This document shows positions 1 through 64,000 of a DNA stretch of 64,000 nt, piece by piece. The DNA comes from Candidatus Wildermuthbacteria bacterium (GTDB taxonomy: Bacteria; Patescibacteriota; Minisyncoccia; Minisyncoccales; UBA10102). The stretch spans positions 72,983 to 136,982 of the forward strand of contig JACPMK010000002.1 in the NCBI GenBank assembly GCA_016186115.1, in the 5' to 3' direction. The notes under the pieces were generated by a model. The model worked only from the letters and a program-made list of their open reading frames with translations. It made no database searches and had not been told where the DNA came from. Position 1 is the stretch's first letter; every line of letters begins with the position of its first letter. The position numbers and the translations under genes are program-made.

Positions 1-583
1 CGGGCATTCCGTCTGCTTTTTTGGAGAAGTTCGGGTTAATCCAGCGCGACATTTCTTTACGGAATGCCGGGTTTCTATGGGCCATTCTCATTCCTTTTGC
101 GGTGAGAGCGGCAAGTGCTTCAATCTTTTCTTTTTCTGCAATGAAATGAATCTCGAGAACATTATCGAGATACTCTTGTGCGATGGAAGACATTCTTTGG
201 ACGAGAGAATCTTCCACCGGCTTTTTTTCGAATACTCCTCTTGAGTTTACTCGTTGAAGAATCGTTTCGAGAATTCGGTTGTATTCCTCATTTTTGTTGC
301 CATTCGGTCGAAAGAGCACTTCTGCAGCGAGATTATTCTCGCCATGATAGATGATACGATCAAAAATTCCGAAGCATTTTGCTGCGAGAATAAGATTTTC
401 TGCACAACAGCCAATGCTTATATAGCTATCTCGTCCCATTGGATCTGCTTGGGAAAGCTTAAGCTTGGGATTAAGATATATTTTGCAAGAATTTTTCTCA
501 ACACGAAAAAGCCACGGTTGAGTATTGTGGACAGAAGGAGCTCGTACCGCGTATTCCAAAAGAGATTTTATTTGTTCTTCCAT
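1..583 (-). CDS. Nitroreductase-family FMN oxidoreductase (Acg-like); 3' end runs off the window
   Basis: Absent from the ORF track because it has no stop in the window. My own translation from the ATG at 583 reads MEEQIKSLLEYAVRAPSVHNTQPWLFRVEKNSCKIYLNPKL... and stays open to nt 1. The APSxHNTQPW motif is typical of the nitroreductase/Acg family. Confidence 0.7.
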   Translation of the reverse strand, partial: MEEQIKSLLEYAVRAPSVHNTQPWLFRVEKNSCKIYLNPKLKLSQADPMGRDSYISIGCCAENLILAAKCFGIFDRIIYHGENNLAAEVLFRPNGNKNEEYNRILETILQRVNSRGVFEKKPVEDSLVQRMSSIAQEYLDNVLEIHFIAEKEKIEALAALTAKGMRMAHRNPAFRKEMSRWINPNFSKKADGMP

Positions 584-643
584 AACTAAATAGTTTCTCC
601 TTTAGCAAGAGAAAAAGAAAAATATACGCGGAGGTCGAAAATC

Positions 644-802
644 TTATTTCGGAAGCTGGTCGGAAGGGGCCTGCGGAGACGACTGCGGAGTTGTTGGGGA
701 AGTGACTTGTTTTGTTCCCTGTTTTTTGTTCTTCATGAAAAAGAGCAAAGCAATAATAAGGGCCAAAACTACTGCACCCGAGATTAAAACAGTTTTATCC
801 AT
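644..802 (-). CDS. Small single-pass membrane protein (52 aa)
   Basis: Own translation: MDKTVLISGAVVLALIIALLFFMKNKKQGTKQVTSPTTPQSSPQAPSDQLPK. It has one hydrophobic helix followed by a K-rich then P/S/T-rich tail, and is too short for the ORF track. Confidence 0.4.
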   Translation of the reverse strand: MDKTVLISGAVVLALIIALLFFMKNKKQGTKQVTSPTTPQSSPQAPSDQLPK

Positions 803-895
803 AGTGAGACATTAATTTTTATAGAGCGAGCATTGCAAATTCGACCTCTTCTGTTTATCATCTGCTGTTCTTTGAAAATTGTCAATGAGAGTTTT

Positions 896-1462
896 TCAGA
901 GCAGTGGAAAAGATTGAAGAATTGCATACTCTGCGCCGGATCGTTTGAGTTTGCTTTCCATTGCTTCGATGGACCGCACAGGAAAACTTACCGAAATATT
1001 TTCGTTGACTTCGGAGCGTTCCTCGGGCTCGATACGCTGAAATTCCCATTCGCGAAGCCGGGCCAAGGTAATATGAAGATTGAATTCTCGTTTTTCGGGT
1101 TGGTAATGCAGGATAGGAGAATTCGACAGTGTCTTCTCGAGATTATTTTGCAGAGCCAAAAGTTCGGGAGTTTTATCCCCCACCGCCCAAATCATGCGGG
1201 GCGTTTCTTGTTGAGGACCGTAGATAATTTTTTCGAATGTGAGTGAGAATTGTTTGCTGCGCGCTGCAGTTTCTTTGGCGATGCGGTATACTTCTTCTAA
1301 CTCTTTATCTGAAGTGCTGCCGAGAAATGCCAAGGTAACATGCAAGTTTTCTGGCGTTGTCCACCGCGCAGGCATTTCTTGCCATTTCTCTTGATACGAC
1401 AGCAATGTATGTTTGGTGTCTTCCGGCAAATTGATCGCAATAAAAATCCGGCGCAGATTCAT
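896..1462 (-). CDS. thpR: RNA 2',3'-cyclic phosphodiesterase (2H phosphoesterase, LigT/ThpR)
   Basis: It carries two HxTL motifs (HVTLAFLG and HITLARL) at the usual spacing, and 188 aa is typical for the family. Confidence 0.85.
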   Translation of the reverse strand: MNLRRIFIAINLPEDTKHTLLSYQEKWQEMPARWTTPENLHVTLAFLGSTSDKELEEVYRIAKETAARSKQFSLTFEKIIYGPQQETPRMIWAVGDKTPELLALQNNLEKTLSNSPILHYQPEKREFNLHITLARLREWEFQRIEPEERSEVNENISVSFPVRSIEAMESKLKRSGAEYAILQSFPLL

Positions 1463-1509
1463 GATTGAATTTTAGCAGAAAGATAGCTACGATGTAAGTA
1501 GGTTGAGCT

Positions 1510-1983
1510 ATGAAAGAAAAGATCAAAAAATCTCAAATAAAGAAAAAGGGGAAGAAAAATCAGAAGCAAGAAGAAAGCGATATTCAGAAGGTGGTAAATC
1601 ATTATTTTTATTCCAAGGGGCTGACGCTGGAAAAAATAAAAAGAGACGCAAGAAAGAAAAAGATTATCTATTCCCGTTACACGCGGCCGGCAAAGCAGCT
1701 CATTGAGTTGGCGGGCTCCATAGAAAAAGCCAAAGCAGCAATTGATCGCGTGGCAGCGTGGGCCAATTCGCGAGGATTGGACTATGCGATTGAAACCGTA
1801 TTCAAAAAATGGCTTGAATTGGACCGGCTGAAACCCAAAGAAGTGGTAAAGAAGCCATTTTATCAAGGAAATCCCATGGTGTGGTCTGAAGCCAAGAAAA
1901 AATGGTTTGTGGTTACTCCAGAGGGAGAGTGGCTTGAGTTCGCCGACAAGGAATCTACAATGGAGTGGAAAATTGTATCATGA
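1510..1983 (+). CDS. Hypothetical protein with a Lys-rich N-terminus (157 aa)
   Basis: Clean ORF ending 4 nt before the fmt start. No motif recognised. Confidence 0.55.
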   Translation: MKEKIKKSQIKKKGKKNQKQEESDIQKVVNHYFYSKGLTLEKIKRDARKKKIIYSRYTRPAKQLIELAGSIEKAKAAIDRVAAWANSRGLDYAIETVFKKWLELDRLKPKEVVKKPFYQGNPMVWSEAKKKWFVVTPEGEWLEFADKESTMEWKIVS

Positions 1984-1986
1984 AAC

Positions 1987-2937
1987 ATGAGAATTATTTT
2001 TTTGGGGACATCAGAGTTTAGCACAATCGTTTTGGAAAAACTTGTAGAGTCCGGCATGAAGCCGGTTTTGGTTATAACCGTGCCAGATAAACCCGTCGGC
2101 CGCAAACAAATTCTTGTTTCTCCGCCCGTGAAGCTTACGGCACAGAAATATGGTATTGAAGTTTTGCAGCCAGAGGAGAGTATACAACACACTAAATACC
2201 AAATACTCAATACTGCGCCTGATCTTATCGTTGTTGCTGCTTACGGGCAGATTCTTCCTAAAGAAATTTTGGATATTCCGAAATACGGGGTATTAAATGT
2301 TCATCCTTCTGTGCTGCCAAAGTATCGCGGCCCTTCCCCAGTGCAAACTGCAATTTTGAATGGCGATGAAAAGACAGGGGTTACAATTATGCTGATGGAT
2401 GAGAAGGTGGACCATGGGCCAGTCCTTGCTGCGCAGGAATTTTCAATTTTCAATTTTCAATTTTCAAACGGGAAGCCAACAACGCCGGAATTGAAAAAGA
2501 AATTAGCGGAAGTCGGGGCTCAATTGCTTGTTGAGGTAATTCCGCAATGGATCGATGGGAACATAAGGCCCCGGCTGCAAGATGACAGCAAGGCCACGTA
2601 TACAAAGATTATTCGCAAAGAAGACGGGAGAATCGATTGGACGAAGAATGCGGAATATATTGAGCGGCAGGTTCGGGCATTTCAGCCATGGCCCGGTACC
2701 TATACATTTTACAATCATACTCTTGTAAAAATTCTAAAATCTGGTATCGTATTAACTTCGGGAGGAGTATCCCCTATTCCGGGGACAGTATTTTTCTCTT
2801 CTGAAAAGAAAATCGCTGTGGTCGCGGGGAAAGATGCGCTCTTGGTTGAAAAGTTGCAACTCGAGGGAGGCAACCCCATGCCTTCGAGGGAATTTCTTCT
2901 CGGCCATAGAAATTTTATTGGAACAACCCTCCAATAA
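1987..2937 (+). CDS. fmt: Methionyl-tRNA formyltransferase
   Basis: The N-terminus MRIIFLGTSEFS, the HPSVLPKYRGPSP motif and the C-terminal Fmt domain are present, and the length is typical. Confidence 0.95.
   Translation: MRIIFLGTSEFSTIVLEKLVESGMKPVLVITVPDKPVGRKQILVSPPVKLTAQKYGIEVLQPEESIQHTKYQILNTAPDLIVVAAYGQILPKEILDIPKYGVLNVHPSVLPKYRGPSPVQTAILNGDEKTGVTIMLMDEKVDHGPVLAAQEFSIFNFQFSNGKPTTPELKKKLAEVGAQLLVEVIPQWIDGNIRPRLQDDSKATYTKIIRKEDGRIDWTKNAEYIERQVRAFQPWPGTYTFYNHTLVKILKSGIVLTSGGVSPIPGTVFFSSEKKIAVVAGKDALLVEKLQLEGGNPMPSREFLLGHRNFIGTTLQ
2438..2465 (+). repeat. Perfect heptanucleotide tandem array (AATTTTC)x4 inside fmt
   Basis: Read directly from the sequence as aattttc aattttc aattttc aattttc. 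It encodes FSIFNFQFS. Confidence 0.9.
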
Positions 2938-2956
2938 AATTTCTAATTTTTAATCT

Positions 2957-3520
2957 ATGTTATCTTATTTTGATTTACGCAAAGGTGTGCAATTTATTTT
3001 CGAGGGCCAACCCTATGAAGTGTTGGAGTTTAAGCAAATGGGAAAATCGCAGGATGTGGTGGTGGCGCAGACAAGAATCCGCAACCTTCTTAATGGAAAG
3101 GTATTGCAGAAAAACTTTCATCAGGGAGATGTGTTTGAAGAGGCGGAAGCGCAAAAATTCAGCGCGAAATTTCTGTATAGCCATCGCGGGAAATATGGAT
3201 TTTGTGAAGAGGGGGATCCGAGCAAGCGTTTTGAGCTGTCGGCGGAACAAATTGGCGACGGGGTAAACTTTTTAAAACCAAACGCAATAGTTGAGGGGTT
3301 AAAGTTTGAGGGGAAAATTGTGAACATTATTCTTCCGGTAAAGGTGCAGCTTAAAGTGACCGATGCGCCTCCGGGCGTCAAAGGAGACAGCTCAAAAGGA
3401 GGAATAAAGACGGTAAAGCTTGAGACCGGAGCAACGGTGAACACCCCGCTTTTCGTTGAAACGGGAGATACGGTGGAAATCAACACCGAAACAGGAGAAT
3501 ACGTCAGGCGCGTGCAATAG
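2957..3520 (+). CDS. efp: Elongation factor P
   Basis: The N-terminus YFDLRKGVQFIFEGQPYEVLEFKQMGKSQ reads as EF-P, the protein is 187 aa, and it has the three-domain length. Confidence 0.95.
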   Translation: MLSYFDLRKGVQFIFEGQPYEVLEFKQMGKSQDVVVAQTRIRNLLNGKVLQKNFHQGDVFEEAEAQKFSAKFLYSHRGKYGFCEEGDPSKRFELSAEQIGDGVNFLKPNAIVEGLKFEGKIVNIILPVKVQLKVTDAPPGVKGDSSKGGIKTVKLETGATVNTPLFVETGDTVEINTETGEYVRRVQ

Positions 3521-3549
3521 GATAGTGGCAGAATTTGTTGTTTTGATTT

Positions 3550-4719
3550 ATGATAAAAGAGAATATGCTGCAAACTCTTTCTGATATTCAATCTGCCCTT
3601 ATCCCTCAAGAAAAAATTTCCCGTTGCGCTCCTGATGACACGCTCGATGCTGCTTTTGGAAAGACACGGAGCAGTCATGACGCTGTCTTTGTATGGGGAT
3701 CTGACAAAAATTTTCTCGGATTGGCGTCGGCTTCCTATGCTTTGTTCCGCAAGCACTATCCTTTTGGCACTAAAGTGCGTTCGTGTCTGATTCATTCTCC
3801 CCGCGTTACTCTTTCTACTCCCCTGTGGGAAATTGCGGAATGTATGGTTTCAACAGGATGCTATACGCTTCCTGTTTTTCATTCTAGTGGTTCTGTCATT
3901 GGGGCAATAAGCGCAAAAAATATATGGCAAGGACTTGCAAAAGACCCTGGTTCTTTTTTAGATTCCATACGGAACGTGAAGGCCACAAAACCAGTGAGCG
4001 CCCCAATGAATTGTTCGGTGAAAGATATTTTGGAATTGCTTCGTCAAGAGAAAACCTCGCGCATCGTGCTTGTGAATGAAGCGGGCAAGCTCGAGGCGAT
4101 TATTGCAAGGAGAGATGTCCAGCAATTGATGATCAAGCCAGCGAAGCGTCAAAGCGCGATGCCATCGCCCGGAGGCGCTCGAGCCAATGCGTTTGGCACG
4201 GAAACAAAATCCCGTCTCGATACGTCTGCGAAGACCTATGCAAAGAGAAATATACTTGTTGTGCCGGAACACACTCCGTTAGCCGAACAAGTCAGGACGC
4301 TGCTTTCCTCCGGAAAGACGAGCATTGTAGTGGTTGATGGAAAGGATCGGCCAGTCGGTATTATTTCCATGCGTACTCTTTTGCAATCGCTTGCCTTGGC
4401 AAAGCCAGAGGTTGAAATTCCTGTGATTGTGCGCAACGACGCGAAACTTCCCAGCGCGGATATCGATTACATCACTTCGCTCTTGGCAACATTTGCAAAA
4501 AAACTTTATAAACATTCTCCTTTGCAGAGAGTCGAAGTAAGCATTAAGGAATCAAAAAATCCGGCAGGAAGGCCCATTGTATTTGAATTAGTGCTTCAGG
4601 TGCTTTTGGCATCAGGAGCTAGATTCGTGGCCAAGACCCAAAATTATAAATTAAAACCAGCGCTCCAGGAAGTAATCCTCGAGGTGAAACAGCAAGAGGC
4701 AAAGAAACATCATTCCTAG
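3550..4719 (+). CDS. CBS-domain protein (two CBS pairs) with a C-terminal HPF/RaiA-like domain
   Basis: CBS-like strand-helix endings recur (VIGAISAKNIWQGL, LEAIIARRDVQQLM, PVGIISMRTLLQSL). The last ~95 aa follow the short-HPF pattern (see findings). Confidence 0.75.
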   Translation: MIKENMLQTLSDIQSALIPQEKISRCAPDDTLDAAFGKTRSSHDAVFVWGSDKNFLGLASASYALFRKHYPFGTKVRSCLIHSPRVTLSTPLWEIAECMVSTGCYTLPVFHSSGSVIGAISAKNIWQGLAKDPGSFLDSIRNVKATKPVSAPMNCSVKDILELLRQEKTSRIVLVNEAGKLEAIIARRDVQQLMIKPAKRQSAMPSPGGARANAFGTETKSRLDTSAKTYAKRNILVVPEHTPLAEQVRTLLSSGKTSIVVVDGKDRPVGIISMRTLLQSLALAKPEVEIPVIVRNDAKLPSADIDYITSLLATFAKKLYKHSPLQRVEVSIKESKNPAGRPIVFELVLQVLLASGARFVAKTQNYKLKPALQEVILEVKQQEAKKHHS

Positions 4720-5669
4720 TACAAAGAGGAAGAAAGTTTGCGGGCAAGGAGTATGGCTCCCCATACTCCCTCGTCGTTATTGGATGAAAATTGTACCTTC
4801 GGGTAGAGTTGTTTAATTCGTTTTTGGACCAATGCTTTGAGCCCCTGCATATTCCATACCGAGCCCATAAAACCGAGACAGAAGGCCTTTTTTTGAATGT
4901 GCAGATTGCGTATTACTGCTTCAATCCCCCGGACGAGTTCTTGGGCGGTTTCTTTGCGGATTTGTTTTGCTGCCCAGTCATTGCGTTTGAGAGCTTGGTC
5001 AAGATATTGGGAAAAAGACGCAATATATTGTTTCGTTGCGTTTGGATTTTGTGAAATTCTCTGATAAGTTGCTGCAATAAGTTTTTCCATGGTCGGTATC
5101 TTTGTTTGTTGCAGCACAATTTTTTCGAGTATACTCTTTTTGTTTCTGCCATCCCATGATTTTGCTGCTGTCTTCAAGATTTTCAGACCAACTTCATAGC
5201 CGCTTCCCTCATCCCCAAAAATATAGTCCCAGCCAATGCTCTTTGCTTTTTTCCCTTTGTATTCGCCAAGTATCGAAGAGCCGGTTCCAGAGATTGCCAA
5301 TATTCGAGGCATACTGTCGTTTTGACATCTCAATTCAAGGGCCGTCTCTGCATCATTTACAACTTGCCATAGAGAATTGCTAGGGAGCACTGCTTTTACT
5401 ATTTTTTCATATACTCCCCTATCTTTTTCAGTATCGAGGCCAGCCAATCCTAATACTGCTATTATCTTTGCATCATTTGCTTTTTTACAAATGGGTCGGA
5501 GCAATTGGCGCAAATTTTTTCCTGTCGTTGCTATGCCAATACCATGATAATTCAAAGGGCCTCCTTTGTTTTGTGCAATAGCTATTTCTCGTTCGTCAAC
5601 AAGCATTGCTGTGCTTTTTGTTGCTCCGCCTTCCACTCCCAAATAAAATATTTTTTTCTTCGGATTCAT
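4716..5669 (-). CDS. BadF/BadG/BcrA/BcrD-type ATPase (N-acetylglucosamine kinase-like)
   Basis: Motifs LGVEGGATKS, ISGTGS and GWDYIFGDEGSGY are present. Confidence 0.8.
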   Translation of the reverse strand: MNPKKKIFYLGVEGGATKSTAMLVDEREIAIAQNKGGPLNYHGIGIATTGKNLRQLLRPICKKANDAKIIAVLGLAGLDTEKDRGVYEKIVKAVLPSNSLWQVVNDAETALELRCQNDSMPRILAISGTGSSILGEYKGKKAKSIGWDYIFGDEGSGYEVGLKILKTAAKSWDGRNKKSILEKIVLQQTKIPTMEKLIAATYQRISQNPNATKQYIASFSQYLDQALKRNDWAAKQIRKETAQELVRGIEAVIRNLHIQKKAFCLGFMGSVWNMQGLKALVQKRIKQLYPKVQFSSNNDEGVWGAILLARKLSSSLY

Positions 5670-5670
5670 A

Positions 5671-7059
5671 TCAGATGCGCTGTAAAAGTTTAATCAAGAG
5701 GCGTACTGGCGCTCCAGCCGCCCCCTTTGCAAGATATTCTCCTTCGATTGCTGTCATGCGCGGAGCAATGTCGATATGAACCCATGGATACCCCTCGGTA
5801 AATTGCTTGAGAAATACTGCCGCGGTAATCGCGCCGCCATAGCGCGTTTTGCCCATGTTGGCCCAATCGCCAAAAGTTCCCTTAATTTCCTCTGCATACT
5901 CTTCCCAAAGCGGCATTGGCCAAACATAATCCCCCGTTTCTTCGCCTAACTCGCGAAAAAGCTGTTCTAATTTTTGATCTGTCGTAAAAATGGCAGAAGC
6001 GCGTTGCCCAAGTGCTGCCATTGCTGCCCCTGTCAGTGTGGCCACATCGATAACAAGCCGCGGATTATAGCGTTTGGCATATCCTAGGGCGTCAGCAAGA
6101 AGAATTCTTCCTTCGGCATCAGTGTCAAGGACTTCGATTGTTTTTCCCGATATGGTGCGCAGCACGTCTCCGGGATGATAGCTTGAGCCCGAAGGCATAT
6201 TTTCTGCTGCAGGGATTAAGCCGACAATATTTTTTTGCAATCCCATTTTTGCAGCAAGCACAACGGAATGCATGACTGCCGCTCCCCCAGACATATCCAT
6301 GTGCATATCAGAGGTCCCTTCCCTTGGCTTGAGATTGATTCCTCCGGTATCAAAAGTTACGCCCTTGCCTATCAAGACAATGGGTTGTTCGTTTTTGCCT
6401 GCTCCGTAATATTCCAATATGATAAAACGCGGCTCTTCGGAAGATCCTTTTGCAACTCCCGTAATTCCGCCCATGCCCAACTCTTTCATTTCTTTTGGTT
6501 CCAAAACAGTTACCTTAGCAGAAGTTTCTCGAGCTGCTTTTCGTGCTGCCTCGGCAAGAATTTTCGGGGTCATATCTCCCCCGGGTGTATTAGAAAGAAT
6601 GCGTGTATTGTTGACTGCATTTGCAATGAGCATTCCTTTTTCGATTCCTTTTTCTATTTCTGCTTTGTCTTGGCTCGAATGCAAAACAATCTCTTCAACA
6701 AAATTCCATCCTTCTTTGGGAGGAGTTTTGTATTGTACAAATTCAAAATTGGCCATTTCAAAATTGATAGCCAGCACTTCTGCTTTTTCTTCGTTTGAAA
6801 GCTGGACATTGGAAAATTCGAGATCGTCAAAAGGAATTGCAATGCTTTTAATGCGCTGGCCTTTGGCCAGAGCAATAACTTGCCTTGCAAGAATAAAAAG
6901 TTTTCTGCGATTGATTTGGTTTTTATCCCCTATTCCCAAAGCCAAAATTCTCTGGCCGTCTGGCAGTACTTCAATCCACGATTCTTGTCGTTGTTCAACG
7001 AGTTTGAGTACGGTTATTGCTTTATCCTGCGGTTTTTGAGATACGACACTGATTTTCAT
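5671..7059 (-). CDS. pepA: Leucyl aminopeptidase (M17)
   Basis: Motifs NTPGGDMTP, GKGVTFDTGGINLKP and DTDAEGRILLADAL are present. Confidence 0.9.
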   Translation of the reverse strand: MKISVVSQKPQDKAITVLKLVEQRQESWIEVLPDGQRILALGIGDKNQINRRKLFILARQVIALAKGQRIKSIAIPFDDLEFSNVQLSNEEKAEVLAINFEMANFEFVQYKTPPKEGWNFVEEIVLHSSQDKAEIEKGIEKGMLIANAVNNTRILSNTPGGDMTPKILAEAARKAARETSAKVTVLEPKEMKELGMGGITGVAKGSSEEPRFIILEYYGAGKNEQPIVLIGKGVTFDTGGINLKPREGTSDMHMDMSGGAAVMHSVVLAAKMGLQKNIVGLIPAAENMPSGSSYHPGDVLRTISGKTIEVLDTDAEGRILLADALGYAKRYNPRLVIDVATLTGAAMAALGQRASAIFTTDQKLEQLFRELGEETGDYVWPMPLWEEYAEEIKGTFGDWANMGKTRYGGAITAAVFLKQFTEGYPWVHIDIAPRMTAIEGEYLAKGAAGAPVRLLIKLLQRI

Positions 7060-7067
7060 GGAGTATC

Positions 7068-7625
7068 TTAGCGATAGCTGGGATGTTTTTCTTTTTTCTT
7101 ATTTGTTTTCGTGGAAAAGCGTGCCATGGCGTAGAGAAAGCTTGAAAGACGGTTGAGGTATGCCCCCAATTCCGGCGGGAGCTTCTTTTTTTTACTTGCC
7201 AATTTTTTATTGAGAATAAAAAATTTCAATTCAGCCCGTCTCGCCACTGCCCTTGCAAAATCGAGCCAAGCCGAAATCTCGTCTTGGCCATAGACCACAA
7301 ATTTTCGTTCCGGTTTTACTTTTTGTTCGAGGGTGTCAATCATTTCTTCCAGTTTACGAATTTTTTCTTCTTTGAATTCCGGAGGGTTCCAGCCGGTGAG
7401 AAGGCATCCAATATGGGCCTGAATAATAAAGAGATCCTGCTGGATTTCTTCCAGAATCTTTTTTGAGGATGTGGGGATTTTTTGATTTTTTACAATACCG
7501 AGTAAACTATTCAATTCATCCAGCGCGCCTACTGTTTCTACCTCGGGAGAATCCTTCTCAATTTTTTTGCTCCCAAAATAGCTTACGCCCTTATCCCCTT
7601 TTCCTGTATAAAAAACCCGTGCCAT
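7068..7625 (-). CDS. ATP:cob(I)alamin adenosyltransferase, PduO type
   Basis: The N-terminus YTGKGDKGVSYF...VETVGALDELNSLLG matches, and the ~185 aa helical-bundle length fits. Confidence 0.85.
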   Translation of the reverse strand: MARVFYTGKGDKGVSYFGSKKIEKDSPEVETVGALDELNSLLGIVKNQKIPTSSKKILEEIQQDLFIIQAHIGCLLTGWNPPEFKEEKIRKLEEMIDTLEQKVKPERKFVVYGQDEISAWLDFARAVARRAELKFFILNKKLASKKKKLPPELGAYLNRLSSFLYAMARFSTKTNKKKEKHPSYR

Positions 7626-7827
7626 ACTCTCATTGTAAGAGTTTTGCCATCAATGATGCAAATCGATCTAGTTGCTCGAGCAAGTAATTTTTCTTTGCCC
7701 CGCCCCGTCATTCGGCTGGGGCGGGCCACATTTCGCTCCGCCTGCGGCGGAACTCAACGTGGACACCTACGCGTCTGCAGAAAAACCACTTCCTCTCGCT
7801 TTTTACTACCAATTACTCACTACTAAT

Positions 7828-7989
7828 CTATTCCCCGAGTTGTTTTTTCAGCTGCTCCAAGATGTGTCGCTTTGTTTCTTCGACGGTTTGGCCGCTCACA
7901 TCGGCCGCTTCTTTGAAGGTTTTTTCGGTAATATTTTTATCGTTGCCCATATCATTGTTGAGCATGCCGCACCCGCAATTGTAGCACAT
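7828..7989 (-). CDS. Small Cys-rich protein (53 aa)
   Basis: Own translation: MCYNCGCGMLNNDMGNDKNITEKTFKEAADVSGQTVEETKRHILEQLKKQLGE. It starts 32 nt after the ygjP-like stop, has no clear SD, and is too short for the ORF track. Confidence 0.4.
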   Translation of the reverse strand: MCYNCGCGMLNNDMGNDKNITEKTFKEAADVSGQTVEETKRHILEQLKKQLGE

Positions 7990-8021
7990 AGATTGTGTAT
8001 TGGTTATGTTGATTATTCTTT

Positions 8022-8579
8022 CTAGTAGGTATATTTTAGCTCTTTTTCTATTTTTTGATAATGAGGTACTGCTCGACCAACTAATTTCCAGAATTTCTCT
8101 GAATGATCAAAGGCCTCAAGATGGCAGAGTTCATGCACGATGATGTAATCAGCAATATGCTTGGGTAGGAACAAAAGCTTATAGCTGAAGTTGAGATTTT
8201 TTTTGTCAGAGCAACTCCCCCAAATAGTGCGATGATTTTTGATGCGAACAGTATGGAACTGAAGATTATAGAGTTTGTTGAAGTGAGAAAGCCGATGCTC
8301 CACAAGTTTCTGCGCCTTTTCCTTGTAGGCAAGGTAGCTTTTTTGATCATTGCGAAAGAAAATGCCTCCTTTGAAATGTTTAAAAAACAAGAGCTGTTTC
8401 AGCATCCAGTTGGCCTTTTCGCGCAGAAATGTGCGGATAATGCCTTCGGTTGTGCCTTTTGGGATGGTAAGCACAAATCTGCCGTCGTAGTAGGCGTCTA
8501 GCCGTAATTTTCGGGCTTTTCTGCTTATTTTCACGGCGTAGCGGATTTTCCGGTTTTTGACCTTAATTTGTTGTTCCAT
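8022..8579 (-). CDS. M48/DUF45 metal-dependent hydrolase (YgjP-like)
   Basis: It has the HELCHL (HExxH) motif near the C-terminus plus FWKLV. A strong AGGAGGG SD precedes the ATG. Confidence 0.85.
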   Translation of the reverse strand: MEQQIKVKNRKIRYAVKISRKARKLRLDAYYDGRFVLTIPKGTTEGIIRTFLREKANWMLKQLLFFKHFKGGIFFRNDQKSYLAYKEKAQKLVEHRLSHFNKLYNLQFHTVRIKNHRTIWGSCSDKKNLNFSYKLLFLPKHIADYIIVHELCHLEAFDHSEKFWKLVGRAVPHYQKIEKELKYTY

Positions 8580-8630
8580 AGACCCTCCTTTCTATCAAAA
8601 TTGATCCACTGTTGTCAAAACAAAGACGAA

Positions 8631-8660
8631 GAGACCCAGACGTTATGTCGACTGGGTCTC
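8631..8660 (-). terminator. Intrinsic terminator after the giant gene
   Basis: A 9-bp stem GAGACCCAG/CTGGGTCTC with a 12-nt loop is followed on the minus sense by CTTCGTCTTTGTTTTG. Confidence 0.6.
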
Positions 8661-8685
8661 TTTTCCATCGAGCTCGATTTTCTTT

Positions 8686-11600
8686 CTACGGAGTTCCGAG
8701 CGGAATAGGATTTTTTATCCAGTTGATGACGTCTCTTTGTTTTATTACTCTCACTTCGGGCTTGGTTAAGGCGTATGTGAGAAAATCTTGGAGAGCCGCT
8801 TGGCGCGCGAGCGTGGTTGCTGATCTTTCTGGCTGCCAGTCGGGTTTGCCCCATTCCTGGCTGTGCAAACAGAGATGCATTGGGGCTTTGTTTCCATTGC
8901 TATGCTGGTCAAGATTATATTTCAGCAAAGTTGCAATATCTGTGCCTTCGATGCCGGCAGCGAACCAATCTTTATCGCAATAGCCAACTTGTGCTCCTAG
9001 TCCAAGTTTTGTACGCAATTCTGCGGGTACATCCATTCGGTCTTGCGGCAATTCCCAGAATCCGGGATGCGATCCAGTGGGAGCGAGATTGCCCTGCGTG
9101 GGAAATCCGTTTTCCAGTGTGCCGGGCCAGTATTGGGTGGTGGCGTTGTCTCCATTGGAGCTGTAACCGGTTGCGGTGCTCGCGGCATAGGTGAATCCGA
9201 GTTCCTGCAAAGCAGTGTACATTTCAGAATTGTAAGCGTCTTCTGCCGCCCTGTAGCCGTAGATCTCGCTGGTGGGGATGTTCAAGCCAAGCCGGGGCAC
9301 CGTTTGCCCTCCAGGCGATTGCACAAGTACGCCATCTCCTGCAAGGGGTCTGGTGAGGTAACCTTGAGCTGGCACAATCCAGTTGTCCTTCCATCCCTGA
9401 ACCGTAGTGGGGACTCCTCCGCCGCACGCAGCATCGCTCGTAAGGCCGCAGTAGCCGTGATTGCCAATCTCATGTCCGTTGTCGTAGGCATTGCGATGGG
9501 CATCTCTCAACCCGGCGCCATAGGATTCGTGAGTTCCGATGAGATAGAAAGTTCCTTTCACTGGCGTGCCGTCATAGGTTGCTGAATTTTCTGTTCCTGC
9601 GGGATTCACCTTTCCGGCGAACAATTCATTGACAAAGAAGTTGACTCCGTCTATGCGATTGTTGTCGTCGGAGCCAAGGGTGATGAACTGGGGCGCTTGG
9701 CTGGGAGAAAGACCACCCGGTGGAGTCCTTGCGGGCGCAATAGCATCATTTGCCGTTGTTGTTACCTGAATCACATCTGCAAATTGCCAATAGGAGGTAC
9801 CTCCCAGTTCTGACGCATTGCGCGGTACTACCCGTACATAGTATGTCGAGTTTGGCGACAATCCAGGAATGCGATAGCTTGTGTGTTTGCCCGCGTTTCC
9901 ACTGCTCACAACGAGATTAGTAAATGCAGCATCAGTGGCAACATCCACCAAATAGGTGTCGACAAATGCTCCATGAAACGCAGGGTCTGTCCAAGCAATG
10001 TTGACGTAGTTTGATCCTTGTTCTGTTTCCTGAACTTTCAATGCTCGGGTGCTGAACAGGAGTTCTGGCATTCGGTTACCATTCACATCGCCAATTTTTG
10101 CTGAAAACAACCATGCGGTGCCGTATCTCGTGCCTTGATCTGTTTTGACAATAAGCGTATTCCAGCCCTGTTGCAAAGCAAGAGGAATGTCGTATGCATC
10201 AATGAGAATGGGAGATTCGGCAGCAATATCGTACGTATTATATCGAGCTGACGCTCCATCGAAAATGCTTACTCCATTCAGCCAAACCTTTCCCGCATTG
10301 CTTACTCCCCATTTGAGATGCACGGCATTGTCTGTGCTGTGATCCGCGGGAGAATAAATGTATGCTGCGGCATATCCTACTTTTTCTGGTTGTGTTGATG
10401 TCTGCCCTCCTCCATATTCATAGCCGGAGAATGGCGCTGCGCTTTGTAATTCAGCCATTCTTGTAATGCTGCTGGCAAAATTATCAGCCAATTTCCATAC
10501 CAATCCGCCCGCGATGCCGTCTTTCTGGGGAGTTACGGCATCGAGGACAGGTCCCATTTCATCCGAGCCAATATGGTTAATGTTCATTCCTCCGTCGAAG
10601 GGGCCGAGAGAAAGCCAATAGCGCGGAGCAGGAAAATCGTTTGGATGCTCATTTTTCCACAATTCTGAATTAAGAAGCATGGAGCCAAAATCAAACGACT
10701 GACAAGCGCTCATATGGTAGTGATTGCCCCATGGTTCGTTTACAATGGGCGTGCCCTTGGTGACAAAAGTGCCGTTGGGCACAAGCGCTCCCCCTCCTCT
10801 CACGTGCGTCCATACCCAGCATGCCTGATTGTTGTTATTTTCATTGCTTGTTGCTGTAAGCCGCACCATGCCTTGAGATTCGGGATCAGAGCCCACGTCA
10901 TGCCAGACATATCCGTCCATCATTGCCTTGATCTTTTTTCCGCTCCACGCTCCTACATCAAATCCTGCGTGAGCCACTGCCGTTTCTCCCCCGTTCGGCT
11001 CAATAAATGTTTGCATTTGAGCATTTTCATGAAGCGCGCCATCAAAAGGATACCGATAGTTTTCAAGATTGGGAAATACTGGATCGCTCGCATCATTTAC
11101 CGCAAAACCAACATCTTTGCCCAGAGACAGCGGGAATGGCCCCTGCCCTCCTACCTGTTCAAAGCCATACGCATTTGCTTCTTTCCATACATAGCCGTAC
11201 ACGCGAAGTCCATTGATGGATACGGGCAAGGCATTAAAGGCGACACGGAGCGTGTGCTGTTCTGTTTTGTTATTTCCGCTCACCTGCACGGTCGCTTCAA
11301 CCTTGTGTCGCGGAATAATAATGCTGTATCCAAGAAGTGTAAGCGTTCTTGTGGTCCCGTCTTTGAGGGTATAATTGTAGCTTTCGCCCACAGCCAGCTC
11401 CACCTCTGTGGGCCAATCCGGCGGCAATCCCCCGGAAGGAGGCGGCGTGGCAAGCGTGGTAAAAGTATTGGGAATACTTGGTTCTGCGGCTTGATTGTTG
11501 TTTGCATCGTTGCTGTACACCCGATAATAATATGCCGTATTTGCGGCCAATCCCGTGATCCCAACTGAATGAGAAGTGACCAAAGACGAATCCAATGTCG

Positions 11601-14109
11601 TGAAAGAACCCAATGTGTCTGCTAATCCGTATCCTACTTGCGACGTTGCCGGTTCATTGGTGGCCCAGCTAATCGTTGCGGAATTCGATGCAGGGAATGC
11701 CGCAATATTTGTGATTTGCGGAGGAATTGCATCTGGCATGGCAACACTAAACGAAATCGCGTAGTCATCGGCGTTGGCATTTCCGGATCCATCTTCGCAG
11801 CGCGCATAGAACGCGTACGCATTTCCATCAGTTAATCCCGACAAAAGCGTGGAATGATCAAATCCTCCTGTCGTAGCAAACGCAGAGGCCATCGTCGCGT
11901 ACGCTACGCCCGGTACTATGTCATACTTGCAGGTCGCATTCTCGCTTGTGCTGACACCGAGAGTGGCTTGAGTGGTGCCTGCGGGAAGAGTGCCCGCAGG
12001 TTGGCCGTTTGATCTTGCAGGAGGCATGACATCAGGCCCTGAAGTATATTCAATGTATATTTTTGCCGCCATCGCAGGATTGCTGTCGTAACTCGCCCAC
12101 GTATGGTAATTACTCGATAAAGCGCTCGAGCCATCTTCCAATAATGCAATCGAGTTAATTGCTCCATGTCTTCCTATGAGTTCTTGAATACCAGAAGAAA
12201 GATCCGGAGTTCTGATCCAGGAACCCGCATTTGCTTTTGGCCATGTCCATGGAATAGAAAAGGTGGTGCGGGTATTCCATCTGGTTGCAGGGGTTGAAGA
12301 CGAAGAAAATGATGCAGAGTTTGCGCTATTCTCGAAGGCAAGAGTGGTTGGGATGATATATCCCCAGCCCGATTGATTCAGTTCCGCATAGGCATTGGTG
12401 ATGGTGGCATCTGCCGGGATATTCAATCCTGTCCAGCGCCAGCCGCCCCAGACCGCACGGCCCGAAACATTGCCGGCATACACCACCGTATCAGTGTGGT
12501 TGTAATTGGGCCAGCCCGTAGGAACATCGTATGCGTCATCGGCAGAGAAAGATACTTGAGCATTACGTATCATAGGGCCCGGCGGATTCACGCTGAAAGC
12601 AATGGAATAATCATCGGTGTTCGCATTTTCCAAAATATCTTGGCAACGCACATACAAGACATATTCTGTGCCGTCCGTAAGGCCGTTTACCGTGCTCGAG
12701 TGAGGCATTCCGCCGGTCGCCGCAAAAGTATTGGGCATGAGATTGTAAGAAGTGCCGGCGATTGTATCGTATTTACAGACAGCATTTTCATCTGTATTCA
12801 CAGATACTATTGTTTGAGTTGTCCCGGCAGGGAGAGCGCCCGTTGGCTGACCATTCGATCGCACCGGAGGAATTGTATCGGGAAGAACGGTAAATGAAAT
12901 GAAGTAATCGTCGGGGTTTTCATTTGCCGCAGCATCTTGGCAACGCACGTAGTAGGCGTAGGAAGTGTTATTGGTAAGGCCGTTGATGGTTGAGGCATGA
13001 GATGTGCCGCCAGTTATTGCAAAGGTATTGGGCATCAATCCATAACTTGTTTCTGCTACCGTGTCATACTTGCAGGTTGCTGTTTCGTCGGTAGTAATGC
13101 TCAAATTGGCTTGAGTTGTTCCCGACGGGAGATTGCCGGTTGGCTGACCATTCGATCGCACCGGCGGAGTAAGATCTGGCATGGCGACGCTAAAGGAAAT
13201 TGCGTAATCTTCGGGATTCGCATTGCCCGCGGCATCCTGACATCGCGCATAGTAGGTGTAGTTTGTTCCATTCGTTAGCCCTGTGATATCTGTTGAATGT
13301 GCGAGTCCTCCTGTTACAGAAAAAAGCTCTGTCATTACACCGTAATCTAGTCCGGCAACTGTGCTATATTTGCAGGTCGCATTCTCATTGGTATTCAAAC
13401 TCAAAGTAGTTTGTGTTGTGCCTACGGGAAGAACTCCTGTGGGTTGGCCATTTGAACGTGTCGGAGGTGCGGTATCGAGACCCGAAGTATACTCGATGTG
13501 AAGTTTGGGTGCTAGACTTGGATTGCTGTTGTAGCTTGCCCATGAATGATAATTGCCCGAAGGAACTCCTGTTCCATCTTCGAGAAGAACAAGCGACGCG
13601 AGAGCTCCGTGCGTATTCACAAGTTCTTGAATCCCTTGCGAAAGATCGGAGGTTCTGATCCATGCTCCCGGAGCTTGCTTCGGCCAATTCCACGTGGTTT
13701 GAAATAGAGTTTTATTTTGCCAGCGATTATTTGGCGTGGAGGTAGAAGAAAATGTTGCAGGGTTTGGAGAGTTTTCAAAAGCAAGAGTCGTGACAGTGTT
13801 ATAACCCCAGCCCGACTGATTCAGTTCCACGTAGGCATTGGTAATAGTGGAGCCGGCAGGAATGTTGAGATTAGTCCAGCGCCAGCCGCCCCAAATCACT
13901 CTTCCAGAAATATTCCCGGCATATACAGCCGTATCTGTATGGCTATATCCTGGCCAGCCCGCAGGAACATGGTAGGCGTCATCAGTGGAGCTATTGACTT
14001 GAACATCGACAATGGTGGGAGTTTCGGCTTGAAACGATGAGGGGAAAAACATGCCAAATAAAAAAAGTACAGAAAGAGCAAAAACCGTACCTGTCGGCAT
14101 TTTCTTCAT
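8686..14109 (-). CDS. Secreted 1807-aa multidomain protein. Order: signal peptide, 2x ~180-aa module A, 4x ~96-aa Ig/FN3-like module B, FN3, M23-like peptidase, beta-sandwich region, FN3, CE4-like deacetylase
   Basis: The signal peptide is MKKMPTGTVFALSVLFLFGMFFPSSFQA. The M23-like motifs are HAGFD, WVWTHV and GNHYHM (aa ~1040-1135, nt ~10705-10992). The CE4-like motifs are LGSDDNN and GHEIGNHGY (aa ~1470-1800, nt ~8710-9702). FN3-like segments lie at aa 795-886 and 1356-1452. Confidence 0.9.
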   Translation of the reverse strand: MKKMPTGTVFALSVLFLFGMFFPSSFQAETPTIVDVQVNSSTDDAYHVPAGWPGYSHTDTAVYAGNISGRVIWGGWRWTNLNIPAGSTITNAYVELNQSGWGYNTVTTLAFENSPNPATFSSTSTPNNRWQNKTLFQTTWNWPKQAPGAWIRTSDLSQGIQELVNTHGALASLVLLEDGTGVPSGNYHSWASYNSNPSLAPKLHIEYTSGLDTAPPTRSNGQPTGVLPVGTTQTTLSLNTNENATCKYSTVAGLDYGVMTELFSVTGGLAHSTDITGLTNGTNYTYYARCQDAAGNANPEDYAISFSVAMPDLTPPVRSNGQPTGNLPSGTTQANLSITTDETATCKYDTVAETSYGLMPNTFAITGGTSHASTINGLTNNTSYAYYVRCQDAAANENPDDYFISFTVLPDTIPPVRSNGQPTGALPAGTTQTIVSVNTDENAVCKYDTIAGTSYNLMPNTFAATGGMPHSSTVNGLTDGTEYVLYVRCQDILENANTDDYSIAFSVNPPGPMIRNAQVSFSADDAYDVPTGWPNYNHTDTVVYAGNVSGRAVWGGWRWTGLNIPADATITNAYAELNQSGWGYIIPTTLAFENSANSASFSSSSTPATRWNTRTTFSIPWTWPKANAGSWIRTPDLSSGIQELIGRHGAINSIALLEDGSSALSSNYHTWASYDSNPAMAAKIYIEYTSGPDVMPPARSNGQPAGTLPAGTTQATLGVSTSENATCKYDIVPGVAYATMASAFATTGGFDHSTLLSGLTDGNAYAFYARCEDGSGNANADDYAISFSVAMPDAIPPQITNIAAFPASNSATISWATNEPATSQVGYGLADTLGSFTTLDSSLVTSHSVGITGLAANTAYYYRVYSNDANNNQAAEPSIPNTFTTLATPPPSGGLPPDWPTEVELAVGESYNYTLKDGTTRTLTLLGYSIIIPRHKVEATVQVSGNNKTEQHTLRVAFNALPVSINGLRVYGYVWKEANAYGFEQVGGQGPFPLSLGKDVGFAVNDASDPVFPNLENYRYPFDGALHENAQMQTFIEPNGGETAVAHAGFDVGAWSGKKIKAMMDGYVWHDVGSDPESQGMVRLTATSNENNNNQACWVWTHVRGGGALVPNGTFVTKGTPIVNEPWGNHYHMSACQSFDFGSMLLNSELWKNEHPNDFPAPRYWLSLGPFDGGMNINHIGSDEMGPVLDAVTPQKDGIAGGLVWKLADNFASSITRMAELQSAAPFSGYEYGGGQTSTQPEKVGYAAAYIYSPADHSTDNAVHLKWGVSNAGKVWLNGVSIFDGASARYNTYDIAAESPILIDAYDIPLALQQGWNTLIVKTDQGTRYGTAWLFSAKIGDVNGNRMPELLFSTRALKVQETEQGSNYVNIAWTDPAFHGAFVDTYLVDVATDAAFTNLVVSSGNAGKHTSYRIPGLSPNSTYYVRVVPRNASELGGTSYWQFADVIQVTTTANDAIAPARTPPGGLSPSQAPQFITLGSDDNNRIDGVNFFVNELFAGKVNPAGTENSATYDGTPVKGTFYLIGTHESYGAGLRDAHRNAYDNGHEIGNHGYCGLTSDAACGGGVPTTVQGWKDNWIVPAQGYLTRPLAGDGVLVQSPGGQTVPRLGLNIPTSEIYGYRAAEDAYNSEMYTALQELGFTYAASTATGYSSNGDNATTQYWPGTLENGFPTQGNLAPTGSHPGFWELPQDRMDVPAELRTKLGLGAQVGYCDKDWFAAGIEGTDIATLLKYNLDQHSNGNKAPMHLCLHSQEWGKPDWQPERSATTLARQAALQDFLTYALTKPEVRVIKQRDVINWIKNPIPLGTP
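11743..14013 (-). repeat. Intragenic module duplications in the giant gene (A1-B1-B2-B3-A2-B4)
   Basis: A1 is aa 33-210 (nt 13480-14013) and A2 is aa 514-691 (nt 12037-12570). They align without net indels at an offset of 481 aa and are about two-thirds identical by eye. B1-B4 share the pattern PPxRSNGQPxGxLPxGTTQ...ATCKY...TGG..HS...GLT.G..Y.YY.RC.D..GN.N..DY.ISFSV. Their coordinates are nt 13186-13473, 12886-13173, 12589-12876 and 11743-12030. Confidence 0.85.
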
Positions 14110-14142
14110 GATAATCGTTTTTTAATTTTTATATCTCCATTC

Positions 14143-14172
14143 TTAATACCTCGACCGTATGGGCCCTGTCAA
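14143..14172 (-). promoter_or_regulatory. Candidate sigma70-type promoter of the giant gene
   Basis: Minus sense reads TTGACA-N18-TATTAA, 33 nt upstream of the ATG at 14109. Confidence 0.4.
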
Positions 14173-14180
14173 GCTTTCAG

Positions 14181-14227
14181 AGCAGGAAGCAAAGAAGGAA
14201 GTTTGACTTCCTTCTTTGCTTCCTGCT
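14181..14227 (-). terminator. Perfect 22-bp inverted repeat closing the metal operon
   Basis: The arms AGCAGGAAGCAAAGAAGGAAGT / ACTTCCTTCTTTGCTTCCTGCT enclose a 3-nt loop. No U-tract follows on the minus sense. Confidence 0.55.
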
Positions 14228-14244
14228 TAAGGAGACGCTATTTT

Positions 14245-14412
14245 TTATTTTTTCGTAATTTGTTTCACAAGCCAAACAATTACAAGAATGCCAACGATCA
14301 GCCATACAAGATAGAACAATCCCCATAACCCCCACCATCCGCCATTTCCCATCATCCCGCCCCATCCGTCCCAGCCCATCATATTCCAATTTTGATTAGC
14401 AAATGTATTCAT
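14245..14412 (-). CDS. Small Gly/Trp/Met-rich membrane protein (55 aa)
   Basis: Own translation: MNTFANQNWNMMGWDGWGGMMGNGGWWGLWGLFYLVWLIVGILVIVWLVKQITKK. The ATG lies 16 nt after the ATPase stop. It replaces the ORF-track call 14177..14389, which is in another frame. Confidence 0.55.
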   Translation of the reverse strand: MNTFANQNWNMMGWDGWGGMMGNGGWWGLWGLFYLVWLIVGILVIVWLVKQITKK

Positions 14413-14428
14413 AGTTTGTATGTATAAT

Positions 14429-16564
14429 TTATAACCTTTTTCTTTTTAATAATACCGCGTTTGCAGCCACAATCACAGTGCTTAAGGACATAAAAACTGC
14501 TGCAAGCGCTGGTTCAAGAAGAATTCCCCGAAAGGCCAGCGCGCCTGCCGCTAAAGGAAGCGCAATCACATTATACCCGGTTGCCCAGAAAAGATTTTGC
14601 ATCATTTTACTATAGGTAAGCCGCGAGAGGCGAATAATTTTGGGGATGTCGCGGGGATCATTTCGTACCAAAATAATGCCGGCTGATTCAATGGCCACGT
14701 TCGTGCCCGCGCCAATCGCTATTCCAAGATCTGCCTGGGTTAGTGCTGGCGCATCGTTTACTCCGTCCCCAACCATAGCTACTCGCAAGCCGCGCTGTTG
14801 CAGTATTTTTACTTTGTCTGCTTTTTGCTCGGGTAAAACCCTTGCAAAGTATTCGTCAACTTGAAGTTCCTGTGCAACCCATTTTGCAACATCGTCCGAA
14901 TCGCCAGTGATCATGGCGATTCTTACGCCCTGTTCTTTGAGCATCTGGATTGTTTCTTTCGATTCTTCGCGGATTATATCTGCCAGTGCGATTGCTCCTA
15001 CCAGTTGTTTTTGTTTTGCCACATACACAACTGTTTTTCCCTGTGAGGCCAACGCTGCACTGCGAGAGCTGATTCGTTCTTCAATTGGTGCGCCAATTTC
15101 GTAGAGAAGCGTTTCATTCCCAACCACTACTTCTTGTCCGTCGATTTGTGCTCTTGCGCCTTTTCCCGCTATTCGCTGGAAATTTTTTGTCTCACGAATT
15201 TGTATATCTTTTTCTTTTGCGTCTTTGACAATCGCCTTGGCAATGGCGTGTTCAGAATATTGATTCACAGACGCGGCAAGTCGCAATACTTCAAGCTCGT
15301 TGAAGCCGGAAGCGGCAAGAATGGCATCGACTCCGAATTCTCCTTTGGTGAGCGTCCCTGTTTTATCAAATAAAACTACATTAATGTTGCGCGCAGCTTC
15401 CAAGGCAAGGCGTTGCTTGACCAAGAATCCATTGCTTGCAGCCATGTTGGTGGAAATGGAAGCCACCAAAGGCACTGCCAGCCCCAAAGCATGGGGGCAG
15501 GCAATGACAAGCACTGCAACCAGCCTGGCCACTGCAAAAGCAACTTCCTTTCCGGCAAAAAGCCATGCCAGCAATGTAATTGTTCCAGCAACAACGGCAA
15601 CAATGGTGAGATAAAGCGCGGCCTTGTCCGATAGTATTTGTAGCCGAGATTTTGATGCTTGGGCTTGCGCAACAAGACGCATGACCCCTGCGAGAAAAGT
15701 ATGCTCCCCTATTTTCGTTACTTCAACTTGTAAAGCTCCATCCCCATTGATTGTTCCTGCGATTACTTCATCTCCAATTTTTTTTGTTACGAGCTTGGAT
15801 TCGCCCGTAACAATAGATTCATTTACTTCAGATTGTCCTTCGAGAATTTTTCCATCCGCTGGTATTTTCGCTCCCGGTTTTACCAAAACCACATCCTTTT
15901 CTTTCAGTTCTTCCAACGGAACAATTTCTGTTTTTCCTTCGCGGATGACCTCGGCTTTATCTGGCAACAGCTTTGCTAATTCCTTGAGAGCTCCCCTAGC
16001 TCCCTGCACCGCTTTCATTTCCAGCCAATGCCCCAGCAGCATGATGGTGATTAACGTGGCAAGTTCCCAAAAAAGCGGTTTTTCCGCAGCAAATGTTGCA
16101 TACACGCTCCATACATAAGCAGCAGTGATCGCCAATCCGATAAGCGTCATCATTCCGGGCAGGCGGCCTCGCAGTTCTCTCCACGCGCCCATCAAAAATA
16201 CCCATCCTCCGTAGAAAAATATCATAGAGCCAAGAATGAGGGCGAGATATCCAGACCACGGAAATTGAGGCAACTCTTTATTGAGAAATATTTTGGGCAA
16301 TTCCGAATAGAGAATAACGGGAATGGCCAAAATAAAGCTCACCCAAAATTTCCGAAGAAACATTTGGGTGCTGTGCCCGGCATGTTTATCCTCCGAAGCC
16401 CGAGCCCCTCGACTGTGCTCGGAGTCGAGGGCGAAGGCGGATTTGCCCGCTTTCTGTTTTGCGGGCACAAGGTTCATTCCGCATTCGGGGCACATGCCGG
16501 GGCTATCCTGCTGAATTTCAGGATGCATGGGGCAGGTATAGAGTTGTGCGCGTTTTTGATCCAT
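14429..16564 (-). CDS. copB: Heavy-metal P1B-type ATPase, CPH (CopB-like, P1B-3) subtype
   Basis: It has an N-terminal YTCPMHPEIQQDSPGMCPECGM metal-binding module and a His-containing linker. Other motifs are TGES, ACPHALGLAVP (CPH), DKTGTLT, GDGVNDAP, YN and MSLST. Confidence 0.9.
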   Translation of the reverse strand: MDQKRAQLYTCPMHPEIQQDSPGMCPECGMNLVPAKQKAGKSAFALDSEHSRGARASEDKHAGHSTQMFLRKFWVSFILAIPVILYSELPKIFLNKELPQFPWSGYLALILGSMIFFYGGWVFLMGAWRELRGRLPGMMTLIGLAITAAYVWSVYATFAAEKPLFWELATLITIMLLGHWLEMKAVQGARGALKELAKLLPDKAEVIREGKTEIVPLEELKEKDVVLVKPGAKIPADGKILEGQSEVNESIVTGESKLVTKKIGDEVIAGTINGDGALQVEVTKIGEHTFLAGVMRLVAQAQASKSRLQILSDKAALYLTIVAVVAGTITLLAWLFAGKEVAFAVARLVAVLVIACPHALGLAVPLVASISTNMAASNGFLVKQRLALEAARNINVVLFDKTGTLTKGEFGVDAILAASGFNELEVLRLAASVNQYSEHAIAKAIVKDAKEKDIQIRETKNFQRIAGKGARAQIDGQEVVVGNETLLYEIGAPIEERISSRSAALASQGKTVVYVAKQKQLVGAIALADIIREESKETIQMLKEQGVRIAMITGDSDDVAKWVAQELQVDEYFARVLPEQKADKVKILQQRGLRVAMVGDGVNDAPALTQADLGIAIGAGTNVAIESAGIILVRNDPRDIPKIIRLSRLTYSKMMQNLFWATGYNVIALPLAAGALAFRGILLEPALAAVFMSLSTVIVAANAVLLKRKRL

Positions 16565-16576
16565 AAGAAAATGATT

Positions 16577-16864
16577 TTATGCCTTTGGGTTTGGTACCTG
16601 CTGCACGAACTTGTTATGCAGAAATGCAAAAAGCCAAGCCACAACAAAGGTATAGAGCGCAACTTGAAGAAGTCCTATCAAAAGTCCAAGAGGAGTGATT
16701 GTTACATCGCCAGCGAATTTGTCTACATTCACGATGTGGGTCAGCCAACCAAGAAGTCGCAAGGCAAAATCAGGCGCGATTAAAACGAGGATTGCGCACA
16801 CAATGTAAATGACGCCCAATGTTCCTGCTGCGGCCAAAGCGAATTTTGTTTTATCTAATTGCAT
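16577..16864 (-). CDS. Small two-TM membrane protein (DUF5676-like)
   Basis: MQLDKTKFALAAAGTLGVIYIVCAILVLIAP... I prefer the start at ATG 16864 over the ORF-track start 16897, but the start is uncertain. The family assignment is from memory. Confidence 0.55.
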   Translation of the reverse strand: MQLDKTKFALAAAGTLGVIYIVCAILVLIAPDFALRLLGWLTHIVNVDKFAGDVTITPLGLLIGLLQVALYTFVVAWLFAFLHNKFVQQVPNPKA

Positions 16865-17001
16865 AAAATAGGTTGCGGAACGTCTTTCTCGGCACATACT
16901 TTGTAATTACTTCCTCTGCTTTTCGGTCTTTGTGTGAGATACTAAATATGTCCTCGATGACGTTTCGCAATTTTTACATACTTGTAAGAGTACGCGACCT
17001 T

Positions 17002-17268
17002 TTATTTGTTAGACAGGCGGTAAATCTCAAGAAGCTCTTTGACCGATTTTGCTTTTTCACCTTTTCGCATTTGTTCTGCCACGTGCGTGTCGAGGTGATG
17101 CTGGAGAATAACTCGTTCAAAACTTGAAAGTGCCTCTTTCACCGCGAGAGATTGACGGAGAATATCAATGCAGTATTGATCTTGGCGCACCATGCGTTCT
17201 AATCCTTCGATTTGCCCCTTGGCAATGCGCAGGCGTCGTACCGCCTGTTGTTTTCCGTTTCGTTTCAT
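17002..17268 (-). CDS. CsoR/RcnR/FrmR-family metal-sensing repressor
   Basis: RLRIAKGQIEGLERMVRQDQYCIDILRQ...LQHHLDTHV. The candidate ligand positions are C33, H58 and H62. Confidence 0.9.
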   Translation of the reverse strand: MKRNGKQQAVRRLRIAKGQIEGLERMVRQDQYCIDILRQSLAVKEALSSFERVILQHHLDTHVAEQMRKGEKAKSVKELLEIYRLSNK

Positions 17269-17274
17269 TACCCC

Positions 17275-17302
17275 ATTATACCCCCCTAGGGTATGGTGTC
17301 AA
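17275..17302 (-). promoter_or_regulatory. Consensus promoter with an embedded CsoR-type operator; probable leaderless csoR transcript
   Basis: Minus sense reads TTGACA-CCATACCCTAGGGGGG-TATAAT-GGGGTA-ATG. The pseudo-palindrome ATACCC-N5-GGGTAT spans the spacer and the -10. Only 6 nt separate the -10 from the ATG. Confidence 0.65.
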
Positions 17303-17314
17303 GAGTCCAACGGC

Positions 17315-18163
17315 TTAGTTTTTCTTTGCCCGAAGGAGAAAGAAAGAGAATATCCCCAAGATGAGAAAGCCCCAGACAATGTCGGGAATCTTCGCGAATA
17401 TTCGCAAAAGATCTTGTGACCACTGAGCAAGAGATGTTCCGATTTCGGCTTGGAAAGACGGCGCCCAGAATGCGTTTCCCGTAAAAGCAAGCATAAGGAG
17501 CGTAATTCCAATCGCAAAAAAGAGAATGCCGCTGAACAGATTGGTGGAGTGGATGAAGAATGATCTGTCTGCAACTTTGATGTTCCAGACCGTTCCCTTG
17601 ATGATTCGCGATTTATCGAGCTGAAATTTGTCGTAGAAATACGCGGCGATAAACAAGGGAAAGGTCATGCCGAATACATAGGCAAAAACCACAATGAGGG
17701 CCTTCCAGAATACTCCCGAAATGACTGCCAATGTTACTGCGCCAGCCAATACGGGCGCGCAGCAGGAAGTTGCAGCTCCCGAAAATATGCCGAGCAGGAA
17801 TACCGATTTTGCGTCGCTCCCTGTCTGCCGCATGGCTTTTCGGGGCATCGGGATGAAAGAGAGTCCTTTGCCGAGCACCGCAAGAATGGCAAGCAAAAGC
17901 ATGAGAGTTCCTCCAACAATATAGAGTTCTTTGTGAAAACTCTGAAATACTTTTGCCAATCCAGCAGCTCCCAAGCCAATAGGGATAAGAATGAGTGCGA
18001 TCCCAGCAAAGAATACAAACGTCATCCGCAGGATATTATTTTTTGCCCGAAATGTGGATCCGAGATATGCAGGCAAAAGCACGGTGATGCAACAGGGCGC
18101 AAACAATGCCACCATTCCAGCAAAAAACGAGGCGATAATGGATGCGCTGAAAATGAAATCCAT
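17315..18163 (-). CDS. CcdA/DsbD-family thiol-disulfide transmembrane protein
   Basis: Paired Cys motifs sit in TM helices (FAPCCITVLLP and ATSCCAPVLAG), and the protein is polytopic. Confidence 0.8.
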   Translation of the reverse strand: MDFIFSASIIASFFAGMVALFAPCCITVLLPAYLGSTFRAKNNILRMTFVFFAGIALILIPIGLGAAGLAKVFQSFHKELYIVGGTLMLLLAILAVLGKGLSFIPMPRKAMRQTGSDAKSVFLLGIFSGAATSCCAPVLAGAVTLAVISGVFWKALIVVFAYVFGMTFPLFIAAYFYDKFQLDKSRIIKGTVWNIKVADRSFFIHSTNLFSGILFFAIGITLLMLAFTGNAFWAPSFQAEIGTSLAQWSQDLLRIFAKIPDIVWGFLILGIFSFFLLRAKKN

Positions 18164-18173
18164 GTAGGTGTTT

Positions 18174-18695
18174 TTATCTGGTTACGTTTGCTCGGAAATT
18201 AAATTCTACTTGCGGCGATACAGTCGAATTGGTTTCAAGATATACGGCGCGTTCCGCAAGGCCGACTCCAGAAGGCCCATGGGCTGCCGGGTCAAACACT
18301 GCCTCAATTGTTACCGTTGTTCCCGGAGCTACCACAATGTTTGTTTTGCCGCTCCCTGCATGACCCGGCATGCCAAAGGCCCCGTGGCGCTTGCCCGAAG
18401 CATCTTTGACATATGCGTTTGTACACATGCAAGAGGTGTATACCTTTTGAATCGTAACGGGATCCGTTCCTTCGTTTTTCAGCTCAAATTGATGCGATAC
18501 ATTTCCATTTTGCATTGCGATCGTGCCGAAATCAAAGTTTGTTTCTGCCGCAGCAAGCGCGCTGGCAGATTGCGTATTTGTATTTGCAGCGGTCGGGCGA
18601 ATATTGTCTCGGCTTGTGAAGAGCAAAGCAGCAATTCCCACAACAAACACAACCACAGAACCGTAGAGAATTATTTTTTGCATTGTTTTGTTCAT
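18174..18695 (-). CDS. DUF1573-domain exported protein
   Basis: FDFGTIAMQNGNVSHQFELKNEGTDPVTIQKVYTSCMCT matches the DUF1573 pattern. I moved the start to ATG 18695 (or 18683) because the ORF-track start lies inside a terminator hairpin. Confidence 0.75.
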   Translation of the reverse strand: MNKTMQKIILYGSVVVFVVGIAALLFTSRDNIRPTAANTNTQSASALAAAETNFDFGTIAMQNGNVSHQFELKNEGTDPVTIQKVYTSCMCTNAYVKDASGKRHGAFGMPGHAGSGKTNIVVAPGTTVTIEAVFDPAAHGPSGVGLAERAVYLETNSTVSPQVEFNFRANVTR

Positions 18696-18705
18696 AGATT
18701 TGGTA

Positions 18706-18737
18706 TAAGAAAACGCCCACTCAATATTGAATGGGCG
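18706..18737 (-). terminator. Intrinsic terminator after the 151-aa membrane gene
   Basis: Minus sense reads CGCCCATTCAATATTGAGTGGGCG followed by TTTTCTTAT. Confidence 0.6.
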
Positions 18738-18769
18738 CATAGCTTAGTTACAACGATTCATGACCGTGA

Positions 18770-19225
18770 CTACCGAACGGTACTTTCTTTGCTATGCAGC
18801 CCTGCAAAAGGAAACGGGTCTCGCTTTGTGTGAAGCGCGATCCATTGGAGAAAAGAGCGATTACTTTTTGCATAGATATCAAAAATTTTCTGCGCCTTGG
18901 ATCGCGAAAAAAGCGATGCGAGAGAAAGTATTCTTTCCAGTATGCTTTTTGCAATGATAGAAAAAACGATGAGAGCAAGACCAAGCGTAAAAGAAATTAA
19001 CACACCAGAAAAAATTCCTTGAGTGAGCATTTGAAATTGCGAGAGATGGTGCAAAACAATACCAAGAGTATTTTTTAGAGATGTACAATCATTGCTCGAT
19101 AAGGCCAACAAGGGGCAGGCGTAACTGCCGTCATGTGAAAGCGTAGCCAATCCCGCAATATTTGCTATTGCAGCAAGGGCAAGGAATCCTGCCAAAGTTC
19201 CTATGAGAATACGTTTCATATGCAT
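18770..19225 (-). CDS. Hypothetical membrane protein (151 aa) with Cys and His-His motifs
   Basis: It has an N-terminal TM, then SYACPLLALSSNDC, LHHL and a second TM. Terminators flank it on both sides. Confidence 0.55.
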   Translation of the reverse strand: MHMKRILIGTLAGFLALAAIANIAGLATLSHDGSYACPLLALSSNDCTSLKNTLGIVLHHLSQFQMLTQGIFSGVLISFTLGLALIVFSIIAKSILERILSLASLFSRSKAQKIFDIYAKSNRSFLQWIALHTKRDPFPFAGLHSKESTVR

Positions 19226-19266
19226 ATGTACTGTACCATTTTCTTGTTTGATTGTATACTGTGGCG

Positions 19267-19306
19267 ATATAAAAGGAGGGGATAACTCGTAACGAGCTAT
19301 CCCCTC
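19267..19306 (-). terminator. Intrinsic terminator / possible attenuator
   Basis: The 14-bp stem GAGGGGATAGCTCG/CGAGTTATCCCCTC is followed by CTTTTATAT. The one imperfect pair is G-U only in the minus-sense RNA. Confidence 0.7.
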
Positions 19307-19380
19307 TCTGGCCGATGAAGGTTCGGACTCGGGCGCGAGCCTGCCTCACTTCTTCGGAATCGTCTCCGGCGAGATTTTCT

Positions 19381-19464
19381 TCAAAGAACATCACCTCCTT
19401 TCTGTGTGAAACAGCATGGTAATTCAACAGGATGTTCTCGGTTACACAAAGGACACAGTCCCAT
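19381..19464 (-). CDS. Cys-rich mini-ORF (27 aa)
   Basis: The SD GGAGGTGA sits 6 nt before the ATG. Translation: MGLCPLCNREHPVELPCCFTQKGGDVL. The terminator 19267-19306 lies ~75 nt downstream. Confidence 0.35.
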   Translation of the reverse strand: MGLCPLCNREHPVELPCCFTQKGGDVL

Positions 19465-19517
19465 TGTTCACCTCCCTCTTTTTTCTTTTTATCACATCCA
19501 TATGTCGTGTCAAATAC

Positions 19518-19546
19518 TTGACGAGGCACAATCCAAGAGTTATAAA
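19518..19546 (+). promoter_or_regulatory. Candidate promoter of the stand-alone small unit
   Basis: TTGACG-N17-TATAAA. Confidence 0.55.
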
Positions 19547-19596
19547 TTTTATATGCTGGACAAGAAAGTTCCAGCATAAAACAAGGAGGTGGCGGA

Positions 19597-19788
19597 ATGG
19601 CAAGAAGAGGTTATAATAGATTTAAAGTTATGGAGGGGGTTTCTGCTTGGAATGACAAGCCAGTCATTCCAGGGCTCAGTGAGGAGTCGACAGAGGAGAA
19701 GAAAACGGATAAGAAACGAGGAATTCGTTTTTGGTTCCTCTCTATCCCAAGGATTGTAAGGGAGCTGTTCGTGGGTCCCTCCCCATAG
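19597..19788 (+). CDS. 63-aa orphan ORF (alternatively a structured sRNA)
   Basis: AAGGAGG lies 7 nt before the ATG. Translation: MARRGYNRFKVMEGVSAWNDKPVIPGLSEESTEEKKTDKKRGIRFWFLSIPRIVRELFVGPSP. Strong internal helices are described in the findings. Confidence 0.4.
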   Translation: MARRGYNRFKVMEGVSAWNDKPVIPGLSEESTEEKKTDKKRGIRFWFLSIPRIVRELFVGPSP

Positions 19789-19825
19789 AAAATCCCACCC
19801 TTTGACATTCTAAGATGCTCTTCCG

Positions 19826-19865
19826 AGCCGGGACACTACGATCGGTGCTCCCGGCTTTTATTTTT
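19826..19865 (+). terminator. Intrinsic terminator
   Basis: The stem AGCCGGGA...TCCCGGCT is followed by TTTTATTTTT. Confidence 0.8.
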
Positions 19866-19954
19866 GCCAGTAATATATTTTTATTAATATTGTATACCAC
19901 GAGTATAGTATTTTCTTGCTATAGCATGAAAACATTATATCGTCATGTTTATTA

Positions 19955-19985
19955 AAAAGGGTAGCTTTTGATTCGCTACCCTTTT
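19955..19985 (-). terminator. Intrinsic terminator overlapping the stop of the 96-aa ORF (bidirectional shape)
   Basis: AAAAGGGTAGC-N9-GCTACCCTTTT. The TAG stop sits in the stem. Confidence 0.7.
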
Positions 19986-20266
19986 CCTTTTGGTACGGTA
20001 AGTTCAGTTGCCCTTTTTAGATTTTCGAGGAATTCCTCAAGCGCTGGATCGCGACGAATTTTACCTTGCAAGAGTTTTTGCTCTGTCTCGATTAATTTCC
20101 TAGGAATGAGTTTCCCAACAAGACGCACTTTTGGAATTTCCCAAGAACCCACGATTCCCCCGTCGTATTCTTCCTTCCCGAGAGTAATGCGGGGATCCGT
20201 TGCTTTCAGTATGGCTTCTTCTTCAGAATTCGCCAAAACGAAACGGAAATTTCGAATTCCGATCAC
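19976..20266 (-). CDS. Hypothetical protein (96 aa from GTG; possibly 105 aa from an upstream AUC)
   Basis: This is an ORF-track ORF with no recognised motif. The start codon is problematic (see findings). Confidence 0.5.
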   Translation of the reverse strand: MIGIRNFRFVLANSEEEAILKATDPRITLGKEEYDGGIVGSWEIPKVRLVGKLIPRKLIETEQKLLQGKIRRDPALEEFLENLKRATELTVPKGKG

Positions 20267-20381
20267 CAGAAATAACTGCTTTTTCGTGTCGATGACAGTT
20301 GCCTCCTTTGTCTTGTCCTATTTGGCTGTCCCTCCTGAACAAAATCCGAACTTTTTACCAAACGAATCTCGACAACTGACC

Positions 20382-20463
20382 GCCTCCGCTTCGCTCGGCG
20401 CGGCGCAGGCGGACAAAATTCCTTTCCCCAAACCCCTTTCCTTTTTGCCCGCCCGAGCGAGGC
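20382..20463 (-). other. 82-nt GC-rich imperfect hairpin capped by a 25-nt homopurine mirror repeat
   Basis: The inner stem is GGCGGGCAAAA/TTTTGTCCGCC. The loop is AAGGAAAGGGGTTTGGGGAAAGGAA. The outer helix is GCCTC+GCTCGG / CCGAGC+GAGGC. It lies 23 nt downstream of tRNA-Gln. Confidence 0.5.
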
Positions 20464-20485
20464 TAGAAACGCAAACTTTACAAAT

Positions 20486-20560
20486 TGGCTGCGGGGCCAG
20501 GACTCGGACCTGGAATTTCTCCTCCAAAGGGAGACGTGTTACCAATTGCACCACCCCGCA
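20486..20560 (-). tRNA. tRNA-Gln (UUG), CCA encoded
   Basis: Hand fold: acceptor TGCGGGG/CCCCGCA (U1-A72), D arm GTGC-AATTGGTA-ACAC, anticodon arm TCTCC-CTTTGGA-GGAGA, T arm CCAGG-TCCGAGT-CCTGG, discriminator G, then CCA. Confidence 0.93.
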
Positions 20561-20564
20561 ATTA

Positions 20565-21248
20565 TTATGATTCTGATTGTAGGCCAATTCCTTCAACCCA
20601 TCCAGAAATTTTTCTTGTTAAGTCAGAGCTTGCAGAAACTTTTATGCGTATAAGCCCATGATAGGTTTCTCCTATGTTTTTCCTATGCGGTTGAAAATTT
20701 GGTCTTTTGAAATAAACTCGAATATATTTACTTTTTATATGAAGTTGTCTCCCCCACCATACTATTGCTTCTTTCCAAGTTGCATTCTCGTGAATATAAA
20801 GTTCGTATATAAGTTTTCCTTTTGGAATTTTGAAAAATTCTTGAATCCAACTTTGAAAAAACTTAATCATCGTACAATCAGAATTCGAGAATTTTACTGG
20901 GGTTGATCTGCCGTATTCTTTTTCTTTTGATCCCTCCGCCCAGTACAATGCAACACCTATAAGCCAACGTTCTCTTTTAGTTAGGAATTTTATATTACTT
21001 GCTGTTGTATGTTTGATCTGTTGCCATTTTTGTAACCTCTTCAGGTGGAGCGTTCGAGCTCCTCTAAGCGCTGCAGCTAATTTTTTCTCGGTTAGTCGCT
21101 GTTTTTGTTTTTTGCTAAGGTGTACGCTTTTTAACCATACTGAAAGCGTTGATTTCGACACGGGGATTTTTGCCAGAATTTCTCGATAAGATAGACCTTG
21201 TTTCCTTAATTCGACTGCCCGTTCTTTTTCTTTTATTCTTTTGATCAT
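20565..21248 (-). CDS. HTH domain fused to a LAGLIDADG-like (homing-endonuclease-type) domain
   Basis: The N-terminus ELRKQGLSYREILAKIPVSKSTLSVWLK reads as an HTH. LIGVALYWAEGSK followed by VKFSNSD...IKFFQSWI resembles the LAGLIDADG core. The stop lies 4 nt from the tRNA-Gln 5' end. Confidence 0.65.
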   Translation of the reverse strand: MIKRIKEKERAVELRKQGLSYREILAKIPVSKSTLSVWLKSVHLSKKQKQRLTEKKLAAALRGARTLHLKRLQKWQQIKHTTASNIKFLTKRERWLIGVALYWAEGSKEKEYGRSTPVKFSNSDCTMIKFFQSWIQEFFKIPKGKLIYELYIHENATWKEAIVWWGRQLHIKSKYIRVYFKRPNFQPHRKNIGETYHGLIRIKVSASSDLTRKISGWVEGIGLQSES

Positions 21249-21303
21249 GAACCACGATTTATATTTACTATATTGTACTACCGTGGTTCGGATTATGCAA
21301 GAG

Positions 21304-22410
21304 CTAACGTAATCCGCACGATTCGATGATTGCCAGTTCCAAAGGAAGTTGGACGATGCTGGAGTATTTCATTTTGTTTTCCGCTTCCATAAACGAGAAA
21401 AGAACTTTCGGAAGCATTGTTGCGTCAAATCCTTTTGCCTGCTCTGCGATTTTCTGTTTCTGCTCTTCGGTAAAATCATCGAGCATATTCTGGAGTGTCG
21501 GGTTTACCTGCACCACCAGAACATTCCGAAGATACCTCACTGCATTTTTTGCAAATTCCAAGGGATCCATCCCCTTCTCTAAATTTTCATTAAGAAATTC
21601 GATTGCCTTTGCCGCATCTTTTTTAACGAGCAAATCAACAAATTCACTCACAATCGAAGCATCGACAACGCCGAGCAATTCTTTCACGAGATCTGCCGTG
21701 ACTCCTTCTTTTTTACCAAAACTAAGATGAAAAGTCAAAATCTTGTCAAGTAAGGTGAGCGCATCCCGCAGAGAACCTTGCGCATTTGCCGCGATAAGCT
21801 CAAGAGCGGATTTTTCAATCGGCACATCTTCTTTTTCTGCGATGAGCTCCGTTTCCCGAACTATCTCCGCGAGCTTCAGTTTTCGGAAATCAAATTTCTG
21901 GCAGCGCGACAAGATCGTCGGAATCATTTTGTGCGCCTCGGTGGTAGCCAGAATAAAAATCGCGTGTGCGGGCGGCTCCTCGAGTGTTTTCAAAAGCGCA
22001 TTTGCTGCTTCTTTGGTAAGTTGGTGCGCCTCGTCAACAATATATACTTTGTACTTGAGCATGGTGGGGGCAAAACGAATCCCCTCTTTCAAGTCGCGCA
22101 CTTCATCGATTCCGCGGTTTGAGGCGGCGTCAATTTCGATGAGATCGATTGCCCTGCCCGAATTGATTTCTTCGCAAGAGGCGCAGCGGTTGCAGGGCTC
22201 CCCCTCTTTTTGATCGGAGCAGTTTATTGCTTTGGCTAAAATCCGCGCAATGGTGGTTTTGCCGCTGCCGCGAGGGCCAGCAAAAAGATACGCATGCGAA
22301 CATATCCCAAGCGCGAGTGCATTTTTGAGCGTGGTGACGACGTGGGTTTGCCCAACCACTTCAGCGAATGTCTTTGGGCGATACTTGCGATAGAGGACGA
22401 GATTGGCCAT
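21304..22410 (-). CDS. dnaX: DNA polymerase III subunit gamma/tau
   Basis: MANLVLYRKYRPKTFAEVVGQ, GPRGSGKTT, a CxxC zinc module and VYIVDEAHQLT are present. I trimmed the start to ATG 22410. Confidence 0.9.
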   Translation of the reverse strand: MANLVLYRKYRPKTFAEVVGQTHVVTTLKNALALGICSHAYLFAGPRGSGKTTIARILAKAINCSDQKEGEPCNRCASCEEINSGRAIDLIEIDAASNRGIDEVRDLKEGIRFAPTMLKYKVYIVDEAHQLTKEAANALLKTLEEPPAHAIFILATTEAHKMIPTILSRCQKFDFRKLKLAEIVRETELIAEKEDVPIEKSALELIAANAQGSLRDALTLLDKILTFHLSFGKKEGVTADLVKELLGVVDASIVSEFVDLLVKKDAAKAIEFLNENLEKGMDPLEFAKNAVRYLRNVLVVQVNPTLQNMLDDFTEEQKQKIAEQAKGFDATMLPKVLFSFMEAENKMKYSSIVQLPLELAIIESCGLR

Positions 22411-23044
22411 AGGTTGATTCTTGATGCCGGAACACAATAAATTTATACCCCAAGAAATTCCAAGTAAATACCACAATCGTTCCTCCGATCGCTCCCACGA
22501 TTGCCCAGAGATTTGGACTTATCCCAAACTGGGGTTTCATGATATTCACGATCAAAGAAGCAGTTCCAACGTTCAAGAGAAAACCGATCACGCTTACGGT
22601 AAGAAATTGCACAAATTCTGCTCCGGTATGCTTGACGCGTATTGCTTCTGTTTCTTTTTTGAATGTCCAGAATTTATTCCATAGATAACTGTTTACTACT
22701 GCAGCAGAAAAGGAGATTCCTTTGAATACGGAATACGTAATCCCCTGATTGATTTCGGTGAGCAATATAAAGATAGTAAGGATCCCAATATCAACAGCAG
22801 TATTCGAAACGCCTACCAGTGCGAATTTTGCGGCTTGAAAAACGAGAGGAATAAATTTGCCGATTTGCTTGGCGACGAAGATGCCTATAATAGAAAGGAG
22901 AGGAAAGATAATGAACGCAGCTTGAGAATATGGAATAAGATCGCTTAGTTTTTCTTTTACGTCGGGATTCTGAAGAATAATAAAAGAAAACACTGCGATA
23001 AGAAATCCTATAGCAGCAGATGCAATAATATCTTTTTTATTCAT
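22361..23044 (-). CDS. GtrA-family membrane protein
   Basis: KFALVGVSNTAVDIGIL, NSYLWNKFWTF and FLGYKFIVF are present. I prefer ATG 23044. The gene overlaps dnaX by 50 nt. Confidence 0.75.
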   Translation of the reverse strand: MNKKDIIASAAIGFLIAVFSFIILQNPDVKEKLSDLIPYSQAAFIIFPLLSIIGIFVAKQIGKFIPLVFQAAKFALVGVSNTAVDIGILTIFILLTEINQGITYSVFKGISFSAAVVNSYLWNKFWTFKKETEAIRVKHTGAEFVQFLTVSVIGFLLNVGTASLIVNIMKPQFGISPNLWAIVGAIGGTIVVFTWNFLGYKFIVFRHQESTYGQSRPLSQVSPKDIR

Positions 23045-23104
23045 ATAGTTAGAGTATACCACACAACAATAGAAAAGAAAAAAGTCATGTGATACAATAT
23101 TACA

Positions 23105-24529
23105 ATGATGAAGGTGTCAAATACGCTGTCTCGGCGGAAGGAAAATTTGCGGCCGAGAAAGAATAAAGAAATACATCTTTTTGTCTGCGGACCGACCGTA
23201 TACGATTTTTCGCATATCGGCCATGCCAGAACCTATATTGCTTTTGATGTGATTGTGAAATATTTGCGAAGCATTGGTTTTCGCGTGGAGTATCTTCAGA
23301 ATATTACCGATGTTGACGACAAAATTATCAATCGGGCAAAAGAATTAGACACGAGTCATATCGCCTTGGCAGAAAAGTTCGAAAAAGATTATCGGGATGA
23401 CATGAAAACGCTCAAGGTGGACAGTGTGAGCAGATATGCAAGAGCAACCAGACATATCAAAGAAATCATTGGGCAGATCCAACGGCTATTGCAAAAGGGT
23501 TATGCTTATGAAATTACTGGAGACGGGATTTACTACGATATCTCGCGATTCAAACGCTATGGCAAGCTTTCCGGCAGAACAAGCACGCAGGCAGAAGATG
23601 CAATTTCAAGAATTGATGAATCGATACATAAGCGCAATAAAGGCGATTTTGCGTTGTGGAAGCTTACCCCGCGAAGCCCAAAGGGCGAAGTGGGATTCGT
23701 GGAGTCAAGCTGGCCAAGCCCGTGGGGAAAGGGGCGGCCCGGCTGGCATATCGAGGATACAGCAATTACCGAAAAATATTTCGGGCCGCAATACGATATT
23801 CATGGCGGAGCGAGAGATTTATTATTTCCTCATCATGAAGCAGAAATAGCGCAGATGGAGGCACTTTCTGGCAAGCGACCCATGGCAAAGTATTGGCTGC
23901 ACACGGGATTCCTCACTATTCATGGAGAAAAGATGTCGAAATCTCTTGGAAACTTTATTACCATTCGGGATTTTACAGAGAAATATTCAGCCCGCCTCCT
24001 TCGTTTTTTGGTTTTGAAAACGCATTACCGCTCCCCTATTGACTACAGCGAAGAAATGGTAGAACAAGCACGGCATGAGTTGGCAAGAATAGATGAATTT
24101 GTAGGCAAACTTCATGAAAAATCCGAAATCCGAAGCACGAAGCATGAAACAAATTCAAAATTAACTTTAAAATTCAAAAAGGATTTTACAAAAGCGATGG
24201 AAGATGATTTCAATACTCCAATTGCAATTGCATCGTTGTTTCAGTTGATTAATCAGGGTAATATCTTTTTGGATAAAGACCGTATTGGCCGCACCGCCGC
24301 AAAAGCGCTGCTCGATTTCTTTCAAGAGATCGATACGATTTTTGGATTTATTTTCTGGCGGGAAAGAGCTGCAATTTCTCCCGATATTAAACAACTCATA
24401 CGGGAACGTGAGGAATATCGCAAAAAAGGAAATTGGGAAAAAGCAGACGAACTGCGCGCAGTTTTGAAGACACGCGGCTGGACCGTGGAAGATACCGCCA
24501 CTGGTCCAAAAATCAAAAAATCTCCCTAG
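23105..24529 (+). CDS. cysS: Cysteine--tRNA ligase
   Basis: HIGHARTY and KMSKSLGN class-I motifs are present. Confidence 0.95.
   Translation: MMKVSNTLSRRKENLRPRKNKEIHLFVCGPTVYDFSHIGHARTYIAFDVIVKYLRSIGFRVEYLQNITDVDDKIINRAKELDTSHIALAEKFEKDYRDDMKTLKVDSVSRYARATRHIKEIIGQIQRLLQKGYAYEITGDGIYYDISRFKRYGKLSGRTSTQAEDAISRIDESIHKRNKGDFALWKLTPRSPKGEVGFVESSWPSPWGKGRPGWHIEDTAITEKYFGPQYDIHGGARDLLFPHHEAEIAQMEALSGKRPMAKYWLHTGFLTIHGEKMSKSLGNFITIRDFTEKYSARLLRFLVLKTHYRSPIDYSEEMVEQARHELARIDEFVGKLHEKSEIRSTKHETNSKLTLKFKKDFTKAMEDDFNTPIAIASLFQLINQGNIFLDKDRIGRTAAKALLDFFQEIDTIFGFIFWRERAAISPDIKQLIREREEYRKKGNWEKADELRAVLKTRGWTVEDTATGPKIKKSP
24117..24180 (+). repeat. Degenerate heptanucleotide array inside cysS (family copy 1)
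   Basis: tccgaaa tccgaag cacgaag catgaaa caaattc aaaatta actttaa aattcaa. It encodes SEIRSTKHETNSKLTLKFKK. Confidence 0.8.
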
Positions 24530-24573
24530 GAGAGCTGCTTGCCAATTTAAAAAAGAGCGGATATGATGGGTTC

Positions 24574-25971
24574 ATGACAGAGCAGCAACCCGAAAAACGG
24601 CAACTTGTTGAAAAACTTCCTCCCCAAAGCATTGAAGCAGAAATGTCTCTTTTGGGATGTTTGATGCTGGACAAAGACGCGATTGTAAGGGTCGTGGATT
24701 TTTTGGAGCCGCGCGATTTTTATCGCAACACTCATCAGCTGATTTATCAGGCAGCGCAGGAACTTTTTGAGCGCAGCGAACCCATTGACTTGCTCTCGGT
24801 TTCCACGCGTCTTAAAGAAAAGGGGCAATTGGAAACAATCGGCGGTCATGGCTACCTCACAGAGCTCATGAATACCGTTCCTACTGCTTCGCATGTAATG
24901 ACCTATGCCAAGATTGTGCAGAGGAAGCGCATTCTCCGCGATCTTATTGTGGCGGCGCGGGAAATTGAAGTGATGGGATATGACGAGGAGGAAGACCCCG
25001 ACGTTTTATTGGATAAAGCCGAGGCACAAATTTTCAGCATTGCCCAGAAAAATCTTTCGCATAACTTTGTCCGTATCAAAGATACGCTTGAGGAGGCGTT
25101 TGAGCGGTATGATCGTTTGCATCGCGGCGATCAGCTCACGCGAGGCGTGCCCACTGGTTTTGCCGATCTCGATAAAACTCTTTCCGGGTTTCAACAGTCC
25201 GATTTAATTATTCTTGCAGCACGACCTTCTCTTGGGAAAAGCGCGCTTGCAGTTGATATTGCGCGTCGCGTCGCGACCATCATAAAGCAGCCAGTTGCTA
25301 TTTTCAGTTTGGAGATGTCAAAAGATCAGGTGGTGGACCGGGTGATTGCTGCGCAGGCAAATGTTGATATGTGGCGTTTGCGCACTGGCCAATTTTCGAG
25401 TCAGGAAAATGATTTCTCAAAAATTCAACAAGCCCTTGGCACGTTGTCAGAGGCCCCTATTTTCATCGATGACACCCCCGGCCAAAATATTTTGCAGATG
25501 CGAGCAATGGCGCGGCGTCTCAAAGCTCAATACGGCTTGGCTCTGCTTGTGGTTGATTACCTGCAATTGATGTCGCCCCGCAATACTCTGGCGAGCCCGG
25601 TGCAGCAGGTGACAGAAATTTCCCGTTCCCTCAAGGGATTGGCAAGGGAATTAAATGTTCCGGTGCTTGCGCTTTCCCAGCTTTCGCGGGCAGTAGAGCA
25701 ACGTCTTCCTCCCCGTCCCCGCCTCTCGGATTTGCGTGAGTCAGGATCCCTTGAACAGGATGCGGATGTGGTATTGTTCATTTATCGTGAAGACAAGTAC
25801 AAGCAAGAAACGCCCAATAAGAACGTTGCAGAAATTATCATTGCAAAACACAGAAACGGGCCAGTCGGTTCGGTAAAGCTCTTCTTCAATGAACAGATCG
25901 TGAGCTTCTCTGATCTTGCAAAGGGCATGGAGCCAGAAGAAGGGAGCGTTACCGAAGATCTGCCATTCTGA
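24574..25971 (+). CDS. dnaB: Replicative DNA helicase
   Basis: PPQSIEAEMSLLGCLM, ARPSLGKSA and LSQLSR are present. I trimmed the start to ATG 24574, downstream of the cysS stop. Confidence 0.9.
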   Translation: MTEQQPEKRQLVEKLPPQSIEAEMSLLGCLMLDKDAIVRVVDFLEPRDFYRNTHQLIYQAAQELFERSEPIDLLSVSTRLKEKGQLETIGGHGYLTELMNTVPTASHVMTYAKIVQRKRILRDLIVAAREIEVMGYDEEEDPDVLLDKAEAQIFSIAQKNLSHNFVRIKDTLEEAFERYDRLHRGDQLTRGVPTGFADLDKTLSGFQQSDLIILAARPSLGKSALAVDIARRVATIIKQPVAIFSLEMSKDQVVDRVIAAQANVDMWRLRTGQFSSQENDFSKIQQALGTLSEAPIFIDDTPGQNILQMRAMARRLKAQYGLALLVVDYLQLMSPRNTLASPVQQVTEISRSLKGLARELNVPVLALSQLSRAVEQRLPPRPRLSDLRESGSLEQDADVVLFIYREDKYKQETPNKNVAEIIIAKHRNGPVGSVKLFFNEQIVSFSDLAKGMEPEEGSVTEDLPF

Positions 25972-25978
25972 TTTCACC

Positions 25979-26608
25979 ATGTATCCCAAAACAATTCGAC
26001 ACCTCATTGAATTATTCTCAAAGTTCCCTACAGTTGGCCCGCGCACAGCGGCCAGATTTGTTTTTTATTTGCTGAAAGCTCCGGAAAAAGAAGTTCAGCA
26101 ATTGATTGAGGGACTGGAACAATTGAAAAAACAGGTTCGGCTTTGTGCATTTTGTTTTAATCCTTTTGATGCTGCAGAATCGAATCATGGGGAACTCGAC
26201 CCGATTTGTGCTGATTCCAGCCGCGACACTTCGCTTTTATGTATCGTGGAAAAAGAAAGCGACTTGGAGGCGTTGGAGAAAACAAAAACGTATCACGGTC
26301 TATATTTTATTCTTGGCGGAACGGTTGGGATGTTGCGCAAGGAAGATCTTAATAAACTTCGCATGGAAGCATTGCGGCAACGTATTGAAAATCCTTCCCA
26401 ATTTGGAATTGCTCGCAAGGGCTTTAAAGAGATTATTATTGCGGTTAACCCTACCACCGAGGGTGTGGCCACTGCATTGTATATTGAACGTACGCTGAAA
26501 TCTTTTTCTGGAACAATCACTCGTCTTGGACGAGGACTGCCTGTTGGCGGCGAAATCGAATACGCCGACGAAGAAACATTGCGTAATGCTCTCGAACGGA
26601 GACATTAA
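25979..26608 (+). CDS. recR: Recombination protein RecR
   Basis: LIELFSKFPTVGPRTAARFVFYLL, a Cys4 zinc finger and a Toprim segment are present. I trimmed the start to ATG 25979. Confidence 0.9.
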   Translation: MYPKTIRHLIELFSKFPTVGPRTAARFVFYLLKAPEKEVQQLIEGLEQLKKQVRLCAFCFNPFDAAESNHGELDPICADSSRDTSLLCIVEKESDLEALEKTKTYHGLYFILGGTVGMLRKEDLNKLRMEALRQRIENPSQFGIARKGFKEIIIAVNPTTEGVATALYIERTLKSFSGTITRLGRGLPVGGEIEYADEETLRNALERRH

Positions 26609-26649
26609 GCTAGTTTCTAAGCGACTCGCAGTTGACGTGTCAATTTTAA

Positions 26650-26964
26650 CTATTTTGCTTCGATGGCTGTAATTTCCACCTCGGTGAAAAGTTGGCGATA
26701 GCCCTTCTTTTTCTTTTCCCGCTTTTTCGCCTTGAATTTAAATACGATAACTTTTTCTGCTTTGCCGTGTCTTAGTATTTTGCCTTTTACCGTAGCGCCT
26801 TCTATATTGGGCGTCCCGATCGTAATATTCTCATCATTTTTTGCTAAGAGAACATTTTCAAATAGAACTTCCTCCCCTTCTTTTTGAGGGAGTTTTTCTA
26901 TCTTAATTCTCTGCCCCGGTTTCACGAGATACTGTTTTCCGCCCGTTTTGATTACTGCTAACAT
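26650..26964 (-). CDS. rplU: 50S ribosomal protein L21
   Basis: MLAVIKTGGKQYLVKPGQRIKIEKL. I trimmed the start to ATG 26964. Confidence 0.9.
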   Translation of the reverse strand: MLAVIKTGGKQYLVKPGQRIKIEKLPQKEGEEVLFENVLLAKNDENITIGTPNIEGATVKGKILRHGKAEKVIVFKFKAKKREKKKKGYRQLFTEVEITAIEAK

Positions 26965-27004
26965 ACAAGAGCCATTATACTCAAATTCCAAATATAGTCA
27001 ACTT

Positions 27005-28051
27005 TCACTCGGAGGGATCGGGGGAGGGTTGCTGGAGCTCTGCAATCTTTACGTCATTGGAAGTGCCGGTGAGCTTGAGGATGTCTTTGTCGATTTTGCG
27101 AAATTCTTTCGATGCGAGATTATAGGTGTTGACGGTGGTGCCAAGATGCGTGCCGAGCTTGGCAAGGTATTCGTCATAGGCCTTCAAGTGATTGCTTAGT
27201 TGGCCTACATTTTTCAAAATTTCCTTGGTGGATTCTTGTACCTGATAGGCCCTCATGCTTTGCCACAAGCTTTGCAGGGTAACATAAAAAGTCGTTGGAG
27301 AAACAATATGCACATGTTTTTCGCGGATGGCGTATTCCAAAAGGTCACGGGTATTTGCTTTGACGACCCCAATTTTATTGATGAGTAAATCGTAATAAAT
27401 GCCTTCTGCCGGAATAAACATAAAGGCAAAGTCCATAGTCCCCTCTTCTGGCCGGATATATTTTGCAGTTTCTTCGATACGATTTTTGAGGTCTTGAAGA
27501 AATATTCGTTCCAATTCTTCCCTTCTGGATTCTTCCGGTTCTTCTACAATTTTATTATAGTTTTCGAGCGAAAATTTTGAGTCGATGGGAATCAATTTTT
27601 CTCCCAAGAAAAGAACCGCATCAACCGCATCGCCGTTGCGAAAACGATATTGTAGTTGATATTGTTTGGGGTGAAATGCCTGCTTGAGCAGAGCTTCGAG
27701 ATAATATTCGCCCAAGATGCCGCGATGTTTGGGATTGCGGAGAATGTCTTGGAGCTTTTGAAGCTGATCAGAAAAGCCGAGCACTTGTTTGTTTGTTTCG
27801 TCGAGGCGGGTGAGCTTTTCCGTGATATTTTCGATAAGCTGGGCGCTTTGGCTGTATTGCGTTTGAAACATCTTGGCAGAGTCGCCAAGTTTTGTGTCGA
27901 GGGTGTTGCGAAGCTCATTGAGCTGATTCTGGAGCATCAAAAGAGCTGAATCCCCTGTTTTGGATTTTTGGATTTCTTTTCTAATAAAAAATACCGCAAG
28001 CGCGATTCCTGCGAGCACTATTATCGTGAATAAGATAAGGCCAGTATCCAT
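27005..28051 (-). CDS. rmuC: DNA recombination protein RmuC
   Basis: An N-terminal TM and a coiled coil are followed by VDAVLFLGEKLIPIDSKFSLENY and FAFMFIPAEGIYY. Confidence 0.85.
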   Translation of the reverse strand: MDTGLILFTIIVLAGIALAVFFIRKEIQKSKTGDSALLMLQNQLNELRNTLDTKLGDSAKMFQTQYSQSAQLIENITEKLTRLDETNKQVLGFSDQLQKLQDILRNPKHRGILGEYYLEALLKQAFHPKQYQLQYRFRNGDAVDAVLFLGEKLIPIDSKFSLENYNKIVEEPEESRREELERIFLQDLKNRIEETAKYIRPEEGTMDFAFMFIPAEGIYYDLLINKIGVVKANTRDLLEYAIREKHVHIVSPTTFYVTLQSLWQSMRAYQVQESTKEILKNVGQLSNHLKAYDEYLAKLGTHLGTTVNTYNLASKEFRKIDKDILKLTGTSNDVKIAELQQPSPDPSE

Positions 28052-28078
28052 GCAACCTTACCATATCATACTTGGGTC

Positions 28079-29119
28079 TTATTTTGTATTGGCAATAATT
28101 TCGGCGGCAACAAAGAGAATATACAGTCCTCCCAATAAGACCGCCTCTTTTCTGGTGATCTTTTTCCCAGTATGCACGGTGATAAAGAACATCATTAATC
28201 CTACAATAAGAAAGAATCGGGCGATGGCAAAAGGCGAAAATTCAACAATTTCAATCGGATTTATGAGAGCTACAATTCCCAGTATGAGAGTAGAAAGTGT
28301 TACTACGGAGCCCATTAATTCTCCCAAGATGATCCAATTATTGCCGCGTTTGGCGGCGTTGAGTGTAAAATAAAGTTCAGGCAGAGCGCTTCCCAAGCCC
28401 ACAACAAGAATTCCAATAACTGAAATAGGAAGATCAAGGGACGTTGCGAAAAATTTCGCAGAACGCACCACCCCTTCGGCAGAAAGAGCCACCATTCCAA
28501 GCGCAAGAATAAGGACAGCAATACTGCGAAAGAATTTTCGAAACTCTCTGACCGGTCCCCCTTCTTTTTGATTTCGATACTCCTGCGCGTAGAGTTTGCG
28601 TTTGTGGAGCAGCCATACGCTGTAGCAAAAGAAAATGAAGAGCAGCAGGATTGCGTCTCCCCTGCCGAGTGCGCCATCGAGAATAAGTACGAGCGGAAGC
28701 AGCGCAACGAGGGTCGTGAACAAAGAAGATGTTTGAGCCATGCTGCTGTGCGCCTCCAATCCTTTGCCCAGAAATACCGCAAGCGCTGCAATCAGCGTAA
28801 GATCGATCACGTTATTGCCCACGATGTCTCCAAACGAGAGCTCGGGCACATTGTCGAGCGCAGAAGAAATTCCTACAAAAAGATTGGGAATGGAGGAGCT
28901 GAGGGCCATCACAAAGAACGCCATCACAAATTCTCTCCATTGCAGGTACGAAGCAATATGGCTAATACTTGTTGTTGCGATGCTTGCCGCACGGAAAAGC
29001 AGTATCCCCGAAAGGAGAAACACAAAAGAAAACGATGGAAACCCCGGAGAAAGTATGCCGAGCGACAGAAACCCAAGCGTTCCTCCCAAAAGAAAAAGCA
29101 GAAGCAGATTCCATTTCAT
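28079..29119 (-). CDS. Ca2+/cation antiporter (CaCA, YrbG-like)
   Basis: Two alpha-repeat motifs are present (GDIVGNNVIDLTL and GSALPELYF), and the protein is polytopic. Confidence 0.8.
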   Translation of the reverse strand: MKWNLLLLFLLGGTLGFLSLGILSPGFPSFSFVFLLSGILLFRAASIATTSISHIASYLQWREFVMAFFVMALSSSIPNLFVGISSALDNVPELSFGDIVGNNVIDLTLIAALAVFLGKGLEAHSSMAQTSSLFTTLVALLPLVLILDGALGRGDAILLLFIFFCYSVWLLHKRKLYAQEYRNQKEGGPVREFRKFFRSIAVLILALGMVALSAEGVVRSAKFFATSLDLPISVIGILVVGLGSALPELYFTLNAAKRGNNWIILGELMGSVVTLSTLILGIVALINPIEIVEFSPFAIARFFLIVGLMMFFITVHTGKKITRKEAVLLGGLYILFVAAEIIANTK

Positions 29120-31743
29120 GGTGCGTAGGTTACTTTTCTTTTAAAATACCACTTGGCGCATTCGATCAGTATAACATTGAGAATCGCAAGTCCCAAAAGT
29201 GTAATCCAATTGATGAGAGATAAAGGAGTGGTTCCGAGCAATAGATGAAAGAGTGGGAGATATACAGCGGCAATCAACGCGGCAAGTCCGATGAGTACGC
29301 TTGCAACCAGAAACGTATTGGAGAATGGGTTGTATTGCCAGATATTTTTATGCAAATTTTTACAGGAGAATATGTAGAGTAATGAATTAAGGCCTAGCCC
29401 CACAAAAATGATTGTTTGGATCTGTTGCGCGGAAAGGTCGGTGGCTTTAAGCAAAAAAAAGAATAATCCCAACAGCAAAATATCTGTGAAAATACCTATG
29501 ACAAAAATGATTATTTTCATCTCGAGATTAAGCAGAGGTTCTTTTTTCGCCAAGGGAGGGCGATGCATCACATCTTTTTCTGGTTTCTCTGAAGTAAGCG
29601 CAATACCGGGAAGCCCATCTTCAATTAAATTTATCCAAAGAATCTGGAGCGCAGAAATCGGCAAAAATGGCGTCTGTAACAAAATACTGGTACCAATGAG
29701 AATGGTTTCGGTGAAAGATCCTGAAAGCATGTAGGTAATAATTTTCCGGATGTTGTCAATGATGACTCGCCCTTCCCGTATTGCCGCAGGAATAATCGCG
29801 AAATTGTCGGCCAGAAGAATAACATCCGCCACCTCCTTGGCGACTTCCGTGCCAGACCCAAGAGCCAATCCAATATCAGCTTTTTTCAAAGCTGGGGCGT
29901 CATTGATCCCGTCGCCAGTCATGGCAATAACTTCTCCACGATTTTGCCACGCTTCAATGATGCGCAATTTATGCGCTGGTTCTACTCTCGCGTATACGGA
30001 AATATTCGGAAGGCGCCGTTGCAATTCTTCGTCATTCATATTATCCAGCTCTTTTCCTTCGATGACAGATTCAGCAGTGGTAGCGAGATTAAGTTCTTGC
30101 GCTACTGCTTTTGCGGTTAAGATATGGTCGCCGGTTACGATGATGGTTCGCAATCCGGCTTGACGCGCATGCTGGATGGCTAATTTTGCCCCTTTTCTTA
30201 GAGGATCTTTGAAGGCGATAAAGCCGGCAAGGGTAACATGCTCCAGATGGGTGCGCAGTTTTTTTGAAAATTCTGGGTCGTTCTCCCATTCGTCAAGCTC
30301 TATGGTTTTGGATCCCAGCGCAATGACGCGCAGCCCTTTTTGCGCCAATTCCGCTACTCCTTGCATTAATTGAGCGCGTTCTTCTTGATCCAAGCCCGAA
30401 AGTTGCAAAAGAGTTTCCGGGGCTCCCGCTACATACGCCTCGATTATTTGTTTCCCCTCTCTGTGGAAGCTGGCCATGTATTTTTGTTCTGAAGAAAACG
30501 GAATGACAAAAATTCTTGGAGAGCGATTCTCTATATTGTTTTGATACACCCCGGCGTCAATCGCAGCTTTCAAAAGCGCCCTGTCTGTCGGACGTCCCTT
30601 GATAACCCATTGTTCAAAAGGACTGTGAGGATTTTCGATGAAGGCCTCGTTCGCGAACATGGCGCATGTCAAAACGTATTCTCTTGTTGATTGCTCTGTC
30701 GGAATTATTTGTTCCACTTCCATTTTTCCCTCCGTGAGCGTGAGGGTTTTATCAGTGGCGATCACAGAGGCGCTGCCAAGAGTTTCTGCAGAATGGAGAT
30801 GACGCACCAGTCCCTGATGAGCAAGGATTCGCTGCATGCCAATCGCAAGTACGATGGTCATTGCCACGGGCAATCCCTCGGGAATTGCTCCCACCGCAAT
30901 CGCGACTGCCATTTCAAACATTTCAAGCATATTGCCGCGCGTAAGAATTCCTTCTATAAATATTCCCATGGCGAGTATCCCAATGAGAATCCCGATCATC
31001 CATGAAAAACGTATGAGCCGTTGTTGATAGGGTGTTTTTTCATCTTTGGCGTGTTGAATGAGTGTTGCGATTTTTCCCAATTCTGTGCGTTGATCGGTTG
31101 CCGTGACCACCGCCATTCCTTTGCCTTCTTCAATTGTGCTTCCCATGTATACCATGTTGTCGCGATCTGCGAGTGGGGTATCTGGAGCAAGTGCTTGGGG
31201 ATGTTTTTCCGATGCAATCCATTCTCCCGTCAATACTGCCTCGTTAATTTTCAAATCCCAGCCTTCAATAATTCTGCCGTCAGCAGCTACCATGTTGCCA
31301 GCCGTGAGCATGAGAATATCTCCCGGCACAATATCTTCTTGCGGCACTTCTTTTTCGATTCCTTCACGGATTACGAGAGCGGTTTTCTTGAGAATTTTTT
31401 TGAGAGCCGAGAGCCCTCGGGTCGCTTTATTTTCCTGAACATAGCCGATCATTGTGTTGAGAAGCACTGCCCCCCAGATTACAATGCTATCGGTATATTC
31501 TTGGAGAAAGAGCGTAATGCCTCCCGCGATCACCAAAATAAAAATCAGCGGGCTTCGAAATTGCCGCAAAAAAATAAGCAATGGAGAAGGATACTTTTCT
31601 TCTGGCAGCAGATTTTTTCCGAATACTTTTTGCCGCTCTTTGGCTTTCTTTTCATCGAGTCCTTGATTTGGATGAGTTTTGAATTCCTTGAGAACTTCAT
31701 CCAATGACTTCGCGTGCCACAATGCATTCTCTATCTCTTGCAT
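29116..31743 (-). CDS. P2-type (Ca2+/cation) P-type ATPase with divergent core motifs
   Basis: TGDHILTA, GDGINDAPALKKADIG and DPLR are present. The phosphorylation motif reads DKTLTLT and the actuator motif reads TGEW. Confidence 0.85.
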   Translation of the reverse strand: MQEIENALWHAKSLDEVLKEFKTHPNQGLDEKKAKERQKVFGKNLLPEEKYPSPLLIFLRQFRSPLIFILVIAGGITLFLQEYTDSIVIWGAVLLNTMIGYVQENKATRGLSALKKILKKTALVIREGIEKEVPQEDIVPGDILMLTAGNMVAADGRIIEGWDLKINEAVLTGEWIASEKHPQALAPDTPLADRDNMVYMGSTIEEGKGMAVVTATDQRTELGKIATLIQHAKDEKTPYQQRLIRFSWMIGILIGILAMGIFIEGILTRGNMLEMFEMAVAIAVGAIPEGLPVAMTIVLAIGMQRILAHQGLVRHLHSAETLGSASVIATDKTLTLTEGKMEVEQIIPTEQSTREYVLTCAMFANEAFIENPHSPFEQWVIKGRPTDRALLKAAIDAGVYQNNIENRSPRIFVIPFSSEQKYMASFHREGKQIIEAYVAGAPETLLQLSGLDQEERAQLMQGVAELAQKGLRVIALGSKTIELDEWENDPEFSKKLRTHLEHVTLAGFIAFKDPLRKGAKLAIQHARQAGLRTIIVTGDHILTAKAVAQELNLATTAESVIEGKELDNMNDEELQRRLPNISVYARVEPAHKLRIIEAWQNRGEVIAMTGDGINDAPALKKADIGLALGSGTEVAKEVADVILLADNFAIIPAAIREGRVIIDNIRKIITYMLSGSFTETILIGTSILLQTPFLPISALQILWINLIEDGLPGIALTSEKPEKDVMHRPPLAKKEPLLNLEMKIIIFVIGIFTDILLLGLFFFLLKATDLSAQQIQTIIFVGLGLNSLLYIFSCKNLHKNIWQYNPFSNTFLVASVLIGLAALIAAVYLPLFHLLLGTTPLSLINWITLLGLAILNVILIECAKWYFKRKVTYAP

Positions 31744-31810
31744 ATTCAGTTAGTATATCAATGAACGTATCCTTTGCAAACAGACAATTTTATGCTACAA
31801 ATAGATACAC

Positions 31811-31883
31811 GCTCCCATCGTCTAGTGGCCCAGGACATCAGGTTCTCATCCTGGAAACACCGGTTCGACTCCGGTTGGGAGCG
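31811..31883 (+). tRNA. tRNA-Glu (CUC)
   Basis: Hand fold: acceptor GCTCCCA/TGGGAGC, anticodon arm TCAGG-TTCTCAT-CCTGG, T arm ACCGG-TTCGACT-CCGGT. No CCA is encoded. Confidence 0.93.
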
Positions 31884-31923
31884 CCGCGTAATAAATTTTT
31901 CCGAAAGAAAAATTTAAACGCGG
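31884..31923. terminator. Hairpin between tRNA-Glu (+) and ftsI (-)
   Basis: The outer stem is CCGCGT...ACGCGG and the inner stem is AAATTTTTC/GAAAAATTT. Confidence 0.55.
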
Positions 31924-31958
31924 CTGGGATGTAAAAATGCTTTCGTTCCAAATGTGAG

Positions 31959-33656
31959 TTACGTTCCATGATCAGGAAAAATTTCATAGTAATCAATGAT
32001 ATATTGAGCAAGTTGCTTAAAGAGCGGAACCGCAGAATACTCTGCGGTTTTTGCTTGGGGATTGTCAAGTTTCACGAGGATCAGAAAACGCGGTTCAAAT
32101 GCTGGCGCATATCCCACGAATGATTGAATCGTTTGGTCGGAATACCCTTTCTTGGGGATTCCCAGCGCAGCCCACGAAACCTGCGCAGTGCCTGTTTTGC
32201 CGGCAATGTAATAGCCAGGAACTCGCGCTGCTTTTCCATATCCATTTTCTGTTACACTCGTGAGCATTGCACTGATTTGCGAGGCGGTCTTTGAAGAAAT
32301 CACCTGTGCTTCTTTCGATTGATCGGGCACAAGGGATTTGGCCTGCCCGTCTGGAGCAATCAGGCGTTCTCCTATAAATGGTTTCATGGGTTTTCCCTCA
32401 TTGGCGAATACGCCGTATGCCCTTGCCAGCTGAAGAGGTGTAAGTTCAACACCTTGCCCGAACGAAGCAGTCGCAAGGGTAATTTCGTATCCTTTTTTGA
32501 GTTCTTTATTTTGAGAAAAAATCTCTGCCACAAGATCAATCCCTGTCTCCTTGAAAATTCCAAAACGCTTGAGATAATTGAGAAAATTCTTTCCGCCCAG
32601 TTGCTGCTGCGCGAACACAGCGCCTGTGTTGATGGAATATTCAAGAACTTCTGTCATCGTTCTTGTATTCCATACGCGGTTGTCGTAGTTTGAAATTTCC
32701 TTGTCCCCTATTTGTACGGTCCCGGTGTCGATATACGTTGTCTGGGGAGTGAGTTTTCCCATATCAATTGCCGCTGCCATGGTCACTGGTTTGAATACAG
32801 AGCCGGGTTCATAGATTCTTTGGTGAGTAGAATTCTGAAAAAAAGAAAAGTCCTTTACTTTCGAGTATTCATTTGGATCAAATTCTGGAGTATTTGCGAG
32901 CGCTCGGATTTTCCCCGTGTTGGGCTCCAACACCAATACGGTGCCTCCGGTGATATGGAGCGTTTCCGTTGCTTGCTCAAGAAGCGATTCTGCAAACGCT
33001 TGGACATTTGGGTCGATAGTGAGAACGATGTCAGAACCGTCCTCGGCGGTATTGGAAAAAAGAGAAAACAGGTAACCGGCTGGAGTCCTGAAGACGGTTT
33101 TGATGCCTTCTTTGCCCCCAAGAACAGCGTCATAGTATTCTTCTATTCCATATTGTCCTTGACCATCCTGATTGACGAACCCTGTCACATGGGAAGCAAA
33201 CGCTCCATACGGATAATAGCGTTTTATTTCGGTTCCCAGTTCGATTCCTTTGAGATTTGCATTTTTGATCTTCTGCTCTTCTTCGGAAGAGAGGTTCTTT
33301 TTAAGTACAACAAAATTTTCTCCGCGAAAAATGTTGTTTTCAATTTCTTGGGCATCGAGCGCGAGTATTTCAGCAAGCTGCGCGCTTGTTGCTTTTATGT
33401 CTTGAATGTTTGAGGGGATTGCGTAAGCAAAAGGAAGCTCATGGTTCGTAGCAAGTACATAGAGGCGGCCATCCTTATCTTGAGCGTAGATATCGCCTCT
33501 TTCTCCTTTGGTCGTAGAGCCGATATTCCTTTGGCCTTGGGCTAAGGCAAGATAGAATCCATGATCAATAATTTGTAAAAAAATTAAACGGCCGAGGAGA
33601 GCCGATCCAAAAAGAACCAGTATCCCTAAAAGAAAAATACTTCTCCAGCCCTTCAT
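31959..33656 (-). CDS. ftsI: Penicillin-binding protein 2 / FtsI-type transpeptidase
   Basis: An N-terminal TM is followed by SVFK (SxxK), SIN (SxN) and KTGTA. It sits in dcw context. Confidence 0.85.
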   Translation of the reverse strand: MKGWRSIFLLGILVLFGSALLGRLIFLQIIDHGFYLALAQGQRNIGSTTKGERGDIYAQDKDGRLYVLATNHELPFAYAIPSNIQDIKATSAQLAEILALDAQEIENNIFRGENFVVLKKNLSSEEEQKIKNANLKGIELGTEIKRYYPYGAFASHVTGFVNQDGQGQYGIEEYYDAVLGGKEGIKTVFRTPAGYLFSLFSNTAEDGSDIVLTIDPNVQAFAESLLEQATETLHITGGTVLVLEPNTGKIRALANTPEFDPNEYSKVKDFSFFQNSTHQRIYEPGSVFKPVTMAAAIDMGKLTPQTTYIDTGTVQIGDKEISNYDNRVWNTRTMTEVLEYSINTGAVFAQQQLGGKNFLNYLKRFGIFKETGIDLVAEIFSQNKELKKGYEITLATASFGQGVELTPLQLARAYGVFANEGKPMKPFIGERLIAPDGQAKSLVPDQSKEAQVISSKTASQISAMLTSVTENGYGKAARVPGYYIAGKTGTAQVSWAALGIPKKGYSDQTIQSFVGYAPAFEPRFLILVKLDNPQAKTAEYSAVPLFKQLAQYIIDYYEIFPDHGT

Positions 33657-33671
33657 ATTGGTTCAGGAGAA

Positions 33672-33998
33672 TTAATTATTGCTGGGATTGCTGGTTTTTG
33701 CAACAGAGGTTTCTTCTATACGAAGGTAGCTTACACGGTCGATCCGTTGCAAGCCCAAAGAATAGGCGACTTCATCCGATTTTCTCAACGAGGAGTTCTT
33801 CAGAGAGGAAGAACTTAATGTTTTATTCGCTTGGCTCATCGTGCGAAGCGTTTGCTCTTTGCCTGCAATTTGATAGGCAAGTTTTGTCAGGTCATTGACC
33901 TGAAAAATATAGGTTGCGGCAAGAACGCCAACCAGTAGAGCGATGCCGCAGATAAAAATTTTCAATTTGATATGACGGTTTCTTTTGTGGCGGGCCAT
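33672..33998 (-). CDS. FtsL-like single-pass membrane protein
   Basis: It lies between rsmH and ftsI, has one TM (IFICGIALLVGVLAATYIF) and then a coiled segment. Confidence 0.45.
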   Translation of the reverse strand: MARHKRNRHIKLKIFICGIALLVGVLAATYIFQVNDLTKLAYQIAGKEQTLRTMSQANKTLSSSSLKNSSLRKSDEVAYSLGLQRIDRVSYLRIEETSVAKTSNPSNN

Positions 33999-34002
33999 GG
34001 GT

Positions 34003-34914
34003 TTATAATTTCTTTGCTGCTCTCAATTTTGCTGATCTTGCTCGACGATTTTTTTGGAGTTCTTCAAAAGATGGGATGATTGGTTTTTTCGTAAGAATTT
34101 CGATCGATTGAGTATTGTGGAAAAAATTCTTTACGATCCGGTCTTCGAGAGAATGAAAGGAGATCACGACGATTCTTCCCTCCCTTTCAAGGATATCGAT
34201 TGCCTGCGGAAGGGTTTGCTCGAGCGATTCGAGCTCATTGTTGACTGCGATACGGAGCGCTTGAAAGGTTTTTGTTGCAAAGTGTAGCCGTTCTCTTCGG
34301 TACCAGCCGGGAACTGCCTTGGTGATGATTTCGAGCAGCCGTGCGGTAGTGAGAATTTCCTTTTTTGCTCCGGGTTTATATTGTATTCTGGATTCACAAA
34401 TTTTCTCGGCAATATTCTTTGCAAATTTTTCTTCCCCGTATTCTCGTAGGATGCGCTCTAAGTCATGTTTATTCCAGTAGTTGACAATTTTTGCTGCGGT
34501 CAGAGGATTCCGGGTATCAAAGCGCATATCAAGCGGCTCTGTTTTTTTGAAAGAAAATCCCCTTCCGCTTTCTTCTAGCTGCATCGATGACATGCCCAAA
34601 TCTAGGAGAATGCCGTGTACCGGAGAAAATTTCTGCTCTTTTACGATCTCTTTTAATTGTGAAAAGTTCTTCTGGACGAGAATAACCCGTTTTTCGTGCC
34701 CGTTCTTGGCAATGTTTTCCTTGGCGTGCCCTAGTGCCTCTTTATCAAGATCTATCCCCAGTACTCGCCCCTTCGGTCCATTGCGTTCGAGAATCGCAAT
34801 GGTATGGCCGGCCTGACCAACAGTACAATCAATAAAATTTTCATTGGGATTGGGATGGAGACACTCGATCACCTTTTGGGTAAGAACTGGAGTGTGTTTT
34901 GCGTGTATATCCAT
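34003..34914 (-). CDS. rsmH: 16S rRNA (cytosine1402-N4)-methyltransferase
   Basis: HTPVL, DCTVGQAGH and DLGMSSMQL are present. I set the start at ATG 34914, 1 nt after the mraZ stop. Confidence 0.9.
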   Translation of the reverse strand: MDIHAKHTPVLTQKVIECLHPNPNENFIDCTVGQAGHTIAILERNGPKGRVLGIDLDKEALGHAKENIAKNGHEKRVILVQKNFSQLKEIVKEQKFSPVHGILLDLGMSSMQLEESGRGFSFKKTEPLDMRFDTRNPLTAAKIVNYWNKHDLERILREYGEEKFAKNIAEKICESRIQYKPGAKKEILTTARLLEIITKAVPGWYRRERLHFATKTFQALRIAVNNELESLEQTLPQAIDILEREGRIVVISFHSLEDRIVKNFFHNTQSIEILTKKPIIPSFEELQKNRRARSAKLRAAKKL

Positions 34915-34915
34915 G

Positions 34916-35347
34916 TTAGATACCCAATTCACGAAGGCGCTCCGCGATATTTCCAGCTTCTTTCTCCGCTGTTTCTTTATAGGTAGTCCATTTTGCCTCG
35001 TCCCATATTTCGATTCGGTTGTATACCCCTGCTACCACCACCTTTTTTTGCAAGGAGGCGTACCCCTTGAGATAATCGGGAATAAGAATTCTTCCCAGCC
35101 CATCAATCGGCGCTTCCATTGCTCCAGTGAGCATAAGTCGTGCAAATCCTCGTGCGTCAGCTTGCGCTAAAGGCAGCTGGCTTAATTTCTTTGCCAATAC
35201 CTGCCACTCTTTTTCTGAATATAAAAACAAACACTGATCAAGTCCGCGGGTAATAATTGCTTTCTTCGTTAAAAGCTTGCGGAATTTCGGGGGCACCGCG
35301 AGTCGTTTTTTTTCATCGATCGAATAAGTGTATTCTCCAATGAACAT
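34916..35347 (-). CDS. mraZ: Transcriptional regulator MraZ
   Basis: MFIGEYTYSIDEKKRLAVPPKFR plus a second SpoVT-AbrB repeat. Confidence 0.9.
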   Translation of the reverse strand: MFIGEYTYSIDEKKRLAVPPKFRKLLTKKAIITRGLDQCLFLYSEKEWQVLAKKLSQLPLAQADARGFARLMLTGAMEAPIDGLGRILIPDYLKGYASLQKKVVVAGVYNRIEIWDEAKWTTYKETAEKEAGNIAERLRELGI

Positions 35348-35376
35348 AGGAGTTTTCCCCCATAGGGGTTATTTAT

Positions 35377-35402
35377 CCCCACTTTTTTCCACAATTACCC
35401 AC
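35377..35402 (-). promoter_or_regulatory. Three MraZ-box-like direct repeats at exact 10-bp phasing
   Basis: Minus sense reads GTGGGtaatt GTGGAaaaaa GTGGGgataa. The array lies between the promoter and the mraZ ATG. Confidence 0.6.
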
Positions 35403-35411
35403 TACACTTTC

Positions 35412-35440
35412 ACTATACTCCACCCCTCTACCCGAGTCAA
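35412..35440 (-). promoter_or_regulatory. Candidate dcw (mraZ) promoter
   Basis: TTGACT-N17-TATAGT. Confidence 0.6.
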
Positions 35441-35505
35441 CCACTATTTATCCACAAAAAAACAGCTTAAATAAGCTTATTTTTATACGGCGATTTTTTT
35501 ATTCC

Positions 35506-38091
35506 CTAGGAGCGGATTGTTATGCTAAAATCGGTTGCATCAACTTCTGCACCCATGCCTCGTTGCAGAGTGCCGTTGAGTAGGGCAACAGCAAATGCAT
35601 CCTCCACTTTATCTTGAATCACTCTCCGCATATCTCGCGCTCCAAATCTCGGGTCGTATCCCAGTTCAGCTATTTTTTCTATCAATGCATCAGTAACCAC
35701 AAAATCTACTCCTTTGTTTTTCAGATTTTTCTTTAAGCTCGAAAGCATTAATCGCGCAATATCGAGCAGATTCTCTTTCGTGAGTGGTCGGAAAAGAATG
35801 ACGCCGTCAAATCTGTTGAGAAACTCCGGCCTGTAGACCCCTTCTTTGAAAAGGAAATCGAGCATTTCTTCTTTAAGCGTAGCAAAATCCTTTTTTTCTT
35901 TAATGGCCTGAAGAATCAATTGAAATCCCGCATTACTTGTTGCAATAATCATTGCATTGCGGAAATCAACTCTTCTTCCCATGCCATCGGTCACATGACC
36001 TTCGTCGAGAATTTGCAGAAAAAGATTCAGAATATTCGTATGTGCCTTTTCCAGTTCGTCCAATAGAATAAGGGCAAAGGGATTTTTGCGAATTGCGGTA
36101 GTCAGGAGCCCTTCCTCTCCTTCGACGCCAAGAAGTCGCGGGATATCAGTCGTATTTTGGAATTCTGACATATCAAGCCGGATCATCCGGTCTTCCGATC
36201 CAAAGTAAAGAGCGGCAAGCGCTTTTGCTGTTTCTGTTTTTCCAACGCCGGTTGGCCCAAGAAAAAGAAAACTTCCCATGGGTCCTTTTCTTGTCGCAAC
36301 TTCTGCCCGTGCCCTCCGCAGCGCAGAGGCAATCTCTTCTACTGCTTTTTCCTGATTGACGATGCGTTTGTGAATGAGTTCTTCCAAATTCAGCAATGTT
36401 GTCCGTTCTTTTGTTTGAAGTTCTCCAACGGGAATTTGTGTTTTTTCGGTCACGAGCTGCGCAATATCTTCGCCAAGAAGCACTTTCTTTTTCGTACGCG
36501 CAAGGCGATTCAGCGCATCATCAAGAAGATCAACCGCCTTCTTGGGAAGCGGAGCTGTTTGGATGTAACGCATAGAATAAGAAAGCACGGTTTTCAAAGC
36601 GGGATAAGAAACAAAGCGATTGTATTTTGTTTCCAGGAACGGCACCATTTCTTCCAAAGAGAGGAACGCTTCTTCTTCGCTGATCTCATTGATCTGGATA
36701 ATTTCAAAGTTAGAAAGGAACGCAGGATCTTGCTCGAGTTGTCGGTAAAGTCCGGAAAAAGTCGTAAGTGCAATAACCGGCATTAACGAAGAACGCAGTG
36801 GTTCAGCCAATAAACCCGTAATATCGATTTTCCCGGGCGTCCGTTCCCCGCTATTTTTTGAATTGCCAACAAAATTATGCAATCCATCGATCATAAGAAT
36901 AACATTTTTGGCTTTTTCTGCTTCATATAGTATTTGATGCAGTGTGGATTCCACGCTTTCGGTATTTTGCATGGAAGAAATAAGAAAGGCAAGATCAAGT
37001 TGTACAATGCGTTTGTAGTTTAGTGAAGCGTTTTGGCATTCGCCAAGCGCAATTTTCGAGGCAAGGTCAAGAACAAGTCGCTCCTTTCCAACGCCCGATT
37101 CCCCCACCAGCAACACATTATTCCCTCGAGTTTTTGCAAGGATTGCTTCGAGCGCATCTTTCTCTTTGTCGTGACCGATTGCGCGAGGAAAATTTTGCCG
37201 TCGGACCTGTTTTGTTAACTCTCGGGAAAAAAGATCGAGAGTAATGGTGTACGCATGAGCCCATTCTCTCCCAATGGTTCCATAGCGTTTCAGATTTCTG
37301 GGAAGCAGTGTATTTTTTTCTTTTGCGATGGTTTCGGCAATAATGCGATACCAATGCGCCATACGAAATATGTCACTGCTGGTAAGATCATATGCGATGA
37401 GTAGATCGTTGAATTGCTTGTTGCGTTCTGCAAGGGCTTCAAGCATATCCTCAACTTCTATAAGAGAGTGATTGCGAGTATGAGCCAATTGCAGGGCGTA
37501 GCGAAGAGCCACTTCAAAATCATCGGAATAGAATGAAGTGGTTTGTTCCCTTGGTTCCCGTCCCAGCTCTTCTTGAATGCTTTTCAAAAATTCTTGCCGG
37601 GGTAAAAGCGCTCTTGTAAAAGCAAATTGAATATCTCTATTCTTTTTGAGCAAAGCGTAGAGCAGGAGGAGCGGAGTGACTTGTTCGATACGATTTTTCT
37701 TGGCATGGGTTATTGCAAATTTTGCAGATTGGAGCATGTCAAAAGAAAGAAGAACTGCAAGATTTTCTGCCGAAACTGTTACAGTGGCGTCTATTTCCCG
37801 ATGCGCGAGAGCGATTCCAAATGAACCCGAAAGAAAAAGGATTAATCCGACAGCAAGCAGAAGAAGAGTAATGCCAAGAATTCTTTGCAACGTATGTTCC
37901 GCAATGAAGTTGTCTTGGGCAAAGAAATCGATAATAAAGAGCGCAAAGAAAATAGCCGCGCTTAATCCTGCAATCCGCAGTGTCATCCTTTTGAGTGTTT
38001 GCAAGAAAGGAAACTTGATCCAATCCTGAAACCACACCGCGTTGTAAAACGGTGACTTGGTAATATCAAACGAAAAGGAGGGTGATGCCAT
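35506..38091 (-). CDS. Clp/Hsp100-family AAA+ protein with an N-terminal membrane domain and a degenerate first ATPase module
   Basis: NBD2 is canonical (GPTGVGKTETAKALA and LILLDELEKAH). NBD1 reads GESGVGKERLV and ILMIDGLH. The first ~110 aa contain 2-3 hydrophobic helices. Confidence 0.8.
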   Translation of the reverse strand: MASPSFSFDITKSPFYNAVWFQDWIKFPFLQTLKRMTLRIAGLSAAIFFALFIIDFFAQDNFIAEHTLQRILGITLLLLAVGLILFLSGSFGIALAHREIDATVTVSAENLAVLLSFDMLQSAKFAITHAKKNRIEQVTPLLLLYALLKKNRDIQFAFTRALLPRQEFLKSIQEELGREPREQTTSFYSDDFEVALRYALQLAHTRNHSLIEVEDMLEALAERNKQFNDLLIAYDLTSSDIFRMAHWYRIIAETIAKEKNTLLPRNLKRYGTIGREWAHAYTITLDLFSRELTKQVRRQNFPRAIGHDKEKDALEAILAKTRGNNVLLVGESGVGKERLVLDLASKIALGECQNASLNYKRIVQLDLAFLISSMQNTESVESTLHQILYEAEKAKNVILMIDGLHNFVGNSKNSGERTPGKIDITGLLAEPLRSSLMPVIALTTFSGLYRQLEQDPAFLSNFEIIQINEISEEEAFLSLEEMVPFLETKYNRFVSYPALKTVLSYSMRYIQTAPLPKKAVDLLDDALNRLARTKKKVLLGEDIAQLVTEKTQIPVGELQTKERTTLLNLEELIHKRIVNQEKAVEEIASALRRARAEVATRKGPMGSFLFLGPTGVGKTETAKALAALYFGSEDRMIRLDMSEFQNTTDIPRLLGVEGEEGLLTTAIRKNPFALILLDELEKAHTNILNLFLQILDEGHVTDGMGRRVDFRNAMIIATSNAGFQLILQAIKEKKDFATLKEEMLDFLFKEGVYRPEFLNRFDGVILFRPLTKENLLDIARLMLSSLKKNLKNKGVDFVVTDALIEKIAELGYDPRFGARDMRRVIQDKVEDAFAVALLNGTLQRGMGAEVDATDFSITIRS

Positions 38092-38470
38092 AAAAAATAC
38101 TTACTGCAATAACAATGGGCAGAAAAAACCATAGGAGCAGTATCGCCATTCCTCCGAGTACTAAAATTATTTCTGCAAAAATCCCAAGACCAATAAGAGA
38201 GCCGCGTACTCCAGCTCCAATCCAGCGCGAGATGATGTTGGAGCCGGCAACATAGAGAAAATCTCCCGGATCAAATCCTCTTTTTCTTTGCCATCGGATT
38301 TGTTTCCAGGGGGCAAAGAATGTTCGCAAGAGCACTCCAAGGGAAAAATATTCCAGATTAAAAAGGAGAACTGTTTTCCAATTTTTGAGAATTCTCAAGG
38401 GCGCTTTCAGAAAAAACCACTGGAGAAATTGGAGAAAAAGGATTGCTGCCATTGGGCTATTGTAGCACAC
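38066..38470 (-). CDS. Hypothetical polytopic membrane protein (134 aa)
   Basis: This hydrophobic ORF overlaps the Clp-like start by 26 nt. ATG 38452 is an alternative start. Confidence 0.5.
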   Translation of the reverse strand: MCYNSPMAAILFLQFLQWFFLKAPLRILKNWKTVLLFNLEYFSLGVLLRTFFAPWKQIRWQRKRGFDPGDFLYVAGSNIISRWIGAGVRGSLIGLGIFAEIILVLGGMAILLLWFFLPIVIAVSIFYGITLLFV

Positions 38471-38473
38471 TTT

Positions 38474-39352
38474 CTATCTGTTTGCGTACGCCTCTACCTG
38501 AAGGAGTTCTGGGATAGTGAGAAAAGTATATCCTTGATTTTTGAGTTCGTGGATGATTTGAGGAAGCGCCTGGACAGTGGGAAGCCGGTTGTCTCCCCCA
38601 TCGTGAAGATCAATGATAGCTCCAGGATGCACTCGCGCCAGAATATCCTGTGTGATCCATTGCGGAGTTACTTTGAGGTCTTCATAGTCGTTAGTCATTG
38701 CGCTCCATGTGATAATCGTGAAACCGAAATCTTCAATATTCTTAGTTGTTTCTTTGTTGCAGGCGCCGTATGGCGGCCTCATGAGTAAAGGTCGTTCCTC
38801 TGTGATGCGCTTGATTAATCCAGCGGTCTTTTCCATCTCCTCTTCTCTTTCGAGTTTTGACAGCGTGCGCAAATCACGGTGAGAAAAACTGTGTACTCCA
38901 ACAATATGGCCATCTTGAGTCATGCGGCCAATCAGCCGTTCTTCAGTCGGTGCAATTTCATTTCCCACCACAAAAAAAGTTGCCCTCACCTGTTCTTTTT
39001 GGAGAATATCGAGAATTTCGCTTGTATAAATTCCATTGGGGCCGTCATCGAATGTGAGCGCAACGACTTTTTCTTGGGTATCTCGTTTGTTGATCCCTTG
39101 GCATGCTTCCATTGCCGCATATTCTCTTAAGACATCGGGCTTTTCCTCGCCAATGAGCAGCGTTTTTTCGGCAAGAGAAAAATTGAGAGGAGCCGCAGGT
39201 AAGTCGTTTGATACAAAGGCCGCCTGAATAGTCTCGCCTTGGAAATTGAAATGTGCTTGTGTCGTAATCCAAAAAAGAAATCCGGGCGTCAAAGCTATGC
39301 TGATGCCAATGAGAAAAGAGAAAAACTGTTGGTACCAATACATTCCATACAC
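38474..39352 (-). CDS. Polysaccharide deacetylase (CE4, PgdA-like)
   Basis: An N-terminal TM is followed by ALTFDDGPN, HSFSHRDL and the usual LMRPPYG segment. Confidence 0.85.
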   Translation of the reverse strand: MYGMYWYQQFFSFLIGISIALTPGFLFWITTQAHFNFQGETIQAAFVSNDLPAAPLNFSLAEKTLLIGEEKPDVLREYAAMEACQGINKRDTQEKVVALTFDDGPNGIYTSEILDILQKEQVRATFFVVGNEIAPTEERLIGRMTQDGHIVGVHSFSHRDLRTLSKLEREEEMEKTAGLIKRITEERPLLMRPPYGACNKETTKNIEDFGFTIITWSAMTNDYEDLKVTPQWITQDILARVHPGAIIDLHDGGDNRLPTVQALPQIIHELKNQGYTFLTIPELLQVEAYANR

Positions 39353-39393
39353 TATACCATATCGTTAGAGCTCTCCCCTGTGGAAAACTGAAA

Positions 39394-39470
39394 TGGTGGG
39401 CGGCATTGGACTCGAACCAATGACCTTTGCAATGTGAATGCAACGCTCTAACCAGCTGAGCTAGCCGCCC
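39394..39470 (-). tRNA. tRNA-Val (CAC), CCA encoded
   Basis: Hand fold: acceptor GGGCGGC/GCCGCCC, D arm GCTC-AGCTGGTTA-GAGC, anticodon arm TTGCA-TTCACAT-TGCAA, T arm ATTGG-TTCGAGT-CCAAT, then ACCA. Confidence 0.93.
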
Positions 39471-39508
39471 GTATCGTAGCTTTCTGTACAATGTAATCTA
39501 GCAAATTT

Positions 39509-39536
39509 TTGTGATGTTGGCAACGAGTGATATAAT
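39509..39536 (+). promoter_or_regulatory. Candidate promoter giving a near-leaderless mRNA for the 637-aa gene
   Basis: TTGTGA-N16-TATAAT, with the ATG only 9 nt after the -10. Confidence 0.45.
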
Positions 39537-39545
39537 TGAGTAACA

Positions 39546-41459
39546 ATGAAGATTTTTGAGTTTTATTTTAATCCCAAGCAAGAGAAAGACAGATTGCTGG
39601 CTACTTTTTCTTTTGAACCAAAAAGCGCCAAGGAAAGAAAAAGAGGGAACATGTATTTCGTGGGAGAGATTCAGAATGCGCTTCCTTCTCATGCTCGCTT
39701 GCTCAAACAATTAGCCCTTGTTATCCGCAAGGAATATTATTCGTTTTCTTTCTCTGCAACAAAAAAGGAAAAAAACAAGATTCATATTGAGCAGGCATTG
39801 CAAGCCGCGCTCAAGGAGGCAAACGAATTCTTGCGAACGGAAACAAAAAATGGAAACGTGCATTGGCTTGGCAATATTCATATTGCAGTTCTCGTGATAT
39901 TGCCTGAGGGCGAAAGCAATTATCTTTTTTACTTTGCCACCTGCGGAACAATGAATATCTGGATTGCGCGGCATGGCCAGCTGACCGATGTAGGCAAAAC
40001 CTTAGAGCACACAAAAGACGATGACCCCCTCAAAGTATTCGGAGGCATAGCCATTGGCAAGATTATGCCGCGGGATAGAGTATTGGTATTTACTCGTGAG
40101 ACCTTTCATGTGTTTTCCAAAGAGAAGCTCTCCAAAGAGCTTATTCAGCTGGGAACCGAAAAGCAGCTCAAGCAGTTTTTTCAAAAAAAAGAGAAAAAAC
40201 TCAAAAGCGCGAAAGGGATTCTTCTTTTTCTGATTGCGGAAGATATTTTTTTTGCCAAAGCAGAAGCCCAGAAGAAAAAGAGACACGGTCCCCTTTTCGC
40301 ATGGAATGAAAAGCTTAAATTTTTGCAATTAAAAGAGAAAGTTCGTTTTTCTTTTCATTCTCCAGTCCGGCTTTCTGGAAGGCAAAAAATTCTTCTTGCG
40401 CTTCCCTTGATTCTTCTTCTTTTCGCCGGGATTGTACGCTGGCAATTCAATGGGTCTTCCGAAGCTCCTCAAACAAAAGAAATCCGTAGCCAATTAGAAA
40501 AATATCTGCAGGATGCGGATAATGCGATGATCTTTAAGGATCAGGAATATGCCATGGGTTTGTTTAAACAAGCCCAGCAGCTGCTCGATTCCTACAAAAG
40601 AGACAACGGAGTATTGCCAGCGGAGCTTGCTTCCTATGAGGAGAAAATTATAGGCAAGATTTACGGGTTTTATCTGATTGAGGAGATGTCGAACGCCCAG
40701 GTATTTTTCCAGGTCCCCGACTCTGCTTCTGTGTATTCGAATATTATTTTCCAACCACCCTATTTGTATTTGTACAGCAAGGAAACATCGCAAATGGGGG
40801 TAATTTCTCTTTCCGATCAAACATTCAGACAAGTCGCTCTTGAAGCAAAAATGCTCGAGGGGATTCCGTTCCATGGCACCGCGCTCTTTTTTGCAGAGCC
40901 CAATATCCTTTTACAATTCAATGGCGATAGTCTTATAAAAAAAGTTGCACTAGAGCTTCCGGAATCTCCATTTCAACTAGGCGCTATGGCAGAGTACGAA
41001 AGTGCGCTTTACATGATTAATTCCCTTTCCGGATCAATTATCAAATACGAGAATCCTCTCAAGGGAAACGCCAAGCCAATTGCATGGCTTCGTTTTTCAA
41101 CGCAAGAAAAGCCGCGGGGAGCGGTTTTGCTTGCGATTGATGCCCATCTATGGATAGTGATTTCGCCTTATACTCTTCAGCAATACTATAAAGGAGAGTA
41201 TCGAAAAGAGATTCAGATCGATACGTTCCCTGTTCTCGAAAATATTTCCGGGATTATTGCAAAAAAGGATCTCCCCCATCTCTACCTTCTTGAGAAAGCA
41301 AAGAAACGGATTCTTGTTCTTTCAAAAACAGGAGAAATGATCAAACAAATTCATGGTGAACAATTTCGTGATCTCAAAGATATTGCAGTATCTGATGATG
41401 GTCAATCTCTTTATCTGTTCGACAGTGCAACGATTTACCGAATTCCCATTACTCGATAA
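39546..41459 (+). CDS. Hypothetical 637-aa protein: PPM-like N-domain lacking catalytic Asp residues, central TM, C-terminal repeat-rich domain
   Basis: This is a long clean ORF with a TM at ILLALPLILLLFAGIV. The PPM-like reading rests only on pattern spacing and is weak. Confidence 0.7.
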   Translation: MKIFEFYFNPKQEKDRLLATFSFEPKSAKERKRGNMYFVGEIQNALPSHARLLKQLALVIRKEYYSFSFSATKKEKNKIHIEQALQAALKEANEFLRTETKNGNVHWLGNIHIAVLVILPEGESNYLFYFATCGTMNIWIARHGQLTDVGKTLEHTKDDDPLKVFGGIAIGKIMPRDRVLVFTRETFHVFSKEKLSKELIQLGTEKQLKQFFQKKEKKLKSAKGILLFLIAEDIFFAKAEAQKKKRHGPLFAWNEKLKFLQLKEKVRFSFHSPVRLSGRQKILLALPLILLLFAGIVRWQFNGSSEAPQTKEIRSQLEKYLQDADNAMIFKDQEYAMGLFKQAQQLLDSYKRDNGVLPAELASYEEKIIGKIYGFYLIEEMSNAQVFFQVPDSASVYSNIIFQPPYLYLYSKETSQMGVISLSDQTFRQVALEAKMLEGIPFHGTALFFAEPNILLQFNGDSLIKKVALELPESPFQLGAMAEYESALYMINSLSGSIIKYENPLKGNAKPIAWLRFSTQEKPRGAVLLAIDAHLWIVISPYTLQQYYKGEYRKEIQIDTFPVLENISGIIAKKDLPHLYLLEKAKKRILVLSKTGEMIKQIHGEQFRDLKDIAVSDDGQSLYLFDSATIYRIPITR

Positions 41460-41493
41460 AACAAAACAGCCCCTTTTGAAGGGCTGTTTTGTT
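41460..41493. terminator. Bidirectional intrinsic terminator
   Basis: The 13-bp stem AACAAAACAGCCC/GGGCTGTTTTGTT has A/T runs on both sides. It sits between convergent genes. Confidence 0.75.
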
Positions 41494-41498
41494 CACGG

Positions 41499-41915
41499 TT
41501 ATTTGAGTTCTACTTTTGCTCCTGCTGCTTCAAGTTTCTTCTGGATGTCTTCTGCCTCTGCTTTGTTTGCTCCTTCTTTTACTACTTGAGGAGTAGTGGC
41601 AGCTGCATCAACAAGATCCTTCGCTTCTTTCAATCCTTTTCCTGTTACGTCCCGCACCACCTTGATGACTTCAATTTTCTTGTCCCCTATTGCAGCTAAC
41701 TGGACATTAAAGATGCTTTTCTCTTCTTCCGCTGGAGCAGCACCTGCTGCTGGAGCAGCACCTGCTGCAACCACGGGAGCCGAAGCTGATACTCCGAATT
41801 TCTTCTCTAGAATTTTTACCAATTCGGCAAGCTCAACTATAGTCAATTTCTCAATACTTTCGACTAATGGTTCAAATTTTTTTGGAACTTCGATTACTTC
41901 TTTTTCGTCTGCCAT
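41499..41915 (-). CDS. rplL: 50S ribosomal protein L7/L12
   Basis: [19 protein letters not shown], an Ala/Pro hinge, and a C-terminal domain ending [13 protein letters not shown]. The start is ambiguous (41915 or 41927). Confidence 0.9.
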
Positions 41916-41955
41916 ACTTTGATTCATTTTTAATTTTGAATTTCTAAGCAATGTT

Positions 41956-42471
41956 CTAAGTTTCTGACCTTTTGGTCAAAACTGTCATCAGACCTTTGAT
42001 ATTTCCCTGCAACACATTCATAAATCCAGATAAGGGAGCTGCAATTGCACCAACCATTCGTGCTCTTAGTATTTCGAAGGAAGGCAATTTTGCCAGCTCT
42101 TGAATTTGTTCAAAACTCAATATGACGCCGTCCATATATCCCCCTCTTACTTGAGGCCTGGTAAATGTCTTGGCAAAAGCATCAATTATCTTGATCGGTG
42201 CGATAGGGTCTCCGAAGGCAAAAATCGCGGCAATTTCTCCCTGCATTTTTGCAAATTCGATTTTGATATCGCGGCCTTGCAAAGCTCGGGTCAAAAGCGT
42301 TTTTTTTGCTACGGTCAATAAGGCATCGTTCTGCTTGAGCTGCTTTTTCAGATTGAGCATATTCTTCACGTTCATTCCCGCGAAGTCGATAAACACAATA
42401 GATTTCTGCTTATCTAGGGCAGAATGAAGTGAGGAAATAACTTCTGATTTTTGAGCTTTTGTTTTGGGCAT
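41956..42471 (-). CDS. rplJ: 50S ribosomal protein L10
   Basis: [36 protein letters not shown] trimmed the start to ATG 42471. Confidence 0.9.
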
Positions 42472-42581
42472 AAAAAAGCTGCGGGTTGCCGCAGACAATA
42501 CAATGAAACTCTATCGACCCTCGGCGAGATTCACATCCCTCGACTATGCTCGGGATAACTCGCTGTCTGCGGATCAATTCT
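42472..42581 (-). promoter_or_regulatory. Structured rplJ leader (L10-leader-like) ending in a hairpin plus U-run abutting the AUG
   Basis: Minus sense reads ...CTGCGGCAACCCGCAG C TTTTTT ATG. The upstream ~90 nt are GC-richer and self-complementary. Confidence 0.4.
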
Positions 42582-42610
42582 ATACTAGTTGAACCGCAAA
42601 AATTTGTCAA
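42582..42610 (-). promoter_or_regulatory. Candidate rplJ-rplL promoter
   Basis: TTGACA-N17-TAGTAT. Confidence 0.5.
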
Positions 42611-42621
42611 CCCCTCCTCCC

Positions 42622-43653
42622 CTACTTCAAATACTTTGCCTTGGCGATGTTGTGTTGTTCTAGCGTTCGACTGAAAATTGTTATTCCGTCGCTTGTGGAA
42701 AGGTAATACCAGTAGGGAGTTTCTTTGGGGTAGAGCGCAGCTTGGATGCTGTCGAGCCCGGGATTTGCTATGGGACCAGCAGGAAGTCCTAGGTATGTAT
42801 AGGTGTTATAGGGTGAGTCGATCTGCGTCTCCTCTAGAGAAATTTTTGTGGAGCGTTTCCCTGTGATATAAGAAATTGTGGCATCGATCTGAAGAGGAAT
42901 GTCATTGGCAAGGCGTTTCCATATAATGCCGGCAACAATTTCTTTGTCTTCTTTTATCTGCACTTCTTTTTCTATGAGAGAAGCAACGGTTACGATTTCA
43001 AAAATTGACTTGTTCTGTTTTTGAACTTGAGCCCGCATTTCCTGATTGAATTTTATCTCGAAATTACCAAGCATCCGTTGCGCAATATTTTCAATCCCCT
43101 CCGAGCGGTAGATTTCGTAGGTGTCAGGGAAAAGGTATCCTTCAAGAGACGCGGAAGCTGGTTTGTCGCGCAGCAGTTCAAAATCAAGGGTAAAATGAGC
43201 TGCCGGATACCTCAATATCTGGAAAACTTGATCGGTAGAAATATGCTGTTTTTCTGCGAGATATTCCGCAATATCCCGAAGATTCCATCCTTCTCGGATA
43301 GTGATTCTTTGGGTTGTCTCTTTGGCGGAAGTAATGATTTCGACGATGCGCGGTATGGGAAGCGAAGGGCTTAACTCATACGATCCTCTCTGAATGCTCC
43401 ATGCATCCCGAGAGGAAATTGTATAAAGATAAAAAGCCCACTCGGAACGAATAAGCCCTGCGTCTTTTAGATTTCTGGCAATGGTTTTGATGCTTTGTCC
43501 TTTTTCGATCTGAAAAAGAATTACCCGCGAGGAATTGGCATGTGCTGGAGTTGTGATGGCGAGCCATAAGAAAGGAAGGAAGAGAACTGCTATCGCAATG
43601 CAAAGTAACAAAAAAAGGAGTAGCCGTTTCCCTATCATGTGAAAAGATACCAT
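42622..43653 (-). CDS. mltG: Endolytic murein transglycosylase MltG (YceG-like)
   Basis: An N-terminal TM is followed by PYNTYTYLGLPAGPIANPG. Confidence 0.85.
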   Translation of the reverse strand: MVSFHMIGKRLLLFLLLCIAIAVLFLPFLWLAITTPAHANSSRVILFQIEKGQSIKTIARNLKDAGLIRSEWAFYLYTISSRDAWSIQRGSYELSPSLPIPRIVEIITSAKETTQRITIREGWNLRDIAEYLAEKQHISTDQVFQILRYPAAHFTLDFELLRDKPASASLEGYLFPDTYEIYRSEGIENIAQRMLGNFEIKFNQEMRAQVQKQNKSIFEIVTVASLIEKEVQIKEDKEIVAGIIWKRLANDIPLQIDATISYITGKRSTKISLEETQIDSPYNTYTYLGLPAGPIANPGLDSIQAALYPKETPYWYYLSTSDGITIFSRTLEQHNIAKAKYLK

Positions 43654-43677
43654 ACTATTTTATTCTGGTAATGAAAT

Positions 43678-44304
43678 TTATTTCTTTTGGATAAAGGGAA
43701 CAAAAACAAATCCGGGGTATTCTTGACGAGAAAATTCTTTTTCCCGAACTTTTTGAAAGCGCCAGATGGAATCGCCAATAGGGCTCACAAGCGTTCCTCC
43801 GTTCCGCAATTGCCGTTGAAGGGGTAGCGGGATTGTATCAGAAGGAAGAGCTGCCGAAATGAGAATGCGATCAAATGGTGATTCCTGCGATTCTCCTTCT
43901 GCGCCGTTTTTGCATAAAAAATTGGCAATTCCCTTCTCAAGAAAATTATACTTTGCAATGTTTTTTTTGCCAAATTCTGCGAGCTCCGGGATAATTTCTA
44001 TTGCCACGATTCTTCCTTTTGGCCCCACGATCTGGCTCAGCAAAGCCGTTGTCCAGCCGGAGCCAGCTCCAATGTCTAAAACCTTCTCTCCTTCTTTGGG
44101 TTGTAAAAGTTCAAGCATAAAAGCAACAACTGCTGGTTGAGAGATTGTTTGCCCCCAGCCGATCGGAAGAGCAATATCGAGATACGCAAAGTTTTTTACA
44201 TCGTCGGGAACAAAATCCTCGCGGTTTATTGCCCGGAAAGCCCGGATGATCGCTGGGGATTTCAACCAGCCGCCTTCTTGGAGATTCTTGACGAGTTCTT
44301 CCAT
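43678..44304 (-). CDS. pcm: Protein-L-isoaspartate O-methyltransferase
   Basis: QTISQPAVVAFMLELL and VLDIGAGSGWTTALL are present. Confidence 0.9.
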   Translation of the reverse strand: MEELVKNLQEGGWLKSPAIIRAFRAINREDFVPDDVKNFAYLDIALPIGWGQTISQPAVVAFMLELLQPKEGEKVLDIGAGSGWTTALLSQIVGPKGRIVAIEIIPELAEFGKKNIAKYNFLEKGIANFLCKNGAEGESQESPFDRILISAALPSDTIPLPLQRQLRNGGTLVSPIGDSIWRFQKVREKEFSRQEYPGFVFVPFIQKK

Positions 44305-44792
44305 GCGCGTTCGAATTCTTTTAAATGCTTTCTTATTTTAAATCGCTGAAGGGGATTGATGCGATTGATAATAAGATTGCCGTTGAGATGATCAATTTCA
44401 TGCTGAAAAATTCGGGCCACTAATCCTTCGGCTTTGAGGTGTACCTCTTCTCCTTTTGGGGTGTCGCAGACAACCTTAACGTAATCTGATCGTTTCACTG
44501 GCACAAAAATTCCGGGTAAGCTCAAACACCCCTCTTCTTCGGCAGATTGTTTCTTTCCCTTGGAGATGATGCGCGGATTGAGAAATGCATGAGAGCCATT
44601 TGCATCCTGTACAATAATGATGCGTTGAGAGATATTAATTTGGGGAGCCGCAAGTCCTATGCCGTTATGTTCTTTCATTGCCTCAATCATTTCTCCGATA
44701 AGAGCCTTGAGTTCCGGAGTGAGTTGTTCAACCTCTTTTGCCCGTTCTTTTAAGATTGGGGTTGGATAGGTTATAATCGAAAGCCTACTCAT
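44262..44792 (-). CDS. def: Peptide deformylase
   Basis: GIGLAAPQI, EGCLSLPG and HEIDHLNG are present. Confidence 0.92.
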   Translation of the reverse strand: MSRLSIITYPTPILKERAKEVEQLTPELKALIGEMIEAMKEHNGIGLAAPQINISQRIIIVQDANGSHAFLNPRIISKGKKQSAEEEGCLSLPGIFVPVKRSDYVKVVCDTPKGEEVHLKAEGLVARIFQHEIDHLNGNLIINRINPLQRFKIRKHLKEFERAWKNSSRISKKAAG

Positions 44793-44793
44793 G

Positions 44794-44864
44794 CAGGGGC
44801 TGAGGGAATCGGACCCCCGTCAGCGGTTTTGGAGACCGCTGTTTTACCACTAAACTAAGCCCCT
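44794..44864 (-). tRNA. tRNA-Trp (CCA)
   Basis: Hand fold: acceptor AGGGGCT/AGCCCCT, anticodon arm GCGGT-CTCCAAA-ACCGC, T arm GGGGG-TCCGATT-CCCTC. No CCA is encoded. Confidence 0.9.
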
Positions 44865-44882
44865 TCGTCCGCCATGGGCGGA

Positions 44883-45053
44883 TTAGTTTTTAGATTCTTT
44901 GTGAGCAGTGTGCTTTCTGCACTTCGGGCAAAATTTGCTCAATTTTAATTTTTTTTCTGCTGTTCCTTTTGATTTCGACGTATAATAATTGAGCATACCG
45001 CATGTTTCGCAGCGAAGTTTGAAAAAAATGTTTTTCTTTGTCTTTGCCGGCAT
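44883..45053 (-). CDS. rpmG: 50S ribosomal protein L33 (Cys4 zinc type)
   Basis: Own translation: MPAKTKKNIFFKLRCETCGMLNYYTSKSKGTAEKKLKLSKFCPKCRKHTAHKESKN. At 56 aa it is missed by the ORF track. Confidence 0.85.
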   Translation of the reverse strand: MPAKTKKNIFFKLRCETCGMLNYYTSKSKGTAEKKLKLSKFCPKCRKHTAHKESKN

Positions 45054-45078
45054 ATTATGTATGTATTACTTTTTATTG

Positions 45079-45150
45079 AGCCAGAGGGGGGAATCGAACT
45101 CCCGACTTTCTCCTTACCATGGAGACGTTCTGCCACTGAACTACTCTGGC
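45079..45150 (-). tRNA. tRNA-Thr (GGU)
   Basis: Hand fold: acceptor GCCAGAG/CTCTGGC, anticodon arm TCTCC-ATGGTAA-GGAGA, T arm GGGAG-TTCGATT-CCCCC with one A-C mismatch. Confidence 0.88.
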
Positions 45151-45188
45151 GTTTCGTCACTTTGTTCCTCGTAAACTTTGTCGAAAAG

Positions 45189-45271
45189 TGCGTGGAGAGG
45201 GATTCGAACCCCCGTAGCCCGAAGGCGCTTGGTTTACAGCCAAGTGCAATTGACCGCTCTGCCATCCACGC
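45189..45271 (-). tRNA. tRNA-Tyr (GUA), long variable arm
   Basis: Hand fold: acceptor GCGTGGA/TCCACGC, anticodon arm CTTGG-CTGTAAA-CCAAG, a 14-nt variable arm, T arm GGGGG-TTCGAAT-CCCTC. Confidence 0.9.
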
Positions 45272-45280
45272 ATCTCCTCA

Positions 45281-45309
45281 TATATACCATAAATTTCTCT
45301 TTTTGCCAA
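45281..45309 (-). promoter_or_regulatory. Candidate promoter of the tRNA-Tyr/Thr-rpmG-tRNA-Trp-def unit
   Basis: TTGGCA-N17-TATATA, ending 9 nt before the tRNA-Tyr 5' end. Confidence 0.6.
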
Positions 45310-45334
45310 CGGCTAAAATGAAGTCAGATTTCAC

Positions 45335-46048
45335 TCATTTTGAGATGATCTTTCCGTGTTTGTTGTGCCACTCCCCAATTTTTTTATGATCACCAGAGAG
45401 TAAAGCTTTAGGCGCTTTCCATTGAATTCCGGGAGCTGGCTCAAAAACCTCTGGGCGAGTGTATTGAGGATGCTCCAAGAACCCTTCGACAAGCTCAGGG
45501 CAAGCTTCCCCTTTTTTAGATATGAGATGTTGCGCCAAAAACTCGGGTTTTCCAATAACTCCTGGGATAAGCCGCGTAACGGTTTCAATTATAATCATGG
45601 CTGGCAGTTCCCCTCCCATAAGAACATAATCCCCTATTGAAATTTTTTCATCTGCAATGTACCTTGCCACTCGTTCATCAATTCCTTCGTATCTGCCACA
45701 GATCATAATGATCTGATCAAGCTTGGAGAATTCGTATGCCTTCTTTTGGGTAAATTTCTTCCCTCTTGGCGTGAACAGGATAATTTTTGAATTTGTTTCG
45801 GATTTCGGACTTCGTGCTTCGGATTTTAACTCCTGTACCGCCTTGTATATAGGTTCTATTTTCATTACCATTCCCAGTCCCCCGCCAAAGGGTTTTTCGT
45901 CAACGGTTTTATGCTTGTCATCGGCCCAATCCCGCAGATTATGGACGCGTATATCAAAAATTCCTTTCTTCTTTGCTCTTTTGATCAATGATTCATTGCA
46001 AAAAGGTTCAAACAATTCTGGGAAAATTGTAATCACATCAAATATCAT
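45335..46048 (-). CDS. trmD: tRNA (guanine37-N1)-methyltransferase
   Basis: MIFDVITIFPELFEPF, CGRYEGIDERV and DYVLMGGELPAM are present. Confidence 0.95.
   Translation of the reverse strand: MIFDVITIFPELFEPFCNESLIKRAKKKGIFDIRVHNLRDWADDKHKTVDEKPFGGGLGMVMKIEPIYKAVQELKSEARSPKSETNSKIILFTPRGKKFTQKKAYEFSKLDQIIMICGRYEGIDERVARYIADEKISIGDYVLMGGELPAMIIIETVTRLIPGVIGKPEFLAQHLISKKGEACPELVEGFLEHPQYTRPEVFEPAPGIQWKAPKALLSGDHKKIGEWHNKHGKIISK
45785..45827 (-). repeat. Degenerate heptanucleotide array inside trmD (family copy 2)
   Basis: Minus sense reads aaaatccgaag cacgaag tccgaaa tccgaaa caaattcaaaa. It encodes KSEARSPKSETNSK. Confidence 0.8.
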
Positions 46049-46063
46049 AGCTCGTTATGCCAT

Positions 46064-46105
46064 ACGAAAACGGTGCTATGTTTATCAGCATAGCACCGTT
46101 TTCGT
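46064..46105 (-). other. Perfect 17-bp hairpin in the KH-gene/trmD spacer
   Basis: ACGAAAACGGTGCTATG-N8-CATAGCACCGTTTTCGT. No canonical trailing U-run follows on the minus sense. Confidence 0.6.
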
Positions 46106-46131
46106 AAAAAACAATGAAGAGCTCAAGGGTT

Positions 46132-46437
46132 TTATAGCTTGAGTTCGTCCAAAGAGGAGGCTCTTGCAGGTGCTCTTTGCCCTCCCTCTGGTTCCTCAAT
46201 TTTGAGGTTCACCCGAGCATGGCTTTTGAGACCAATAATTCTTACAAGTGTTCGGATTGCTTTCGCAGTTGAACCTTGTCGGCCAACCACTTGACCCATG
46301 TCGGTTTGGTGAACCTTCAGGGTAAGCAATACGCCCATTTCGTCAACTTTTCGGTCCACCGTCACGGCTTCCGGATTGTCGACGATAGCTTTGACCACGT
46401 ATTCCAGAAGTTCCTGATATTTTGGTGTTTCCTCCAT
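46132..46437 (-). CDS. KH-domain RNA-binding protein (YlqC/UPF0109-like)
   Basis: GQVVGRQGSTAKAIRTLVRI is present, and the gene lies between rpsP and trmD. Confidence 0.8.
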   Translation of the reverse strand: MEETPKYQELLEYVVKAIVDNPEAVTVDRKVDEMGVLLTLKVHQTDMGQVVGRQGSTAKAIRTLVRIIGLKSHARVNLKIEEPEGGQRAPARASSLDELKL

Positions 46438-46514
46438 ACAAATTCAGCTTACTCGCAATAAAGACCGACCTTTCCTTTTCCTACCTCCGATTTTAGAAAA
46501 TTCTTTTGAAAAAG

Positions 46515-46790
46515 TCAAGTAACTTTCTTCTGATGAATAGGAAGTTTTTTTCCTTCGATTACTTTATGGCGGATCAGAAAATTATGAGCGGATGGAGAGG
46601 GTTTCGCCCCAACTGACAGCCAGTGCTTTACTCTTTCCGGTTTCACAACCTTCTCTTTTGTGACGGGATTATAAAATCCGACTTCTTCCAAGAATCGTCC
46701 CCCTCGCGTTGGATTTGTCTTCTCTGTTACTACCAATTTGAATGATGGCTGATTGCGTTTTCCCGTACGGAAAAATCTGATTACGAGCAT
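46515..46790 (-). CDS. rpsP: 30S ribosomal protein S16
   Basis: MLVIRFFRTGKRNQPSFKLVVTEKTNPTRGGRFLEEVGFYNP. Confidence 0.95.
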   Translation of the reverse strand: MLVIRFFRTGKRNQPSFKLVVTEKTNPTRGGRFLEEVGFYNPVTKEKVVKPERVKHWLSVGAKPSPSAHNFLIRHKVIEGKKLPIHQKKVT

Positions 46791-46796
46791 AGATTT

Positions 46797-47525
46797 TTAT
46801 GAATGATTTATGTATTCGTTCCAATGTTTATTTTGCAGGGCTTGCCGCGCCGCCGACTCTTCTGCCTCTTGTTTTGAGGAACCCTCCCCTTCTCCGGCAA
46901 GCTCCTGATCAAAGTAGACGCCAATTCTAAAATGTTTTGCATGATCCGGACCCCATTCTTTCAGCACCGCGTACGTGGGAGTTACCCCTACCTTTTCCTG
47001 CGCGACTTCCTGTAGCTTGGATTTCGCATCTTCAAAAAGCCGCGATTCCAAAACTTGGGGTAATTTGGTCAATACAATCTTTTCTATTAATTTCTGGCAT
47101 ACTTTGTACCCTTGGTCAAGATAGAGGGAGCCGATAAAGGACTCAAAGGTATTGGCAAGAATGTATTCTCTTGCCTTGCCGGTTTCTTTCGCTTCTCCCC
47201 TTGAGAGGAGCAGAAATTCTCCAAAATCGAGCTCTCTGGCAATTTGTGAAAGCATTTTTGCATTTACCATCGCCGCTCTCCAGCTCGTAAGCTTTCCTTC
47301 TGAATAATTCGGATATTTTTTGTACAGGTATTCGGTTACCACAAGTTCGAGCACTGCATCACCCAAAAATTCAAGCCGTTCATTGTGCTGCAGTTTGAAC
47401 TCTTTATTCTCGTTGAGATACGAGCGATGAACAAATGCCTGCGTCAAGAGTTCTTTATTCTTGAAGGCGATCCGCAATTTTTTTTCCAATAAAGAAAAAT
47501 CTTTCACAGGTGCAAGGTCATCCAT
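46797..47525 (-). CDS. rnc: Ribonuclease III
   Basis: NERLEFLGDAVLELVV plus a C-terminal dsRBD. Confidence 0.92.
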   Translation of the reverse strand: MDDLAPVKDFSLLEKKLRIAFKNKELLTQAFVHRSYLNENKEFKLQHNERLEFLGDAVLELVVTEYLYKKYPNYSEGKLTSWRAAMVNAKMLSQIARELDFGEFLLLSRGEAKETGKAREYILANTFESFIGSLYLDQGYKVCQKLIEKIVLTKLPQVLESRLFEDAKSKLQEVAQEKVGVTPTYAVLKEWGPDHAKHFRIGVYFDQELAGEGEGSSKQEAEESAARQALQNKHWNEYINHS

Positions 47526-47526
47526 T

Positions 47527-47982
47527 TCATTTTTGAGAATTTTGTTCTTGAGCGCTGCTTTCGAGCTCGCGATAGACAGTTCCCAATACCCCGTTCACGA
47601 ATCGCCCCGATGATTCCCCGCTGAAATTCTTGGCAAGTTCGATTGCTTCATTGATGGCAACTTTCGGCGGCACCTCTTCTTTATTGCTGTAGAGCAATTC
47701 ATACAATCCCAAGCGCAGCACATTGCGATCCACCAAAGTAATCTGTTCAAGGGGCCATTCGGGAGCTGCCTTGTCGATAATTGTATTCAGCTGCGGTAAA
47801 TGTTCGATAACTCCTACTACCAGCCGCCGTACAAAATCTTTATTGGTATCTGCCAGACCGGGGCCAAATTCTTGAATATTCCGTTCCACAATGGGATTCA
47901 GATCCCTTTCTTTTGCCCCAGCAAAGTCCCACTCATAAAGAGATTGCATTGCAATGGATCGGGCAAGATGTCGGCTGGCCAT
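47527..47982 (-). CDS. nusB: Transcription antitermination factor NusB
   Basis: [21 protein letters not shown] set the start at ATG 47982, 1 nt after the rpmF stop. Confidence 0.85.
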
Positions 47983-47983
47983 T

Positions 47984-48223
47984 TTATTTTTCTTCTTTTT
48001 TCGCGATTTCTTTTTCTTTTTGCTTCCGCTCTTTTTTCGAAATTCCCTTGAGCACATCGATCACTTCCCTTCCTCTATAGTATCCGCAATTTGTGCATAC
48101 CATGTGGGGAAGCATGGACCGGCTGCAGTGAGGGCATTTCACAAATGTTGGGCGATGCAAATAAAGGTGCATTCGTCTTTGCCCTTGTCTTGATTTCGAT
48201 CTTCGTTGTTTTGGTACCGCCAT
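47984..48223 (-). CDS. rpmF: 50S ribosomal protein L32 with a Lys/Glu-rich C-terminal tail
   Basis: [23 protein letters not shown]...CTNCG. Confidence 0.9.
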
Positions 48224-48244
48224 AAGAGATATGGTAAGTATAGC

Positions 48245-48904
48245 TCATATTCGACACACTTGCAAGTCCCTAATTGGACGGAAGGTTTTGCGGTGGATGG
48301 CGCAAGGACCGTATTGTTTGAGCATTTCGAGGTGCATGGCGGTGCCATATCCCTTATGGCGATCGAACCCATATTGCGGGTATCTCTGGTGATACTGAAG
48401 CATGAGGCGGTCTCTTGTTACCTTGGCAATGATTGAAGCTGCAGCGCAAGAAAATACCTTTTCGTCTCCCTTTACGATCGGTTTTTGTGGAATGTCGCGA
48501 AAAGATATTTTCATGTTTCCATCGATCATTAAAAAATCTGGGGTTCGGAGATTTTTTTCCAGATCGCGTACCGCTTTTTCCATAGCCAGTTTGGTGGCTT
48601 GGAAAATATTGATTTGATCAATTATTTTTTCTGAAACTATGCCAACCCCCCATGCGATATGAGGATGGACAGTGAGCAAGCTATACCATTGAAGCCGTAT
48701 TTTTGGAGTGAGTAATTTGGAATCGCGGATTTTCCCTTGAAGATTCTTAAAATCCGAAGCACGAAATCCGAAATTCGAAACTGCTACTGCCGCAGCGGTT
48801 ACGGGACCGGCAAGCGGTCCTCTTCCTGCCTCATCAAGCCCAACAACAACTTGATACCCAATTTTCCACAGCTGCTTTTCTTCGGCAAAATTTGGCGTTT
48901 GCAT
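48245..48904 (-). CDS. rnhB: Ribonuclease HII
   Basis: GLDEAGRGPLAGPV and DSKLLT are present. I prefer the start at ATG 48904; the ORF-track start 48958 would overlap dnaE. Confidence 0.85.
   Translation of the reverse strand: MQTPNFAEEKQLWKIGYQVVVGLDEAGRGPLAGPVTAAAVAVSNFGFRASDFKNLQGKIRDSKLLTPKIRLQWYSLLTVHPHIAWGVGIVSEKIIDQINIFQATKLAMEKAVRDLEKNLRTPDFLMIDGNMKISFRDIPQKPIVKGDEKVFSCAAASIIAKVTRDRLMLQYHQRYPQYGFDRHKGYGTAMHLEMLKQYGPCAIHRKTFRPIRDLQVCRI
48747..48780 (+). repeat. Degenerate heptanucleotide array inside rnhB, antisense to the gene (family copy 3)
   Basis: ttaaaa tccgaag cacgaaa tccgaaa ttcgaaa. It is read antisense as SNFGFRASDFK. The 19-mer ttaaaatccgaagcacgaa is identical to copy 2. 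Confidence 0.8.
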
Positions 48905-48965
48905 ATCTTTATTGTACCAATCATATAACCTTTTCTGAAGGAAAGAAATTGTGTACAATAATGGA

Positions 48966-51900
48966 ATGGCTTTGAACCCTATGAATCAGCGTTTTACTCA
49001 TTTGCACGTGCATTCGCATTACTCTTTATTGGATGGGTTGCCAAAAATCGGCCAGCTTTTGGAACGGGTAAAAGAACTTGGGATGGACTCGATTGGGCTT
49101 ACTGATCACGGCAATTTATATGGCGCAGTGGAGTTTTATAAAGCTGCAAAAGCTCAGGGGGTGAAACCCATTATCGGAGCAGAAATTTATCTTGCGTATG
49201 AAGGAATGCATCAGGAACGCCCCGGCATCGATGATAAAATTTATCATTTGATTGTTCTTGTCAAAAATCTTCAAGGGTATCAAAACCTTGTAAAAATTCT
49301 TACGGCCGGCCATTTGGAAGGATTCTATTATAAACCCCGCATTGATGAGGAATTTCTTTCTCGGCATGCCGAAGGATTAATTGCGCTTTCTGGGTGTTTG
49401 GCAAGCAAAACCTCGCGATTGATTTTATCCAAACGCATTGAAGAAGCCCAAGAAGTCGCGCTACGATATCAAGCAATGTTCGGGCAAGGCAACTTTTATC
49501 TAGAATTGCAGCGTCATCCCAATATTTCAGAGCAGCAAACGGTGACAAATGCGCTTCTTGAAATTTCGCGCAAAACCGGCATTCCTGTTGTTGCCACAGC
49601 TGATTCCCATTATTTGCGAAAGGAAGACGCAGAAGCGCAGGACATTTTAATGCTCATTAATACTGGCGCAAGAACCGATGATCCAGAACGGCTGACTCTC
49701 AAGGGCGACGATTTTTCGCTCAAAAGCGCCGAAGACATGATTCAGCTGTTCAGCGATATCCCTCAAGCAATTGAACATACACAGCTCATCGCAGAAAAAT
49801 GCAATTTCGAACTTACCCTTGGGAAAATTTTATTGCCAGAATTTCCCTTGCCTATCGGCAAAACCGCAGCAGATTATTTGCGGGAATTGTGCGAGAAAGG
49901 ATTGGAAGCAAAACCAGATGTGACGAAATTTCCGAACTATCAAGAGCGGCTCGAATATGAACTTCGCGTGATCAATCAGATGGGGTTTGCGGCATACTTT
50001 CTTATTGTCCAAGATTACGTGAATTGGGCAAAGCAAAATCGCATAGTGGTGGGCGCTGCAAGAGGATCGGTTGGAGGATCATTGGTTGCCTATCTATTAG
50101 GTATCACCAGCATTAATCCCCTTGCCTATAATCTTTTATTTGAACGATTTTTGAATCCCGAACGAATTTCGATGCCCGATATTGATCTTGATTTTGCCGA
50201 CCATCGCCGCGATGAAGTGATTCGCTATGTGAGCAAAAAGTATGGCAGCAATCACGTTGCTCAAATTATTACGTTTGGAACGATGGCGGCTCGCGCCGTG
50301 GTGCGCGATGTCGGCAGAGCGCTTGGGTACGAATATTCCTATTGCGATCGCTTGGCAAAGCTCATCCCCTTCGGCTTTAGCTTACAAGACACCCTTGAAA
50401 AGGTAACAGAATTCCGCGATCTATACGAAGAAGATGATCAGGCAAAAAAACTTATCGATCTTGCCAGAAAACTTGAGGGCGTAGCCCGGCACGCCTCAAC
50501 CCATGCATGCGGTGTCGTGATTGCGGCGCAGCCCCTGGATAATCTTGTTCCCTTGCAACATCCATCTCAAAGCGACGAAACGATTGTAACGCAATATGAA
50601 ATGCATGCGATTGAGGATTTGGGTCTTTTGAAAATGGATTTTCTTGGCCTCAAAAACTTGAGTATTATTGAGGATACCCTCAAACGTATCTATGCGATTT
50701 ACGGCAAAAATATTGATATTGAAAAAATCCCTCACGATGATTCTAAGGTGTATCAAATTTTCCGCGAGGGAAATACGATAGGCATTTTTCAGGTAGAATC
50801 CTCGGGAATGCAACGGTATCTTCGCGAACTGAAACCAACGGAATTCGAAGATATCGTGGCCATGATAGCGCTCTATCGGCCCGGCCCCATGGAATTAATT
50901 CCTGACTATATTGCTCGCAAACACGGTAAGGAGAAAATTGAATATATTCATCCCAAACTCCAGCCCATTCTTGAAAATACCCAGGGGATTTGTATTTATC
51001 AGGAGCAATTGATGAAGATCGCGCAGGAACTTGCGGGATTTTCTCTGGGAGAAGCAGATGTTTTGCGCAAAGCCGTGGGGAAAAAGATCAAGGCATTGCT
51101 TTTGGAACAGCAGGAAAAACTTATCAAGGGCATGGTTCGGAATGGCATCGAAAGAAAAATTGCCAACCAGATTTGGGAATGGGTCTTGCCATTTGCGCGC
51201 TACGGATTTAACCGTTCGCACAGCGCAGCGTATGCAATCATTGCCTATCAAACCGCGTGGTTGAAAACCTGCTATCCTGTAGAATTTATGTCAGCCCTTT
51301 TGACTTCGGAACGGAACGATATTGAGCGTATTGCCTTTTTGATTGATGAAACCAGAAAGATGGGCATCAAGGTGTTGCCTCCGGATATCAATGAAAGCTT
51401 CAGCTATTTTTCTGTAGTTCCGCAAAAACAGCAGATCCGTTTCGGATTGGCCGCAATTAAAAATGTAGGCGAGGGAATCGTAGATGTGGTGATTCAGGAA
51501 AGAAAAGCAAACGGACCTTTTCTTTCAATTCAGGATTTTATTGCAAGAGTACGCTCCAAGGATCTGAACAAAAAATCTTTTGAAAGCATGATTCGGGCGG
51601 GTGTTTTTGACCGGTTCCTTGAGCGCAATCAACTGTTGCACAACATGGAAAAACTTCTTGAAATTGCCAAAGAAAACCAAAAAGCAGGCAGCAATGGGCA
51701 GCGCGATCTATTCGGCGGGAGCAATGGCGGTTCTCATTCTTATTCGCTTTCGCTCGAGGCATCCAAGACGGCAACCGAAACAGAGCTTTTACAATGGGAG
51801 AAAGAACTGCTAGGATTGTATGTGAGCTCTCATCCATTAAAACGGGTGCAAAGTATCCTTGAAAAACATGCGTTTTCCATCGCAAGAATCAACCGAGCAA

Positions 51901-52193
51901 ACCTTTCCGACCCAGCCGTTATCCGTTTTCTTAAGAGGAATCGATTAAAAATCGGAGGTATCGTCTCTTCTATCAAGAAAATTGTGACAAAAACCGGTAA
52001 ACCCATGCTTTTTTTGAATCTTGAGGATTTAACTGACAAACTTGATGTAGTGGTATTCCCTTCTCTCATGGAGCGATATCCTGCCACTGTTTTTCAGGAG
52101 AATAAAATTGTTTTCGTGACCGGACGGGTCGATCACCGCAACGGAGAGAAAAAATTCATCGCCGAAGCAATCGAAGAACTTATTCAACAATGA
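48966..52193 (+). CDS. dnaE: DNA polymerase III subunit alpha
   Basis: The PHP motif HLHVHSHYSLLDG is present and the length (1075-1080 aa) fits. The start is ambiguous (48951, 48966 or 48981). Confidence 0.92.
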   Translation: MALNPMNQRFTHLHVHSHYSLLDGLPKIGQLLERVKELGMDSIGLTDHGNLYGAVEFYKAAKAQGVKPIIGAEIYLAYEGMHQERPGIDDKIYHLIVLVKNLQGYQNLVKILTAGHLEGFYYKPRIDEEFLSRHAEGLIALSGCLASKTSRLILSKRIEEAQEVALRYQAMFGQGNFYLELQRHPNISEQQTVTNALLEISRKTGIPVVATADSHYLRKEDAEAQDILMLINTGARTDDPERLTLKGDDFSLKSAEDMIQLFSDIPQAIEHTQLIAEKCNFELTLGKILLPEFPLPIGKTAADYLRELCEKGLEAKPDVTKFPNYQERLEYELRVINQMGFAAYFLIVQDYVNWAKQNRIVVGAARGSVGGSLVAYLLGITSINPLAYNLLFERFLNPERISMPDIDLDFADHRRDEVIRYVSKKYGSNHVAQIITFGTMAARAVVRDVGRALGYEYSYCDRLAKLIPFGFSLQDTLEKVTEFRDLYEEDDQAKKLIDLARKLEGVARHASTHACGVVIAAQPLDNLVPLQHPSQSDETIVTQYEMHAIEDLGLLKMDFLGLKNLSIIEDTLKRIYAIYGKNIDIEKIPHDDSKVYQIFREGNTIGIFQVESSGMQRYLRELKPTEFEDIVAMIALYRPGPMELIPDYIARKHGKEKIEYIHPKLQPILENTQGICIYQEQLMKIAQELAGFSLGEADVLRKAVGKKIKALLLEQQEKLIKGMVRNGIERKIANQIWEWVLPFARYGFNRSHSAAYAIIAYQTAWLKTCYPVEFMSALLTSERNDIERIAFLIDETRKMGIKVLPPDINESFSYFSVVPQKQQIRFGLAAIKNVGEGIVDVVIQERKANGPFLSIQDFIARVRSKDLNKKSFESMIRAGVFDRFLERNQLLHNMEKLLEIAKENQKAGSNGQRDLFGGSNGGSHSYSLSLEASKTATETELLQWEKELLGLYVSSHPLKRVQSILEKHAFSIARINRANLSDPAVIRFLKRNRLKIGGIVSSIKKIVTKTGKPMLFLNLEDLTDKLDVVVFPSLMERYPATVFQENKIVFVTGRVDHRNGEKKFIAEAIEELIQQ

Positions 52194-53950
52194 ACATAGA
52201 TCATATTCGTCATTCCTTTGCTCATCTACTTGCTGCCGCAGTACAAAAATTATACCCAAAGACAACGTTTGGCATCGGCCCGGTGATCGAAAACGGGTTT
52301 TATTACGATTTTGGGAATTTAAAAATAGGTCCCGAGGATTTGAGCAAGATTGAAACAGAGATGCGAGCAATCGCAAAAAGAAATTTGCCCTTCAAAAAAG
52401 AACTGTGGACGGCTCCAAAGGCAAAAGTATATTTCAAAAAGGAAAAACAGCCCTATAAAATAGAGCTTATTGATGATTTGAAAAAAGAGGCAAAAAAAGC
52501 AAAAGAATTTAAGATAGGAATAGTATGCACAGGTGATGCTTTTCTTGATCTTTGCAAGGGCGGGCATGTCAAAAATACCTCAGAACTTCCCTTGGATGCC
52601 TTTAAGCTTACAAAAATAGCCGGCGCCTATTGGAAGGGAGACGAAAAACGCCCCATGCTTACCCGGATTTATGGAGCGGCGTTTGAAAATAAAGAGCAAC
52701 TTGATCACTATCTTTGGCAGGAAGAAGAAGCAAAGAAACGGGATCATCGTATCTGGGGCGAGCGGCTCAAACTTTTTACCTTTGCCAAAGAAATAGGCCC
52801 GGGGCTTCCTTTGTGGCTGCCAAACGGAGCTGTCGTTCTCGAAGAAATTGAAAATTATGCAAAACAGGTAGAAAGAGAATGGGGCTATCAGAGAGTAAGA
52901 ACGCCTCATCTTGCCAAAGAAGAATTGTATAAAATTTCAGGGCATATCCCCTACTACAAAGAAAGTATGTACCCGCCAATGATGCTCGACGACGGAAATT
53001 ACTACCTCAAGGCAATGAACTGCCCTCATACCCATATGATTTATAAGTCAGAACCGCGCAGTTATCGCGATTTGCCGTTGCGTTTGGCGGAATTCGGAAC
53101 CGTGTATCGTTATGAGTTATCTGGTACTTTGGCAGGACTTTTGCGCGTTCGCGGATTTACCCAAAACGACGCGCATATTTACTGCCGCGAGGATCAGGCC
53201 GAAGATGAATTTTTGAAAGTAATGCAGCTGCATGAATTTTGGTATAAAAAGATTTTTCATATCACTGATTTTTATATGCGCCTTTCTTTGCCAAACAAAG
53301 ATAAGAAAAAATATATTCAGGATAGCCAAGGATGGGGCAAAGCCGCAACCATTATTCGCAATGCCATGAAACGTTCTGGTCTTCCTTATGTTGAAGTTTT
53401 GGGAGAAGCCGCGTTTTACGGCCCGAAGGTTGATTTCCAGATCAAAAGCGTAATCGGCAGAGAAGAAACCGCTTCAACCAATCAATTGGACTTTGTTGCC
53501 GCTAAGCGCTTTGGCCTTGCCTATGTTGATGCCGGCGGCAAAGAAAAACCCGTGTATGTGATTCATCGGGCACCCTTGGGGTCTCACGAGCGTTTCATTG
53601 CGTTTCTTATTGAGCATTACGCTGGCGCATTTCCCTTGTGGCTGGCTCCGGAGCAGATGTGGATTATTCCCATTTCTGAAAGATTTGAAGAATATGCAAA
53701 AGCAGTTGAAAAGCAATTAAAAGAAAATAACCAGAATCTAAGAACGCAAATTCTCGCAAGCGGAGAAACATTGGGAAAACGAATCCGCGAAGGAGAACTG
53801 CAGAAAATTCCTTATCTTTTGATTGTGGGAGAAAAAGAGGTAGAGACACAAACTATTAGTATACGGGCACGAGGAAAAGGCGACCTCGGCCAAACGGCGA
53901 TAAAGGAATTTAAAGAAAAAATAGAAAAAGAAATAAAAGAACGCATGTAA
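52190..53950 (+). CDS. thrS: Threonine--tRNA ligase (no N-terminal TGS domain)
   Basis: It starts directly at the editing-domain motif IRHSFAHLLA. Class-II core motifs and an anticodon-binding domain follow. It shares a 4-nt overlap with dnaE. Confidence 0.95.
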   Translation: MNIDHIRHSFAHLLAAAVQKLYPKTTFGIGPVIENGFYYDFGNLKIGPEDLSKIETEMRAIAKRNLPFKKELWTAPKAKVYFKKEKQPYKIELIDDLKKEAKKAKEFKIGIVCTGDAFLDLCKGGHVKNTSELPLDAFKLTKIAGAYWKGDEKRPMLTRIYGAAFENKEQLDHYLWQEEEAKKRDHRIWGERLKLFTFAKEIGPGLPLWLPNGAVVLEEIENYAKQVEREWGYQRVRTPHLAKEELYKISGHIPYYKESMYPPMMLDDGNYYLKAMNCPHTHMIYKSEPRSYRDLPLRLAEFGTVYRYELSGTLAGLLRVRGFTQNDAHIYCREDQAEDEFLKVMQLHEFWYKKIFHITDFYMRLSLPNKDKKKYIQDSQGWGKAATIIRNAMKRSGLPYVEVLGEAAFYGPKVDFQIKSVIGREETASTNQLDFVAAKRFGLAYVDAGGKEKPVYVIHRAPLGSHERFIAFLIEHYAGAFPLWLAPEQMWIIPISERFEEYAKAVEKQLKENNQNLRTQILASGETLGKRIREGELQKIPYLLIVGEKEVETQTISIRARGKGDLGQTAIKEFKEKIEKEIKERM

Positions 53951-53959
53951 CTTTGCACT

Positions 53960-55549
53960 ATGCCGCAATTACATCCAACGCTCCAAAAATATATTGCTCA
54001 ATTTCAGCTTTGGCAGAGAAGAATAAAAGAGAGTGGCGAGGAAAGAACCATTGAGGTAGATGAGGTCATCGCAAGAGTCGCGCTCTTCTACGAGAAAATC
54101 CGTGGCATTGTCGATTGGAGAGAAGAACACCTCTTGCGTAAGACCGCAATCGAACGAATTCTCAAACGGAGGATCCTTTTTGCAACAACCAAAGATATTG
54201 CGGAGCCCTTGCTTTTAGAGCTGGTGCGCGGAGGGCATTTCCCAAATCGCCAAATTCCTGTTTCCCAAATAGAAACAGTGCAGCATATCATTGATACCTA
54301 TGTTTCTTTGCTAGAAGAAAGTTCTGTCCCTCCGGGAAAGATAGCAGATGTTCAAAGCTGGTTGTTTTCGATCGCGGCAAGTGAAATCGAGGAAATCCTT
54401 GATCCTCCCATCAAGGAGCGGGTGCTTATTGAATATGTGACCGAAGCCATGCGAGAGAGATTATCGATTGCGGGAAAAATGAAGGAACAGCCCAACGAAG
54501 AAGAAATTCAATTACAATTATATATTGCTGCGCATCGGGCGTTATTTAAGTTTGATGATTCCATTATCACCTACCACCTTCTGCAGCGGTTATACTCTCA
54601 TTGGGGGCGTCTTTCTCCGGAAGAAATTTCTTCAATCGCCTCCCGAATTTTAAAACTTCGCGACTTCATCTCGCAAGCATTGCTTCATCCTCTTTCTGAA
54701 AAATTTTATCAATTAACAGAACGATACGATACCCCTTACTTATTGATCGGCGATATTTTTTTCGACCCCAATCAAATTATCCAAGAAATTGAGCAGAATC
54801 CGGCCGTACTCGAACAAAAAATTCGCAACTCCTATAATGATCGGCTTTTCAAGTTAAGGGCGCGGTTGCGCAGAGCAGCGTTCTACAGCGTTATTTCTAT
54901 TTTTTTAACAAAGGTTCTTGTTGCGTCGGCCATTGAGCTTCCTTTCGAAAAATTCTTTATTGGGTATATTAATTTCGTTGCCCTCGGGCTTGGAATTTCG
55001 ATCCCTTCTTTTCTTATGGCATTCCTCGTGCTTACGACAAGGTCCAGCTCTGAAGAAAATTTGCAGCGAACAATTCTTGAAGTGACAAAAGCAGCATACG
55101 CAGCGGAGGATCAGCCCCAGTATCAAATTGTTCTCACCGAACCCAAACGCGGCTTTCTTCACGCAATTATCAGGGCGTTTTATTATCTTACCTTTGTAAT
55201 CACATTCGGAGGTATTATCTGGGGACTGCGCATGCTTTCCTTCAACCCCGTTTCCATTGCGATTTTCCTCATGTTTATCTCACTCGTTGCTTTCGCAGGA
55301 ATGAAAATCAGGCAGAGGTCGAAAGAATTGATTGTGCGTGAAGAACGGCCAAGTATTCTTTGGACAACTTTTGAGCTTTTCTTTCTACCGATTATCGACG
55401 CCGGGAAATGGCTTTCTAGCAAATTGGTGCGATACAACATTCTTGTTGTAATCTTCAACTTTCTCATCGAGGCGCCCTTCCAAGTGTTTATCGATCTTCT
55501 TGAACAATGGCGTTTGTTTATCAAGGAAAAAGAAGAAGAAATCCACTAG
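53960..55549 (+). CDS. Hypothetical membrane protein (529 aa): helical cytoplasmic N-domain plus a 4-5 TM C-domain
   Basis: Clean ORF between thrS and miaA. No motif recognised. Confidence 0.7.
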   Translation: MPQLHPTLQKYIAQFQLWQRRIKESGEERTIEVDEVIARVALFYEKIRGIVDWREEHLLRKTAIERILKRRILFATTKDIAEPLLLELVRGGHFPNRQIPVSQIETVQHIIDTYVSLLEESSVPPGKIADVQSWLFSIAASEIEEILDPPIKERVLIEYVTEAMRERLSIAGKMKEQPNEEEIQLQLYIAAHRALFKFDDSIITYHLLQRLYSHWGRLSPEEISSIASRILKLRDFISQALLHPLSEKFYQLTERYDTPYLLIGDIFFDPNQIIQEIEQNPAVLEQKIRNSYNDRLFKLRARLRRAAFYSVISIFLTKVLVASAIELPFEKFFIGYINFVALGLGISIPSFLMAFLVLTTRSSSEENLQRTILEVTKAAYAAEDQPQYQIVLTEPKRGFLHAIIRAFYYLTFVITFGGIIWGLRMLSFNPVSIAIFLMFISLVAFAGMKIRQRSKELIVREERPSILWTTFELFFLPIIDAGKWLSSKLVRYNILVVIFNFLIEAPFQVFIDLLEQWRLFIKEKEEEIH

Positions 55550-55556
55550 GACTAAT

Positions 55557-56444
55557 ATGGAACGGAAACTTATTGCGATTGTCGGGCCGACGGCTGCGGG
55601 GAAAAGCGCGTTAGGCGTGAAGATTGCAAAAAAATTCGGCGGGGAAATTATCTCGGCCGATTCGCGACAGGTTTACAAAGGAATGGATATCGGAACGGGC
55701 AAGATTACAAAACGCGAGATGATGGGTATCCCCCATCATCTTTTAGATGCGGCTTCGCCCAGACGACAGTTTACCGTATCCCAATTTCAAAAATTAGCAT
55801 ACAAAGCAATCAAAAAAATTTTCCGAAAAGAAAAAATCCCTATTCTTGTGGGAGGAAGTCCGCTATATATCTATGCGGTAATAGATGGTTGGGTGATTCC
55901 CGAGGTAAAGCCAAATGCCAGATTAAGACGCGACCTTGAAAAACTTTCCACCGACACCTTGTTTCAAAAATTGCAACGTATTGATTCTAAACGAGCAAAA
56001 ACTATTGAAAAACAAAATCGGCGCAGATTGATCCGCGCCCTTGAAATTGTCATGAGCACCAAGCAGCCAGTGCCGCCGCTAGAGAAGAAACCACTTCCCT
56101 GCCCCGTGCTGTTTTTGGGCATTCAAAAAAATACAGAAGAATTGCGAACGCTCATCGCAAGGCGGCTCGAGAAGCGGTTCAAACAGGGAATGGTTCGGGA
56201 AGTAAAGCGTTTGCACGCGCAGGGACTGTCGTGGAAGCGGCTCGAGAGCTTTGGCTTGGAGTATAAATGTATTGCGCAGTATTTTCAAAAGAAAATTTCC
56301 AAAGAAAAAATGAAGCAACAGCTTCAAAAAGTTATTGAGGATTTTGCCCGCCGACAAATGGTTTGGTTCAAAAAAGACCCCCGCATCCGTTGGATTCAAA
56401 CCCTTCGTGAAGCGCAATCTCTTGCTAGGGATTTTCTAAAATAA
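55557..56444 (+). CDS. miaA: tRNA dimethylallyltransferase
   Basis: IAIVGPTAAGKSAL and DSRQVYKGMDIGTGK are present. I trimmed the start to ATG 55557. Confidence 0.9.
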   Translation: MERKLIAIVGPTAAGKSALGVKIAKKFGGEIISADSRQVYKGMDIGTGKITKREMMGIPHHLLDAASPRRQFTVSQFQKLAYKAIKKIFRKEKIPILVGGSPLYIYAVIDGWVIPEVKPNARLRRDLEKLSTDTLFQKLQRIDSKRAKTIEKQNRRRLIRALEIVMSTKQPVPPLEKKPLPCPVLFLGIQKNTEELRTLIARRLEKRFKQGMVREVKRLHAQGLSWKRLESFGLEYKCIAQYFQKKISKEKMKQQLQKVIEDFARRQMVWFKKDPRIRWIQTLREAQSLARDFLK

Positions 56445-56484
56445 AAGTCCCCTTATAACGGCGGTCGCAGGAATAAGAAGATCG

Positions 56485-57936
56485 TCAATTCGCCAAGAGA
56501 GAGCGTAGGGTTTGGTTGGCGAGGTCCGGGCTGATGGTGCCTTTGGTTGCGGCCATCATTTGGCCAATAAGAAATTGCAGAGCAGTGGTTTTGCCTTGTT
56601 GAAAATCCTGCACTGCTTTGGGATTTTTCTCAATAATTTCCCGCGCTATTTTTTCGACGCTTGCCTTATCTGCAATTTGAGATAATCCTTTGTCTGCGAT
56701 GACATGATCGGGATCTGCACCCGTTGCAAACATTTCTTTGAGCACGGCCTTGGCAATAGCGCTCGATATTTTTCCTTCCTCGATAAGCACTACCAATTCA
56801 GCAAAGTTTTCCGGAGTAATCAAAAAGTCCTCGCCTTCCACGCCTGCTCCCTCAAGCAACCCCATGAGATCTGAAATAATATAATTTGCGGATAGTTGAA
56901 TCAATTTTTGCAATCGATCTTTGGGAATGCCGGGGCCCAATTCGCTTATTGCTTTTTCAAAAAACTCTCCGATATCCTTATTTGCGACAAACACCTCAAC
57001 TGCTTTTTCAGAAAGTCCGTATTCTCTTCCAAAACGCTCCCGGCGGGCTTGAGGAAGTTCGGGCAGTTCAAAACGCAATCGTTCGATATATTCATCGCCA
57101 AAACTTAACGGAGGGAGATCCGGCTCCGGGAAATAACGGTAATCATGCGCCTCTTCTTTTTCCCGCTGGGAAAACGTCTCCCCTTTTGCATCATTCCATC
57201 CTCTTGTTTCTTGGACAATTTTTTGACCTGATTCAGTTGCTTTTATTTGGCGTTTTATCTCAAATTCAATTGCTCTTTCGACGCTTCGGAATGAATTAAG
57301 ATTTTTTACTTCCACTTTTGTTCCAAGATTTTCTTGACCTTCGGGCCGCACCGAAACATTCGCCTCAACTCTCATTTGCCCCTTTTCCATGTCAGCGTCG
57401 GAAACGCCAAGGTATCGAAGAATAAGCTGAAATTCCTGCGCAAATTGCCGGGCTTGCTTGGCATTTGTGATATCAGGTTCTGTTACCAGTTCCATCAATG
57501 GAACGCCCGCTCTGTTAAAATCAACAAGTGAATAATCTGCGCCTGCGGGATGAATTAATTTTCCTGTATCTTCCTCCAAATGAATGCGCGTAATGTCGAT
57601 TTTCTTTCCATCTATTTCCAGATACCCTTTTTGGCAAAGCGGCATATCATATTGGCTAATTTGATAACCTTTGGGAAGGTCGGGATAAAAATAGTTTTTG
57701 CGATCAAATTTTGAATACCGGGCAATTCGGCAATTCAAAGCAAGCCCAACCTTGATTACTTTTTTGATTGCTTCTTCATTGGCAACAGGCAAAGTGCCGG
57801 GATGCCCCATGCAAATGGGACAGATATTTAGATTTGGGTGTTGCTCTAAAGGATCATTCGCGCATGCGCAAAACATCTTGCTTTTGGTTTTCAATTCGGC
57901 GTGTATCTCTAGTCCAATTGTCGGGATATAATTCAT
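56485..57936 (-). CDS. gatB: Asp/Glu-tRNA amidotransferase subunit B
   Basis: IGLEIHAELKTKSKMFC, a length of 483 aa and a C-terminal GatB/YqeY domain. Confidence 0.95.
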   Translation of the reverse strand: MNYIPTIGLEIHAELKTKSKMFCACANDPLEQHPNLNICPICMGHPGTLPVANEEAIKKVIKVGLALNCRIARYSKFDRKNYFYPDLPKGYQISQYDMPLCQKGYLEIDGKKIDITRIHLEEDTGKLIHPAGADYSLVDFNRAGVPLMELVTEPDITNAKQARQFAQEFQLILRYLGVSDADMEKGQMRVEANVSVRPEGQENLGTKVEVKNLNSFRSVERAIEFEIKRQIKATESGQKIVQETRGWNDAKGETFSQREKEEAHDYRYFPEPDLPPLSFGDEYIERLRFELPELPQARRERFGREYGLSEKAVEVFVANKDIGEFFEKAISELGPGIPKDRLQKLIQLSANYIISDLMGLLEGAGVEGEDFLITPENFAELVVLIEEGKISSAIAKAVLKEMFATGADPDHVIADKGLSQIADKASVEKIAREIIEKNPKAVQDFQQGKTTALQFLIGQMMAATKGTISPDLANQTLRSLLAN

Positions 57937-58553
57937 AGCAAATTTCTCTTTACAAGAATATTCTGTATCTCTTTTGCAACTTTTTCAATTGTTTGCTCGC
58001 CATCAACGATGACAGTGATATTGCGAAATTGCTTGGCGAGTTGTTTATAATTTCGGGCTACCTTCTCCACTATCTTTTCTTTCTCAAAAAGCTTAATCCC
58101 ATGGCGATTGGCGTGAATTCTTTCAATTCCTGTTTTGGCAGAAATTTTTAGAAGGAAAACAATATCCGGAAGAATAATTTTATCGTTGATTCGCAACAGC
58201 CAGTCGGTTTCGCCCATTGTGGCAGCGCCATAGGCAAGTGTTGAAAAGAAGTACCTGTCAGAAATTACCGCGACCCCCTTTTTGAGCAAGGGTATCACTT
58301 CTTTTTCGAGATGATAAAGACGATCCGCGGAAAAAAGAAGTTGCAAACATTCGTTGCTTGATTTCCAGTCCTCTGCAATTTGGCTTCGAATAATTCCGCC
58401 GATCAAGCTTGCGGTGGGTTCTGAAGTCCCATGAGCTTTTCTGTGATGAACATGCTGCAAACAATCGAGCAACAAGCCCGTTTGAGTGGACTTTCCGCAG
58501 CCATCGATTCCCTCAATCACAATAAATTTTCCCTGATAGGGATTTTTTTTCAT
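57933..58553 (-). CDS. tmk: dTMP kinase
   Basis: FIVIEGIDGCGKSTQ and DRY are present. Confidence 0.9.
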   Translation of the reverse strand: MKKNPYQGKFIVIEGIDGCGKSTQTGLLLDCLQHVHHRKAHGTSEPTASLIGGIIRSQIAEDWKSSNECLQLLFSADRLYHLEKEVIPLLKKGVAVISDRYFFSTLAYGAATMGETDWLLRINDKIILPDIVFLLKISAKTGIERIHANRHGIKLFEKEKIVEKVARNYKQLAKQFRNITVIVDGEQTIEKVAKEIQNILVKRNLL

Positions 58554-59065
58554 GGGCTAAATGTACTGTAGTATCGAGATAAAATATCAAGTACATTAAC
58601 TTCGGGGATTTGGCGAATGGTGATGCCGGCTTGACGGGCAAATTCTTTGGATTCAATGTATTTTCCTTTCTTTTTGGGATAATCCTTTTCGTATACCACT
58701 TCCGCAATCCGGGCCGAGATCACTGCTTTCATGCAATGGAGACAGGGAAGAAAAGAAGTATAGAGCGTTGCTCCTTCCATCGCTCCTGAATTTTGAAGAA
58801 TTGCATTGTGTTCGGAATGCAATACACGCTGACACGAGGTTCCTTCTTCTTTAAACACGAGGCATCCCACTTCGGTGCAATGCGGAAGTTTTGGCGGAGC
58901 GCCATTAAATCCAGTGGCAATAATACGTTTATTTTTTACAATAACACTGCCTACACGCCTTTTGGGGCAAGTGGCCATCACCGCAACTAATTTCGACATC
59001 ATCATAAAATACTCATCCCAGCTGGGGCGCTCGAGATGCTCTTGTTGATTTGTGGTTTCTTGCAT
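58550..59065 (-). CDS. Deoxycytidylate (dCMP) deaminase
   Basis: HSEHNAI and PCLHCMKAVI are present. I trimmed the start to ATG 59065, 1 nt after the dcd stop. Confidence 0.85.
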   Translation of the reverse strand: MQETTNQQEHLERPSWDEYFMMMSKLVAVMATCPKRRVGSVIVKNKRIIATGFNGAPPKLPHCTEVGCLVFKEEGTSCQRVLHSEHNAILQNSGAMEGATLYTSFLPCLHCMKAVISARIAEVVYEKDYPKKKGKYIESKEFARQAGITIRQIPEVNVLDILSRYYSTFSP

Positions 59066-59066
59066 A

Positions 59067-59606
59067 TTATATTTGGGTTTCTTTTTGCTCGGTAGTGACT
59101 CGACCGCCTTGCCATTGGCCGCGATATAGATTATTTTTTCCTTTGACCTCAAAAAACATAATGTGCACCACGCGGGCGCCCATTTCGAGGCGAAACTCTT
59201 CGTCTCTAAAGTTGTATATGCCCATGTTGAGCCCGCCTTCGTAGCCCGGCGGCACTTGCCCTCCAAAAATATAGATGCCCGATCGAAAAAGCGTTGAACG
59301 CGGGGTCATGATGGCGAGCAGATCTTCAGGCATGTGCACGCTCTCCACTGTTTGCATCACATAGTAGGTATGCGGCTTGAGTTTTGCTTCTATGATTACT
59401 CCTTCTTTATACTCTGCAAGCAAAGACATATCGGGGGTCTCTCTTTCGGTTACGCCCAAAAATCCCTGCCCTGAAACTTCGTATAACTCCCCTACCCGCA
59501 AGTCGAACCCCGCGCCTTCAGGATTGGTAAGTTCTCTTTGCGATAAATTTTCTACCAATTTTTTTTCCTTGACTAATTTTTGCAATTCTTCAATCCCTAA
59601 AACCAT
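59067..59606 (-). CDS. dcd: dCTP deaminase / dUTPase-superfamily protein
   Basis: GAGFDLRVG, TPRSTLFRSG and PPGYEGGLNMG are present. Confidence 0.8.
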   Translation of the reverse strand: MVLGIEELQKLVKEKKLVENLSQRELTNPEGAGFDLRVGELYEVSGQGFLGVTERETPDMSLLAEYKEGVIIEAKLKPHTYYVMQTVESVHMPEDLLAIMTPRSTLFRSGIYIFGGQVPPGYEGGLNMGIYNFRDEEFRLEMGARVVHIMFFEVKGKNNLYRGQWQGGRVTTEQKETQI

Positions 59607-59607
59607 A

Positions 59608-60120
59608 TTATTTTATTACTGAATAAGTTAGCGAAAGCGTATTCTCGTTCAGATGTTCGACATTTTCGAGGAGCAATTTTTGGTCAATATCTTCATTGAA
59701 AAGCGTAATTCCCTTTCCAAACAGGATTGGTTCGATAGAAAGATATAATCGATCCACTACACCTGCTTTGAGAAACATTGTGTAAATTGTTGATCCCCCA
59801 ATAATTGCAATATTTTCGTATCCCCTGCTTCGTAAATCAGTTATGAGTTCTGCCGGTGGCTTTTGGGTGGTTTCGATATTGTGGCCAGCAAATTGTTCGG
59901 GATTGCTTGTATACACAACATTCAAACGATTCGGCATTCCCCTTTTCATTTTTTCATATAGCAAAGAATAGCTCGTCGAGCCCATCACCACAACAGCGCC
60001 GCGTGTTTTTGTACGAAAAAATGCTGCTTCTTCTGGACTTGTCCATTCAAGAGAAAAGTGACGCGTGTGTCTCGCAATAAATCCGTCTGCGGTAAGCGCA
60101 GCAATGATAAATGTTTTCAC
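59608..60120 (-). CDS. Dihydrofolate reductase-like (RibD C-terminal family)
   Basis: MKTFIIAALTADGFIA, IIGGSTIY and its context next to thyA. Confidence 0.7.
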   Translation of the reverse strand: MKTFIIAALTADGFIARHTRHFSLEWTSPEEAAFFRTKTRGAVVVMGSTSYSLLYEKMKRGMPNRLNVVYTSNPEQFAGHNIETTQKPPAELITDLRSRGYENIAIIGGSTIYTMFLKAGVVDRLYLSIEPILFGKGITLFNEDIDQKLLLENVEHLNENTLSLTYSVIK

Positions 60121-60209
60121 AAGTACAATGCTAATCTGCGAATCTTATACGAATGCTACGAATTGGGAATTGCTTTCCCGGGAGATCTTATGGTATGGTA
60201 TCATAATCT

Positions 60210-61160
60210 ATGCCCAATACTCAACACCCCGAATACCAATATCTCAACCTGTTAAAAGATATTCTTAAGAACGGCGCAGTCAAACACGAACACAACACGG
60301 GTATTGAAATTAAAAGCGTATTCGGACGGCAAATCCGATTCGATCTGTCACGAGGATTTCCTCTTTTGACCACGAAAAAGGTATTTTTCCGCGGCATCGT
60401 CCACGAACTTATCTGGTTTTTGCGAGGCAGCACAAATATAAAATACCTTGTAGATAATGATGTGCATATATGGGATGACTGGGCATACAAAAGCTATAAG
60501 GCAGCAATGGAGCGAAATGAAGTTCCACAAGTATCTCAAGAGGAATTTGCCCAGAAAGTGAAGGAGGATAACGCTTTTGCTCAAAAGTGGGGAGAATTGG
60601 GCCCGGTATACGGACGACAATGGCGAAAATGGAAGGCATCTGACGGCAGAGAAATTGACCAATTGTCGTGGATCATTCCAAAACTTCAATCCCATCCGGA
60701 TCGAAAACACTACATAGTATCTGCGTGGAACCCAGAATACATTTATGAAATGGCAGCGACCCGTGATCAGGCGATGGCGCTTCCTCCCTGCCATACATTA
60801 TTTCAATTCTATGTGGTAAATGGAAAATTGTCGCTTCAGCTTTACCAACGCTCTGCTGACATGTTTCTTGGAGTACCGTTTAATATCGCAAGCTACGCTC
60901 TGTTTACTCGTATCATGGCGCAGGTAACTGGATGGCAACCGGGAGAATTTGTGCATACCTTTGGCGATGCGCATATTTATTCAAATCACTACGACCAAGT
61001 ACAAGAACAGGTTGCTCGAGAACCCAGACCATTTCCTGTTCTGAAACTAAACCCAAAAATAAAAAACATCGACGACTTCACGTTCGACGATATTCAGATT
61101 GAGGGATATGATCCCTGGCCTCCAATTAAAGGAGAGATAACCGTCGTCGGCGGATTCTAA
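60210..61160 (+). CDS. thyA: Thymidylate synthase (ThyA, long form)
   Basis: [21 protein letters not shown] and DAHIYSNH are present. Confidence 0.95.
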
Positions 61161-61181
61161 TACAAATCCTAGACATCATTG

Positions 61182-61209
61182 TTGACTTTGCAATCTGTTA
61201 CTTTATGAT
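61182..61209 (+). promoter_or_regulatory. Candidate promoter of a mini transcription unit
   Basis: TTGACT-N16-TATGAT. Confidence 0.5.
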
Positions 61210-61240
61210 ATGATTACCGTTTAGAATAGGAGGGAAAATC

Positions 61241-61303
61241 ATGCCATTAGGACATCCCGTGTGGATTATCCTTATAAAAACCCCTCATAGAACATTTCAA
61301 TAA
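61241..61303 (+). CDS. 20-codon mini-ORF
   Basis: AGGAGGG lies 6 nt before the ATG. Translation: MPLGHPVWIILIKTPHRTFQ. A terminator follows immediately. Confidence 0.3.
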   Translation: MPLGHPVWIILIKTPHRTFQ

Positions 61304-61306
61304 ATC

Positions 61307-61350
61307 GCCCCGGCGTGAATTCGCAATGAATTCAGCCGGGGCTTTTGTGT
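61307..61350. terminator. Strong bidirectional terminator
   Basis: GCCCCGGC-G-TGAATTC-gcaat-GAATTCA-GCCGGGGC followed by TTTTGTGTTATTTT. It lies between convergent units. Confidence 0.8.
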
Positions 61351-61354
61351 TATT

Positions 61355-62623
61355 TTAACCCTTACCCCACGGGGTCGGCTGTGGGGTGGGCTGCGATGGG
61401 ACCAACCATTGGCTGATCATATCTTTTGATCGGACCTTAGCCCCAGAAATAATCCCGGTGCTCTGTATCCTGCCGGGAAGCAGGGTAATCCCAACTCGAT
61501 CTTTCTCACCTCCTTTAAAACGTATACGCACTTCGGTCCATTCCGACCGAATGGTAAATTCTCCATCTCTAAAGTAAAGATCTGCAGAAAAGGAAGATCT
61601 TTCGTCTATCCACAGATATTTTGCTGTGGATTGATCGAATGTAGCATTGAGCTCTCCTCGAACTCCCCTAGGAACTTCTAGATTCAACCCCAAAGAATCC
61701 AGGTCTAGGCCTTCTTCTCCATTCGCACGAAGGTATAAGACAATGCCGTCTTCACTTAGTGACGAAACCTTCACCTCTAATGTACTTGGCTTAGGTGGAA
61801 CGGCGGTTTCAAGAAATTCCCGGAATGACCGCAGAGGAACGGCTACGCCGATGCCGTAATCTCTCCGGGCAATAACAACGCCTATCACTTCACCTTTAAA
61901 ATTCAGTAGTGGGCCTCCGGAATTCCCGTTGATGACTGGCGCATCAATCCGGGTTTCTTTTTTCGAGATGACGCTCACCATGCCCGAGATAATGCTTTGT
62001 TCTTCGCCGTAAGCATACCCGACCACAGCGATTGGAGATCCCTGTACAGGATCTGCAATCGCAAGCAAAAGAGGAGAAATCCCCTCGAGTGGTTCTTTGA
62101 GCTCGAGTTCGGCAAGATCTGCTTCCTTGTCAAATCGACGAATTCTTGCCAGTCCTTTTATTACGCCATCTTTGGCCTCTATCTGGATCGCCCACGGGGG
62201 CATATCATACACCACATGGTATGCAGTGATGACAACAGCACTTTTCTGCCCACATTGGCACAGGAATCCTGTGCCGCGAGTCCTATTGGTGTTGATACGA
62301 ACTATAGCAGGTCCTACTGTTTGCATGAGTTGCACGCCCACTGGCAAGGTGGGCGTAGGTATCGCAGTAGGTTGCTGCATCGAATTAAGTTGCGCCTGCA
62401 GCATGGCGATTTGCGCCTGTAACTGTTCTGCAATGCTTGGGGAAGGCGCAGGAGTTGCCGTAGGCGTAGCCGTGGGTACAGGTGTGGGACTGGGAGTTGA
62501 CGATGGCGTCGGCAGGATCGCAGTCGCAGTAGGCGTAGGCGCAGACGGAGCTGATTGAACCGAATTACACCCGACTACGACCAAAGATACCAAGATTAAG
62601 ATAACCACAAAACCGATTCTCAC
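61355..62623 (-). CDS. Lipoprotein trypsin-like serine protease (S1C/HtrA-like, no PDZ recognised) with a Pro/Thr-rich linker and an unknown C-domain
   Basis: I re-set the start to GTG 62623, preceded by AGGAGGGG plus 4 nt. The signal peptide and lipobox are MRIGFVVILILVSLVVVGC. The catalytic region contains ITAYHVV, DLAELEL and GNSGGPLL. Confidence 0.8.
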   Translation of the reverse strand: MRIGFVVILILVSLVVVGCNSVQSAPSAPTPTATAILPTPSSTPSPTPVPTATPTATPAPSPSIAEQLQAQIAMLQAQLNSMQQPTAIPTPTLPVGVQLMQTVGPAIVRINTNRTRGTGFLCQCGQKSAVVITAYHVVYDMPPWAIQIEAKDGVIKGLARIRRFDKEADLAELELKEPLEGISPLLLAIADPVQGSPIAVVGYAYGEEQSIISGMVSVISKKETRIDAPVINGNSGGPLLNFKGEVIGVVIARRDYGIGVAVPLRSFREFLETAVPPKPSTLEVKVSSLSEDGIVLYLRANGEEGLDLDSLGLNLEVPRGVRGELNATFDQSTAKYLWIDERSSFSADLYFRDGEFTIRSEWTEVRIRFKGGEKDRVGITLLPGRIQSTGIISGAKVRSKDMISQWLVPSQPTPQPTPWGKG

Positions 62624-62654
62624 GTTTCCCCTCCTATAGCTATATTCAAGCTCT

Positions 62655-62682
62655 ATAATACACTTTTTTTCTGATCTGTCAA
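62655..62682 (-). promoter_or_regulatory. Candidate promoter of the protease gene
   Basis: TTGACA-N16-TATTAT in the 80-nt gap after rplK. Confidence 0.55.
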
Positions 62683-62703
62683 TGAGTTGAATGAGATCAG
62701 ATT

Positions 62704-63126
62704 TCACTCAACTTGGATGCCAAGGGATTTTGCGGTGCCGGCGATAATCTTTTTTGCTTGTTCCAAATCTTCGGTATTTAAATCGGACATTTTCTGCTTG
62801 GCAATTTCTTCCAACTGATTCTTTGTGATTTTCCCTATCATTGTTTTATTGGGATTGGCCGAGCCTTTTTCGATACCGGCCGCTTTTTTTAACAATTCTG
62901 CCGCAGGGGGTTGATGCAACGCAAATTGAAAAGACCGATCCTCATAGATAGTAATATCCACGGGAATTTTAAAACCCTGCTTGTCTTTGGTTGCCTCATT
63001 AAATTTTTGGATAAACTCCCCAAGATTAATTCCGTGCTGGGCCAGAGAAGGGCCCACCGGAGGCGCAGGAGTTGCTTGCGCAGCAGCGATATGAAGTTTT
63101 ACAACTGCTTTAATTTTCTTTGCCAT
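62704..63126 (-). CDS. rplK: 50S ribosomal protein L11
   Basis: [34 protein letters not shown]. Confidence 0.95.
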
Positions 63127-63671
63127 TATAATTTCTTAATTTGTAGTGAGTCCAATTCGACAGGGGTGTCACGGCCAAACATATTCACCAAAACCTTCAC
63201 CCTTCCCTTGGCCTTGTCGACTTCTGATACCTTGCCATCAAAATCTCTGAATGGGCCATCCGTTACCTTCACTGCGTCTCCGGGCGCTACCTCAATTTGG
63301 TATTGCGGCACCTCGGTTCCCATCCGTTTAATCAAATCGTCAATCTCTTCCTTTGCGATCGAAATGGGGGTGGTTCCAGAACCAACGAATCCCGTGACAT
63401 TGGGAGTATTGCGGACAACATACCACGAGGTATCGTCTACGGACATTTCAACCAATACATAGCCCGGATAAATCTTTTCTTCGACGATCTTTCTTTTGCC
63501 ATTCTTAATTCTGATCTTTTTTTCTTTTGGAACAATCACTTGAAAAATTTTATCTTCCATACCCAAACTTTCAATCCTCTGTTTGAGGTTTCGGGCTACC
63601 GCATCTTCATATCCTGAATAGGTGTGAATAACGTACCAGTTTCTTTGCTGTTGGACTTGCTGTTTTGGCAT
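63126..63671 (-). CDS. nusG: Transcription termination/antitermination factor NusG
   Basis: [11 protein letters not shown] plus the KOW motif [18 protein letters not shown]. It shares a TAATG overlap with rplK. Confidence 0.95.
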
Positions 63672-63680
63672 ATCTCTGTA

Positions 63681-63875
63681 TTACCCTATGATTAACTTAT
63701 CGCGAACAAAACTAAATAATACATCAAAAAGTCCAAGAAAAATTGCTACTGCCACAGAAAAAACAACCACTATAAGAGTGTTAATCATTGTTTCTCTCGA
63801 AGTCGGCCAGTTTACTTTCTTTACTTCAATTCGAACTTCCTGAAGAAATTGAGTAATTGTTTGAAAAGAAATCAT
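63681..63875 (-). CDS. secE: Preprotein translocase subunit SecE
   Basis: VRIEVKKVNWPTSRE followed by a single TM. It lies upstream of nusG. Confidence 0.85.
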   Translation of the reverse strand: MISFQTITQFLQEVRIEVKKVNWPTSRETMINTLIVVVFSVAVAIFLGLFDVLFSFVRDKLIIG

Positions 63876-63963
63876 ATCTAAATCTAGGGTCTTAAAAACG
63901 GCCTCGCGCGGCCATAACCCACGCTACCAGGAATACTCTTAAATGTCAAGATTCTGCACGGTT

Positions 63964-64000
63964 TTAGCGTAGGTTTGGATGAATTTCTTTCGCGGCAGCA
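63964..64000 (-). CDS. 3' end of an unidentified gene entering from beyond the window
   Basis: An open frame reads ...AAAKEIHPNLR then TAA. It is too short to identify. Confidence 0.2.
   Translation of the reverse strand, partial: AAAKEIHPNLR

Follow-up and report, generated by a model that had tools for sequence, protein, structure and literature searches.

Selfish DNA lodged inside intact essential genes is rare and, to our knowledge, has so far been known mainly from Rickettsia. The Rickettsia palindromic elements (RPEs) are palindromic repeats of ~100–150 bp that occur between genes and also, in frame, within unrelated housekeeping genes, where protein surfaces are believed to accommodate them (PMC10969869). 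The repeats described here—inverted arms of about 66 nt, each with four tandem heptamers at its outer end—share these habits, and a preliminary description of this DNA had likened them to RPEs as tiny in-frame insertion elements. The comparison bears up well, for the repeat is discrete, palindromic and multicopy, has sharp ends and moves as a unit. The likeness is one of behavior only, however. The sequences probably differ; the host here is Candidatus Wildermuthbacteria, not a rickettsia; and whereas RPEs are confined to Rickettsia and its relatives, the heptamer-arm family spans at least 11 phyla. It leaves mostly single arms of 32–64 nt in genes, rather than whole elements, and it differs further in its four-heptamer arms, its link to a four-helix-bundle gene cassette and its rRNA insertions. 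PARCELs, too, are palindromic coding repeats, horizontally distributed among distant microbes (PMC2996958), but they form tandem 25-residue domains in surface proteins, not single inserts in housekeeping enzymes or hairpins between genes.

Other small repeats resemble the family in other ways. Like MITEs and REPINs (Correia, ERIC, REP doublets), it is small, non-coding, multicopy, hairpin-forming and mostly intergenic, and it forms subfamilies within a genome. With MITEs it has small size and terminal inverted repeats—the two 66-nt arms—in common, but it makes no target-site duplication, and no parent insertion sequence (IS) with a transposase was found. Unlike those of REP and REPIN sequences, the arms are A-rich and not self-complementary; they have no GTAG/CGTC-tagged palindrome, and no RAYT gene was found in their neighborhoods.

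The intervening sequences (IVS) of 23S rRNA genes in Coxiella and Leptospira share inverted, stem-forming termini with the family, as well as tandem heptamers just upstream of an ORF, the PF05635/TIGR02436 family to which that ORF belongs, insertion at an rRNA helix tip and a suspected selfish status (PMC4990558). In Coxiella, the heptamers, GACAGAT, directly precede the S23p ORF, and the inverted ends form a stem that is cut by RNase III; the mobility of the element is described as unknown (PMC4990558). Proteins of the S23p family have been reported from two further settings, rRNA insertions in CPR bacteria (PMC11270868) and cas loci (PMC3936711). The Coxiella element differs in its heptamer and in being single-copy, in rRNA, whereas heptamer-arm copies have 66-nt arms conserved across phyla, mostly lack an ORF, and are dispersed between genes and into protein-coding genes as well. 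Finally, there are the abundant, mostly intergenic 7-nt arrays without known function: STRR in cyanobacteria, GGGAATC in Xanthomonas and TAACTGA in Beggiatoaceae. Xanthomonas genomes carry 70–75 convergent, that is, inverted, pairs of GGGAATC arrays apiece (PMC4692102), and for the heptamer arrays of Beggiatoaceae, cyanobacteria and Bacteroidetes a mobile repeat-binding protein has been proposed, though not identified (PMC4679880). The four-helix-bundle gene figures in neither of these papers. All these arrays resemble ours in kind, but they are variable in length and lineage-specific, whereas an arm is always four units and a conserved, non-repeated tail. In the open-access literature we found no description of the heptamer-arm family, either by sequence string or by concept, and nothing that joins arms, four-helix-bundle gene, ORF-less hairpins and in-frame inserts.

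Three arm copies occur in the window (the whole 64-kb stretch of DNA that was analyzed; 44.6% G+C), one each in the intact genes cysS, trmD and rnhB (Table 1). Their products match proteins of a Candidatus Wildermuthbacteria MAG (NCBI) at 100% identity. The preliminary description had reported heptamer arrays at these sites, read in sense in two genes (KSE.RS.K.ETNSK) and in antisense in the third (SNFGFRASDFK), with the reading frame of each host gene preserved. The sense copies are those in cysS and trmD, which use the same frame; the antisense copy is in rnhB. The reported sites and readings stand, as do the 19-mer common to trmD and rnhB, TTAAAATCCGAAGCACGAA, and the two reported 15-mers common to cysS and trmD, one of which proves to be a 17-mer, AAATCCGAAGCACGAAG, the other being GAAACAAATTCAAAA. 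Over a 35-nt stretch, the trmD and rnhB copies are 94% identical. One point needs correcting. The arrays do not vary in length: each copy comprises exactly four heptamers of an arm of fixed length. The copy in cysS extends ~20 nt past what heptamers by themselves would suggest, into the A-rich tail.

Table 1. Arm copies in the 64-kb window and the genes that contain them.
Feature	Position	Strand	Reading relative to gene	Match	Units and peptide
cysS arm copy	24119..24182	+	sense	nhmmer E 3.4e-7, model 1-44 (24119-24162), envelope to 24182	AAATCCG AAATCCG AAGCACG AAGCATG AAAC, then A-rich tail AAATTCAAAATTAACTTTAAAATTCAAAAAGG; peptide KSEIRSTKHETNSKLTLKFKK
trmD arm copy	45784..45826	-	sense (minus-strand gene)	nhmmer E 3.2e-11, model 1-43	AAATCCG AAGCACG AAGTCCG AAATCCG AAAC AAATTCAAAAA; peptide KSEARSPKSETNSK
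rnhB arm copy	48750..48781	+	antisense (minus-strand gene)	nhmmer E 2e-7, model 1-32	AAATCCG AAGCACG AAATCCG AAATTCG AAAC; peptide SNFGFRASDF
cysS, cysteine--tRNA ligase (intact)	23105..24529	+		PDB match E 1e-117	
trmD, tRNA m1G37 methyltransferase (intact)	45335..46048	-			
rnhB, RNase HII (intact)	48245..48904	-			

Other genomes supplied a profile HMM of the arm, and in the window these three copies were its only significant matches (the next best had E 1.1). All begin at model position 1 and they end at different points, the cysS envelope reaching ~64. Groups of at least three CGAAR units, spaced 7 nt apart, are found in the window at the same three places and nowhere else; shuffled windows contain 0.1 such arrays. 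The copies are solo outer ends (32–64 nt) of 66-nt arms, not loose heptamer arrays, and as single arms they show no folding of their own in a fold z-score test. Profile searches detected neither a full hairpin nor a four-helix-bundle gene in the window and 10 kb beyond it, nor any arm in the 10 kb past the window's left end. The host of the three copies is a tiny groundwater bacterium.

The anatomy of the arm emerged from other genomes. A 16-mer seed, AAATCCGAAGCACGAA, was scanned against one genome per species (596 Gb) and located at least 120 loci. The count alone is uninformative, because a random 16-mer is expected a few hundred times in 596 Gb; what matters is that nearly every match runs on identically, with further heptamers and then CGAAACAAATTCAAATGACCAAAATTCAAAATTCAAAAC, and that a recognizable arm surrounds 116 of the 130 seed occurrences. 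The further copies to be expected of an insertion element are many, and they lie in other genomes. Each arm begins with four heptamers of the form AAATYCG, one of them AAGCACG or AATATCG, and continues with AAAC and an A-rich tail that retains 7-nt phasing. When 194 arms were aligned on the CGAAAC junction by weight matrix, the information content rose from 0 to ~1 bit exactly 26 nt upstream of CGAAAC and faded ~40 nt downstream, with random sequence in the flanks. So sharp an edge implies that the arm is a discrete unit of ~66 nt, in which the heptamers number exactly four and the array does not vary freely in length.

The full element consists of two ~66-nt arms, inverted, with the heptamers outermost, around a variable center. 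Arm pairs within 200 nt of each other occur 65 times in L–R order versus once in R–L order, and no arrays were found in shuffled loci. In the median an element is 151 bp long, and fold z-scores lie between -5.0 and -6.7. Target-site duplications were not found: 43 of 62 elements have no match between their flanks, and the others match at chance level. Centers differ between subfamilies and are conserved between copies in one genome (L016 and L028; L033 and L065, these as reverse complements), and because copies within a genome have their centers in common, the hairpin must be copied as a whole. The element is copied as a unit, then, and it inserts without target duplication at unrelated sites.

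Among the loci listed, the host MAGs belong to at least 11 phyla: Planctomycetota, Desulfobacterota, Patescibacteria (many classes), Verrucomicrobiota, Lentisphaerota, Omnitrophota, Acidobacteriota (Aminicenantes), Chloroflexota, Bacteroidota, Gammaproteobacteria and Hydrogenedentes. The arms, at 30–40% G+C, form AT-rich islands in hosts of 33–71% G+C, and beyond the seeded copies they number 4.4 per 100 kb, a density comparable to the three per 64 kb of the window. We infer that the element has moved between phyla by horizontal spread. Its neighbors are ordinary chromosomal genes, and 106 of the 130 copies lie outside long open frames. No gene for a transposase, recombinase or reverse transcriptase was found beside the copies, among 150 neighboring ORFs, so that mobility is read from the structure of the copies only. 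For genome annotation, the arms are a nuisance: they yield spurious low-complexity peptides and hypothetical ORFs in MAGs.

Several familiar identities were tried and rejected. The elements are not transcription terminators, for they occur in every gene-orientation context, divergent pairs included; nor are they classical cut-and-paste MITEs, having neither target duplication nor conserved target. An autonomous, transposase-bearing copy was sought among the 150 neighboring ORFs without success, and no arm pair in the loci spans a gap of over 400 bp. We dropped attC sites, REP/RAYT, DNA-uptake sequences, parS, CRISPR repeats and telomere-like addition on the absence of their defining motifs. 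Searches of Rfam at gathering score recovered only tRNA and rRNA, both in the window and in 18 loci that carry elements.

How can such DNA persist in an essential gene? The unit NNCGAAR cannot generate a stop codon in any frame, which would explain why it is the outer 32 nt of the arm that persist, cut back to the stop-free stretch of the frame in use and to a length divisible by three. These 32 nt have on average 5.72 of six frames open, against 3.28 in composition-matched shuffles and 4.34 in random segments of the window; for the whole arm the figure is 3.58, against 1.85 in shuffles. That the four-heptamer end lacks stops in nearly all six frames would account for its survival in protein loops. 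The sense copies in cysS and trmD use the fully open frame (KSEIRSTKSETNS...). The antisense frame used in rnhB has two stop codons in the inner part of the arm, and the copy there ends at model position 32, exactly where the stop-free part ends.

That these segments are insertions, as the preliminary description had read them, agrees with what is found in other organisms, both distant and close. Opposite NFGFRASDF, the RNase HII of T. maritima has a gap of 9 residues plus 1, and opposite ARSPKSE, the TrmD of S. aureus has a gap of 7; the distant enzymes have no homologous segment. In the AlphaFold model of TrmD, the insert prolongs helix 64–78 and makes a loop at residues 79–86. No net insertion is seen in CysS, because its best relative in the PDB has a segment of similar length. 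Orthologues from related Parcubacteria (60–68% identity) often have element-derived peptides at the same loops: KSEARNTKSETNS and KFEIRNSKFETNSKFQF in CysS; LKSEIRNPKSKTNSKFK and similar peptides in TrmD; and, in the RnhB of P0340, HEIRNPKQIQNSK...FEIRISN, which represents both arms, the whole mini-hairpin. Two relatives of TrmD have inserts at a second site as well, in the interdomain linker.

We think it probable, on this evidence, that cysS, trmD and rnhB each preserve, in frame, what is left of one arm of a selfish repeat that forms hairpins. In an essential gene a copy would last only if the product can accommodate it, as an extension of an rRNA helix tip or as a loop on a protein surface, and the inserts would be neutral passengers. 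The stop-free 7-nt unit can then be seen as a design that permits selfish DNA to occupy essential genes, one that is at work in the streamlined genomes of CPR bacteria, where it adds loops to core enzymes.

Might the arms be, not selfish DNA, but a cis-acting signal selected by the host, an array for a nucleoid, RNA-binding or DNA-uptake protein? Three kinds of observation speak for this. First, in two CysS orthologues (63–64% identity) whose DNA was read, the loop consists of four heptamers and then AAACAAATTC, framed as in the window; the codons on either side have diverged, and CGA and NCG codons persist even where they encode different residues. This pattern points to nucleotide-level constraint or renewal, and the renewal may take the form of repeated insertion at permissive loops or of conversion from other copies; the presence of the same element DNA at the same loops in related Parcubacteria also speaks for insertion. 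Second, there is a systematic difference between the arms, with AAGCACG on one and AATATCG on its partner. If the seed-bearing arm is used to orient each element, the third unit of the partner arm is AATATCG 22 times out of 52, and AAGCACG stands there just 3 times, numbers that are no more than suggestive, the loci having been chosen by a 16-mer from the element itself, which biases heptamer and asymmetry statistics. The pairing of AAGCACG with AATATCG is the same in seed-free elements and in copies on viral contigs, and in the folded element it gives a conserved 3 × 3 internal loop. Third, the two arms do not co-evolve in a compensatory manner: the true partner ranks 19th of 45 in the median, and an arm shows no greater complementarity to its own partner than to arms from other elements. 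They look, therefore, like two recognized ends rather than a compensated stem, as would be expected of two protein-binding sites, and selection on the hairpin itself is argued against. A heptamer-binding protein has been proposed in the case of the TAACTGA arrays (PMC4679880).

Even so, a host signal seems to us an unlikely explanation. Insertion sites and orientation contexts are haphazard, the elements being distributed 15, 15, 10 and 8 across the four gene-orientation classes; copies in rRNA and in protein loops have no obvious role as signals there; and truncation tracks the constraints of the reading frame rather than a functional core. A signal and a selfish origin are, moreover, not mutually exclusive.

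Replication slippage is a second alternative. The preliminary description had allowed for a slippage-prone motif, and the arrays could, in principle, have arisen in place within A-rich, lysine-coding loops, their likeness to one another being convergence. Heptamers are the repeat size reported to be over-represented in bacteria (PMC4692102); most TrmD orthologues are already rich in lysine and serine at this site (LKSKIKNQKSK); and in one CysS orthologue there are four identical ATTCGAA units that look homogenized. Slippage is not supported, however, because arms do not depart from four units, their outer end is cut off very sharply, and the junction and tail (CGAAACAAATTCAAA...), which are non-repetitive, recur across phyla. 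The same DNA is read in antisense in rnhB, and copies in one genome have the centers of their subfamily in common. We consider slippage decidedly improbable.

Still less probable is adaptation at the protein level, by which hydrophilic linkers would have been selected and the likeness in DNA would be a by-product of codon usage. The two sense copies do give similar hydrophilic peptides, and orthologues keep the pattern K-x-E-x-R-x-x-K-x-E-T-N-S. But the same DNA produces an unrelated, phenylalanine-rich peptide in rnhB, which contradicts the idea; third codon positions are conserved and first positions vary; and in other phyla this DNA is mostly intergenic. As for an artefact of assembly or sequencing, we give it practically no credence: the genomes seen here with the CGAA-type family are, to be sure, all MAGs, and BLAST of the full element against collections of cultured phages and plasmids found no match, but three essential genes stay in frame with the copies inside them, the copies turn up again in independent assemblies, for which different assemblers and also long reads were used, and an analogous cassette architecture exists in finished plasmids of cultured cyanobacteria.

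If the segments are relics of a selfish repeat, what might the parent element be? One clue is a complete, ORF-less hairpin (7751–7874 of locus L034) that forms a 138-nt insertion at a helix tip of a 16S rRNA gene. It matches published intervening sequences, since the layout is like that of Coxiella (PMC4990558), and in RNA such a hairpin is predicted to be processed, probably by RNase III. A second clue comes from three arm pairs, among the loci, that are 355–400 bp apart. In L094 (a Patescibacteria MAG) and L032 (Opitutaceae), an ORF of ~120 codons lies between the arms and matches TIGR02436, 'four helix bundle protein' (E 1.5e-18 and 2.5e-14, respectively), as well as PF05635, '23S rRNA-intervening sequence protein'. 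A third four-helix-bundle ORF, in L165, is likewise bracketed, by AT-rich arms of the CAAAAT type, with the start codon inside the inner arm. Thus all three such ORFs in about 1.5 Mb of loci are flanked by arms (3/3), and it is on these three ORFs only that the cassette link of the CGAA-type family rests. A four-helix-bundle gene is the largest cargo found between arms. Arms that bracket the gene for the IVS protein, and also form rRNA insertions, allow one family to connect the two phenomena. These ties to IVS-protein cassettes and rRNA insertions, like the half-elements and the many-phyla family, go beyond what the preliminary description had offered.

We know of no role assigned to the IVS protein or S23p family since the 1990s; the family is related to Avd, the cofactor of diversity-generating retroelements. 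The ORF-less hairpins probably derived from the four-helix-bundle cassette by loss of the ORF. Our best guess as to recognition is that the four or five heptamers are bound by the four-helix-bundle protein, as a pentamer, or else by a host enzyme, a guess that draws only on the association of arm with gene and on a published pentamer structure cited in PMC4990558. More broadly, it is possible, though we hold the idea with considerable doubt, that four-helix-bundle cassettes with inverted heptamer arrays constitute a widespread new kind of mobile element that has no recognized transposase and in which the pentamer recognizes about five heptamers. Were this so, ORF-less miniatures of it would explain STRR, GGGAATC and TAACTGA arrays, the intervening sequences of rRNA and the low-complexity loops of CPR proteins. 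The link of arm and gene in itself makes the four-helix-bundle protein a concrete, testable candidate for the binder, or the mover, of the heptamer arrays of cyanobacteria, Xanthomonas and Beggiatoaceae.

The arrangement also occurs on plasmids. By tblastn, the four-helix-bundle protein is encoded on 27 plasmid records from cultured organisms and enrichment cultures, 13 of which were fetched for analysis of the flanks. In cultured cyanobacteria and a Chloroflexota enrichment, inverted tandem heptamer arrays flank the gene, and the unit is specific to the lineage: AATTCAA in Nostoc flagelliforme and Aulosira, CAATTCG in N. punctiforme, GTAATTC in Dolichospermum, AATCCCC and AATCGTA in Planktothrix, ATGAAGG in Chlorohelix and CAGTGAC in Euhalothece. 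Period-7 arrays above the 99th percentile of the null occupy both flanks of 11 of the 16 four-helix-bundle genes, and one flank of three more. In a 50-kb control stretch of plasmid pNPUN02, strong period-7 arrays are confined to the two directly beside the four-helix-bundle gene. These plasmid genes sit between operon partners—cas2 and cas1, hsdS and hsdR, and the adaptor and permease of an RND system.

Inserts of this kind are not confined to protein-coding genes. Relative to the Rfam model, the 16S rRNA gene of L034, one of the loci that carry the element, has two insertions, one of them a heptamer-armed hairpin (table). The arm family of the window occurs, too, on contigs that IMG/VR classes as viral (L121-L142), which may be real phages or fragments of host DNA, with full hairpins on L122, L126, L128, L136 and L139. 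On plasmids of cultured bacteria (L231, L233, L236, L237, L228 and L232), four-helix-bundle genes together with heptamer arms split the partners of defence or transport operons: cas2/cas1, hsdS/hsdR, helicase/methylase and RND adaptor/permease, for example.

TrmD relatives have a second insert site, the linker that joins both domains, and the inserts there are element-like. Around the trmD copy of the window, host bases on one side, GGCGGTACAGGA, are complementary to those on the other, TCCTGTTCACGCC, and a weak stem is predicted from them with the insert as its loop (z -1.8); this complementarity may be chance. Three tRNA genes lie immediately downstream of trmD, and within the window as a whole six tRNAs are found at the Rfam threshold.

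In the CysS orthologue L144, a perfect GC-rich palindrome, CCGCCAGCTGGCGG, is nested within the arm and encodes the peptide NPPAGG, which is present in two further CysS orthologues as well. Perhaps the palindrome is itself a small inserted element, a second one besides the arm.

Other repeats occur in the window. One large reading frame contains 274-nt direct repeats, 73% identical, and four 69-nt units, which together suggest a repeat-domain protein; a perfect inverted repeat follows. The nusB frame is extended at its N terminus by a strongly lysine-rich segment, absent from typical NusB.

Coordinates of the inserts, repeats and reading frames
Feature	Location	Detail
16S rRNA gene	L034:7457-8000	
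GC-rich insert	L034, near model position 80	103 nt; own internal repeat
Hairpin insert	L034, near model position 187	138 nt
CysS arm with palindrome	L144:10990-11060	
TrmD relatives with linker inserts	L178:1630-2391 and L198:91-876	EKIRNSKFEIRNSR; ERNSKFKIQNSKF
trmD copy with host bases	window:45765-45845	
tRNA genes	window:44794-45271	
Direct repeats and 69-nt units	window:11968-14006	
Inverted repeat	window:14181-14227	22 nt
nusB frame	window:47527-48057

Follow-up and report, generated by a model that had tools for sequence, protein, structure and literature searches.

Rickettsia palindromic elements (RPEs) are dispersed, stop-free repeats which lie in frame within unrelated housekeeping genes, at sites compatible with the fold of the host protein (PMC10969869). 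Direct repeats of the heptamer TAACTGA have been found in Beggiatoaceae, Cyanobacteria and Bacteroidetes, where the mechanism of transfer and the function are not known (PMC4679880). In Geobacter metallireducens, multicopy elements of four heptamers (GGACCGG x4) are located both between and within genes (PMC2700814). REPs are described as species-specific, GC-rich palindromes of 20-40 bp, many of which carry a GTAG or CGTC tag (PMC3733652). Heptanucleotide repeats in general are reported to be prevalent in prokaryotes (Mrazek 2007, as cited in PMC4679880), and the excess of period-7 arrays in the DNA studied here agrees with that report. REP/BIME elements and MITEs share with the repeat described below that they are small, non-coding, multicopy, intergenic inverted repeats punctuating ordinary genes. 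Contiguous 7-bp units are also read by a protein: the omega protein of pSM19035, a ribbon-helix-helix repressor, binds direct or inverted units on double-stranded DNA, one per dimer, and its heptads (WATCACW) are plasmid-borne and promoter-specific.

The locus considered here lies within the 64-kb stretch of DNA that was analysed as a whole, hereafter the window. The original prediction placed a sense-orientation heptamer array inside trmD, and the minus-strand sequence that it quoted is present at 45785-45826 as the 42-mer AAATCCGAAGCACGAAGTCCGAAATCCGAAACAAATTCAAAA, which occurs once in the window and had 0 matches across 100 shuffles. The array and its host gene, together with the two related copies in the window, are as follows.

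45335..46048, minus strand: trmD, tRNA (guanine37-N1)-methyltransferase, 237 aa (ORF; PF01746; 27 PDB TrmD sequences; orthologs)
45785..45826, minus strand: heptamer array in trmD, a shortened single arm of six units (nhmmer E 2.5e-11)
24115..24175, plus strand: arm in cysS, nearly complete, sense, coding KSEIRSTKHETNSKLTLKFKK (E 2.7e-9, model positions 4-67)
48747..48781, plus strand: arm in rnhB, coding SNFGFRASDF; the gene is on the minus strand, hence antisense (E 5.6e-7)

The host ORF is identified as TrmD by the Pfam family PF01746 (E 1.3e-47) and by matches to 27 solved TrmD sequences in the PDB, with E down to 3e-52. Within it, six units of 7 nt follow one another in the order AAATCCG, AAGCACG, AAGTCCG, AAATCCG, AAACAAA, TTCAAAA. 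The units stand in tandem, head to tail, as in a heptanucleotide simple-sequence repeat, and TRF detects a period of 7 with 4.4 copies and 75% matches at 45796-45826. The array is in frame and codes for K75-K88 (KSEARSPKSETNSK), flanked by L74 and I89. The fold of a 126-nt RNA spanning it is no better than that of shuffled sequences (z = -0.21). Across four independent public assemblies of the source organism trmD is 100% identical to the window, with no polymorphism in the length or sequence of the array.

A profile of the repeat arm, made solely with copies of other phyla, has exactly three matches in the window, namely those listed above, and the next hit (E ~5) is noise. The trmD match has its envelope at 45783-45830 on the minus strand and covers positions 4-51 of the 76 in the model. 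It can thus be observed that the trmD array is a member of a dispersed AT-rich arm family. Kinship among the three copies had been proposed from shared words, and it is borne out by their common match to one arm profile, by a 19-nt identity between the trmD and rnhB copies (TTAAAATCCGAAGCACGAA), and by four 15-mers common to trmD and cysS, which fall into two blocks (the 17-nt AAATCCGAAGCACGAAG and the 15-mer GAAACAAATTCAAAA). All three arms are intragenic, none being intergenic, and no second inverted arm lies within ~250 nt of any of them. The cysS arm falls in a variable linker that joins the catalytic to the DALR domain, and it substitutes for sequence there without added length. The rnhB arm lengthens its protein by ~9 aa; it is lineage-specific, because it is absent from the syntenic orthologs of two related contigs (L122 and L125) and from the RNase HII of T. 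maritima. These two contigs, ~20 kb each, carry no arm other than the trmD copy. The public contig L129 breaks off right at the rnhB arm. Period-7 arrays as a class number five in the window against 0.2 expected, and no arrays were found at periods 8-12. In fmt there is a perfect (AATTTTC)x4.3 array of unrelated sequence.

The family extends far beyond the window. In GTDB contigs, one genome per species, the 24-mer AAATCCGAAGCACGAARNNNGAAA, common to the three window copies, occurs in >120 contigs among the matches listed, where <1 is expected by chance. Among these matches the phyla include Planctomycetota, Desulfobacterota, Patescibacteria, Aminicenantes, Omnitrophota, Verrucomicrobiota/Lentisphaerota, Gammaproteobacteria and Chloroflexi. 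At a typical locus the 24-mer forms the left arm of a long AT-rich intergenic inverted repeat, which runs from several NNNCGAA-type heptamers through GAAACAAATTCAAATGACCAAAATTCAAAAC and a variable loop to the reverse complement. The canonical arm is ~60 nt long and consists of heptamers (AAATCCG, AAATTCG, AAGCACG) and then GAAACAAATTCAAA(T/A)...CAAAAC. The trmD copy fits this plan, with NNNCGAA-type heptamers preceding the inner segment GAAACAAATTCAAA, and its inner end is three units shorter than that of its longer orthologs. The nhmmer profile was built from 124 arms of the 24-mer loci. In the listed loci the arms comprise 86 convergent pairs with a median loop of 27 nt, 60 single arms, 4 tandem pairs and 0 divergent pairs. 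Two arms of the same locus share an identity of 0.73, two from one phylum 0.72 and two from different phyla 0.71, values that are inflated equally in every comparison, with divergent variants hidden, since all cross-phylum loci were picked by one 24-mer. The GC content of the arms is 0.31-0.40, while that of the flanking sequence runs from 0.33 to 0.73.

What is conserved is the single arm and not the hairpin as a whole. Within one hairpin, each arm is a mosaic of unit variants, and the duplex energy averages -0.725 kcal/mol/nt for native pairs versus -0.773 kcal/mol/nt for chimeric ones, the native pair being the stabler in 31/77. The arms therefore do not co-evolve, which makes the arm, and not the stem, the unit of conservation. 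The loops between them are unrelated in sequence from element to element. The arm has no stop codon in any of its three sense frames, and the peptides that it encodes have a mean hydropathy of about -1.5 to -2.2, strongly hydrophilic in the sense direction and rich in F/G/R/I in the antisense direction. Single arms in frame were found in genes of other phyla as well, in an ATP-dependent DNA ligase (two arms), a Mur ligase and a PIF1-type helicase. Of the 63 candidates retrieved in a census of protein families with arm-encoded peptides, none had a Pfam domain. At gathering thresholds Rfam gave tRNAs alone and no family for the arm in the window and nine hairpin-bearing loci. A literature search with DNA strings, encoded peptides and descriptive terms returned analogues and no account of such an element, so that the repeat has apparently not been described so far.

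In behaviour, the closest known elements are the RPEs, and in build the closest are the cross-phylum heptamer repeats. The likeness to RPEs concerns behaviour only, namely the in-frame, stop-free arms in trmD, cysS and rnhB and in the ligase, Mur ligase and helicase genes elsewhere. RPEs are whole palindromes of about 100-150 bp confined to Rickettsia, whereas the intragenic heptamer arm is single, 35-66 nt long and made of 7-nt units; the family is set apart further by its occurrence in many phyla with almost no phylum-specific divergence, and the trmD copy by being a single 42-nt arm in a Parcubacteria-type host. TAACTGA arrays resemble the arm in that a specific heptamer recurs in distant phyla, mostly between genes and sometimes within ORFs. 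However, they have another unit, are plain direct repeats with forward stop codons and are mostly found immediately before start codons, in contrast to a ~60-nt arm whose inner part is non-repetitive, which as a rule comes in inverted pairs and which has stop-free sense frames and no positional bias. The G. metallireducens elements differ in that they are GC-rich; they are reported for a single genome, and inverted arms are not part of their description. The omega system reads a different heptad sequence, and no such protein is linked to the heptamer arms. In-frame protein segments derived from repeats are already known; what is new is a heptamer-built arm that is nearly unchanged across many phyla.

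Several established classes were compared with the family and rejected. REP/BIME elements are 20-40 bp GC-rich tagged palindromes, whereas the arms are ~60 nt long with 31-40% GC and have outer ends of the form AAATYCG.../...CGRATTT. An attC site does not fit, as the outer ends are heptamer arrays without RYYYAAC/GTTRRRY cores and CAAAAC/GTTTTG stands at the inner ends; nor does a cassette array, with housekeeping genes between the hairpins and no integrase seen. For intrinsic terminators, the hairpins lie between genes that are co-directional in 57%, convergent in 22% and divergent in 22% of cases, against a background of 65/17/18%, all from crude gene calls. A dedicated terminator or leader was set aside on the lack of positional or strand bias in hairpins and single arms alike, and a structured RNA under selection for its stem is weakened by native arm pairs that are not stabler than chimeric ones. 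A viral origin is unsupported, the 24-mer being found in 5 of 2.9 million viral contigs.

The protein context of the array is that of a tolerant connector. Its site is the non-conserved segment directly before ILFTPRG, and the interval A70-L91 has zero invariant columns among 34 TrmD orthologs; alignment of the segment to conserved TrmD residues, which would have spoken against the original prediction, was not observed in that comparison. The window TrmD is ~7 residues longer at this site than solved TrmDs, e.g. 3ky7, as seen from the gap in the PDB alignment. In an AlphaFold2 model of TrmD (mean pLDDT 70.6) a helix is predicted at 64-78, coil at 79-86 and a strand at 87-98, so that K75-A78 would form the end of the helix, R79-N86 an 8-residue coil, and S87 onward the strand toward FTPRG. 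The array thus belongs to the connector and not to the core. The encoded K75-K88 segment probably takes no part in TrmD catalysis. Among diverse representatives clustered at 50%, the loop at this site ranges from 6 to 65 aa, and the site appears to be a generally permissive spot. A few long TrmD loops (P0174/P0229 with NYQLPTT, P0273 and P0183) seem, on inspection, to resemble peptides of other repeat types, NYQLPTT presumably corresponding to (AACTACC)3.

The site of the array is shared with relatives. The closest non-self TrmDs are Parcubacteria proteins of 62-70% identity, and all the Parcubacteria orthologs that were read at the DNA level have a 7-nt array at the same site and in the same register, directly after a Leu codon. 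The array was first regarded as an insertion; the ~7 residues beyond the solved TrmDs agree with this, whereas a discrete insertion peculiar to the window trmD does not, since the orthologs have arrays too. Five of them (L121, L122, L124, L125 and L134) contain nine units, corresponding to a whole arm, with profile E of 1e-10 to 6e-13. In L132 the array is a perfect tandem (AAATCAA)4, in L133 it is composed of AAATCAA/AAGTCAA units, and in L127 it reads AAATTAA, AAGTGAA, AAATGAA, AAGCGAA. The number of units between lineages is 4, 6 or 9, the window having 6, and the window copy equals the long form less exactly three inner units (21 nt). At the protein level the loop is 22 aa (KSEIRNPKSETNSKFKTLKSKT) in several orthologs and 11 aa (KSKIKNQKSKI) in most. 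The arrays of ~85% of close TrmD orthologs are short or degenerate and without the CGAA core. Canonical CG-containing arrays are interspersed with the short degenerate ones on a neighbour-joining tree of 211 columns, a scatter that tree error could partly explain. The AAGCACG unit recurs in the trmD arrays of separate lineages.

The DNA of the array is conserved far above neutral expectation. Its nucleotide identity between lineages is 0.78-0.91, compared with 0.32-0.43 at third codon positions, which are saturated, and ~0.7 for the protein. When 42-nt windows of trmD are ranked by conservation, the array comes first in 7/9 lineage pairs. An array identity of 78-91% against saturated third positions of 32-43% therefore excludes an old insert that drifts neutrally, and an ancient insert undergoing neutral decay was ruled out on that basis. 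Two options remain for the trmD array: other copies have served as its template again and again, or the nucleic acid itself is under direct selection.

The reading that we favour, at a probability of roughly 0.58, is that a single repeat arm became fixed in the permissive connector of TrmD, where it serves as an inert hydrophilic linker and evolves in the manner of a coding minisatellite, by slippage and by conversion from other arms. The arm would have joined the coding sequence in an ancestor of the Parcubacteria TrmD lineage, at the permissive connector from helix to strand. It could survive there because its sense frames are stop-free, it is in frame and its peptide is very hydrophilic (K/S/E/R/N). 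Units would then have been gained, lost and homogenised through replication slippage, the survivors being frame-preserving outcomes only. The array may also have been re-templated repeatedly, by gene conversion or recombination, from other copies of the family, and such re-templating would hold some lineages, that of the window included, near the family consensus. In terms of the original prediction, the place and the kinship of the array stand, while the reading was too narrow and missed the dispersed repeat family. Membership in that family is observed directly, as are the place in a variable connector, the site and register common to the orthologs read at the DNA level, the excess conservation of the DNA and the arm as the conserved unit; the original capture, the slippage, the conversion and the lack of a catalytic role are what the pattern suggests. 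Some observations weigh against this account. Donors for conversion are few, with three arms in 64 kb, none of them intergenic, and the trmD copy alone in L122 and L125. Direct selection on DNA or RNA would account for the conserved synonymous sites just as well. Slippage was not directly observed, with no variation among the four assemblies of the source organism. The range of TrmD loop lengths, the in-frame arms elsewhere and the period-7 enrichment of the window speak in favour of the account, as signs that such events are general.

The second of the two remaining options leads to the main rival account, in which the arm is a functional nucleic-acid signal, a platform on DNA or RNA to which a widely conserved reader protein of 7-nt repeats would bind, so that the trmD copy is selected in cis and its translation is incidental. 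We regard this as unlikely, with real points on its side. Synonymous sites in the array are conserved far above the rest of trmD, the arm is uniform over phyla (0.71-0.73) independently of host GC from 0.33 to 0.73, and conservation is seen in the arm and not in the stem; signatures of transposase, integrase or target-site duplication were absent. However, ~85% of close TrmD orthologs have short or degenerate arrays without the CGAA core, and therefore no function is needed at the trmD site. The strand is inconsistent within one genome, the rnhB copy being antisense and the cysS copy sense, and neither the intergenic hairpins nor the single arms have a preferred position or orientation toward genes. 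The trmD copy forms no structure by itself (z = -0.21), and Rfam has no family that matches. More broadly, the ~60-nt arm might, though we hold this to be doubtful, be a cross-phylum cis-acting signal, either as a candidate platform of a shared 7-nt-reading protein or as the product of templated DNA writing, kept near consensus by selection or active rewriting even inside trmD.

It is very improbable that an active MITE-like element was recently inserted into trmD of the source genome. The family has the inverted arms, small size and many copies of such elements, the rnhB copy is lineage-specific and missing in the syntenic L122 and L125, and in-frame insertions of MITEs and RPEs are on record elsewhere (PMC10969869, PMC5896051). 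Against it, the orthologs read at the DNA level, at 62-70% protein identity, share the codon boundary and the register, and the trmD site has one arm only. Inverted arms like terminal inverted repeats are present in the intergenic form of the family, not in the trmD copy. MITEs have target-site duplications and a family-specific internal sequence, whereas the heptamer arms have no detectable duplications, enclose loops of unrelated sequence and do not co-evolve with each other. Flanking duplications are at chance level, with a mean of 0.63 nt versus 0.45 +/- 0.08 nt for the null, where fuzzy boundaries leave very short ones possible, and 1.91 versus 1.82 +/- 0.10 nt when offsets up to 3 nt are allowed. 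An autonomous parent was sought between arm pairs 0.3-6 kb apart in 8-kb loci, and no transposase or integrase was found there; the genes between these distant pairs encode housekeeping proteins (ClpP, M24 peptidase, YicC, CobS, PIG-L deacetylase, porin).

A repeat grown at home is less probable still. It would require a K/S-rich loop extended by slippage in situ, with the likeness to other copies due to convergence of A-rich low complexity. Among the long simple repeats of prokaryotes, heptanucleotides are reported to be the most frequent (Mrazek 2007, as cited in PMC4679880), L132 has a perfect (AAATCAA)4, the window is enriched in period-7 arrays, and fmt has the unrelated (AATTTTC)x4.3. 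Yet the non-repetitive inner GAAACAAATTCAAAA(TTCAAAA...) is common to cysS and to copies of other phyla, profile E is about 1e-10 to 1e-13 over 66 nt, an exact 24-mer is present in >120 contigs among the matches listed, and the odd AAGCACG unit recurs in separate lineages. A repeated origin of the AAGCACG unit and the CAAATTCAAAA tail from (AAATCNN)n is disfavoured by the present data. Finally, an assembly or sequencing artefact, to which the end of L129 at the rnhB arm might point, as contigs often end at repeats, is dismissed on four independent assemblies that are 100% identical through trmD, an intact frame and arrays in orthologs from unrelated samples.

The captured arm in trmD bears on how the proteins of these organisms are interpreted, as surface loops of essential, conserved enzymes in reduced CPR genomes are in part built from dispersed repeat DNA. 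Loops of this kind affect the reading of insertions, the alignment of orthologs and annotation. In the loci examined, the heptamer arms account for strings of peptides rich in K/S/E/R/N and in F/G/R/I in the open frames that cross the repeats. A ~60-nt arm that is nearly identical over phyla of 33-73% GC, with no phylum-specific divergence, is not explained by vertical descent, and the loci examined lacked the usual signs of transposition. With its natural series of 4, 6 and 9 units, the trmD site lends itself to a comparison of slippage with gene conversion, and a frameshift in trmD is lethal. Should there be a conserved partner protein or a mechanism of writing, the heptamer-arm family would be a tractable route to it.

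A second fragment of a dispersed repeat lies within trmD, as listed below.

Window 45481-45500, minus strand: fragment within trmD, GCCCTGAGCTTGTCGAAGGG, encoding ACPELVEG

This fragment falls within the second of TrmD's variable loops, a region in which the AlphaFold model gives residues 177-200 a pLDDT below 50, and this loop carries SERAKRVEG in the TrmD ortholog P0102. The exact 20-mer occurs only once in the window and is matched in at least 120 metagenome contigs, where a GC-rich hairpin repeat, present in some cases as tandem copies, has the 20-mer as one of its two arms (ccgttcGCCCTGAGCTTGTCGAAGGGc ... gcttcgacaagctcagcacgaacgg).

Period-7 arrays and a longer tandem repeat are also found within other genes of the window.

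Window 1984-2934, plus strand: fmt, methionyl-tRNA formyltransferase, host of two period-7 arrays
Window 2438-2467, plus strand: perfect (AATTTTC)x4.3 array, in frame in fmt, encoding EFSIFNFQFSN
Window 2191-2214, plus strand: ACTAAAT-type period-7 array in fmt, 3.4 copies with 82% matches, encoding TKYQILNT
Window 41731-41768: perfect 18-nt tandem repeat inside rplL, GCTGGAGCAGCACCTGCT x2.1

The perfect fmt array corresponds to approximately 6 aa more than are present in the solved Fmt 4iqf. By inspection, its AATTTTC unit appears to encode ISNFQF(S/P)IS, observed at the TrmD connector loop of the orthologs P0065, P0072, and P0086. The rplL repeat codes for the Ala/Gly/Pro-rich hinge of ribosomal protein L7/L12.

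In other phyla, real genes were found to carry single arms of the heptamer family in frame.

L040:5342-7162, minus strand: ATP-dependent DNA ligase of a Pseudomonadales MAG, with two in-frame single arms in the C-terminal domain
L060:1-1218, minus strand: Mur ligase C domain with an in-frame arm (Paceibacterota)
L100:5043-6725, minus strand: PIF1-like helicase with an in-frame arm

In a Saccharibacteria MAG contig (L024:2937-6357), four complete hairpins and one single arm of the family are packed into 3.4 kb, separated by sequence with short open frames only, so that the repeat is clustered locally in this region.

Repeats are frequent break points of contigs. In L129, which comes from a public assembly made independently for this organism, the contig ends at window position 48781, precisely where the rnhB arm ends, while L128, another assembly, is continuous across this arm.

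The neighbourhood of trmD differs between the window and two syntenic Parcubacteria loci, each of which carries a small nuclease gene downstream of trmD.

L122:11493-11753: small GIY-YIG nuclease gene
L125:11343-11714: small GIY-YIG nuclease gene

In place of these genes, trmD and def are separated by three tRNA genes in the window.

In more distant TrmD representatives (including P0174, P0229, P0183, P0273, and P0151), the connector loop spans 6-65 aa. Judged by inspection, some of these loops resemble peptides that repeats of other types would encode, namely NYQLPTTNYQL, which would correspond to (AACTACC)n, NPNDQIPMTNKIQNSKS, and HEIASSSTPSRPRNDS. If some of these loops are indeed repeat-derived peptides, the TrmD connector would be a site at which different repeats have been captured repeatedly.

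Follow-up and report, generated by a model that had tools for sequence, protein, structure and literature searches.

USS/DUS uptake sequences occur in either orientation within genes, at tolerant positions, and as inverted pairs between genes, and they are maintained by drive at the nucleotide level. Intervening sequences (IVS) of 23S rRNA are extended hairpins that replace the loops at helix tips; they are sporadic and are thought to be horizontally transferred. A recent survey of CPR rRNA genes recorded many short insertions without ORFs at known IVS sites, without characterising them (PMC11270868). RPE are multicopy palindromes of ~150 bp that often interrupt unrelated housekeeping genes in frame, where the protein fold can accommodate them (PMC10969869). 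MITEs and intergenic palindromes, represented in our comparison by Correia, ERIC, QMITE and REP/BIME, are short non-coding sequences with inverted-repeat ends that are dispersed in spacers and sometimes lie in frame within genes (PMC10969869). Heptamers shared across lineages have also been described, such as TAACTGA in Beggiatoaceae, Cyanobacteria and Bacteroidetes, and GGACCGG (x4) in Geobacter metallireducens (PMC4679880; PMC2700814).

Here we analyse a heptamer array inside rnhB, the gene for RNase HII, in a 64,000-nucleotide stretch of a Candidatus Wildermuthbacteria genome, referred to below as the window. We favor the reading, with a probability of about 0.65, that the array is one arm of a dispersed palindromic repeat, on its own and in frame, which the gene tolerates and which was probably copied or converted into it. 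The rnhB copy belongs to a family of CG-heptad palindromic repeats, and the arm lengthens the loop that leads from strand 2 to the DSK motif in an RNase HII that is otherwise intact.

The rnhB array and the loop that carries it

The features of the locus are as follows.

48245 to 48904, minus strand: rnhB (RNase HII), intact; Pfam PF01351, E = 9e-34
48722 to 48784, minus strand: codons V58-R78 of the hypervariable loop (VAVSNFGFRASDFKNLQGKIR), between strand 53-60 and the DSK motif
48746 to 48781, A-rich strand on plus: rnhB solo arm, outer module only; nhmmer E = 4.3e-8, model positions 4-39
48711 to 48732, plus strand: codons of the DSK motif, to which the arm at 48764-48785 corresponds as a weak inverted repeat of 22 nt and 77%

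The mechanical ORF (48245..48958, minus strand) reaches a TTG at 48958; the start is probably the ATG at 48904, since the resulting length of 219 aa is that of the database copy (P0001). Judged from its sequence, the enzyme looks intact despite the arm. Residues D42, E43, G45-R46-G47, D79-S80-K81, D146 and D165 are invariant across 41 homologues, the AlphaFold2 model has a mean pLDDT of 89.5, and Foldseek matches the model to 3o3f with TM-scores of 0.73/0.78. We predict that the arm most likely contributes nothing to catalysis.

The original prediction placed a heptamer array at 48747-48780 within rnhB, antisense to the gene, and the sequence, the ORF and the Pfam match agree with it. The plus strand there reads ttaaaatccgaagcacgaaatccgaaattcgaaa, which the minus-strand ORF translates as ...AAAVAVSNFGFRASDFKNLQGKIRDSKLL... 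/ ...GLDEAGRGPLAGPVTAAAVAVSNFGFRASDFKNLQGKIRDSKLL..., between the catalytic DEAGRG segment and the DSK motif, where the prediction had it and where the RnhB translation and the alignments put it as well. A spacer about 8 residues longer than that of E. coli RNase HII had been expected, and this is what the comparison gives: the stretch from DEAGRG to DSK has 52 residues in the window RnhB and 44 in the E. coli enzyme (7uwe_C), a difference of +8. Against T. maritima RNase HII, the loop of the window protein is longer by 9-10 residues, and the loop sequence aligns as an insertion against both enzymes. The ortholog alignment and structure mapping proposed as checks locate the insert in a variable loop of lower model confidence, after strand 53-60, with pLDDT of 71-77 as against above 90 in the core; the model also has, at moderate confidence, a short helix spanning residues 67-70.

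RNase HII of other lineages does not conserve the extra residues, so that what would have counted against the prediction does not hold. Across 40 Parcubacteria homologues the loop spans 15-65 aa (median 21) without conserved sequence, and the window loop, at 21 aa, has the median length within its own Parcubacteria clade. At the DNA level, the strongest self-match falls at lag 7 in all eight of the close rnhB loops examined, with values of 0.43-0.66, where the background is 0.25 and the 99th percentile 0.415. The units of these relatives are AAATTGC, AAATTGG, CCAATTT, AATTTTC, AATTCCA and AAATTCA, where the CCAATTT of L124 is the reverse complement of the AAATTGG of L131. Periodicity at lag 7 is also present in three of five further Parcubacteria-like rnhB loops and absent from the 13-aa loops of distant bacteria, and L122 and L135 have unrelated hairpin repeats in the same loop. 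The predicted extra length stands, refined in that the loop is coded by repeats across the whole clade. The canonical CG-type module is found in the rnhB loop of the window only; the relatives that share the trmD arm described below lack it at this position, and the relatives' rnhB loops score worse than E = 0.01 against the arm profile.

The closest non-self RnhB in the protein collection is 65% identical (BLASTP), and the relatives recovered by the metagenome scan are all at 59% identity or less. Neither search returned an empty-site allele or close relative of rnhB, and therefore the insertion event, its date and its boundaries were not observed.

The arm consists of four imperfect heptamers with CGA every 7 nt, lying between the DEAGRG strand and the DSK motif and abutting the AAAV codons. 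Its sequence is TTAAAATCCG AAGCACG AAATCCG AAATTCG AAAC, and its T-rich strand is the coding one, such that the 35 bases at 48747-48781 are read as VSNFGFRASDFK. Tandem Repeats Finder reports period 7 at 48750-48780, with 4.4 copies and 70% matches. With 70% matches and four units that all differ, the arm is not a slippage-prone heptanucleotide tract, and unit number is fixed across the arm family, unlike in a tandem tract of variable copy number. Elsewhere in the window, the same program finds a perfect 4.3-copy repeat in fmt at 2438-2467, which is complementary to AATTGAAAA downstream. The fold z-scores for a local hairpin in rnhB are only -1.6 and -2.3, which argues against such a structure, and given these weak scores the inverted repeat between the DSK codons and the arm is probably incidental.

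A palindromic repeat family and its copies in the window

We defined the family by an nhmmer profile built from 124 arms of other genomes, with no window sequence included. Applied to the window, the profile detects three copies, in rnhB (E = 4e-8) and in two other genes, and the next match, which does not belong to the family, has E = 3. The two further copies are listed here.

45783 to 45830, minus strand: trmD solo arm; nhmmer E = 2e-12, model positions 4-51
24115 to 24176, plus strand: cysS solo arm; nhmmer E = 1.3e-10, model positions 4-61

The same three loci emerge from simple counts. The array is not a chance feature: a run of three CGAA spaced 7 nt apart is found five times in the window, where 0.02 would be expected, and each of the five falls within these loci. 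The 16-mer AAATCCGAAGCACGAA is present exactly three times, at 24127, 45811 (reverse complement) and 48751. When inverted, the trmD copy is identical to the rnhB arm at 33 of 35 positions.

Each of the three copies is read in frame within a housekeeping gene, with no copy in a spacer and no partner arm beside any of them. The coding strand in trmD is the A-rich one, giving the peptide LKSEARSPKSETNSK, a 7-aa insertion relative to S. aureus TrmD. The A-rich strand also codes in cysS (EKSEIRSTKHETNSK; full copy EKSEIRSTKHETNSKL), where the fourth CG is mutated to TG and the arm lies in the variable linker ahead of the DALR domain. With the A-rich strand coding in cysS and trmD and the T-rich strand in rnhB, the proposal that both orientations are tolerated is borne out. 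So is the suggestion that both would be free of stops: none of the six frames is closed by a stop in the consensus of the outer CG-heptamer module. The consensus of the whole arm has stops in two of the six, and the rnhB copy (model positions 4-39) falls within the stop-free outer module. No rRNA genes lie within the window, which contains an rnc gene at 46797-47525, and no Rfam family reaches its gathering score, either there or across 12 element-rich loci.

To find the family elsewhere, we scanned a 596-Gb genome collection with the 24-nt pattern AAATCCGAAGCACGAARNNNGAAA. At least 120 stretches match, where about one is expected by chance, as estimated from the size of the collection. Among the matches listed, the carriers by MAG label are Planctomycetota (with matches on long contigs also labeled Planctomycetaceae), Verrucomicrobiota/Lentisphaerae, Omnitrophota, Desulfobacterota, Aminicenantes, Hydrogenedentes, Chloroflexi, some Gammaproteobacteria and many Patescibacteria. 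Long sequences among them are a Victivallales chromosome of 8.6 Mb, a Desulfobacterales one of 5.3 Mb and Patescibacteria contigs of 0.7-0.9 Mb. The element flanks share the continuation ...GAAACAAATTCAAATGACCAAAATTCAAAAC, and 79 of the 120 cores in the listed stretches pair with a downstream inverted copy in minimum-free-energy folds.

Over 882 kb of the listed loci, the arm profile finds 243 arms. These include 89 pairs in which an A-rich arm is followed by a T-rich arm, with a median span of 155 nt, a single pair in the reversed order, and 65 solo arms. The full element is an imperfect palindrome of ~155 nt, in which ~20 nt separate an A-rich arm from the T-rich one that follows. The outer module of each arm has four CGA at 7-nt spacing (AAAT[C/T]CG, AA[GCA/TAT]CG, AAATCCG, then AAAC), and the inner part is A/T-rich (CAAATTCAAA...ATGACCAAAAC). 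This layout is modal, in 69 of 116 arms, outside the selection imposed by the search pattern, and the units of those arms follow the order AAAT[T/C]CG (outer), AATATCG or AAGCACG (middle) and AAATCCG (inner). The rnhB arm, TC[CGA]AGCA[CGA]AATC[CGA]AATT[CGA]AAC, has the family's four CGA in the same position-specific order and ends in AAAC. It stops at model position 39 and lacks the inner part, and the profile search finds no second inverted arm ~20 nt away; it is a solo arm. What had been called an element is a real copy, redefined as one arm of the palindrome, and because it is one arm, an antisense copy is equivalent to the other arm. The description as a heptamer array holds for the 7-nt units and gives way in another respect: the element is a defined sequence with internal 7-nt periodicity and a fixed four-CG layout, not a freely slipping microsatellite.

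Solo arms also lie in frame in a Mur ligase (QNSKSEARNSK), an ATP-dependent DNA ligase (two arms), a PIF1-like helicase and the C-terminal tail of a RadA-like ATPase, and one complete palindrome is in frame within a 790-aa ORF. A different setting is the 23S rRNA gene of L024 (Saccharibacteria), which the Rfam LSU rRNA model aligns end to end with 1318 bits. Three complete elements there coincide with insertions of 179, 211 and 220 nt, which take the place of short parts of the 23S model, and a fourth is located where the alignment has an insertion near model position 583. Around position 1765 there is another insertion, of 113 nt, without an arm match. The L024 elements sit at helix tips and, from these alignments, would behave as 23S intervening sequences.

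The distribution of the family is patchy, with a single arm, an intergenic one, in 797 kb surrounding rnhB in 80 other lineages. Elements occupy spacers of every type between genes: around 64 of them, the flanking genes are in tandem (43), convergent (11) or divergent (10), which matches the background. Such background-like layouts, with no depletion between divergent genes, argue against the elements serving as dedicated terminators. When 2,643 ORFs from 120 loci were clustered all against all, no neighbor gene recurred, and in both respects the placement is selfish-like. No cognate transposase turned up in the 8-kb flanks of the elements. Nor do the flanks give a signal of target-site duplication, the longest direct repeat averaging 4.68 nt in an element's own flanks and 4.53 nt in mismatched ones, a comparison that duplications of 2-3 nt or fuzzy ends could escape. 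Mobility of the family is suggested by its distribution. A plasmid or phage vector is unsupported: BLAST of the full element against PLSDB plasmids and INPHARED phages returned no match, and IMG/VR has only 5 matches to the pattern. At a relaxed threshold, the only Rfam hits to the full element are plant miRNA-precursor hairpin models, far below their cut-offs. We found no published description of the element in the full-text literature, with sequence strings and peptides included in the search, and the family appears to be undescribed so far.

Conservation of the trmD arm and competing explanations

The TrmD genes of four other Parcubacteria lineages (L134-L137) have this arm too, placed at an identical codon position and with orientation and frame unchanged. 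Nucleotide identity is 82-96% in the arm and 64-74% in the flanks, the latter range being without the pair L135/L137 (85%). Third-position identity is 73-100% in the arm versus 37-55% in the flanks, again without L135/L137 (69%). When only codons for identical amino acids are considered, 9-12 of 11-12 are identical in the arm compared with 35-70% in the flanks, where nine of ten pairs fall at 35-55%, with Fisher p = 2e-4 to 0.017 per pair. In two of these genomes no other arms are found within ~20 kb of the trmD arm. Together, the synonymous conservation and the lack of a nearby arm in those two genomes lead us to conclude that, for the in-gene trmD arm at least, the nucleotide sequence itself is maintained. 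This could be due to a function, to gene conversion or to site-specific re-insertion.

An orthologous arm that is conserved at synonymous sites in five lineages means that the family is not simply decaying junk. Arm GC is 32-42% in hosts of 33-71% GC, and bit scores are independent of host GC; the stability of the arm in hosts of 65-71% GC argues, along with the synonymous conservation, against neutral junk. It is the sequence, rather than the hairpin, that stays constant in the family, since an element's own arms pair no better (-45.2 kcal/mol) than arms taken from different elements (-48.9 kcal/mol), and the same result speaks against a structured-RNA role. Synonymous conservation and independence of GC leave room for function at the rnhB site too. 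Constraint or drive at the nucleotide level is plain for the trmD arm and may extend to the rnhB arm. No orthologue carries the latter.

One competing explanation is that the array is a functional cis-acting nucleic-acid element under selection, which the coding frame merely accommodates. It could act as double-stranded DNA, its heptads bound by a dimeric DNA-binding protein, or as an RNA site for Csp, S1 or CsrA. Arrays of 7-bp heptads bound by ribbon-helix-helix proteins exist. Consistent with such a role are the synonymous sites of trmD in five lineages, an outer module nearly unchanged across genomes of 33-71% GC, the conservation of sequence implied by the pairing energies, and the proposal that heptamer repeats in other phyla are regulator-binding sites (PMC4679880; PMC2700814). 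However, the arm is missing from the rnhB loop of every relative examined, including those that keep the trmD arm, and 797 kb surrounding rnhB in 80 other lineages gave a single arm. The orientation of flanking genes is without bias, copies in opposite orientations are a misfit for a role in RNA, and no binding factor is known. On balance we consider a selected cis-element unlikely at this locus.

A local origin is improbable. Here the array would have arisen in place, from an old heptamer array that codes for this loop throughout the clade and changes through slippage and mutation, or through template switching with the nearby DSK codons, and its resemblance to the family would be coincidental. 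In favor of this are the heptamer periodicity of all eight close loops, with their differing units, and of three of five further ones, the reverse-complementary units of L124 and L131, the 22-nt inverted repeat with the DSK codons and the fmt array with its downstream complement. Yet the units of the rnhB arm are mutually different and follow the family's position-specific order, including the irregular AAGCACG. The arm is also 33/35 identical to a trmD arm that itself has no local inverted partner, its profile E of 4e-8 stands against values worse than 0.01 for the relatives' loops, and the fold z-scores are weak. It is highly improbable that RNase HII gained the peptide SNFGFRASDF adaptively, for instance to contact nucleic acid or a partner protein in a new way, with the DNA similarity secondary. 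The insert does lie immediately before the conserved DSK motif, a short helix is modeled there with moderate confidence, and phenylalanine-rich peptides recur in the loop of relatives, but trmD and cysS read the same DNA in other frames and in the other orientation as unrelated peptides, the loop is unconstrained in sequence and length in 40 homologues, and enzymes with crystal structures do without the insert.

We return to a tolerated solo arm as the best explanation. From the 33/35 identity to the inverted trmD arm, we infer that the rnhB arm arrived by intragenomic copying or gene conversion from another copy, for which a loop that was already heptamer-periodic may have supplied homology. 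Once in place, the arm would persist through being in frame, stop-free, in a permissive loop and without the second arm that a long RNA hairpin requires. With one arm, a copy is unable to fold into the long hairpin that the full element makes, and this would presumably matter inside an mRNA; long hairpins are substrates of RNase III. The family as a whole is unusually well conserved and stays near one consensus, which may reflect constraint at the nucleic-acid level or drive, through gene conversion or re-insertion.

We also put forward, tentatively, the possibility that the 35-nt module is the recognition site of a hypothetical, widespread trans-acting machinery, which would spread the family and keep it to one consensus across PVC bacteria, Desulfobacterota, Patescibacteria and others. 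Candidates for this role are recombinases or transposases, DNA-binding proteins, and drives based on uptake or gene conversion. If this were true, the family would seed rRNA intervening sequences and add new loop segments to essential proteins such as RNase HII, TrmD, CysRS, Mur ligase and DNA ligase.

Comparison with known systems

The locus offers a concrete case, outside Rickettsia, of repeat DNA written into essential enzymes of reduced genomes in either orientation. The family links intergenic palindromes, short ORF-less insertions in 23S rRNA and in-frame insertions in protein loops, which are usually treated apart. For annotation, its arms probably give rise to false predictions of hypothetical proteins (FGFRASDF, KSEIRNPK and similar) and make loops look more variable than they are when CPR proteins are aligned. 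A 35-nt module that is conserved across phyla, across host GC and at synonymous sites suggests an underlying constraint or drive.

The resemblance to RPE is in the mode of tolerance. As with RPE, whole or partial copies of the present family are in frame in conserved proteins, and the rnhB insert occupies a tolerated loop with the ORF intact and the catalytic residues invariant. Unlike RPE, which belong to one genus, the present family spans many phyla, its arms have a 7-nt periodic four-CG module, its in-gene copies are mostly single arms, and copies are also found in a 23S rRNA gene. By analogy the two may be tolerated alike; the host here is Patescibacteria-like, and we do not claim membership.

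Like 23S IVS, the L024 elements coincide with insertions in 23S rRNA. However, the present family is also found in intergenic spacers and protein genes, and the window copy is in a protein gene, in a window that has no rRNA gene. The parallel to USS/DUS would lie in the use of either orientation within genes, tolerant positions, inverted pairs and what may be maintenance of the drive type. The present family differs in its density of ~3 per 64 kb rather than ~1 per kb and in its module of 35 nt rather than 9-12 nt, and sharing across phyla is unexpected for lineage-specific uptake receptors.

The heptamers of Beggiatoaceae and other lineages share with our family the 7-nt units, a patchy presence across distant lineages, positions both between and within genes, and the lack of an evident transfer mechanism. 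Those are direct repeats of one unit, whereas the present arms have four different units in fixed order, a non-repetitive inner part and, as a rule, an arrangement as inverted pairs.

The conserved outer end of the arm is reminiscent of the terminal inverted repeats of MITEs; there are 89 arm pairs, and the rnhB copy corresponds to one end. Unlike MITEs, the elements have no detected target-site duplication and no detected transposase in their 8-kb flanks, and unlike the GC-rich REP elements they are AT-rich. Further differences from MITEs and intergenic palindromes are that near-identical 24-mers recur across phyla and that an orthologous in-gene copy, that of trmD, is conserved at synonymous sites. 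It is this conservation, across phyla and at synonymous sites, that makes the family worth more study.

Solo arms in trmD and rnhB

A solo arm, that is, one half of the approximately 155-nt palindromic repeat without its inverted partner, lies in trmD at an orthologous position that is occupied in five Parcubacteria lineages:

Window 45783-45830: trmD solo arm
L134 10252-10321: trmD solo arm
L135 10222-10292: trmD solo arm
L136 2224-2292: trmD solo arm
L137 1148-1218: trmD solo arm

The inner arm of the window copy is 21 nt (7 codons) short. Across the ten pairs that these five lineages form, the arm is conserved at synonymous sites. Where the amino acid is identical, identical codons are used at 91-100% of arm positions in nine pairs and at 82% in the remaining one; the corresponding values for the trmD flanks are 35-55% in nine pairs, and the closest pair has 70%.

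When both are taken as RNA of the minus strand, the rnhB arm of the window (48747-48781) is complementary to the trmD arm (45795-45829), and the two give a 33-bp duplex of -51 kcal/mol. A distance of 2.9 kb separates the two arms, which share a strand and have rpmF, nusB, and rnc between them; from synteny with L134 and L135, rpsP and khpA would be expected in this interval as well. Because the rnhB arm is missing from relatives, the pairing is probably incidental. In the protein collection, the exact window TrmD is recorded from 10 contigs (entry P0121) and the exact window RnhB from only one (P0001), and strain-level variation in rnhB is possible.

Other insertions and repeats in TrmD and RnhB loops

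A repeat-like insertion was located in trmD of the window, and further repeats in the RnhB loop of relatives, the hypervariable stretch before the DSK motif of RNase HII where the rnhB arm of the window is situated:

Window 45482-45508, minus strand: second TrmD insertion, reading ...KKGEACPELVEGF..., coded by gaagcttgccctgagcttgtcgaaggg
L122 about 10090-10210: tandemly duplicated hairpin repeat in the RnhB loop, GC-rich and about 57 nt long
L135 about 5925-5985: near-perfect palindrome aaacttagctcggttaagttcaacttaaccgagctaagttt, translated SKLSSVKFNLTELSF, in the RnhB loop

The TrmD loop with the second insertion is 17 aa long, whereas the median for 46 homologues is 8, and the DNA of this insertion is similar to the L122 hairpin repeat (ccctgagcgaagtcgaaggg). 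The two L122 copies use two frames, giving SFDKLRIDPERSRTG and LTLSEVEG. The L135 palindrome, again a hairpin repeat, occupies the same position in the protein but is unrelated. We also observed that dnaE, which adjoins rnhB in L122 (5484-9878), has an intein with a LAGLIDADG domain.

Short-unit tracts in fmt and at the rpmF/nusB overlap

Window 2438-2467, plus strand: perfect (AATTTTC) x 4.3 heptamer tract within the fmt ORF (1987..2937)
Window 47982-48021: TTTTCT-type hexamer-rich tract in the overlap of the mechanical rpmF and nusB ORFs

The fmt tract is translated as EFSIFNFQFSN and, when aligned with B. anthracis-type and E. coli Fmt structures, is a 6-aa insertion. The sequence AATTGAAAA, 26-40 nt downstream, is complementary to it. 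Its repeat unit is unlike that of the CG-type element, and the match to the arm profile, built from 124 arms of other genomes, was not significant (E = 7.6). The hexamer-rich tract codes for lysine-rich tails of 17 and 18 residues, and nusB probably starts at a later ATG (MASRHLARS).

Element copies in a 23S rRNA gene

L024 3425-6545: 23S rRNA gene of a Saccharibacteria MAG (CAZUCU010000009.1) in which the complete palindromic element occurs four times

For three of the copies, the insertions they coincide with measure 179, 211, and 220 nt and lie at about positions 165, 285, and 1893 of the model; the remaining copy is at an insertion at about position 583. Another insertion, of 113 nt, is found at about 1765, and a LAGLIDADG-like ORF follows the gene (6567-7193). 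In this 23S rRNA gene, the palindromic elements act like rRNA intervening sequences.
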